From IMG/VR virus record IMGVR_UViG_3300006116_000048, positions 1 to 29,494 of that record: a stretch of DNA of 29,494 nt. One strand, given 5' to 3'. The notes beneath the pieces were generated by a model. That model was not told the DNA's origin and made no database searches. It worked only from the letters and a program-made list of their open reading frames with translations. Shown piece after piece: positions 1-29,494 of the stretch (the first letter of the stretch is position 1; every line of letters starts with the position of its first letter). The translations under genes and the position numbers were made by a program. Origin of the DNA: a virus (Duplodnaviria; Caudoviricetes).

Positions 1-533
1 TAGGGTTCTGTAAAGCCATTAAAAGTCTTTGAATAAATACCAATACCAGTAGTTGGTGATGATGGATCAGTAGCTTGTGAAGATAGATTTAGGTTGTTTG
101 TCTTTCCCCAATTGAAATATACCAATCCTAATAAGCTATCTATCGTGAATTTGGATGTGTAACTTATCTGTCTGGTGTCATCATAATAAGGGATAGCCCC
201 AATGATGCCATTGCCTTTGATGTATCCGCTATTTCCTAATTGGGTTGGGGTGACATACCTGATAATACTATCCGATATTTTTACAAAATAAATACTGTCA
301 CCTATTCCGCCGCTTGCAGTCCAATTAACACCATTTCCGCTATAAATAACGCTACCTATTTGAGCGATACCGTATTTATTAATAGTAGTATCATTTGGTA
401 TTCTTAACCGCCCACTAATAGCAGCACTATCTTTTACGGTTATATATTTTTGAAATAGATAAGGTTGTGATATAATCGTTTGCCCGTAAGCTATTGAAAA
501 TAAACAACTTAATATTAATATTATAAACTTCAT
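1..533 (-). CDS. Signal-peptide-bearing beta-rich protein at the tail-fibre position (partial, runs off the left edge)
   Basis: Not in the ORF track. Manual translation from ATG 533 gives MKFIILILSCLFSIAYG|QTIISQPYLFQKYITVKDSAAISGRLRIPNDT..., open for 177 codons to base 1. Confidence 0.8.
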   Translation of the reverse strand, partial: MKFIILILSCLFSIAYGQTIISQPYLFQKYITVKDSAAISGRLRIPNDTTINKYGIAQIGSVIYSGNGVNWTASGGIGDSIYFVKISDSIIRYVTPTQLGNSGYIKGNGIIGAIPYYDDTRQISYTSKFTIDSLLGLVYFNWGKTNNLNLSSQATDPSSPTTGIGIYSKTFNGFTEP

Positions 534-559
534 TTTGCAATATTACTATATTATATAAA

Positions 560-1423
560 TTATCGTGCAATAACTATCCAATCAAAATAAATGTCTTGTG
601 TATTACCGCTTGCCATTTCCGCACATTTAACTACAAATGCTGTGGTAGTTTGATTTGTTGCATCAATATACCACGTTATCCTACCGTCTGCACTATTGTT
701 ATTTACAACGGTTAAAAACACCTTATACGCTGTCGTTGTTAGTGTTGTACCTAATGGTACAGTAATAGTATTTAATCCTGCTGAAATATCTCCAACGTGC
801 GTATACCCCTTTGCCAAAATTATAACAGCGTTATTATCCACATACTGCTTAGTTGCTGCCCCCAATCCCGTGGTAGGGTCTGCATTTAAAGTAAGCGCAC
901 CCGTCATTGTATCCCCTGCCTTTGCAACGTAAGCAGATAGGGCGGTAGCTAGTAAAGTGGAAGTGATATAATCCGCTGTAATAGCGTTTATTTTAGCTAA
1001 TAGCGTTTTATTGTCAATGCGATAACTATTCATATTACCTGCAAACTGTGGCGTAGTTCCAGAAGTTGAACTTGTAGGTGTAGCGGTAAATAATGTGTAA
1101 GTGTTTCGTGCAATACTATCGCCAAATGTTTCTGGGTTTGTGTCTGTTGTAGTAGGTAGTAAGTATTGCCCCTCTGCAAATGATGCAGCCACATAGTAGA
1201 AATACCCATTAAAATATATTACCCCCGTTGTGTAAGTGTTGGGTGTTCCTGTAACGTAAGTTAATCCCGTAACAATAGCAAAGTCGGTAGGCTGTAATCC
1301 CAAAGCAGCAATAAGCCCGTCATAGGCTGTTTGGTTTGCTGCAATTAAATCACTACTAAATAAAGGGTTTTGTAACCCTGCATAAGATTTGCGTATTGCT
1401 GGAAACTGAAATATACTATTCAT
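560..1423 (-). CDS. Tail fibre / baseplate-attached fibre protein
   Basis: Follows the baseplate wedge genes. Carries fibre motifs YVAKAGDTMTGAL and AATKQYVD, and a beta-sandwich-like C-terminus ending FDWIVIAR. Confidence 0.75.
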   Translation of the reverse strand: MNSIFQFPAIRKSYAGLQNPLFSSDLIAANQTAYDGLIAALGLQPTDFAIVTGLTYVTGTPNTYTTGVIYFNGYFYYVAASFAEGQYLLPTTTDTNPETFGDSIARNTYTLFTATPTSSTSGTTPQFAGNMNSYRIDNKTLLAKINAITADYITSTLLATALSAYVAKAGDTMTGALTLNADPTTGLGAATKQYVDNNAVIILAKGYTHVGDISAGLNTITVPLGTTLTTTAYKVFLTVVNNNSADGRITWYIDATNQTTTAFVVKCAEMASGNTQDIYFDWIVIAR

Positions 1424-1431
1424 AAAAAAAA

Positions 1432-1920
1432 TTAAAATTGATTGATTATAAAACGTGAACCATCGAAAGCTATTTGATTAACCGTTGCCAATAAGTCGCT
1501 AGTGTACACGCTTGTAGGAACGTTAATAGTAAACGCCGTAGTGTTTACTTTATTATTAAATTCACTTGCAAATATTAACGGCGTACTACCAAAATCGCTG
1601 CAATAGGTCGTACTTGTGTAAGCAAATTCAGGGGCTGTTAATATATTGCAACTCGATTGAGTGCAGTAAATTCTTTTTAAAGTAGCATCATACAATATAT
1701 TTAACACATTTGCCAATTGACCCACCTGCCACTTACATTGCGATATTAATAGTTCTTTATTTCTAAATGTCGTAAAAGTTGTAAAAGGTGCTTCTAGTGG
1801 CTGTACAAATGCAGTAAGATATTTAAAGAAAGTTGATATATTGCCAATAGCATTAACGCTAAAGAAGTTCCTTAGTGATTCAAATAATAATTTCCTGTAA
1901 TTGATATTTCTAAATGCCAT
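1432..1920 (-). CDS. Baseplate wedge protein (P2 gpI-like position)
   Basis: Directly downstream of the baseplate J-like gene. The QVGQLANVLN...D..RI pattern is typical of this class. Confidence 0.6.
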   Translation of the reverse strand: MAFRNINYRKLLFESLRNFFSVNAIGNISTFFKYLTAFVQPLEAPFTTFTTFRNKELLISQCKWQVGQLANVLNILYDATLKRIYCTQSSCNILTAPEFAYTSTTYCSDFGSTPLIFASEFNNKVNTTAFTINVPTSVYTSDLLATVNQIAFDGSRFIINQF

Positions 1921-2671
1921 TGTAATTAATTACGTTGCTTCCGTTATAGTTAAAATATCCTGCACTCAAATTAACACTCCCTGTAAAAGATACACCGTCT
2001 ATTTGTGTCTGCGATAAATAAAAGTTTCTTACCCCTGCTACATTTGCCTGAATATATGATTCTAAGTCACCCGTAAAAAAAGTGCCATTAAAAGCAAAGC
2101 TATTCATAAACAAAGTAAGATAAGTATTTATATTAGCCGTCAATGTTGGTAAATCGAAGCTACTATAATAAGTACAATTAGCAACAAAATACAAAACATT
2201 TGCGTTTGCTGAAATATAATTAACTGGCAATCCTGCTATTTCAAAGTTTTTCATATACGCTATAAAAGCGTTGTATTGTGATAATGTCAATGGTATAGTA
2301 GTTCCTGTAATATCCGCACTCGCTACCTTTAAGAATAAATCCCCGTTACTTGTAGAACTAAACGCCGCCTGTTTTATTATCTGCTTTGTTGTGTCAATAG
2401 TAGGGTAGTAATAATTGCCATTACTATCTATTGAAAGACTATCTCCGTATTGAAACGCTAAAGCATAGCCCGTATAATATCCTGCTTTTCCGTAATTCTT
2501 AGCCGTTATTGTGCTTACTATTGTGGCTTCTGTATTGGTAAATTCTGTTAATGTTGTGTCTATAACGTTTCCCAATGCTTCGCTCACTTTCTCAAATATC
2601 CCCGTTTGCGAGGGGTTTGTAAAACCTAAGGCTATAAGGTTGGAATTTATAATTGATTGAGTAGTTGCCAT
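1910..2671 (-). CDS. Baseplate J-like wedge protein (short form)
   Basis: Position in the baseplate block; YALAFQYGD, QIIKQAA and LESYIQANVAGV patterns. Confidence 0.65.
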   Translation of the reverse strand: MATTQSIINSNLIALGFTNPSQTGIFEKVSEALGNVIDTTLTEFTNTEATIVSTITAKNYGKAGYYTGYALAFQYGDSLSIDSNGNYYYPTIDTTKQIIKQAAFSSTSNGDLFLKVASADITGTTIPLTLSQYNAFIAYMKNFEIAGLPVNYISANANVLYFVANCTYYSSFDLPTLTANINTYLTLFMNSFAFNGTFFTGDLESYIQANVAGVRNFYLSQTQIDGVSFTGSVNLSAGYFNYNGSNVINYNGI

Positions 2672-2673
2672 TG

Positions 2674-3051
2674 TTAATTGTAGTTTGTAATTTGGTCAAA
2701 TCTAACGTTTACGCTTCCTGTGCCTGTTAAAGTGATGTATATATTACCTGCACCGTTGTAGTATTGCCCGATAATCAAAGGTACTAAATTAGCTGAAGAT
2801 AACACAGTTGATGGCATTATATCACTCCCACCACCTGTTGAGCCTATCTTAACGGTAACGCTGCCACTAATCCAACGAACCGCACCACTAACCACTAAGG
2901 TATTAGCCGAAATTGCCTGTGTGTAATTTCCCGTTAATCCTGCTATTTTAATAGGCAATGCTATTGCGCCGTAAAGTTCGGCAAACATTGCATTTAATTC
3001 ATTGCGAACTAATAAGCCACTATCACCATTATTTATAACTGTTTGAGCCAT
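2674..3051 (-). CDS. Small fibre/appendage protein
   Basis: N-terminal INNGDSGLLVRNELNAMFAELY resembles the fibre/baseplate attachment motif GD..R..(I/L)N..F.ELY and is followed by a beta-rich domain. Confidence 0.5.
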   Translation of the reverse strand: MAQTVINNGDSGLLVRNELNAMFAELYGAIALPIKIAGLTGNYTQAISANTLVVSGAVRWISGSVTVKIGSTGGGSDIMPSTVLSSANLVPLIIGQYYNGAGNIYITLTGTGSVNVRFDQITNYN

Positions 3052-3061
3052 ATTATTATTT

Positions 3062-3403
3062 TTAATCTATCCAAAAAGCCGTGTCAACCCATAAACCTGC
3101 ATCATTCCAATAGCTTGTATATAATATCCACAAAGGTAAGGTATCAAAAATTGTGTTTATGCTAGAAAGTATCGAATCCGTTAAATTATTCACTGCTGGA
3201 TAAGTTGCCAACTGCCCTACAACGTTTAAATCCTTTGTAACCGTATCGGGTATTATTATCTGTTGCCCGACTGTTAATGTCGGTGTCCAATCCGTGAAGC
3301 TATTGGCATCTAGTACTGCATTTAGGTTTATAAGGCTACCTGTGGCGTTCAATACAACGTCATTAATGCTCATACCTTGCTGCACTATATAAATACTACT
3401 CAT
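3062..3403 (-). CDS. LysM-like baseplate protein (P2 gpX-like) with a Trp-rich C-terminal tail
   Basis: LysM pattern YIVQQGMSINDV...LTVGQQIIIP; located in the baseplate block. Confidence 0.7.
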   Translation of the reverse strand: MSSIYIVQQGMSINDVVLNATGSLINLNAVLDANSFTDWTPTLTVGQQIIIPDTVTKDLNVVGQLATYPAVNNLTDSILSSINTIFDTLPLWILYTSYWNDAGLWVDTAFWID

Positions 3404-3704
3404 AGCTTACGTTTGCTGAAATGTTTAATACACCGTTTTGCCCCATTGTATTAGTCCACGTTGCTATCGTTGCTCCGTCGTTTATACATTGTTGTTTCCA
3501 TCTATTCATTTGCACGGCTGCCTCTTGTTGATGAGCGTTAATTGTGTCCTCTAATCCTACGCCCAACATTGGGTTAGTCAATATCGCACAACGTGACCGC
3601 TCAATAATACCCCCATTTTGTGTAGAGGCATTTGTAGTAGTAACGAAATCACCGTTTGCGTAGCTTATATCCCGTGTTAATATATCAAAAAGTATGTCGA
3701 ACAT
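3396..3704 (-). CDS. Baseplate gp25/gpW-like sheath initiator
   Basis: About 100 aa, directly after the spike gene; NGDFV and PMLGVGL motifs. Confidence 0.6.
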   Translation of the reverse strand: MFDILFDILTRDISYANGDFVTTTNASTQNGGIIERSRCAILTNPMLGVGLEDTINAHQQEAAVQMNRWKQQCINDGATIATWTNTMGQNGVLNISANVSYE

Positions 3705-4252
3705 TATTGCGTAATTTTTGTATTCTCAATATCTCCCCTTTGTGTAGGTGTTAATGTTTGTGTCTCTAGCGGTACGGGTACTGCTGTTGGTGCGCCTACA
3801 CTACTAACAACGTGTGTATGGCTGTTGTAAAGTGTAAAAAAACTGTTTAGTAAATTTTCTACTTTATTCAACCTATCAACTAGCTTTAAAACTTCTACCA
3901 TCCCCCCGTTTTCACCACCGTTAAACTGTACAAGGTTGCAATTTACTAACAATTTATCAATTTGGTTGCAAAATAATAATTGAGGTCTGCCTTTGTTGCC
4001 ATCTCTAAACGTTATAAGGCAATCGCTACCAATAACGGGGATAGTAACAAACCCCCCAACACTCCCAATAAGGACAGATAAAGGCACGGCATAATAAACG
4101 GGCTGCCCGTCAATATCTAACTGAATATCGGCGGTATAGGCTGTTTCATCAACGGCAATTATAGTACCATCGCAAATGTTACTGTATTTAGTAGTTGCTT
4201 TAATAGCCCTATAAAAAGCATCCGTAAGGTTAGCCGTTTGTTCGTTATCCAT
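3704..4252 (-). CDS. Baseplate central spike (gpV/Mu gp45-like)
   Basis: OB-fold-like N-terminus with IPVIGSDCLI; C-terminal metal-binding HxH motif (YNSHTH). Confidence 0.85.
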   Translation of the reverse strand: MDNEQTANLTDAFYRAIKATTKYSNICDGTIIAVDETAYTADIQLDIDGQPVYYAVPLSVLIGSVGGFVTIPVIGSDCLITFRDGNKGRPQLLFCNQIDKLLVNCNLVQFNGGENGGMVEVLKLVDRLNKVENLLNSFFTLYNSHTHVVSSVGAPTAVPVPLETQTLTPTQRGDIENTKITQ

Positions 4253-5364
4253 TATAAATTAGTTGTATCATTTAAGTCAGTCAAATATGCTAGTTTTAAT
4301 TTATGCCTATAACCGCTTTGGTTTATCGTTGTTTCAATCGCTGTTATAACATAGTTTCCACTTCTTGCAGGGTAACGAATATCGGTATAAACAGCCTTTG
4401 CAAATAGTATCGGTTCGGGGTAAAGATAAGTAGTAATTGAACCGTTAAAGCGCATTTGGCGCACTTTGTTTAGTGCTTCTGTTGCCATTTTAAGGTAAAG
4501 GGCTGCATCTTGTTTCACTCTGTAAAAATAAACGTCCCTTTGTTGCCCGTTTGTATCACCTACTTCAATACTATCTTTCTTTCCTGTTGGCTGATAAAAC
4601 CACGCCTTAACCTTATATGTTTGAAAAGTAGAAGTAGGTTTTTGTAAATCACTTATAATTACGTTTCTATTTGTAGCGTATTTTATTATGTCGGTGGTAT
4701 TACTTGCAACATTACAATATAAGTTAGTGCCATTTAATGTTAATACCAAACCTAACTCTTTAATAAAGTATTGACAGATAGATGCAGGTGTCATCATTGA
4801 AAAAGTAATATTAACTAATTCAATATCGGGTATTGGCAGCACTAAAGTAACATGGTCTGCATCTGTTGACTTTATGTCTATGGTATCATTTACGAAGCCT
4901 ATAATATTTGTTAATAGCTCTTTCAATGTTATTGAAGCATAATGACAGCCGTAAGTATTTATTACAGGTGACTTCTTTTTCTTATTAATCTTTACACTTG
5001 CTCCCCGTTCTTGTCCGAAAATACCTAAATTAAAAAAGTACTGATAATCCATACATTTAATCTTCATAGGATTACCAAAAACGAAATCCGTTATAAACCC
5101 TTCAAATATTGTTTGTTCGCCATAGGTGTCATAATTAGCCGTTACCAAAACAGTAGAACCAACGCCGAAAGCCGCCTGTGTGTTTACCGTGTATTGTGTT
5201 AGCTTGTCGTGTGTGCCATCTTTGTATTGAATAACGCAATTCATAGGTAACGTGATTTCGCACTCGCTCCCTAAGGCGTGACCGTCATGCTTCTTACTAA
5301 CGCTGCAAATAGTCTTTATAGTATTTCCGTTAATTGTTACCGTAAGATGTGCGTTAAAATACAT
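4252..5364 (-). CDS. Baseplate hub (P2 gpD/Mu gp44-like)
   Basis: 370 aa, between the tube-initiator-like gene and the spike; GNYVITAIETTINQSGYR C-terminus. Confidence 0.75.
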   Translation of the reverse strand: MYFNAHLTVTINGNTIKTICSVSKKHDGHALGSECEITLPMNCVIQYKDGTHDKLTQYTVNTQAAFGVGSTVLVTANYDTYGEQTIFEGFITDFVFGNPMKIKCMDYQYFFNLGIFGQERGASVKINKKKKSPVINTYGCHYASITLKELLTNIIGFVNDTIDIKSTDADHVTLVLPIPDIELVNITFSMMTPASICQYFIKELGLVLTLNGTNLYCNVASNTTDIIKYATNRNVIISDLQKPTSTFQTYKVKAWFYQPTGKKDSIEVGDTNGQQRDVYFYRVKQDAALYLKMATEALNKVRQMRFNGSITTYLYPEPILFAKAVYTDIRYPARSGNYVITAIETTINQSGYRHKLKLAYLTDLNDTTNL

Positions 5365-5365
5365 A

Positions 5366-5941
5366 TTATGATATTATAAGCGTTTGCCCTGCCACGTTTT
5401 CAATTGCGCTAATCTTAAATCCTATATTTGTGCTACCTCTTGAAATAGTAGGGTTAACACTTTCTACAATTATCTCACTATATCCTTTGGCATTGCAAAA
5501 TAATGAATTCAAATAGGTATTTTTTACTTCCAACACGCTATCTGGTATCCATATTTTAGTCCACGCCGTGTTGAGGCTATCTTGGTCGAATATCCAAAAA
5601 GTACCATCATAATTAATTTCGCCTACTTGGTTTGTCTTTCTAAATACACATTCAATCTCAATCTTATATGGTTCTCTTAGTATCCTTTCGGTTACATTTA
5701 CACCGTCCAATATCTTAGAATTAACTAATAGCTTTTTACCATCAATAGTGATAAGCGCATCCTTTGGCAATGTTACACCATTAATTACTACTAACGCAGG
5801 ATTATTTGCGGGGTCGTGTTTTGTGTCATTCCAAACCTTTAGCAACTGCGTAGGGTTGCTAGGTGTAGATGGATGCTTTTTATAAGTATTCGCCCCCGTT
5901 AAGGCATCTATTGTATCAGGTACATTTATAAGTATTGGCAT
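5366..5941 (-). CDS. Tail tube initiator-like protein (DUF6046/gpU-like)
   Basis: Immediately after the tape measure; KILDGVNVTERI and LEVKNTYLN patterns. Confidence 0.55.
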   Translation of the reverse strand: MPILINVPDTIDALTGANTYKKHPSTPSNPTQLLKVWNDTKHDPANNPALVVINGVTLPKDALITIDGKKLLVNSKILDGVNVTERILREPYKIEIECVFRKTNQVGEINYDGTFWIFDQDSLNTAWTKIWIPDSVLEVKNTYLNSLFCNAKGYSEIIVESVNPTISRGSTNIGFKISAIENVAGQTLIIS

Positions 5942-5944
5942 AAT

Positions 5945-7612
5945 CTATTGTGTTTGTCCTTCGTTGTATGCAATATTGTTTATAGCCCTAATCATTTGCT
6001 CTACCGCTTCCTCACCTTTTTGCGGTAACTGTTTATTATCCGTTGTGGTAATCTTTTGAAACGCATCTTTAAAAGTAATGTTAATAACTTTAGCTTGTCC
6101 TAATCCACCACTTGCACCACTAAGGGCGGAGGTGTTCATTGCTGACTGCGCGGTTTGATTTGCCCCACCTTCACCTTTTTTACCATCGCCCGTTGCGGTT
6201 GGGTCTCCTGCGTTTGTTCTTGATGGTAAAAACTTATGAATAACATCTCCAAATTTGAATTTGCTATTTCCTGCTGCATCCGCACCTTTTTTAACAGCAT
6301 CTACCATTCCCGTAGTAAATCCTGTTGCTAAATCTGCCAATCCTTTTTTGCCGTCCTTTATTGCCTTTGAAAAGTTACCGTGAAAAATATCTCCTATAAC
6401 ATTTCCCAATGTTTGATATCCTAATATTACAAGTTTGATATATTGCAATATTCCGCCCCACAAGCCGCCCATAAATTCACGAAAGCCTTTAAAGTTGTCC
6501 CAACAATACATCAATGCAGCTACTATTGCAACGATGCCATAAACAACCCACGTTATTGGTAACGCTAACATTGCAGCACCTAGCCCCTCTGTTGCTACCA
6601 TTGCAGTAAACGCACCTAATGCGGTATTCGCAAATGAAAATGCTAGTATAGCCTCTTGAGCTGCTGTAAATGCTGCTATTGTTGCATTGATAGCTAAAGC
6701 AGCGGTAAATAGCCCTATAACTAAAATAATTTCTTTTAATACGTCTTTATGTTTACGCATCCATTCAATACCTGCTTCAATTGCGTGTTGCGCCCTCATC
6801 ATTGCTGGCACAAATGCAGCCTGTATTTTATTAACAACCCCCCCTATGGATGCCTGTATTTCCTCCCATCCTTTTTTAGCCATTGCAATTTGTCCTGCAT
6901 CTGTCTTTGCAAACATTTCAGCTTGCCCACCCGTCTCCCTTCTTATTTCTTTTAATATAATTTCTTGCGCCTCTGTTAATTTCCCTGCCTCTTGTAAGTT
7001 CTTAATTTGTTCTTTCTGTTGGTCGGTAAAACTTACCCCTGTACGGTGTAACCTAGACATTCCTTTAATAGGGTCATCCAATGCTATACCTAAAGATTTG
7101 GAAGCTTCTAATAAATCACCTTTAAAAAACTTTTGAGCATAATCACCTGCCGATTGCATACCTTCCTCAAATTGCTTCCCCTTTACATTACCAAAGGTCA
7201 ACATCATAGCCTGAGCCGAAATAATAGATGATTTTGTAAAAACAGTTACATTGCTCATTTCCTCCGCCATCTTTGAAAGGTGTTCAGTACTTACACCTAC
7301 TGACCCACCCATTGTTTTCATGGTTTGATTTAAGTCTGTTGTTGCCTTTTGCAATTCATCATAAACACCCTTGCTTTCTTTTATAAACTCAAAACCCTCG
7401 AATAAAGCACTTAACCCCAACCCCCCTAAAAGCATATTTTTAATGCCGCTAAATGTTTCCGACATTTTTTCACCCATAGATGCAAATGCGCTTTCCGCTT
7501 TCTCCACTTCTTGAATGGATTTAGTACCCATTACGGAAATACTTTCGTTTATCTTAGCTAATTGCATAAGAATGTCACCGCCTACATTTATATCAAAGCC
7601 GTAATCTGCCAT
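5945..7612 (-). CDS. Tail tape measure protein (555 aa)
   Basis: Helical Ala/Gly-rich protein with the motif LGIALDDPIKGMSRL...GKLTEAQEIILKE and hydrophobic segments; follows the chaperone pair. Confidence 0.9.
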   Translation of the reverse strand: MADYGFDINVGGDILMQLAKINESISVMGTKSIQEVEKAESAFASMGEKMSETFSGIKNMLLGGLGLSALFEGFEFIKESKGVYDELQKATTDLNQTMKTMGGSVGVSTEHLSKMAEEMSNVTVFTKSSIISAQAMMLTFGNVKGKQFEEGMQSAGDYAQKFFKGDLLEASKSLGIALDDPIKGMSRLHRTGVSFTDQQKEQIKNLQEAGKLTEAQEIILKEIRRETGGQAEMFAKTDAGQIAMAKKGWEEIQASIGGVVNKIQAAFVPAMMRAQHAIEAGIEWMRKHKDVLKEIILVIGLFTAALAINATIAAFTAAQEAILAFSFANTALGAFTAMVATEGLGAAMLALPITWVVYGIVAIVAALMYCWDNFKGFREFMGGLWGGILQYIKLVILGYQTLGNVIGDIFHGNFSKAIKDGKKGLADLATGFTTGMVDAVKKGADAAGNSKFKFGDVIHKFLPSRTNAGDPTATGDGKKGEGGANQTAQSAMNTSALSGASGGLGQAKVINITFKDAFQKITTTDNKQLPQKGEEAVEQMIRAINNIAYNEGQTQ

Positions 7613-7849
7613 TATTCGTTATTTTGAAAAGGTGCGTGAATAATTCTTAATACTTCGGGTAACATTATTTGACAATCCATATACTCCTGCAATGTCATAT
7701 CTTCCAACTCTTTACCGCTATACATTAAAAACGCCCGAAACATTGTTTTATTATAAAAAACAGCATTTCGAGCGATTAATTTAGTTTTAGCCGTTTCTTG
7801 GCTGTAATTTATTTCTTCTAATTCACTTTCAATTGAGCAAAAAAAGGGG
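7612..7849 (-). CDS. Tail assembly chaperone GT-like extension (-1 frameshift product)
   Basis: Overlaps the end of the chaperone gene in the -1 frame at CCCCTTTTTTT and has no convincing start of its own. Confidence 0.75.
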
Positions 7850-8216
7850 TAACCTTCTCTGAAAAGAACCAAAGCCCAAAGTTTAAAACAGCAATATTAT
7901 CATTTAAAAATTCTGTCTTATCGCCAACTGTAAAGCCTTTTGCATCTGTAATCAACAATAATTCAATAGCCTTATCTGTCAATGTAGCTATCCCTTCGCT
8001 GTCAATAGTAGCCTTATTAGTTCCGCTTTGCTTCATCGTCCCCATGATAGAAAACACTAAGTCCCTTTGGTTTCTATCCGTACGGCTTAAATCTTTAAAA
8101 ACGGCTTCTTTCGTAACCTCAACTTCGATAATTTCCCCTAATTTATTATCCTTAGTCGCTTCCATTACGGGCTGCTTACTAAGGAAAGTAATCTCCTTTT
8201 TGAAAACCTTTTCCAT
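7818..8216 (-). CDS. Tail assembly chaperone (lambda gpG analogue)
   Basis: Lies between tube and tape measure, with a slippery site near its 3' end. Confidence 0.8.
   Translation of the reverse strand: MEKVFKKEITFLSKQPVMEATKDNKLGEIIEVEVTKEAVFKDLSRTDRNQRDLVFSIMGTMKQSGTNKATIDSEGIATLTDKAIELLLITDAKGFTVGDKTEFLNDNIAVLNFGLWFFSEKVTPFFAQLKVN
7839..7849 (-). promoter_or_regulatory. -1 frameshift slippery site (C CCU UUU / U UUU UUU)
   Basis: Minus strand reads ACC CCT TTT TTT GCT, matching X XXY YYZ. The -1 frame is open to 7612. Confidence 0.8.
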
Positions 8217-8232
8217 GTGTTGTGTATTTAAT

Positions 8233-8649
8233 TTAAACTACTGCTAACGCTGTAAAATCAATGTTTCTCATACTCTCCTTATCTTTAGCTTTTACACTAA
8301 TTGCGGAAGATGTGAATACTAATTGAGTAAAAGTGTAAGATGCTGCATTTTGTAGGCTTACTACTGCAATAGTACTTGAGGGAACTAAATTTACACTATT
8401 AACGCCTACTGCTGTTAAAATAGCCTGTAATTCACCCTCTTGAATAGTTATCTTACCCTTTACTGCTAGTGCGTTTCCTTTGTTTCCAATAGGGTTAACA
8501 TCACCAACCGAATAGATTAGCTCACCTTCTTGCGTTTCAGTCCACCCTACTTCGTTTACAGTAAGTAAAGGAAAAACAGCCGTACCGGGGATATTCCACG
8601 CTACCTTATACTCGGCTGCTGTTATAATTAATGCGTTATAATTAGGCAT
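8233..8649 (-). CDS. Tail tube protein
   Basis: 138 aa beta-rich protein directly after the sheath; YSVGDVNPIGNKG pattern. Confidence 0.8.
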   Translation of the reverse strand: MPNYNALIITAAEYKVAWNIPGTAVFPLLTVNEVGWTETQEGELIYSVGDVNPIGNKGNALAVKGKITIQEGELQAILTAVGVNSVNLVPSSTIAVVSLQNAASYTFTQLVFTSSAISVKAKDKESMRNIDFTALAVV

Positions 8650-8660
8650 TTGTTATTGTT

Positions 8661-10064
8661 TTATAAAGTTGAAACAAATTGAATAGTTCCCGTAACGCTT
8701 CCTAATATTGGAGTAGGCACTATCTGTAACTGAAACTTCATAGTTTTAGTACTATTAAAGTTTGGTGCGCTTAGTATCAATTTACCGTCTGTCAAATCGC
8801 CTGTGCCACCGTTTACAACGCTTAACGGCGAGATATACTCGTCATAGAATTGTTGTTGAAGGCTATTAAGAACGTTTTGAGCAATTGCACCCGTTTTAGT
8901 GTCTAATGGTTGGTTACTTCCAATTTGATTAATAAAGAAAGCTAAAGCATCAGCACTCAAAGCGTTTGCTACACGGTTATATTCTTGTGTACTAAGTGCT
9001 AGTGTTGAACTTGTACAAGTTGCGCCATCGTTCCAATAGAATCCTGATTTATTAAACCACGGACGTAAGAACATATATTGCTTTGCGCCTAAATAGTCAA
9101 TGTCACCTGTACCATTTGCATTACTTGGTGAAAGTGTTATCACTGGTGCAAAAGCTTCTACACAATAACCCGTATCGGGTGTAGTGAAAGTTGTGAACCC
9201 TGTTACCGCCGTAAATTGTGTAGGTTGTGAATCCGTTCCACTAACATAAGTAACACTATTGTAAACCACACTACCATTGTAAACGGTGTAAACTTTACCT
9301 ACTGTCAATGTGCCACTTGCTTGTATCGCCAAAGACTTAGTTAAATACGCTGTGTTAGCTACGCTGCCATCTGCAACTGCGCCGAAACCGTGACCGATTG
9401 ATATTTGTGCAAAGCGTGACAAAGCCAAACCTACCGAACTAACACCGTTAGGTTGTGTTCCCGTAATACATAGTGAAATAGAACTACACAACTTCAAACT
9501 AATATCTCCAATTGTTGAAGGCGTTACAGTTGTACTCATATTGTAGCCGTCTACTATTGCACTAAATTGATAGCCTTGCGCAAATAGACTTACTTGTGTA
9601 GCTTGCAATGCTGTGATAGTCGCTGGTACATCGGCAGGGAAATCTGTTGCATTTTGTGTTGCTGTTGGCAATTTGTAGCAGATACCTATCATCTTAGCCC
9701 TATTGCTTGGGCTGCTTGCGCTTGTTGCCCTTACACCGTTTGCAAAGGCTGTCCCTGCAACATAAGTAGCCATTGCAGTAGCTTTTGCCACGCCTTGAAC
9801 CCACAATAATAAACCGTCATTTGTGCCACCTGCATAGAAGTCGTTTATTTGTTGGAATAAAGCTATTGCATTGGTGGCATCATTTGCGGCTGTAATCCCT
9901 AAGGCTGTCGCATCTGCTAACTTAGTAAGCAAGTAGGGCGTATCTAGTGCAAAGGTTGAGCCTATTGCAGTTGCGTGAATAAACATCATAATAACGCCGT
10001 CACTTGAAGGTGCAACGCCTGTTTGATTGTTTACTACACTAATTTTAATTAAATGTTCAGCCAT
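8661..10064 (-). CDS. Tail sheath protein (DUF2586-like)
   Basis: 467 aa; C-terminal YMFLRPW..KSGFYWND, EYNRVAN and LQIVPTPILGSV sheath motifs. Confidence 0.85.
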   Translation of the reverse strand: MAEHLIKISVVNNQTGVAPSSDGVIMMFIHATAIGSTFALDTPYLLTKLADATALGITAANDATNAIALFQQINDFYAGGTNDGLLLWVQGVAKATAMATYVAGTAFANGVRATSASSPSNRAKMIGICYKLPTATQNATDFPADVPATITALQATQVSLFAQGYQFSAIVDGYNMSTTVTPSTIGDISLKLCSSISLCITGTQPNGVSSVGLALSRFAQISIGHGFGAVADGSVANTAYLTKSLAIQASGTLTVGKVYTVYNGSVVYNSVTYVSGTDSQPTQFTAVTGFTTFTTPDTGYCVEAFAPVITLSPSNANGTGDIDYLGAKQYMFLRPWFNKSGFYWNDGATCTSSTLALSTQEYNRVANALSADALAFFINQIGSNQPLDTKTGAIAQNVLNSLQQQFYDEYISPLSVVNGGTGDLTDGKLILSAPNFNSTKTMKFQLQIVPTPILGSVTGTIQFVSTL

Positions 10065-10075
10065 TTTTGTAAGTA

Positions 10076-10453
10076 TTATTTATTTGCCTTAGCGGTAGGC
10101 TTTGTTTCTTTAATAACTGTTACTTCTTCTTCTTCGTCATCCAATGAAACGGTAGGCAAACTGTTTGTTACTGTCGCTACTTTTTCCTCTTTTATTTCAT
10201 TCATCCTACCATTTTGTAAAGCTATTTCTAGTTCTTCCAATGTAGTAGGCAATTTATCTAAAGCGGTAAACTTAGCCCTGTAGGTTGGCGGCGTAAAAGG
10301 TGTATTCACATACTTTTGAGCGATGTCGCTATTTTCTTTGCTATTGTAAATATTGCCATCCCCGTGAATCCAAACCGTTCCAAACTTCTTTACACTTGCC
10401 TTTAATAACTTTAAGTTATGCTCGTGCAGTCTTTCAAATTGAATGCTACTCAT
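10076..10453 (-). CDS. Hypothetical protein with acidic/basic tail, between head and tail genes
   Basis: Co-oriented ORF with an A-rich start context. Confidence 0.6.
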   Translation of the reverse strand: MSSIQFERLHEHNLKLLKASVKKFGTVWIHGDGNIYNSKENSDIAQKYVNTPFTPPTYRAKFTALDKLPTTLEELEIALQNGRMNEIKEEKVATVTNSLPTVSLDDEEEEVTVIKETKPTAKANK

Positions 10454-10473
10454 GTGTTTTATTTTTTTTGTGG

Positions 10474-10959
10474 TTACTTAATATTCGTCTTTACCCTATG
10501 GCTCAAATATCCCTTTACGCTTGCAGTGCTTGATGTAATACATTGAATTTTCAAATAACGACCTTGCAATAATGCCGTGTCGGCTGCAAATGAAACATAA
10601 TTAGGAGTTGAAGCCGAAAGGGTGAAAGTTTTTGTATATGCACTTTGAGCCGCCCCTTTGGGTACTGCGAAATAGTTTACATTGTCGTTACTTTGGAAGT
10701 AATTGATAGTCAAAGTAGCTGTACTTGCGCCTACTTTTTGCCAATAAAAAGTATGAAATACGTCATTTACATTTAAGTGGGTAATAGGCACTATGTAAGC
10801 CAAAGAATCGGTTACTTGCAAACTATCCGTTGGGGTAGTTGGAGTACCACCTAAGTCAATGTATTGACCTTGTTGGATGTTGTTAGCGGTGTAAGTTCTT
10901 GTCTGTGCGAAAGAACTAGCTGAAATAAATAATAAAGCGATAATTAATAACTTCTTCAT
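10474..10959 (-). CDS. Sec signal-peptide beta-sandwich-like protein directly downstream of the capsid gene
   Basis: MKKLLIIALLFISASSFA|QTRT signal peptide; Thr/Ser-rich beta-strand mature region containing GRYLKI. Confidence 0.75.
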   Translation of the reverse strand: MKKLLIIALLFISASSFAQTRTYTANNIQQGQYIDLGGTPTTPTDSLQVTDSLAYIVPITHLNVNDVFHTFYWQKVGASTATLTINYFQSNDNVNYFAVPKGAAQSAYTKTFTLSASTPNYVSFAADTALLQGRYLKIQCITSSTASVKGYLSHRVKTNIK

Positions 10960-10990
10960 TGTTAATTGTTGTTTATAAAAGTTTTAAAAT

Positions 10991-11015
10991 AGCCCCCAAT
11001 ATTACATCGGGGGCT
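10991..11015 (-). terminator. Hairpin after the capsid gene (weak terminator or mRNA stabiliser)
   Basis: Minus strand AGCCCCCGAT-GTAAT-ATTGGGGGCT followed by ATTTT, 8 nt after the stop codon. Confidence 0.65.
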
Positions 11016-11023
11016 TAGTTTAT

Positions 11024-13492
11024 TTAAACGTTTGGTGCGCCGTAATTAAGGATAGCAGTACCGTTAAAGTTAGCACGCAATGGAACGATACCCATACGAA
11101 TATCAGCACTCATTGTATATCCGTAGTTAACAGGGTCTTGAACCATAAACACATCAAGCATCCCAATACCCATACCTACTTGTGAAGGTACAAAACTCAA
11201 ACCTGCACTTATTGCAGTTGATGGTATAATACCTGTTGGATCAACTACTTGGTTTGATGCAGCAGGGTTAACTATGATTGTTCTGCTTCTTTCGTTCAAA
11301 ATTGTATTTTTGAACTTAACAAATGAACCACCACCGTTATCATTTACCCAACGGGTAAGCAATGACTTAGTTTCGGGGTCTTTGTTCAATGAAGCAATCA
11401 TAATAGGGTCAGCTACCAAAGTAGTTTTTTCTCCTTCTAGTTGCAAGTTTTGCGCTGCATAAAGTTGTTCTAAGTTTACAATATCATTCAATACTGGTGC
11501 AACAAGTGAACCTGAGTACGTTTGATTGTAATAGAATTTGTTATATGCTGCTGAACCGCCGATTTGTACGGTTGTAGGCAATGTTTGATAACCACTAATA
11601 CCGCTAGTTGCTACGATTGAACTTGCAGGAACTGTTGAAGCTAAAGTATAAAGCAATGTATCATCAATTGCAGTATTTAACACCATGAACGCTTGCGCCC
11701 AACCTGTACCCATTTGGTCGTATCTAAGTTGGTGCATTGTTAATGGTGTCCATTGCATTGGTTGTAACCAATATGGCGTAAGTGCCAAACTAACCGCAGT
11801 ATCGCTATAAGTATAAACGCTAGTGCTAGGTTTATTGCCTTTATATACTGTTGGAGCGGCTGCTATGTTAGCCCATATAATACCTGTGTTTGCGCCTGTG
11901 TATTGTGCGCCGAACATTGGAATGTCGTTTTTCCAGCTCGTTGTTGGGAACAAATTGAAGATAGCTAAAGAAAGCCATTCAATCGTATTTAATGCAGGAC
12001 TAGCAAGTGCAGCGTCAGTACTTGTTAAAGCTACTCTTTCACGACCTGCGCTAAGGTTAGATATGTTTACAGTTTGACCATTTGCGCCCAATACTGCTAC
12101 TTCACCTCTTTGCAATTCGCCCATAATAGATGACAAACCTATTCCACCTTGTCTACCGTTAACGTTCACTTGTGCATCTTGCATTTGTGCCATTGTGGTG
12201 TTATGGATACGGGTTTTATCAACTACTGCCCTATACTTAGGGTCTGCAATGATTGAACTTAATACAGCAGCATATTCGGATACTTCATTGTGTTGTATTC
12301 CTTTTTTTGCCCTGTCAATAAGTGATTTGTCTCTTTCGTCAGTTGATGCCATCAACTGTGTGAAGGTCTTACCGCCGTAAGCCTTTACTTTAGCGGTAAC
12401 TACGGGTGCGGTTGCCATTTTATATTCTGTTTTTAATTGTTCAACGGATTTAAGAACGGGCTTAATTGCGCTGTTCTTAGTTTTCTCTGCTTTACCTTCT
12501 TCTACATCTGCCTCATCATCACCTTCAGCAGCGTATTTGTCGCAAGCCTTCATAGCATCTTCTGCTTCCATCTTGCAAGCCTCGTAGGCTTCTTTATCTT
12601 CTGCACTTGCATCTTCTGCATTTGCTTTTTTCTTAGCGGCTTCCAATTTCTTGGTGGCTTCGTCTAATTTACTTTTCGCTTCCTCTAGCTTTTTAGCTTT
12701 TTCAGCTTTAGCTTTCAGTTTAACATCTTGCTCATTTGGTTGCCCTACATCTACTTTTTTCGGTAGTGTAGAATCAGGCGGACCTTTCGGTGCTGGGGCA
12801 TCTTCAAATGTTTCTTTCTTGCTGCCAAAAGAAATATTACCGCCTAACCCAATGATATCTTTAAACCATTGTGGCAAGCCTGTACCTTTTGCATCGGCTG
12901 CAAGTGTAGTAGTGTTAGCAGTCACCTCTGTATTTTCGGGTGCTACTGGTGTTACTTCTTCTGCCATTGTTTCGTTTGTTTTATTATTAGTGATTGAATA
13001 TTTACTCGAAAGAGTTGTTATTGTGCGTGTCAAAGTGTCTATTTCTTCGCTGTTGTATATCTTCGCTGCCAATGCAACGGGTTCTACTTGTGTAGCATCT
13101 TCATTTGATGGAAGTGTCACTATTGATATTTCGTATAGATAGAAAACTTTACAAATTTTGTTACCTTGTTTATCTAATACCAATTGACCTGCTGCGTTTG
13201 TTTCCCATATCGCTTCGCCACCTATTGAGCAAGCCCTTAACCATCCCCCCTCATACAACGCCGCCGTTTCTTTACTTGCTTCTGTTAGTTTGTGGAAAAC
13301 GGGAACGCCGCTATATCCTTTACTATCTAATTGTATTTCAGTCCATAGTCCTATCGGGTCGCTATTCCAAACGTGCTCTTTTAAAACTACGGGGTTAGCA
13401 TTAAAACGGGTGAAATCAATTACACTATTAGGAATAACGCCGCATTGGTCATTAGGTGTTTCCGTTGTGAAATAAATTCTTTTACCTGCCAT
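11024..13492 (-). CDS. Fused prohead protease - scaffold - major capsid protein (822 aa from MAGKRIYF)
   Basis: N-terminal HK97-type protease motifs (NPVVLKEH, LRACSIGG, LYEISIVTLPSN), a central charged coiled coil and a C-terminal capsid-like region. Start moved from 13570 to 13492 because the extra 26 codons overlap divergent promoters. Confidence 0.85.
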   Translation of the reverse strand: MAGKRIYFTTETPNDQCGVIPNSVIDFTRFNANPVVLKEHVWNSDPIGLWTEIQLDSKGYSGVPVFHKLTEASKETAALYEGGWLRACSIGGEAIWETNAAGQLVLDKQGNKICKVFYLYEISIVTLPSNEDATQVEPVALAAKIYNSEEIDTLTRTITTLSSKYSITNNKTNETMAEEVTPVAPENTEVTANTTTLAADAKGTGLPQWFKDIIGLGGNISFGSKKETFEDAPAPKGPPDSTLPKKVDVGQPNEQDVKLKAKAEKAKKLEEAKSKLDEATKKLEAAKKKANAEDASAEDKEAYEACKMEAEDAMKACDKYAAEGDDEADVEEGKAEKTKNSAIKPVLKSVEQLKTEYKMATAPVVTAKVKAYGGKTFTQLMASTDERDKSLIDRAKKGIQHNEVSEYAAVLSSIIADPKYRAVVDKTRIHNTTMAQMQDAQVNVNGRQGGIGLSSIMGELQRGEVAVLGANGQTVNISNLSAGRERVALTSTDAALASPALNTIEWLSLAIFNLFPTTSWKNDIPMFGAQYTGANTGIIWANIAAAPTVYKGNKPSTSVYTYSDTAVSLALTPYWLQPMQWTPLTMHQLRYDQMGTGWAQAFMVLNTAIDDTLLYTLASTVPASSIVATSGISGYQTLPTTVQIGGSAAYNKFYYNQTYSGSLVAPVLNDIVNLEQLYAAQNLQLEGEKTTLVADPIMIASLNKDPETKSLLTRWVNDNGGGSFVKFKNTILNERSRTIIVNPAASNQVVDPTGIIPSTAISAGLSFVPSQVGMGIGMLDVFMVQDPVNYGYTMSADIRMGIVPLRANFNGTAILNYGAPNV

Positions 13493-13496
13493 GACA

Positions 13497-13504
13497 CAAA
13501 AGTA
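13497..13504 (-). promoter_or_regulatory. Bacteroidota -7 promoter element TACTTTTG for the protease/capsid operon
   Basis: Matches TAnnTTTG, 4 nt upstream of ATG 13492. Confidence 0.6.
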
Positions 13505-13542
13505 TTTTATTATATATTGTGTTTGTGTAAATAAAAAAACAC

Positions 13543-13550
13543 TATATTTG
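13543..13550 (+). promoter_or_regulatory. Bacteroidota -7 promoter element TATATTTG for the plus-strand cassette
   Basis: Matches TAnnTTTG, 22 nt upstream of ATG 13573. Confidence 0.6.
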
Positions 13551-13572
13551 CATATTGTAATATAACGCAATT

Positions 13573-13761
13573 ATGACAGAACAAGAAGTTTACGCCGAAT
13601 TGAAACAAAAGGTAAAGCCATATATCGGTATTATGCCGCAATCCAGCTTTAGTAGGTGTATGATACAATATAAGGTAGGCTTATTAAAACCTGCTACTAT
13701 TAAAAAGTTTTTTGAAAGTATGGGTTATACATTTGCTAACAATAAATGGTCTAAAAAATGA
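13573..13761 (+). CDS. Small basic protein, possibly HTH-like
   Basis: First gene of an ATGA-coupled cassette; weak HTH-like pattern MPQSSFSR. Confidence 0.6.
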   Translation: MTEQEVYAELKQKVKPYIGIMPQSSFSRCMIQYKVGLLKPATIKKFFESMGYTFANNKWSKK

Positions 13762-14003
13762 GCCTACAAATATTTTATCTCAATCGCCCGCAGTGTACGG
13801 TTACTATTGGCAAGCTAGATGACAAACTAGGTAAGTCGTACACGACTGAAATAAAAGTGCAGGAAGAAAGATATAGTTATGTAGTAACTGTACTTCGAAG
13901 GTTCGGCGGTCAATATTATAAACGCATTGGGTGGCGAATGATTAAAGGGGGTAAAGAGGTCGCAATACCATTACATATAAAAAATAATTTAGAATTAAAA
14001 TGA
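13758..14003 (+). CDS. Hypothetical protein
   Basis: ATGA overlaps with both neighbouring genes. Confidence 0.65.
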   Translation: MSLQIFYLNRPQCTVTIGKLDDKLGKSYTTEIKVQEERYSYVVTVLRRFGGQYYKRIGWRMIKGGKEVAIPLHIKNNLELK

Positions 14004-14227
14004 CAGCTAAAATCAACGGCGTAAATTATCGCATCAAACGTTACCCTAAAGGTTGGGTAATAGAAAAACAAAAGTCTTTTTTATTTATCAAATATTGGGT
14101 TCATGCTGTTAGCGTTTCGGGAATACCATCAGAACCTTGGCATTACAGTTTTTACAGATTTGCAAAATGGGATTTAGATAGAATAAAGGACGGTATTACT
14201 ACTGGCTTAAAAATGAATCTTGTATGA
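14000..14227 (+). CDS. Hypothetical protein
   Basis: ATGA overlaps at both ends; YRIK...W.IEKQKSFLFIKYW pattern of small phage proteins. Confidence 0.65.
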   Translation: MTAKINGVNYRIKRYPKGWVIEKQKSFLFIKYWVHAVSVSGIPSEPWHYSFYRFAKWDLDRIKDGITTGLKMNLV

Positions 14228-14388
14228 TACTCAACATCGACTACCACATAAGGCGTGCAACTGTTAAAGCATTAAACCTCGCTAGAACCAAACGGGATGC
14301 CGCTAGGTTATTAGGTATAAATGAAAGAAGTTTGTTTAATTACTTGGATAGGTATGAGATTATTTATATAAATGGGGTTTATAAATAA
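14224..14388 (+). CDS. Stand-alone Fis-type helix-turn-helix protein (54 aa)
   Basis: Not in the ORF track. MILNIDYHIRRATVKALNLARTKRDAARLLGINERSLFNYLDRYEIIYINGVYK matches the Fis/NtrC HTH pattern AL.......AA.LLGI....L...L..Y.I. Confidence 0.8.
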   Translation: MILNIDYHIRRATVKALNLARTKRDAARLLGINERSLFNYLDRYEIIYINGVYK

Positions 14389-14393
14389 ATAAA

Positions 14394-14420
14394 CCCGTCA
14401 GGTGTAGACACACCAACGGG
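14394..14420 (-). terminator. Hairpin, probably the terminator for the leftward head/neck transcript
   Basis: Minus strand CCCGTTGGTGT-GTCT-ACACCTGACGGG followed by TTTATTTATTT. Confidence 0.55.
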
Positions 14421-14431
14421 ATAAAACACAC

Positions 14432-14650
14432 ATGAAAAAAATGAAAAAAAATAGTGCGTTATTAGTTAAAGTTCATCGTTATTTATTGAATAAAGAGAAA
14501 AGTCATCGTGTTTGTTTTGAATATATTTTTGAAAATGAACATTACCACTCTTGCAATGTTGATATTAACCCAAACGAATTAAAAGAAACCGAAAAACGAA
14601 TATCGCTATTAGTTGAACGGGGGATTATTCACTTGCGTAACCGTTGTTAA
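14432..14650 (+). CDS. Hypothetical protein
   Basis: 72 aa ORF with an A-rich leader; overlaps the convergent gene by 42 nt. Confidence 0.4.
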   Translation: MKKMKKNSALLVKVHRYLLNKEKSHRVCFEYIFENEHYHSCNVDINPNELKETEKRISLLVERGIIHLRNRC

Positions 14651-15142
14651 TGGTTGCGTACTTGTTTGAGTAAAATTTGTTGAAGGATCAATAGCACAAC
14701 TATCAAATACTATTCCGTAGCCTATATTCAATCCTTCGCCGTCTAAGTTATCGGCGTTCTGCACATTAGACAAAGTAAACTTAAAACAGTAGTTATTTAA
14801 CACATCTGTCATAAGGCTACTAATATAAACGCCCTTACTAAAATGCTGCCTAATATCATCAATTACTTTCAATAACCCCCTACTATAATCCGTATCATCG
14901 TCAATCATGCCATCGGGCATATAGTTGTAAGAATTTAGTTTGAACATCCAATCTACACGACTTACACCGCCGCAATATTGATAGGCTTCGCTTGCTGGCA
15001 GCATCTCAATAATAAGTAAAGGCATAGTGTAGCCTTCCATCTTTTTAGGGCTGTAATCCGTTTTTAAGATAATAGTGCCGCCGCTATCAGCAAGAAACTG
15101 CTTGCACTCTTGGGCAACGGCGTTTAAGATGTCATCTATCAT
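14609..15142 (-). CDS. Tail terminator/neck protein (Mu gp37-like)
   Basis: Size and position near the gpG-like gene; YTMPLLIIEM and LLKVIDDIRQHF patterns. Confidence 0.6.
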   Translation of the reverse strand: MIDDILNAVAQECKQFLADSGGTIILKTDYSPKKMEGYTMPLLIIEMLPASEAYQYCGGVSRVDWMFKLNSYNYMPDGMIDDDTDYSRGLLKVIDDIRQHFSKGVYISSLMTDVLNNYCFKFTLSNVQNADNLDGEGLNIGYGIVFDSCAIDPSTNFTQTSTQPLTTVTQVNNPPFN

Positions 15143-15357
15143 AACGAAACTATTTTACTTTCCTTCTTATTATTTTCTTCAATCTTTGTTTTCAACTCAC
15201 ACAACCAACTAAACACGCTAACATTTTCGCCGTGTTCTTTTGCTAGTCGCTTTAGTTCTTTTACGGGTACGTTTTCCGTTTCAACTATCTTTTTAACGGT
15301 TGTAACTAACTCATTTTGGATGAGTAACAAATGCTTATCTAATATATCAGTTTTCAT
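15139..15357 (-). CDS. Hypothetical protein
   Basis: Short co-oriented ORF overlapping both neighbours. Confidence 0.55.
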   Translation of the reverse strand: MKTDILDKHLLLIQNELVTTVKKIVETENVPVKELKRLAKEHGENVSVFSWLCELKTKIEENNKKESKIVSL

Positions 15358-15553
15358 TGCTTAATATTACTTTTTCAGGGTTAATTTTATATACTCTCAC
15401 ACTATTGCAGCTAGTGCAAGTAAACTTTAATTTATCTACGTCTGCTGCCTCAAATTTCCAATCGTTATTATGGTAAACATCTACCAAATTTTCACGTTTA
15501 TGAACTTTACAAGGCTTCGAGCCGTTAATAGTTTGGATTAAAGTGTAATTCAT
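15347..15553 (-). CDS. Small protein with a possible zinc ribbon
   Basis: CKVH ... CTSC ligand pairs; TAATG coupling to the upstream gene. Confidence 0.55.
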   Translation of the reverse strand: MNYTLIQTINGSKPCKVHKRENLVDVYHNNDWKFEAADVDKLKFTCTSCNSVRVYKINPEKVILSNEN

Positions 15554-15921
15554 TAGTAGATTAATTTTACGTTCACATTATCACTCCATGCCGTATCTAT
15601 CTTTATGTTTGTTACAGTCCAATTTGCTCTATTTGCATATCCTAAATTCTGCTCTTTATTTAATACTACTTTTTTAAAAATGTAATGATTATTAAAAATT
15701 TTTGCACTATCCCAATCGTAGGAAACATCAGCACTAATAATAACGTTATTAGGGATAATGTCGGATATTAAGTTAGCCCTTAGTTGGTGACCGTCAAATA
15801 AGATAGACGGCTTTAAATTTACCGTGTACTTTTTAGTGTCGGTTGTTGGGTTATTTACTGTTGTTTTTGTGCATGATGCCATTGCTATAAAGGCAGCGAT
15901 TGCGATAATTGTTTTTTTCAT
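15553..15921 (-). CDS. Lipoprotein
   Basis: SPII-type signal MKKTIIAIAAFIAMAS|C. Confidence 0.75.
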   Translation of the reverse strand: MKKTIIAIAAFIAMASCTKTTVNNPTTDTKKYTVNLKPSILFDGHQLRANLISDIIPNNVIISADVSYDWDSAKIFNNHYIFKKVVLNKEQNLGYANRANWTVTNIKIDTAWSDNVNVKLIY

Positions 15922-15928
15922 TGTGTAT

Positions 15929-16429
15929 TTAACGTTTAAAAAGTTTCATTATTTCATTTCTTGTGCTTACTATTTTGCGCTCAATCTTTTTTACTATCTT
16001 TAAATTAGGTGGTTCGCCATTTGCTGGTATAAATTTACGCTGTGGCACTCCCTTATTCGTTCCCTCATTATTATATTCGGCGTAAGGAACTAAAGCCGTA
16101 TTTGTACCAACGAATACCCGTTTGCCTGTAACTCGAAACATCAAAGAATTATACAAAGTTAAGGTTTGTCGAAGTAATTTTGCAGAACTATTATAAGTAG
16201 TCCCTTTTACTCCGCTTCGCCTATCGTATGCTTTGTTAGTTTTGTCGCTTCTTTGTTTCCATTTTTGTAACCCAGTCCCATCATCGTAGCCCTCTAACTT
16301 AAAATTTTCCTTTATAATCTTCACACTTTCCTGCCCCATTATCATAGGCAAATCACCTTGAAACTTCTTAAATTTATTACTAGCTTCACGCCAATCATTC
16401 ATTAAATCTTGAAGGGACTTTTTAGCCAT
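15929..16429 (-). CDS. Virion morphogenesis protein (Mu gpG/P2 gpS family)
   Basis: ENF..EG...W, L..T..LYNS, VPYAEYNNEG and VPQRKFI motifs. Confidence 0.85.
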   Translation of the reverse strand: MAKKSLQDLMNDWREASNKFKKFQGDLPMIMGQESVKIIKENFKLEGYDDGTGLQKWKQRSDKTNKAYDRRSGVKGTTYNSSAKLLRQTLTLYNSLMFRVTGKRVFVGTNTALVPYAEYNNEGTNKGVPQRKFIPANGEPPNLKIVKKIERKIVSTRNEIMKLFKR

Positions 16430-16788
16430 TACTTAAGCGTTAGTAAGTACAATGTATGATTAATTAAGCCTTTCATGTCCGCAATAATATTAAGCAAGTC
16501 GCTGTCGGATGCTTTTACAATTGATTTGTAGTTGTTTTCAATTGTATCATAGCAGCCATTAAGATATTCGGTACTATCAATGCCTATTTTAGTTTCTATC
16601 TTAACATCGCCTTCAATCCTCCCATACTTACCTTGATAGGTTTCTATAAATGTGTCGGCTAATTCTAACCACTCATCATAAAATTCGTTTAATGCTTTAT
16701 GTTCAGCAAATGATGTAGTATTAAGGTGTTGCAAGTGGATACAATCACGAGTACTAAAAAGAAGCGTTACAAATTCAATAGGTTGCAT
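16429..16788 (-). CDS. Ferritin/Dps-like four-helix protein (DUF5856-like)
   Basis: HLQHLNTTSFAEHKALNEFYD...DTFIETYQGKYG and DLLNIIADMKGLINHTLYLLTL. Confidence 0.8.
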   Translation of the reverse strand: MQPIEFVTLLFSTRDCIHLQHLNTTSFAEHKALNEFYDEWLELADTFIETYQGKYGRIEGDVKIETKIGIDSTEYLNGCYDTIENNYKSIVKASDSDLLNIIADMKGLINHTLYLLTLK

Positions 16789-16856
16789 AAATATAATTTT
16801 ATTAGTTCAAAAAAAGATAGGTGCGGAGGTTTGCAAAATGTACACATAATTAACGA

Positions 16857-18071
16857 TTAATAAATTACTCCTTTTCTAAATTTATTCAAACTGCCATTAC
16901 TAACTGCAAACGCATCTGTTATAACCCCGTCTTTAGTTTGCACAATGTAGCTTATTTTCTTGCCAAAGGTAATATAATTTTTTAATACTATCGTTTGTTT
17001 TTCATTGCCCCATGATCCCCATATCTCGTCAGGTTCTTCTATCGTACTTGGCAGCCCTTCAAATCCTCGTGGATGCTTTTGTATGTTGTGAATAGATACG
17101 TTACTAAGGATGACATTTGTATACGTGTCGTGGTTCTGAAATATTACATTCCCTTTCTTGTCTGTTGTGTATTTGTCTTTCCATCCATCCACTATTGCCA
17201 TAACCTGATGCAGTCCCGTTGCAGCTAATAAGCGACTACTAAAACCTTCGGGGTCACTATCCGCAATTGGTTTGTTTAGTCCAAAAATATCAGCATTGAA
17301 AGTATTGCCATTGGTAATGCCTTCTTTTGGCAACATTCCCTGATGTGCAGGGTTAAATCTAAATTGTGGGTCTACTTCGTTTTCTAAGTCTTTTTCCGCT
17401 TCTTTGCTTGTAGCAATGTTATAGCCTTTACCCTCTATCTCGTCATTGTCAATACTAAACCCATCACAACGGCAGTTAAACCCATTCGGCGGAAATACAG
17501 CATCGCCAGCAGGGTCACCAACCTTGTAAACTTTACCCTCTAAATCAACGTGTTCTTCTCTTTCCCTTCCATCCATTTCCCCCTTATACACCCAATATGG
17601 ATAATAGTCTTTAAGGCTTTCAATCTGTCTAAAACGTTCACCCATTACCGCACCTTTACGGCAAGTTTCATACTCTACCCTTAAATGTACTTCGTTGTTT
17701 ATTTCGGCTATTTGTGAAGCATCTTTTTTGTATTGGCTGAATGGTTTTATAGTTCCTTTGCTATCAAATACCGCCGATTGCATTTCTTTAGCTATTTCGG
17801 CGTTTCGGCTTGCTGAAAATTGATAGGCGTTTTGCATATATCGCTCAAATACGCTAGTATCTTTCATAGCTTCAAAATCCCCCATTATAGGAATTTCTTT
17901 AGCCATCGCCTCAAAAAAGTATTGATTATATTCTTTATAAATTGGATAGAATACTATTTTGCCTTTGTTGTTAACGTAAATGTATTCTAGTTGGTCGTTT
18001 TTAAGGTCATCGTTAATTAGGTTCTGCTTCTTTTTCTTTTTCTTATCGCCCGTTAGTTTTTCAATTAGGCT
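16857..18071 (-). CDS. MuF (SPP1 gp7-like) head morphogenesis protein with a C-terminal PBECR-like nuclease domain; first ATG at 17906, but the frame is open back through the portal 3' end
   Basis: MuF motif YPYWVY....DGREREEH..LEG.......FPPNGFNCRC; C-terminal TIEEPDEIW...NYI...FRKG. The 55 codons between the A10 run and ATG 17906 contain no stop and no ATG/GTG/TTG. Confidence 0.8.
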   Translation of the reverse strand, partial: SLIEKLTGDKKKKKKQNLINDDLKNDQLEYIYVNNKGKIVFYPIYKEYNQYFFEAMAKEIPIMGDFEAMKDTSVFERYMQNAYQFSASRNAEIAKEMQSAVFDSKGTIKPFSQYKKDASQIAEINNEVHLRVEYETCRKGAVMGERFRQIESLKDYYPYWVYKGEMDGREREEHVDLEGKVYKVGDPAGDAVFPPNGFNCRCDGFSIDNDEIEGKGYNIATSKEAEKDLENEVDPQFRFNPAHQGMLPKEGITNGNTFNADIFGLNKPIADSDPEGFSSRLLAATGLHQVMAIVDGWKDKYTTDKKGNVIFQNHDTYTNVILSNVSIHNIQKHPRGFEGLPSTIEEPDEIWGSWGNEKQTIVLKNYITFGKKISYIVQTKDGVITDAFAVSNGSLNKFRKGVIY

Positions 18072-19501
18072 TTTTTTTTTACCGTAAAACCTGCACTCAT
18101 TGTTTTAACTTCCGCTTCGGGTGCAGTTGGCGGCGCATCTTCAAAAAATTCTTTAACTAATCCATTAGCCTCAAAGAAACTATCCGTTAATCTTTTTCCG
18201 TTCTGCACCAATACAGTAGATATTTGAGTAATTTCCTCTAGTGTCATTTGTTTAGCCCTATTGGCTACGAACTTACCAGCAGGAAACTCCTTATAAAACT
18301 TTGTAATCTTTTTTAAATATTCATCGTTCAAATACGCCTCAACGTATTCGACCATTTCCATTACAACGCTCTCAAACTTATCGGCGTGTACATCCCCCAA
18401 TGCCCTACTGCCACTAGATGCCGTACTACTTGTCAAAGTACCCCCTAAAATCATTTCCCTTATCTCGTTCTTTTCGGCTTCGTTAAAGTCTGAAAAGATA
18501 CCGTGTGATTTTGCGTTTGTTCCTGTTGCCTCAAAATCAATCTCAATAGACTTAACTATTTTTCCGCTAGTGTCTAAAGTGTAAGGATATACTAGCCCTT
18601 TTGAAGGATCTATATTCGCTGCTATTGCTTCTGCCTGTATTTTATAAGGGTTAATCTCATTGCCAAAAACATCATAGCCGCTATCGTCTTGTGGATAACC
18701 AACGGTAAGTAATGGAAACGCCAAACGCCTTGCAGCTTGTACCCATGAATTTTTATTGATATTCATTTGGATAAATGAACGAGCTATCGGCTGCATCCAT
18801 CCTAAAAACTTTTCGTAAGATGTTGAAGGCTGAATCCACAATAAGTTAGGGGTATCATCAAACTTTTCACCGTCATAAAATGAGTAAGTCGATTGTCTCA
18901 ACATTCTATTAATCGGGTCTAAGTCTTGTTGCGGATACTTGTATATCTTATTATTTACGGGGTCTATGTTAATACCCGTGAAACCCCAAAAGTGTGATAA
19001 TGCAATTTCTTTTATAAGTTCTTTTTGCCATGACTTAGAACATAATTCAATAGTCCACTCGGGCAATTCTTCGCCCTTTTCATCAACGTACATTATCGGC
19101 ACTTTACCAATAGCAGACGTGATAGCATTAAACAATGATTGTACAAAAGGGCTACTTTCAAATACCCAACAAACCATTGTAGCATAACTAACGGGATAAC
19201 CGAACTTAACGGCTTGGTCGCAAGCATAACGCCACGTTGTTAAGTTCCAATCTACATAATAGTTATTAGGGAACGTTTGAGAAGTATGGGTTAAACCTGC
19301 CGACTTAGGAATAACAAATGGATTAACGCTTGGGGCTGTGCCTGTTGCAGGTATAGCTTTTGGATTTGATACACCCCACCCACCTGCACCCTTTGAGCCG
19401 CTAGGGGTTACAGTACCAGCAGGAAAACCCAACGGGCTACTATATTGTTGTTTTCTTTGTTGTATTTCGGGGTCGTTTGCCCTGCGTTCTGCTCTGCTCA
19501 T
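18065..19501 (-). CDS. Portal protein (DUF935/Mu gp29-like)
   Basis: Signature ILGGTLTS.....GSRALGDVH; follows TerL and the gp36-like gene. Confidence 0.9.
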   Translation of the reverse strand: MSRAERRANDPEIQQRKQQYSSPLGFPAGTVTPSGSKGAGGWGVSNPKAIPATGTAPSVNPFVIPKSAGLTHTSQTFPNNYYVDWNLTTWRYACDQAVKFGYPVSYATMVCWVFESSPFVQSLFNAITSAIGKVPIMYVDEKGEELPEWTIELCSKSWQKELIKEIALSHFWGFTGINIDPVNNKIYKYPQQDLDPINRMLRQSTYSFYDGEKFDDTPNLLWIQPSTSYEKFLGWMQPIARSFIQMNINKNSWVQAARRLAFPLLTVGYPQDDSGYDVFGNEINPYKIQAEAIAANIDPSKGLVYPYTLDTSGKIVKSIEIDFEATGTNAKSHGIFSDFNEAEKNEIREMILGGTLTSSTASSGSRALGDVHADKFESVVMEMVEYVEAYLNDEYLKKITKFYKEFPAGKFVANRAKQMTLEEITQISTVLVQNGKRLTDSFFEANGLVKEFFEDAPPTAPEAEVKTMSAGFTVKKKA

Positions 19502-19939
19502 TTACCCTAATGTTAAATAGTTTGAATCTACTAAATATGCTGTTGATGTTTTCAATATGTCGGCAACGGGCAAAGGTAAATTCATTTGACCGTTACGAAT
19601 AGCCCTAACCGTATAATCAGCCCAACTAAAATCATCTTTCATCTTTTCGGCTAATTCTTGAAAGCTACCTAATGCGTTTCTAACGGTTAACAAAGCCATT
19701 ATTTTAACCAACAATAACGCCCTATCTGTGCCTGTCTTTACAAGTTCGCCACTAAGGTCATAACGGGTCGTAAATGAACCTATAATTTCACTTTGTGCGA
19801 AGTTAAAAGCGTTCTGCAAACTGTTACTGTCAACCGTATATTGTTTAATCAATAGTTGGGATGAACAGAACTGCAATAAGTCCTCACCCGTAAGATAGCC
19901 GAAGTTCAAGGCTTGAATGTCTGCGATAGTTATTGCCAT
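19502..19939 (-). CDS. Mu gp36-like (DUF1320) head-tail adaptor
   Basis: AQSEIIGSFTTRYDL...R..LLVKI...IRNGQMNLPLP. Confidence 0.8.
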   Translation of the reverse strand: MAITIADIQALNFGYLTGEDLLQFCSSQLLIKQYTVDSNSLQNAFNFAQSEIIGSFTTRYDLSGELVKTGTDRALLLVKIMALLTVRNALGSFQELAEKMKDDFSWADYTVRAIRNGQMNLPLPVADILKTSTAYLVDSNYLTLG

Positions 19940-19945
19940 AATTTA

Positions 19946-19953
19946 CAAAAGTA
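19946..19953 (-). promoter_or_regulatory. -7 promoter element TACTTTTG upstream of gp36/portal
   Basis: TAnnTTTG 6 nt upstream of ATG 19939, in a 29-nt intergenic gap. Confidence 0.55.
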
Positions 19954-19968
19954 GGTAAATTTAATTTA

Positions 19969-21396
19969 TTAGAATGTAATTTGTTCGCCACGTTGTATTT
20001 GCACGATGCCGTTTGGTTTGAATAACTTGCCCCCACGTTGATAAGAGGTAAAGTCCTGGGCAAAAGCGGAGCAAAGAAGATAATCTACTAGGTCACTAAA
20101 ATGCCCTACTATTTGATAGGACTTTTTTGTGTTAGGGTCGGTTGCAGTTGCTTTGTCTTTCGTTCCGTCTGGGGCTTCTTTTACTGCAATAAAATCATTA
20201 ATAGTTTTTTTGCAATTTGAGCCTATTACTATTTTTAACCCCCCTATTTCTTTCTCAAAGATAGTATTAATCCAATCGCCTCGCATCTTTACAGAAGGGT
20301 TTGAGCGCAATACTCGCAATGTAGGGCGGTAACTTATTAAGGCATCTGTTATTAATCTATAAAAATTGTAGCCCTTTTCTAGTTTAGTATCTTCTTTACT
20401 TGCCGTTGCATCACCGTAAATAAATAACCCTGATTGATGGGATGGATATTTTCTTATAAATTCATTACATACAGCCTTAACCGTATTTAGTGGTGTAACC
20501 CCTGCAATCTCATCTATCATGTAAACAGTCTTACCCTTAATTTGAAAGATACCAACAGGTAAAAACGGGTTTACATTGTCATCGAAACTAATATGCAGAG
20601 GTAATTCGTGGTCGTAGTAAGTATCGGCAACGTGCTGATTAATCTCAAAACATTTGTAAAATTCGCCGCCCGTTTTCATTTGCACATCCCAATTCCCTTC
20701 TACAAATACCTCGTATTCAAACCTATTCAAATTAGCTTTAAGTGAAGGTAAATAATCTGGCTGTTGTGTTAATAAAGGAATATTATCATAAATTCTAGAT
20801 TGAATATAAAGCCAATTTGGGTTAAGTGTATTTTCTTTATGTGGCAAATAAATTAAATCACGAACCCATCCAAAGCTAGGGTTGCAAGTTCCACAAACTA
20901 CTGGTTTAGGCTGTTGTTTAGCATTTGGTATTACATAACTACCAGCTCTTTCAAAAGCCTTGAATAAACTTTGTTGCTGGCACTCGTTTATCTCTTCCAA
21001 TCCCGCCCCATTAATTTCAAGTCCTTTCCATCTATTGAGGTCTTTATCTGTATCGTAGTTTTCTGCAAAAAAAATAAGCTGAGAACCATTTTTAAATGTT
21101 ACTGTTTGTTGGTTGCTATCGCTTGCATCTTTTTCAATAAAACTAGATGGTTTTATTTTTTCCCAACTTGGGTAAAGATTTCTTTTTATTGTAGGTATGT
21201 CTTTACGAATAATAACCCATCTACTGCCTGGATGTATTTTTGAAAGTAAAGTAAATAGTGAAAGTAAGGCAACTGTTTTACCGCCACGAATAGCCCCACC
21301 AAATAAAACAAAAGAATAATTCCCATTAAGTACCGCATTAATAAACTCCTCTTGCTTTGGGAATGGCGCAAATACTATTTCTTTATTTTTTTTCAT
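19969..21396 (-). CDS. terL: Terminase large subunit
   Basis: Walker A GGAIRGGKT, Walker B GLEE, coupling motif TCNP, and nuclease acidic residues SFDDN, YGDA and HFSDLVDY. Confidence 0.93.
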   Translation of the reverse strand: MKKNKEIVFAPFPKQEEFINAVLNGNYSFVLFGGAIRGGKTVALLSLFTLLSKIHPGSRWVIIRKDIPTIKRNLYPSWEKIKPSSFIEKDASDSNQQTVTFKNGSQLIFFAENYDTDKDLNRWKGLEINGAGLEEINECQQQSLFKAFERAGSYVIPNAKQQPKPVVCGTCNPSFGWVRDLIYLPHKENTLNPNWLYIQSRIYDNIPLLTQQPDYLPSLKANLNRFEYEVFVEGNWDVQMKTGGEFYKCFEINQHVADTYYDHELPLHISFDDNVNPFLPVGIFQIKGKTVYMIDEIAGVTPLNTVKAVCNEFIRKYPSHQSGLFIYGDATASKEDTKLEKGYNFYRLITDALISYRPTLRVLRSNPSVKMRGDWINTIFEKEIGGLKIVIGSNCKKTINDFIAVKEAPDGTKDKATATDPNTKKSYQIVGHFSDLVDYLLCSAFAQDFTSYQRGGKLFKPNGIVQIQRGEQITF

Positions 21397-22103
21397 TATA
21401 GAATTTTATTTCCTTTTATTAAATTTTCTAAAGCCCAAAGAGGCTGCAAGTTAGTGTAATGACATAGTTTTTTTAATTCTTCTTCACTTTTAGCTGATGA
21501 TAAGGGGATTATATGGTCTATATGCCAAACTCTAAAATTATAATTATCCCAACTCATCCCAACTTTAAATTTTAACTCAATATGTTTTTTAGCCTCAATA
21601 ATTGAACAACCTAATAAAACTATTGTTTTTTCACTTTTATAATATGATGAATGTTTAAAAGCATAACTAATTCTACATCTAAGATTGTCAGATAGCTTCA
21701 TTAATGGGTTATTTTGTTTTTGTTTTTTTCTGCTTTCTCTTATTATTGGTCTATTGTTTTTATTGTAATCAATTGAATATTTTTTTAATTGCTCATCGTT
21801 TTTAAAACGCCATTCTTTCATGTAATTTTTAATTTTTTCGGAATTTTCTTTTTTGTATTGAATAAGTTTTTCTTTGTTTTTTTCACACCATAATTTACTC
21901 CTTTCTTTATTAGAAATATATATTTTAGGTTTTTTTAATGCCATTATTTTTTTATGTCTATTTTTAGACCTTTCTATATAAATTTCTTTATTTTTTTCAT
22001 AATGCAATTTACCGTACCCTTTATTTTTTTCAGCCCATCTTTTTTTGCTTTCAGCTTTTCTTTTTTTTGATTCATCTTCTGTATAAATTTTTACTCTTGG
22101 CAT
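21396..22103 (-). CDS. Free-standing HNH (EndoVII-like) putative homing endonuclease
   Basis: WHIDHIIPLS...LCHYTNLQPLWALENLIKG; Lys-rich helical N-terminal repeats; visibly more AT-rich than its flanks. Confidence 0.85.
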   Translation of the reverse strand: MPRVKIYTEDESKKRKAESKKRWAEKNKGYGKLHYEKNKEIYIERSKNRHKKIMALKKPKIYISNKERSKLWCEKNKEKLIQYKKENSEKIKNYMKEWRFKNDEQLKKYSIDYNKNNRPIIRESRKKQKQNNPLMKLSDNLRCRISYAFKHSSYYKSEKTIVLLGCSIIEAKKHIELKFKVGMSWDNYNFRVWHIDHIIPLSSAKSEEELKKLCHYTNLQPLWALENLIKGNKIL

Positions 22104-22202
22104 AATTAAATAAAAAAATGTTAAGGTTCAGTGCGGTAACACATCCCCTTAACATTTTAAAAATAAGTTTAAAATTGTAGTTACCGCTACATTGCAAATA
22201 TA
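22104..22202 (-). promoter_or_regulatory. Promoter plus structured kissing-loop leader (copy A) upstream of the HNH gene
   Basis: TATATTTG; hairpin UGUAG-CGGUAA-CUACA; 12-bp stem AAAAUGUUAAGG/CCUUAACAUUUU with apical loop UUACCG. Confidence 0.7.
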
Positions 22203-22217
22203 GCGATTTTAATTTAT

Positions 22218-22619
22218 TTAAAATTCAATTTCTTTTCCATTAATAATCATTACTTGTACTGTCTTAACATCTTCCCCGTCTTTATTGACTTGGGCTTGTT
22301 TTTGTATTGCCTTACCGTGCGCTCTGTCTAATATCTTCTCAATCATTTCTGCACCGTTTTTAGATAACATTTCCTTCGCCACAATGCGCATTAACATAGG
22401 GTAACTGCTATCGCTTATTATTGACTTAATACGTTCTTCATCTAGATTAATCAATATAGAATAAGCCTCAACTATATTATTAGCTGATGCTGCCGTATAT
22501 CCTTCTTCTCTTAACTGCTCATTAACCCGTGACAATACTTTTTTTGGCTGTCCCTTAGGGTTGCCGCTTTGTCCTTTCTTAAATGTATTGCCGTAATTAT
22601 GTCCTTTCTGAAATGGCAT
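22218..22619 (-). CDS. terS: Terminase small subunit (DUF5681-type N-terminus)
   Basis: FKKGQSGNPKGQPK motif and ILDRAHGKA; upstream of TerL; start placed at MPFQKG. Confidence 0.75.
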   Translation of the reverse strand: MPFQKGHNYGNTFKKGQSGNPKGQPKKVLSRVNEQLREEGYTAASANNIVEAYSILINLDEERIKSIISDSSYPMLMRIVAKEMLSKNGAEMIEKILDRAHGKAIQKQAQVNKDGEDVKTVQVMIINGKEIEF

Positions 22620-22658
22620 ATATTTAACCGTTTGTATTTTCAATAAATGCTTCCACTT

Positions 22659-22746
22659 CTTTATCACTAAGCTGCTGCCCGTTCCGCTTTATCACTAAGC
22701 TGCTGCCCGTTCCGCTTTATCACTAAGCTGCTGCCCGTTCCGCTTT
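22659..22746. repeat. Perfect 28-bp tandem repeat, three copies plus 4 nt
   Basis: CTTTATCACTAAGCTGCTGCCCGTTCCG at 22659, 22687 and 22715. Confidence 0.97.
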
Positions 22747-23887
22747 CTTTGTTCAATTTTATCATTCTTGCCACTATCACATCGCAATATTTTGGGTCGA
22801 ATTCTACTAATCTTGCTTTTCTTTTTAATTGGTCGCAAGCAACCATAGTAGTTCCGCTGCCTCCAAAAGCATCTATTACAATGTCGCCGCTTTTTGAACT
22901 ATTCCCTATTTGATAAGCAAACAATCCAATTGGCTTCATTGTAGGGTGTTCTCCGTTTCTTTGTGGTTTATCAAAATTAATAACTGTTGTTTGCTTTCTG
23001 TCGAAATACCATTTGTGCGCTGCGCCTTCTTTCCAACCATATAAACAAGGTTCATGCTTCCAATGATAGTCACCCCTTCCCATTACTAAAACGTTTTTAT
23101 TCCAAATTAAACATGAAGAAAGCTTTATCCCCGCATTTTTGAATGCAGTTCTAAAATTAATACCTTCTATGTCGGCGTGCCAAACATACCAAGCAGACCC
23201 TTTTTTTAAAAATGTATTACAAGAGGTAAAAAAATCATAAAGAAATTGATAAAATTTTGAATCTTCCATATTATCGTTTTCAATTTTCAGACCATTACTT
23301 CCTTGGTAGGCTACATTATACGGTGGGTCAGTAACAACCATGTCTGCAAATTCTCCTTGCATCAACTTTTCAAAAGTATCAGTTTGAGTACTATCACCAC
23401 ACAACAATCTATGATCTCCAATCTCATATAAATCACCTAAAACTGTATAGGGCTCTTTTGGTGGCACACCGTTAAATTCATCTTCTTGCGCTTCTAATAC
23501 TTCTTCTTCAGAAAAGTCAGCAGGAATATCTAACCCCCATTCTCCTAATTGTTCTACATCCCAATCTGCTGTAATTTCTTCCCAATTCCAATCACCAAAT
23601 CCTACGTTATCTTTAATCAAAAACTCATTTTTTTGTTCTTCTGTCCAATCATCTGCAAGTATAATAGGCAGTTGCTTCATTCCGCATTCTTTTGCAGCTT
23701 TTAGTCGCATATTACCCCCAAGTACTACTACTTTACCATCTACATCAGTAAAGCAAACTAATGGGCGTTTTTCAAGCATTTCTGGAAAGTCCTGTAATGA
23801 CTTAACTAATTTAGCAAAGTTTTCATCTTTAATTACACGAGGATTTTTTGGGTTTGTCTTAATATCTGTTATATTTTTGTAAATCAT
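22667..23887 (-). CDS. ParB/Srx-domain fused DNA amino-methyltransferase (beta class)
   Basis: NPKNPR...VLGGNMRLKA ParB-like N-terminus; catalytic DPPY precedes HPTMKP and the SAM-binding motif DAFGGSGTT. Confidence 0.92.
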   Translation of the reverse strand: MIYKNITDIKTNPKNPRVIKDENFAKLVKSLQDFPEMLEKRPLVCFTDVDGKVVVLGGNMRLKAAKECGMKQLPIILADDWTEEQKNEFLIKDNVGFGDWNWEEITADWDVEQLGEWGLDIPADFSEEEVLEAQEDEFNGVPPKEPYTVLGDLYEIGDHRLLCGDSTQTDTFEKLMQGEFADMVVTDPPYNVAYQGSNGLKIENDNMEDSKFYQFLYDFFTSCNTFLKKGSAWYVWHADIEGINFRTAFKNAGIKLSSCLIWNKNVLVMGRGDYHWKHEPCLYGWKEGAAHKWYFDRKQTTVINFDKPQRNGEHPTMKPIGLFAYQIGNSSKSGDIVIDAFGGSGTTMVACDQLKRKARLVEFDPKYCDVIVARMIKLNKESGTGSSLVIKRNGQQLSDKAERAAA

Positions 23888-24006
23888 TCTAGTATTTTAA
23901 TATTAAGCATTTCCAATATTGCAAATAAGTTCTTAGAGTTAATCCAATACTTGCCGCTTTCCATTCGACAAAGTGCTTCGGGTGTAACGCCTATCGCTTT
24001 TGCCAT
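23884..24006 (-). CDS. Mini XRE/Cro-type HTH protein (40 aa)
   Basis: Not in the ORF track. MAKAIGVTPEALCRMESGKYWINSKNLFAILEMLNIKILE; its stop overlaps the methyltransferase start (ATGA). Confidence 0.65.
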   Translation of the reverse strand: MAKAIGVTPEALCRMESGKYWINSKNLFAILEMLNIKILE

Positions 24007-24012
24007 GTCTTG

Positions 24013-24020
24013 CAAAGATA
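24013..24020 (-). promoter_or_regulatory. -7 promoter element TATCTTTG
   Basis: TAnnTTTG 6 nt upstream of ATG 24006. Confidence 0.5.
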
Positions 24021-24041
24021 TAGAATTTTCAATACCAAAAT

Positions 24042-24398
24042 TTAAAATTTAGTTAAAGCATTTATTACATCTTCCGCACTATCCGCCGTTACTATTGTAA
24101 TACCAACACTAGCCCAATGATTATGTAGGTATTTCTGCTTATCTGAAAGTTTACCGTTGGGCATTTTTAACTCTAATCCCCAAAATTTAGGATACACAAA
24201 TAAAAAGTCGGGAACGCCTGCAATAACGCCCATACTATGAAGTTTCAATCTCATAGCCATACTTGTAGCACTTTCATTAGCTACATGAAAGTAAAATCCC
24301 CTTAACGCTGGGTAATTATGATTGATATATTTATGGGTTGCAGCTGTAAATTGGTCTTCGTTGGCGTAAATGGCGGTTAAAAATTGTTGTTTAGTCAT
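24042..24398 (-). CDS. VRR-NUC domain nuclease (resolvase-like)
   Basis: PD-(D/E)xK motif FHVANE...GVIAGVPD...LELK...GKLSDKQ. Confidence 0.9.
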   Translation of the reverse strand: MTKQQFLTAIYANEDQFTAATHKYINHNYPALRGFYFHVANESATSMAMRLKLHSMGVIAGVPDFLFVYPKFWGLELKMPNGKLSDKQKYLHNHWASVGITIVTADSAEDVINALTKF

Positions 24399-24400
24399 AT

Positions 24401-24698
24401 TTAGTAATTTTTGTAAAAGTTTAGTAATTGCTGTAATTCAATGGTAGTAAAGGTTTAACTATAAAAATTACCAAATTACTAAAAATTTCCCTATCTATTA
24501 TTTATATACAGTAACACTACTATTTATTTTTTATGTTTTATATATTTAGTACTTATACTCTTTTATATTTTTCTTATACAATAAATAGATTTATTTTTAG
24601 TAATTTTAGTAATTTATCTTTAAAAGTCAATAGTAGTAAAGGTTTTAGAATTACTAAACCCTTAAAAAAAATAGTAATCAGTTAGTAATTTTAGTAAT
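24401..24698. repeat. Iteron-rich AT-rich non-coding region, candidate replication origin
   Basis: Eight exact TTAGTAAT/ATTACTAA copies plus a 19-bp direct repeat, directly downstream of the primase-helicase gene. Confidence 0.7.
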
Positions 24699-27161
24699 TT
24701 AAAATGGTATTTCTATGGAAAATATCCTCATTTTTACTGATAATCTATTAACAGTCTTAATAATATCGTGCTTATAATCAACCTTCTTTTTTTCAGCATA
24801 AGCCTTAATAGCGGCGTTAATCCGTTGAGTTGAAGGTTGATATTGCTTAGGTGTATTGTTTTCAGCATAATAGGCTTCTAAATAACTTTTAAAGGTATCG
24901 TTGCTTATTTCTACACGTTCACACCAATGGTCAAAGTTCTGATCAATGAAGTTAAATATTATTGAGCCGTATGTTTGTTCAAACTGTTTAAGCCATCCGC
25001 CTTCGGTTAATGTAGGCGCAGTTAGTTTCTTACCGCCTTTTAGCCATTGTTGTATTGATTGTGCAATAAAATTATCAAAACCCGCCCAATCTTCATTACT
25101 CCATCCTTTAGGAAAATGGCAATTATAATGTACATCTAAACCGCCGACATTAGTAAAGAAGTTGGTAAATTCAATAGGGATAATTCTACGCCTCAATCCC
25201 CCGTCTGTAACTTCATAACTGTAATTAGTTTGCACTATAAATTTAGGTGCTTCCTCGTTTGATACTTCCACTTCATCTTTAAAAAGTTTCTTCCAAATAA
25301 ATGAGCCTGTGGATGGTTCTTTCAAAAAAGAAAAGTCGAAATTTTTAGGAACATCGCTGATGCAAAATATACGCTGCCCGTTCCAAGATTGAAAAAACTT
25401 CTCATCAAATTTAGTCTGCGATCCTGGCTTTGAAGTGTAAGAAGTTGTATGTTTTAGCAAACTGCAAAATACATTTTTTCCACTACCACCACCATCTCTA
25501 GGGTCACGACATTGTTCTGTTAGCACAATAATATAGCCCGTTGTTTCGTCTTTGTATTCGTGACAAAGAAAACCAAGTATTCGTTGAGTGTGGGCTATAT
25601 GTTCTTCGCCTATTGCTAATTTCAAAAAGTCCACATATTTTCCTCCTTCGCCTTTATTGTAATTTCGCTGTTGTAACTTTTCAGCCCATATAAGCATTTC
25701 TAAGGCATCGTATTCAAGGAAGCTAATTGATGTAGAGTCTATTACTAAGTAACCGTTTAAGAAGAACTTAAAACAAGTTTTTTCGGTATCCTTCAATATT
25801 GTATCCTCTGCCAATATTGATAAACGTTTCATAGTGTACTTTCCGTGTGCTTCTAAAAAAGCCTCCAAAGCATTACAAATAGATATACATTCTTCATTGT
25901 TTGGTTCTTTTATGTATTCTTTTAATACATCTTGAAACTCCCTTTCTTCAATTTTATGTATCAAATAACTTATAATTCTTACTACATTTCCTTTGTAATA
26001 TCTAAAACCTAAATAAGTGGAAACTAATAAAAGTTTTTCACGGTTAATAGTCATTTTACCATCTTCGTCATAATCCCAAAAAGTGCCGTGCGGGTGTAGT
26101 TCTTGTAATTCACCTTGTATCGTTACTGCTAGTTTCCTAGTTTCTTCAGATACATTTTTTGGCAAGGTGTATCCTTTACGGGCTGCATTTTGTGCTAATA
26201 TCTTTTGCTTTTTTTCTTTTATGATACCATATCCGTTATCACATAGCCAAGCATAAGTTTTCTTTTTATCCCCCTTGTGTTCTAGTATAGATAATAGCGT
26301 TACAGGATTATAACCTTTTGATGGTTCTAGGTCTGTGGATGATGTGAATATGTAGTAACATCGTTTATGTCTGTTAAATGATGCAGAAATTCCCGTCGTT
26401 TTATTAGGACGGGTAAACCAAATAAAGTTATTACTACTGCCGCATAAACTCCACCCATTATTTGTAAGTACGCTTTCTGCTGCTGCACTACCGTTAAAGT
26501 GGTCGAATGGGTTTTGGTCGTAATAGTCATTCGATATAGTTGTAGGGGCTATTGCTGCTACTTTTTTCTTTTGGTTGTATCCTTCACAAATAGCAATTAT
26601 ACTGCACCTTTCAGCCCAAGTAATTGTAGGTATTGGGTTATCTTTAACTACCTTGTAATTCATTTGTGTTGCAGCAACTACATATCCACCTGTGCCTCTC
26701 GTCTCTATCGCTGCTTCTTTTGCATCTTCTTTCCAAGCTAACTTTAAATTTCCTGGTGGTTCGTGGTCGCTAATACGGTAAAATATATGGTAGCCTTTTG
26801 ATGGTGTTTGTGTTATTCGTAGTTGCTCGAATATGTGCGGAAACATTGCTTTTATATCCGCAAATAACATAGCATCAACCCCAACCCAATTTTTTACATC
26901 TACATCAATTATTTCTAAGTTTCCACTTACTGCGCCTGCTACAATACCATATCCAATAGTATCATATTTTTCAGTCATTAGATACAATAACTCTGCTTTA
27001 GATATTATTTCTGTTTGCCATTTTTTCCAAGGATATGCAGACTTAACAGGATACTCTCTGCCGTTAAATGTTTGTGGTTTATCTCTTACGGGAATAACTG
27101 AAATGCCGTTATCTAAATAGTATTCACATTCTTTTATTGATTGCTGAAAAGTAGTAGTCAT
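24699..27161 (-). CDS. Bifunctional primase-polymerase (Prim-Pol) fused to a P-loop (SF3-like) helicase
   Basis: IIDVDVK, TPSKGYHIFY and IETRGTGGYVVA Prim-Pol motifs; GGSGKN Walker A, QTNY and LRRRI; ends in IPF. Confidence 0.9.
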   Translation of the reverse strand: MTTTFQQSIKECEYYLDNGISVIPVRDKPQTFNGREYPVKSAYPWKKWQTEIISKAELLYLMTEKYDTIGYGIVAGAVSGNLEIIDVDVKNWVGVDAMLFADIKAMFPHIFEQLRITQTPSKGYHIFYRISDHEPPGNLKLAWKEDAKEAAIETRGTGGYVVAATQMNYKVVKDNPIPTITWAERCSIIAICEGYNQKKKVAAIAPTTISNDYYDQNPFDHFNGSAAAESVLTNNGWSLCGSSNNFIWFTRPNKTTGISASFNRHKRCYYIFTSSTDLEPSKGYNPVTLLSILEHKGDKKKTYAWLCDNGYGIIKEKKQKILAQNAARKGYTLPKNVSEETRKLAVTIQGELQELHPHGTFWDYDEDGKMTINREKLLLVSTYLGFRYYKGNVVRIISYLIHKIEEREFQDVLKEYIKEPNNEECISICNALEAFLEAHGKYTMKRLSILAEDTILKDTEKTCFKFFLNGYLVIDSTSISFLEYDALEMLIWAEKLQQRNYNKGEGGKYVDFLKLAIGEEHIAHTQRILGFLCHEYKDETTGYIIVLTEQCRDPRDGGGSGKNVFCSLLKHTTSYTSKPGSQTKFDEKFFQSWNGQRIFCISDVPKNFDFSFLKEPSTGSFIWKKLFKDEVEVSNEEAPKFIVQTNYSYEVTDGGLRRRIIPIEFTNFFTNVGGLDVHYNCHFPKGWSNEDWAGFDNFIAQSIQQWLKGGKKLTAPTLTEGGWLKQFEQTYGSIIFNFIDQNFDHWCERVEISNDTFKSYLEAYYAENNTPKQYQPSTQRINAAIKAYAEKKKVDYKHDIIKTVNRLSVKMRIFSIEIPF

Positions 27162-28613
27162 TTATTTAATTTTAATGTTGTAAAATTCTAGTGGTTCACT
27201 TATATCTTGATGTTTAACCCATCCGCTGTGGTAGCCCATTGCAGTCGCAAAAGACTGTAAAAATAGGGCATCTTGCTTTGCTTTCGCTACTCTTATTGCA
27301 AAAGGTTTCTTATTTGTTATCTTAGCATAGTCGGCTAATTCAATCGGTGTAAGGTCTGCAATATATTTTCCCCTAAGTTTATTATAGCTTTCTGTAACCT
27401 CTACTAACTTGCCTTCAACGTATTCTTTTTCTTTTGACTGAAATTCGTGTCCGCATTCTGGGCAAGTCATAACACGGGGTGCAAGTATTAAAAAACATTT
27501 AGGGCATTCTTTAATTGGTGCTACTCCGTCTTTCTTTTTCTTAGGTGGTTTATTCCACATTTTAGCCCAATCAAATTCAAAGTTCCATATCCCGTGACGG
27601 GATGCGTTACCGCCGTAATCAAGGACGGTAAAGCGTTCTTTCCCATCGTGAACTCTTGCGCCACGCCCAACCATTTGACAGTATAAAGCTAGTGAAGTTG
27701 TAGCCCGTCTAAGTATTACTAAGTCTATTGGTTTAAAATCCCATCCTTTTGTTAATACAGAAACAGAAACACAAATATCAACATCCCCATGAGTAAATTG
27801 GTTTAATTCAATTTCCGACTTTTCATTTTTACTATGTACTTCTGAAACGACAAAGCCAACGTTTCTAAGTTCTTGAGATAAAGCAGCACAATCTACTATT
27901 GAGGCACAATAAACTATTGTTTTTTTATTATGATATTTTTGCAAATCTTCGTGAAGCCCTGCAAATACTTTCGGTTTATTAAAAGCATCAAATTGAGATG
28001 CCTCTGAAAATTCCCCTTTGCTATCTTTTTTTAATCCGCTTAAATCTGCTGCCTGTCTTTCATAATGGTAATATGGTGACAAATAACCACCCTCTAAAAG
28101 TTCCTGCGGTTGCGCTCCAATTACAATATCATTGTATAAAAGTGGTAGATGTTTTGCTACTCTATAGTCGGGTGTAGCTGTAAAACCAATAAGATAGGCT
28201 TCTGTTAATTGTTGCAATAATTTTGTAGACGTGCCGACGTGGCACTCGTCATTTATAATTAAAAGTTTTGAACCAAAGTTTTGAAACTGTGATATTATAA
28301 ATTCCCTTCTTACTAATGTTTGAGCCATTGCCACATAGCATTTGCCTACTTCAATATCTACAAACTTTATCCCGTCTCCAATAGTTACGCAATCGCCTTG
28401 CTCTTCATGTATTTGTTTATAAATCTTTGATGTTTCGGAAATTATTAAAACGGTTGTTTTCTTTTCTAAAGCATCTTTCACCATTGAAAGAAATGTTTTA
28501 GTCTTGCCACTTCCTGTGGCAGCACAAGCAATTACCTTTTTACTTTTGGCAAGCGATGACCGTATATTTTCTTTAAACTTCTTTTGATAAGAGTAAAGTT
28601 CGTATGATGACAT
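27162..28613 (-). CDS. SF2 DExH helicase with C-terminal zinc finger (RadD/YejH-like)
   Basis: ATGSGKT, DECH, TATP, LTKGWD and QMVGRGAR motifs; CPKC..CPECGHEF zinc finger. Confidence 0.93.
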   Translation of the reverse strand: MSSYELYSYQKKFKENIRSSLAKSKKVIACAATGSGKTKTFLSMVKDALEKKTTVLIISETSKIYKQIHEEQGDCVTIGDGIKFVDIEVGKCYVAMAQTLVRREFIISQFQNFGSKLLIINDECHVGTSTKLLQQLTEAYLIGFTATPDYRVAKHLPLLYNDIVIGAQPQELLEGGYLSPYYHYERQAADLSGLKKDSKGEFSEASQFDAFNKPKVFAGLHEDLQKYHNKKTIVYCASIVDCAALSQELRNVGFVVSEVHSKNEKSEIELNQFTHGDVDICVSVSVLTKGWDFKPIDLVILRRATTSLALYCQMVGRGARVHDGKERFTVLDYGGNASRHGIWNFEFDWAKMWNKPPKKKKDGVAPIKECPKCFLILAPRVMTCPECGHEFQSKEKEYVEGKLVEVTESYNKLRGKYIADLTPIELADYAKITNKKPFAIRVAKAKQDALFLQSFATAMGYHSGWVKHQDISEPLEFYNIKIK

Positions 28614-28731
28614 AAAATAAAAAAGCCTTAAAGTGGATGATGTAATAGCACCCTGTAAAACAGGTACACCATCCCTTTTAAAGCCATTAATTAGTTCTTA
28701 ATCGTAGGTGCTACACTACGCTACAAATATA
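28614..28731 (-). promoter_or_regulatory. Promoter plus structured loop-pairing leader (copy B) upstream of the helicase/primase operon
   Basis: TATATTTG; hairpin CGUAG-UGUAGCAC-CUACG; long stem with an unpaired GUGCUAU segment, followed by a U-tract. Confidence 0.7.
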
Positions 28732-28783
28732 CTAAACTTTTAACAAAAAATTATACCTTTCTTTTGCTGTCATGTTAGAAAAA

Positions 28784-29494
28784 TTAAACTAAATCAAATA
28801 AAGTAGGTACTGAAAGTTTGTGCATCATAGCTTTAAGATAATAAATACCATCATTAAAGTACTCACTATTCAACTCTACCGATACTGACTTACGTTTCAT
28901 TTCAATAGCTTTGTAAGCCGTTGAAAACAACCCACCAAATGGGTCATCTACTATTTCACCTTCCATAGTATAACGATTAATTAACCGCTCAATAATATCA
29001 AACTGCAAAGGGCAAATGTGTTTTTCTTTTTTACTATTAGCTTGTTTTGTGTTTAATGTATTCATACGGTTTATATCCGTCCACACCATATCATTATTAC
29101 TATGCACGGGCAAAGTCATAAATATAGAAGATAGCTTTTCCATTTCGTCCAAATCTTCACAAATACGAAGGTGTTCTTTAAAGTCGTAAATAGCTGTTGT
29201 GTTTAATTTCTTCCAAGCAGATACTATCTTTTTAACTTCTACTTTTTCAAGTTCTTCTTTTGTCATAAATCTATCTCCAGAGCTGCGTTGATATGCGTGT
29301 GCATCTAACTGCCAAAGGCTTTTTTTGTAATCTGTTTTTTCTTTTGTCACGGGATAATCACCATAAGCGTTATTCATTTCGCTCGGTGATTTTCTAAATA
29401 ATAAAACATATTCGGGCAATCCTACGCCCATTTTACTTGCATCCTTACATTGTTCACTCCATCCTAATCTATACGTTTGATTGTTTTCTGCAAC
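28784..29494 (-). CDS. DNA amino-methyltransferase, C-terminal part (partial, runs off the right edge)
   Basis: Frame open to base 29494 (VAENNQTYRLGWSEQCKDASKMGVG...); KHICPLQFD and the SAM-binding motif DPFGGLFST. Confidence 0.85.
   Translation of the reverse strand, partial: VAENNQTYRLGWSEQCKDASKMGVGLPEYVLLFRKSPSEMNNAYGDYPVTKEKTDYKKSLWQLDAHAYQRSSGDRFMTKEELEKVEVKKIVSAWKKLNTTAIYDFKEHLRICEDLDEMEKLSSIFMTLPVHSNNDMVWTDINRMNTLNTKQANSKKEKHICPLQFDIIERLINRYTMEGEIVDDPFGGLFSTAYKAIEMKRKSVSVELNSEYFNDGIYYLKAMMHKLSVPTLFDLV

Follow-up and report, generated by a model that had tools for sequence, protein, structure and literature searches.

A putative portable kissing-loop leader RNA with terminator-like anatomy before nuclease and replication genes of Bacteroidota phages

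The whole stretch of viral DNA analysed here, a 29,494-base virus record hereafter called the window, contains terminase, helicase, primase and methylase genes and two copies (A and B) of what is, judged by its sequence, a portable leader RNA. This leader spans about 85 bases, brings its own promoter-like site and precedes nuclease and DNA-replication genes in many Bacteroidota phages. The family layout consists of a TAnnTTTG site, a 5′ hairpin (P1), an AU linker, a terminator-like hairpin, a U-tract and the AUG, and the loops of the two hairpins can pair with each other in a “kiss”. Across the members compared, the architecture appears conserved and the letters do not. We lean, with modest confidence, towards a co-transcriptional cis attenuator of guanidine-IV shape and with no conserved ligand pocket, in which the kiss would block the terminator and thereby allow read-through.

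The first-pass annotation described copy A as a promoter box, a 3-nt offset, two hairpins joined by a 17-nt linker, and 11 nt separating hairpin 2 from the AUG at 22103, and this layout was re-read base for base (Table 1). Because the spacing between promoter and hairpin is fixed, transcription probably starts at, or adjoining, the first bases of hairpin 1. The Bacteroidota sigma-A consensus spans −12 to −5 (PMC9723704, accessible text). Among 16 runs, each represented by contigs with small word shares, one metatranscriptome contig of a relative, from a single study, ends at the first base of P1; contigs of runs that are probably DNA break there too, and this end was not counted as evidence. 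The loops of copy A are complementary and, as proposed, extendable to 8 bp; an 8-mer complement within a 40-nt span has a chance probability of about 2.5e-4 before correction for searching. None of 200 shuffles folded as well as the native sequence (z = −3.0 for the leader, z = −4.4 for hairpin 2 alone).

The lower stem of hairpin 2 had been called a perfect 12-bp stem. All of its pairs are present, but four of the 12 are A–U pairs made with the U-tract, so that as a terminator the element amounts to an 8-bp stem followed by U7. A terminator-like stem and a U-tract do lie between the promoter-like site and the AUG, in agreement with the attenuator-like anatomy first suggested, and this anatomy predicts termination a few nucleotides before the start codon. 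The stem is AU-rich, which counts against the attenuator reading. A simple terminator scan called neither copy in the window, likely because of their internal loops. Beyond three identical copies, close relatives of the 6-nt-loop subtype of copy A were not found.

Table 1. Coordinates of the two leader copies and of the neighbouring genes in the window
Feature	Position	Strand	Details and basis
Copy A, promoter-like box TATATTTG	22195..22202	-	TAnnTTTG, Bacteroidota sigma-A −7 type; then 3 nt to hairpin 1; sequence
Copy A, hairpin 1 (P1)	22176..22191	-	loop-1 pairing segment 22187-22180
Copy A, AU-rich linker	22159..22175	-	17 nt (most relatives 16-22 nt); sequence
Copy A, hairpin 2	22115..22158	-	terminator-like 12-bp stem 22158-22147/22126-22115; GA-rich internal loop GGAU/UGAA; short apical stem, apex 22142-22131; loop-2 pairing segment 22140-22133 (8 bp with loop 1)
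Copy A, U7 tract and U-rich spacer to AUG	22104..22118	-	U7 at 22118-22112; sequence
HNH-type nuclease gene, cargo of copy A	21396..22103	-	235 aa; PHROG 1035 endonuclease VII, E 8e-9
Likely terminase small subunit, upstream of cassette	22218..22667	-	DUF5681, E 2.5e-7
Terminase large subunit, downstream of cassette	19969..21396	-	domain and PHROG matches
Copy B, promoter-like box	28724..28731	-	sequence
Copy B, hairpin 1	28703..28720	-	8-nt loop; sequence, folding
Copy B, hairpin 2 with extra apical hairpin and U-tract	28614..28685	-	loop partner in a bulge at 28652-28645; folding
Superfamily-2 helicase gene, cargo of copy B	27162..28613	-	Pfam ResIII, Helicase_C
Primase-polymerase gene, after the helicase	24699-27161	-	Pfam Prim-Pol

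The nuclease gene behind copy A has a DHIIP...N motif visible in its translation and no Pfam match, and its stop overlaps the start of the gene for the terminase large subunit (terL). Upstream of the cassette lies the likely small-subunit gene (terS), whose position and C-terminus agree with the ORFs abutting terL in relatives. A terS-like ORF abuts terL in 33 of 49 non-redundant terL relatives; six others have a gap of 77–144 nt, six have another ORF before terL, and four are unresolved. The leader and its HNH gene are therefore an insertion in the window, and the late genes would have to be transcribed past the putative copy A terminator, which speaks for an attenuator. The same junction in L467 holds an independent leader with an unrelated 84-aa ORF. 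Altogether, the junction insertions in L467, L477, L479, L484 and L508 consist of two NUMOD4-like ORFs without a leader and three ORFs of 84–92 aa, one of them with a leader.

Copy B stands before the helicase gene. As annotated, it shares with copy A the promoter, the offset, the GUAG/CUAC stem and the 17-nt linker; the further claim, that the two copies make a compensatory pair, had to be given up. Loop 1 of copy B has 8 nt, and its partner is a 7-nt bulge (28651–28645) beside an extra 5-bp hairpin, with one G–U pair in the kiss, so that A and B are diverged subtypes rather than a position-by-position compensatory pair. The real evidence for covariation comes from other phages. As free duplexes, the own pairings of A and B are calculated at −14.5 and −11.7 kcal/mol, as compared with −5.2 and −8.4 kcal/mol for the cross pairings. 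Among helicase orthologs picked by protein, a B-type leader is kept at five of eight loci (100, 96 and 71% identity), including six Watson–Crick kiss pairs in L425/L426, and is absent at the three loci with 41–44% identity.

Several further features of the window were recorded. In the AT-rich non-coding gap right after the primase gene (24397–24702), motifs of the TTAGTAAT type recur both directly and inverted, among them an exact 20-nt repeat with its copies 85 nt apart; this gap is likely the phage replication origin. A TAnnTTTG box at 24020–24013 precedes an unlisted 40-aa ORF (24020–23887, minus strand), which lies in frame ahead of the ParB-methylase gene and looks like a helix-turn-helix fragment. 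On the plus strand, a small divergent gene cluster (13573–14650) with its own TATATTTG box (13543) sits among the minus-strand late genes, flanked by hairpins at 14375–14396 and 14634–14660.

How widespread is the leader, and does the loop complementarity hold outside the window? A viral scan using the promoter and P1 only gave 120 loci, 85 of them distinct, and 27 of these 85 carry a 7–8 nt complement of their own loop in the downstream hairpin. A second viral scan required TTTG, P1 and a distant T-run, and asked for neither the promoter TA nor loop 2. Among its 87 distinct matches, 64 have a perfect 7-bp complement of their own loop, and all 64 have TA at −12; seven have TA without the kiss and 16 have neither, which places the kiss in 64 of the 71 TA-bearing matches. 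The 23 non-kissing matches are mostly unrelated sequence, and three share the promoter and a similar P1. When foreign loops were swapped in as a control, a complement was found in 28 of 4,512 swaps. The annotated idea of a leader RNA family with covarying loop complementarity is thus borne out by homologous leaders that were not selected for kissing. In the common form, a 5-bp P1 with an 8-nt loop (one free and seven pairing nucleotides) is followed by a linker of 16–22 nt and a second hairpin, which comprises the stem, a variable internal loop or bulge, an apex of 3–4 bp and an 8-nt loop. Loop-E-like or tandem-GA internal loops recur among members.

In an alignment of 40 rows, 98% of the cells pair and changes on both sides occur in six of seven kiss pairs and in three of three apical pairs, the kiss counts being circular, as the rows had been selected for a perfect kiss and P1 was set by the search pattern. 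A covariance model built from 37 relatives with the window left out, and unable to score the pseudoknot, ranked A and B as its two best matches in the window (E 1.6e-5 and 4e-4). Copies found with this model (L412–L417, both copies of the phage mumin9-1, and L467) retain a kiss of 7–8 bp, several of them with a new P1. The match L420 was rejected as a chance match of the model. The leader at L418:~135–217 (G024), which precedes a lipoprotein-like gene, lacks a well-defined first hairpin, but a 9-nt segment on its 5′ side can pair with the loop of the terminator. This variant may be a minimal form of the switch.

With a descriptor that specifies neither the P1 nor the loop sequence, the 3,386 promoter-like sites of 16 phage records yielded 26 distinct leaders, as compared with 0, 1 and 1 of 3,356 in head-swap controls and 0 of 2,632 sites at other loci. 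The descriptor missed the known members L128, L425/L426 and L467, and its counts are therefore lower bounds. It added subtypes with unrelated kisses of 8–9 bp, and also two leaders that have the loop words exchanged between the hairpins: in L646:12352 and L658:16009, loop 1 carries the word that other members have in loop 2, and loop 2 the word of their loop 1, hinting at an inversion between the complementary segments. Two other kinds of leader were encountered in the scans. L302, L304 and L340 have the same promoter, a P1-like hairpin with a 4-nt loop and a terminator before the AUG, and no 7-bp complement; they may represent a degenerate or a separate leader type. About 25 loci (L002, L004, L005, L035, L036 and duplicates) carry a structured leader with the promoter, a GTAG/CTAC hairpin and further hairpins; their structure is a different one, and they were not counted in the kissing family. 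L002 has no Rfam match.

The first-pass annotation further regarded the loop sequence as a specificity code, and this reading is unsupported by the comparisons. The kiss letters change about as fast as the stems (0.065 against 0.046 changes per nt over 44 close-pair edges, with a second estimate similar or lower). Fifteen different 7-mer loop words occur among the 64 matches, one word being common to 15 of them, and identical 7-mers turn up in different phages and before different cargo genes. Records with multiple copies have different words within the record in 15 of 15 cases; the absence of identical words among about 21 within-genome pairs is within chance (an estimated 1–2 expected), and in three genomes two words lie one base apart. 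In addition, three near-identical leader pairs differ by one clean compensatory pair with 0–1 other arm changes, suggesting that the kiss turns over readily. The loop letters likely matter for pairing strength rather than identity. Four to five of the seven kiss pairs are G–C in 64 of 65 cases, and selection for strong pairing that counters an AT mutation bias could account for such a “tuned” strength.

The cargo genes downstream of the leaders fall into HNH, GIY-YIG, helicase, primase and antirepressor classes. The 38 downstream ORFs scanned (from 43 representatives, five being omitted as truncated or redundant) comprise 21 with NUMOD4, mostly with HNH, four GIY-YIG, one T5orf172, three primase-type, one helicase, two DUF6291/Lin1244, two KilA-N/AntA and four with no family. 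Ten divergent copies precede primase, helicase, DUF6291, RNase H and HNH genes, four of the downstream genes having no family. A nuclease-partner RNA was considered and rejected, since the cargo varies and a leader accompanies only one of the 15 further HNH homolog loci examined. The cassette thus appears portable and not tied to one nuclease.

Among cultured phages, Flavobacterium Muminvirus phages carry the leader (34 records at a query coverage of at least 80%). In mumin9-1, one copy lies before a NUMOD4 nuclease gene and the other before a gene preceding helicase and VapE, the same cargo pairing as in the window. A tyrosine integrase occurs in one of 18 carrier records and a serine recombinase in none. 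The core pattern is absent from 401 genomes of the phylum and from 401 Flavobacterium genomes (overlapping samples), and the covariance model found no member in 5 and 151 cell genomes, with only 29–150 candidates scored per genome. A scan of 22 of the 64 GTDB parts gave 120 matches, two with an AU-rich complement of 7–8 nt and neither a member by inspection, while an over-loose pattern run on metagenomes gave the kiss in 0 of 121 matches. On this distribution, the leader is phage-borne and its carriers are mostly non-integrating. A prophage immunity RNA of the P4 CI/P1 C4 type was rejected on the same integrase, recombinase and genome counts, the rarity of integrases alone making it unlikely.

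The closest likeness in topology is to the guanidine-IV (GGAM-1/mepA) and Gd4v RNAs, which, as far as the accessible text of the papers goes (PMC7736828, PMC11611296, PMC9788692), likewise combine two hairpins, a loop–loop pseudoknot and a 3′ terminator with a U-tract before the gene. Kissing in guanidine-IV is proposed to stretch the linker so that the outer terminator pairs fail to form (PMC7736828), a steric block to full closure of the terminator, with the kiss and P2 elongation competing over a narrow interval (PMC11611296). Both RNAs depend on a ligand and on loop nucleotides that are strongly conserved, and they regulate sugE/MATE/GNAT or transaminase genes on cell chromosomes, whereas the phage leader has a freely varying kiss of 7–9 bp with a variable P1 and internal loop and stands before nuclease and replication genes. 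The conserved guanidine-IV loop nucleotides do not recur in the phage family, with its 15 7-mers among 64 matches and its unrelated 8–9-mers, and no sugE, MATE, GNAT or transaminase gene is associated with it among the 38 scanned downstream ORFs of the 43 representatives. By analogy, the leader would work like a guanidine-IV-type terminator-loop switch without being a member of that class. No Rfam 15 model matched at its gathering score, the only matches being chance ones (E 0.2–0.6); Flavo-1 was considered and dropped, there being no match to it.

In the phages P4 and P1, the CI and C4 RNAs arise as short terminated RNAs alongside read-through mRNAs from one phage promoter. IsrK of Gifsy-1 has the same arrangement before regulatory/replication genes (PMC4825925, accessible text). 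These are prophage systems in which action in trans has been shown, whereas 17 of 18 carriers of the leader lack a tyrosine integrase and its action in trans is hypothetical. A different parallel is offered by the T-even genes mobE, segF and I-TevI, where RNA structure limits a mobile nuclease in an essential operon and partial termination at mobE is about 30% (PMC2988022). As described in the accessible part of that paper, the T-even hairpins are single, with no loop–loop pairing and no shared portable family, and they are not placed on replication genes.

An entry that resembles the leader was found in the supplement of Fremin 2023 (PMC10690425). DNAVirus_8377 is 105 nt long, comprises 88 IMG/VR sequences with a predicted terminator, is mostly from freshwater with Bacteroidetes hosts where assigned, and lies before HNH_3, NUMOD4, AP2 and GIY-YIG genes. 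Judged by this table description alone, it is probably the leader family, although as an anonymous row with three covarying bases and with no passage found in the accessible main text; DNAVirus_1203 is a weaker second candidate in the catalogue. The literature searched, with subscription papers mostly outside it, contained no description of a kissing leader, and the accessible text of Weinberg 2017 (PMC5737381) and Guerin 2021 (PMC9723704) had no matching passage. As far as this search goes, the family is undescribed and has probably been catalogued once. The novelty first claimed for it stands as regards Rfam, but is narrowed by the guanidine-IV precedent in topology and by the probable catalogue entry.

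How would the leader act? In the attenuator that we favour, the host sigma-A polymerase would start at hairpin 1, as the fixed spacing suggests, and loop 1 would be displayed. Loop 2 would emerge about 40–50 nt later, ahead of the 3′ arm of the terminator; the order of loop 1, loop 2 and 3′ arm is given by the sequence, and the distance from P1 to loop 2 is 33–41 nt in 40 of 43 representatives. The GC-rich kiss of 7–9 bp is predicted to form first: in prefix folding, a nested equilibrium model in which P1 and the kiss cannot coexist and neither kinetics nor polymerase is represented, the loop–loop helix dominates in 42 of 43 representatives at +8 nt past loop 2, in 36 at +12 and in one at +20. 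The values for copy A are 1.0, 0.95 and 0 at these positions, the predicted kiss of copy B is weaker (0.74 at +8 and 0 at +12), and the same switch is seen in 13 of 13 divergent copies. RNA polymerase covers about 14 nt of transcript, and the kiss would thus still hold as the polymerase enters the U-tract.

With the linker and the 5′ arm ringed by the kiss, the base of the terminator would not be zipped in time, resulting in read-through, as in the guanidine-IV proposal; the 3′ arm, tethered to the polymerase, presumably could not wind the roughly 1.5 turns needed to close it. That the kiss turns the gene on likewise follows this analogy. If the terminator won the race, an RNA of about 85 nt would be released just before the AUG. 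Consistent with this, 33 of 43 representatives have a U-rich tract (at least six U in 8 nt) behind the last G–C pair, and in 35 the AUG lies 9–20 nt away; the other eight are misfolded into the gene. A correlation between linker and arm (Spearman −0.65) is confounded by these eight rows and by construction, and was set aside. The upper stem and the internal loop could still form under the kiss, which would explain their covariation; the covarying apical stem (3/3) and the recurrent internal loops would suit a kissed fold that persists in the final product just as well as one that is transient, which counts against the attenuator.

Read-through mRNA would begin with a structured, A-poor region, and its translation would likely be weak too. 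Only 11 of 43 leader genes have A at −3, as compared with 39 of 50 other genes of one cultured phage, and their start regions are rich in U at places where A prevails in other phage genes. In F. johnsoniae, A-3 and low structure favour initiation (PMC6847099, accessible text), and the output of the leader genes is therefore likely low. Overall, the leader would serve as a self-contained limiter or timer of genes whose products are hazardous or required at low levels. The race may be shifted in the cell by polymerase speed, Mg2+ or the short RNA itself, or may be set as a fixed leak; the last could be obtained more simply with a weaker promoter, which is a point against the attenuator. The lack of a conserved pocket together with the long GC-rich kiss argues that no small ligand is involved.

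The short product itself suggests another reading, in which terminated RNAs capture the nascent leader loop in trans and block the cis kiss, turning the gene off (or on, in the manner of IsrK), with the loop word as address. In favour of this, both loops are present on the product, loop 1 stays exposed while about 40–50 nt are transcribed ahead of loop 2, each window copy pairs more strongly with itself than with the other by the energies given above, the words differ in 15 of 15 multi-copy records, and IsrK provides a precedent (PMC4825925, accessible text). We nevertheless consider such a self-titrating switch unlikely, because the lack of identical words in about 21 within-genome pairs does not exceed chance, three genomes hold words one base apart, the kiss has no clear excess of change, and the intramolecular kiss may neutralise the short product. 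Its boldest extension would be an RNA clock of lytic phages requiring neither ligand nor protein: a strong cis kiss would let early transcripts read through, and 85-nt products accumulating with genome copy number would then shut off primase, helicase and homing nucleases in trans, the loop words keeping cassettes and co-infecting phages on their own channels. This we hold to be improbable to a like degree. Cis-antisense control, in which an opposite-strand promoter makes a complementary RNA as in plasmids, was rejected for the TAnnTTTG promoter type: the reverse motif occurs in the first 200 nt of 6 of 30 genes, as compared with 5–6 of 30 in control bins.

Termination may also be minor, with the hairpin masking the start region and the kissed fold setting ribosome access or shielding the 5′ end of the mRNA. 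The 3′ arm of the stem covers −11 to −20, which is A-rich in other genes (A at −12 in 3 of 43 against 37 of 50), structure and A-3 tune initiation in F. johnsoniae (PMC6847099), and T-even homing endonucleases use hairpins for translational control (PMC2988022), both as given in the accessible text. Translational control as the main function is quite unlikely, however, since a conserved, unbroken run of U immediately behind the stem is the mark of a terminator, the AUG itself stays accessible, and the U-tract lies 14–25 nt from the AUG in some members. A gate is very unlikely, be it the ligand of an orphan riboswitch, an ion or a protein like Rop, which recognises the shape of a kiss; a host factor or Mg2+ may be the gate in one version. 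The shared topology with guanidine-IV and Gd4v and the A-G-U kept at the loop start in the core subfamily speak for it, but the loops, P1 and internal loop are unconserved across subtypes, the cargo genes have no common metabolite, and, among ORFs of at least 45 aa, no protein family is shared by every one of the 16 records (at most 10 of 16, for helicase and NUMOD4-HNH). Finally, the adjacent conserved stem-loops of HK022 put RNA bind RNA polymerase and suppress distant terminators. A processive antiterminator of this kind would suit a leader in which a promoter is immediately followed by two hairpins and then by a U-rich site, and which heads long operons of essential replication genes or of terminase and late genes; the hairpins lie 16–22 nt apart rather than adjacent, no surface is invariant across subtypes and many copies precede a single nuclease gene, which together leave it highly improbable.

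Gene control in Bacteroidota phages is, to our knowledge, scarcely understood. The leader appears to be a common, portable cassette for such control, shared and exchanged between homing nucleases and replication genes. The guanidine-IV design of kissing the terminator loop apparently runs here without a ligand pocket. How a pseudoknot blocks a terminator with which it does not overlap is called an unresolved mechanism in the accessible text of the guanidine-IV papers, and the family supplies more than 25 naturally occurring loop pairs on which this can be tested. If the loops are freely swappable, they would provide a ready set of RNA parts for Bacteroidota.
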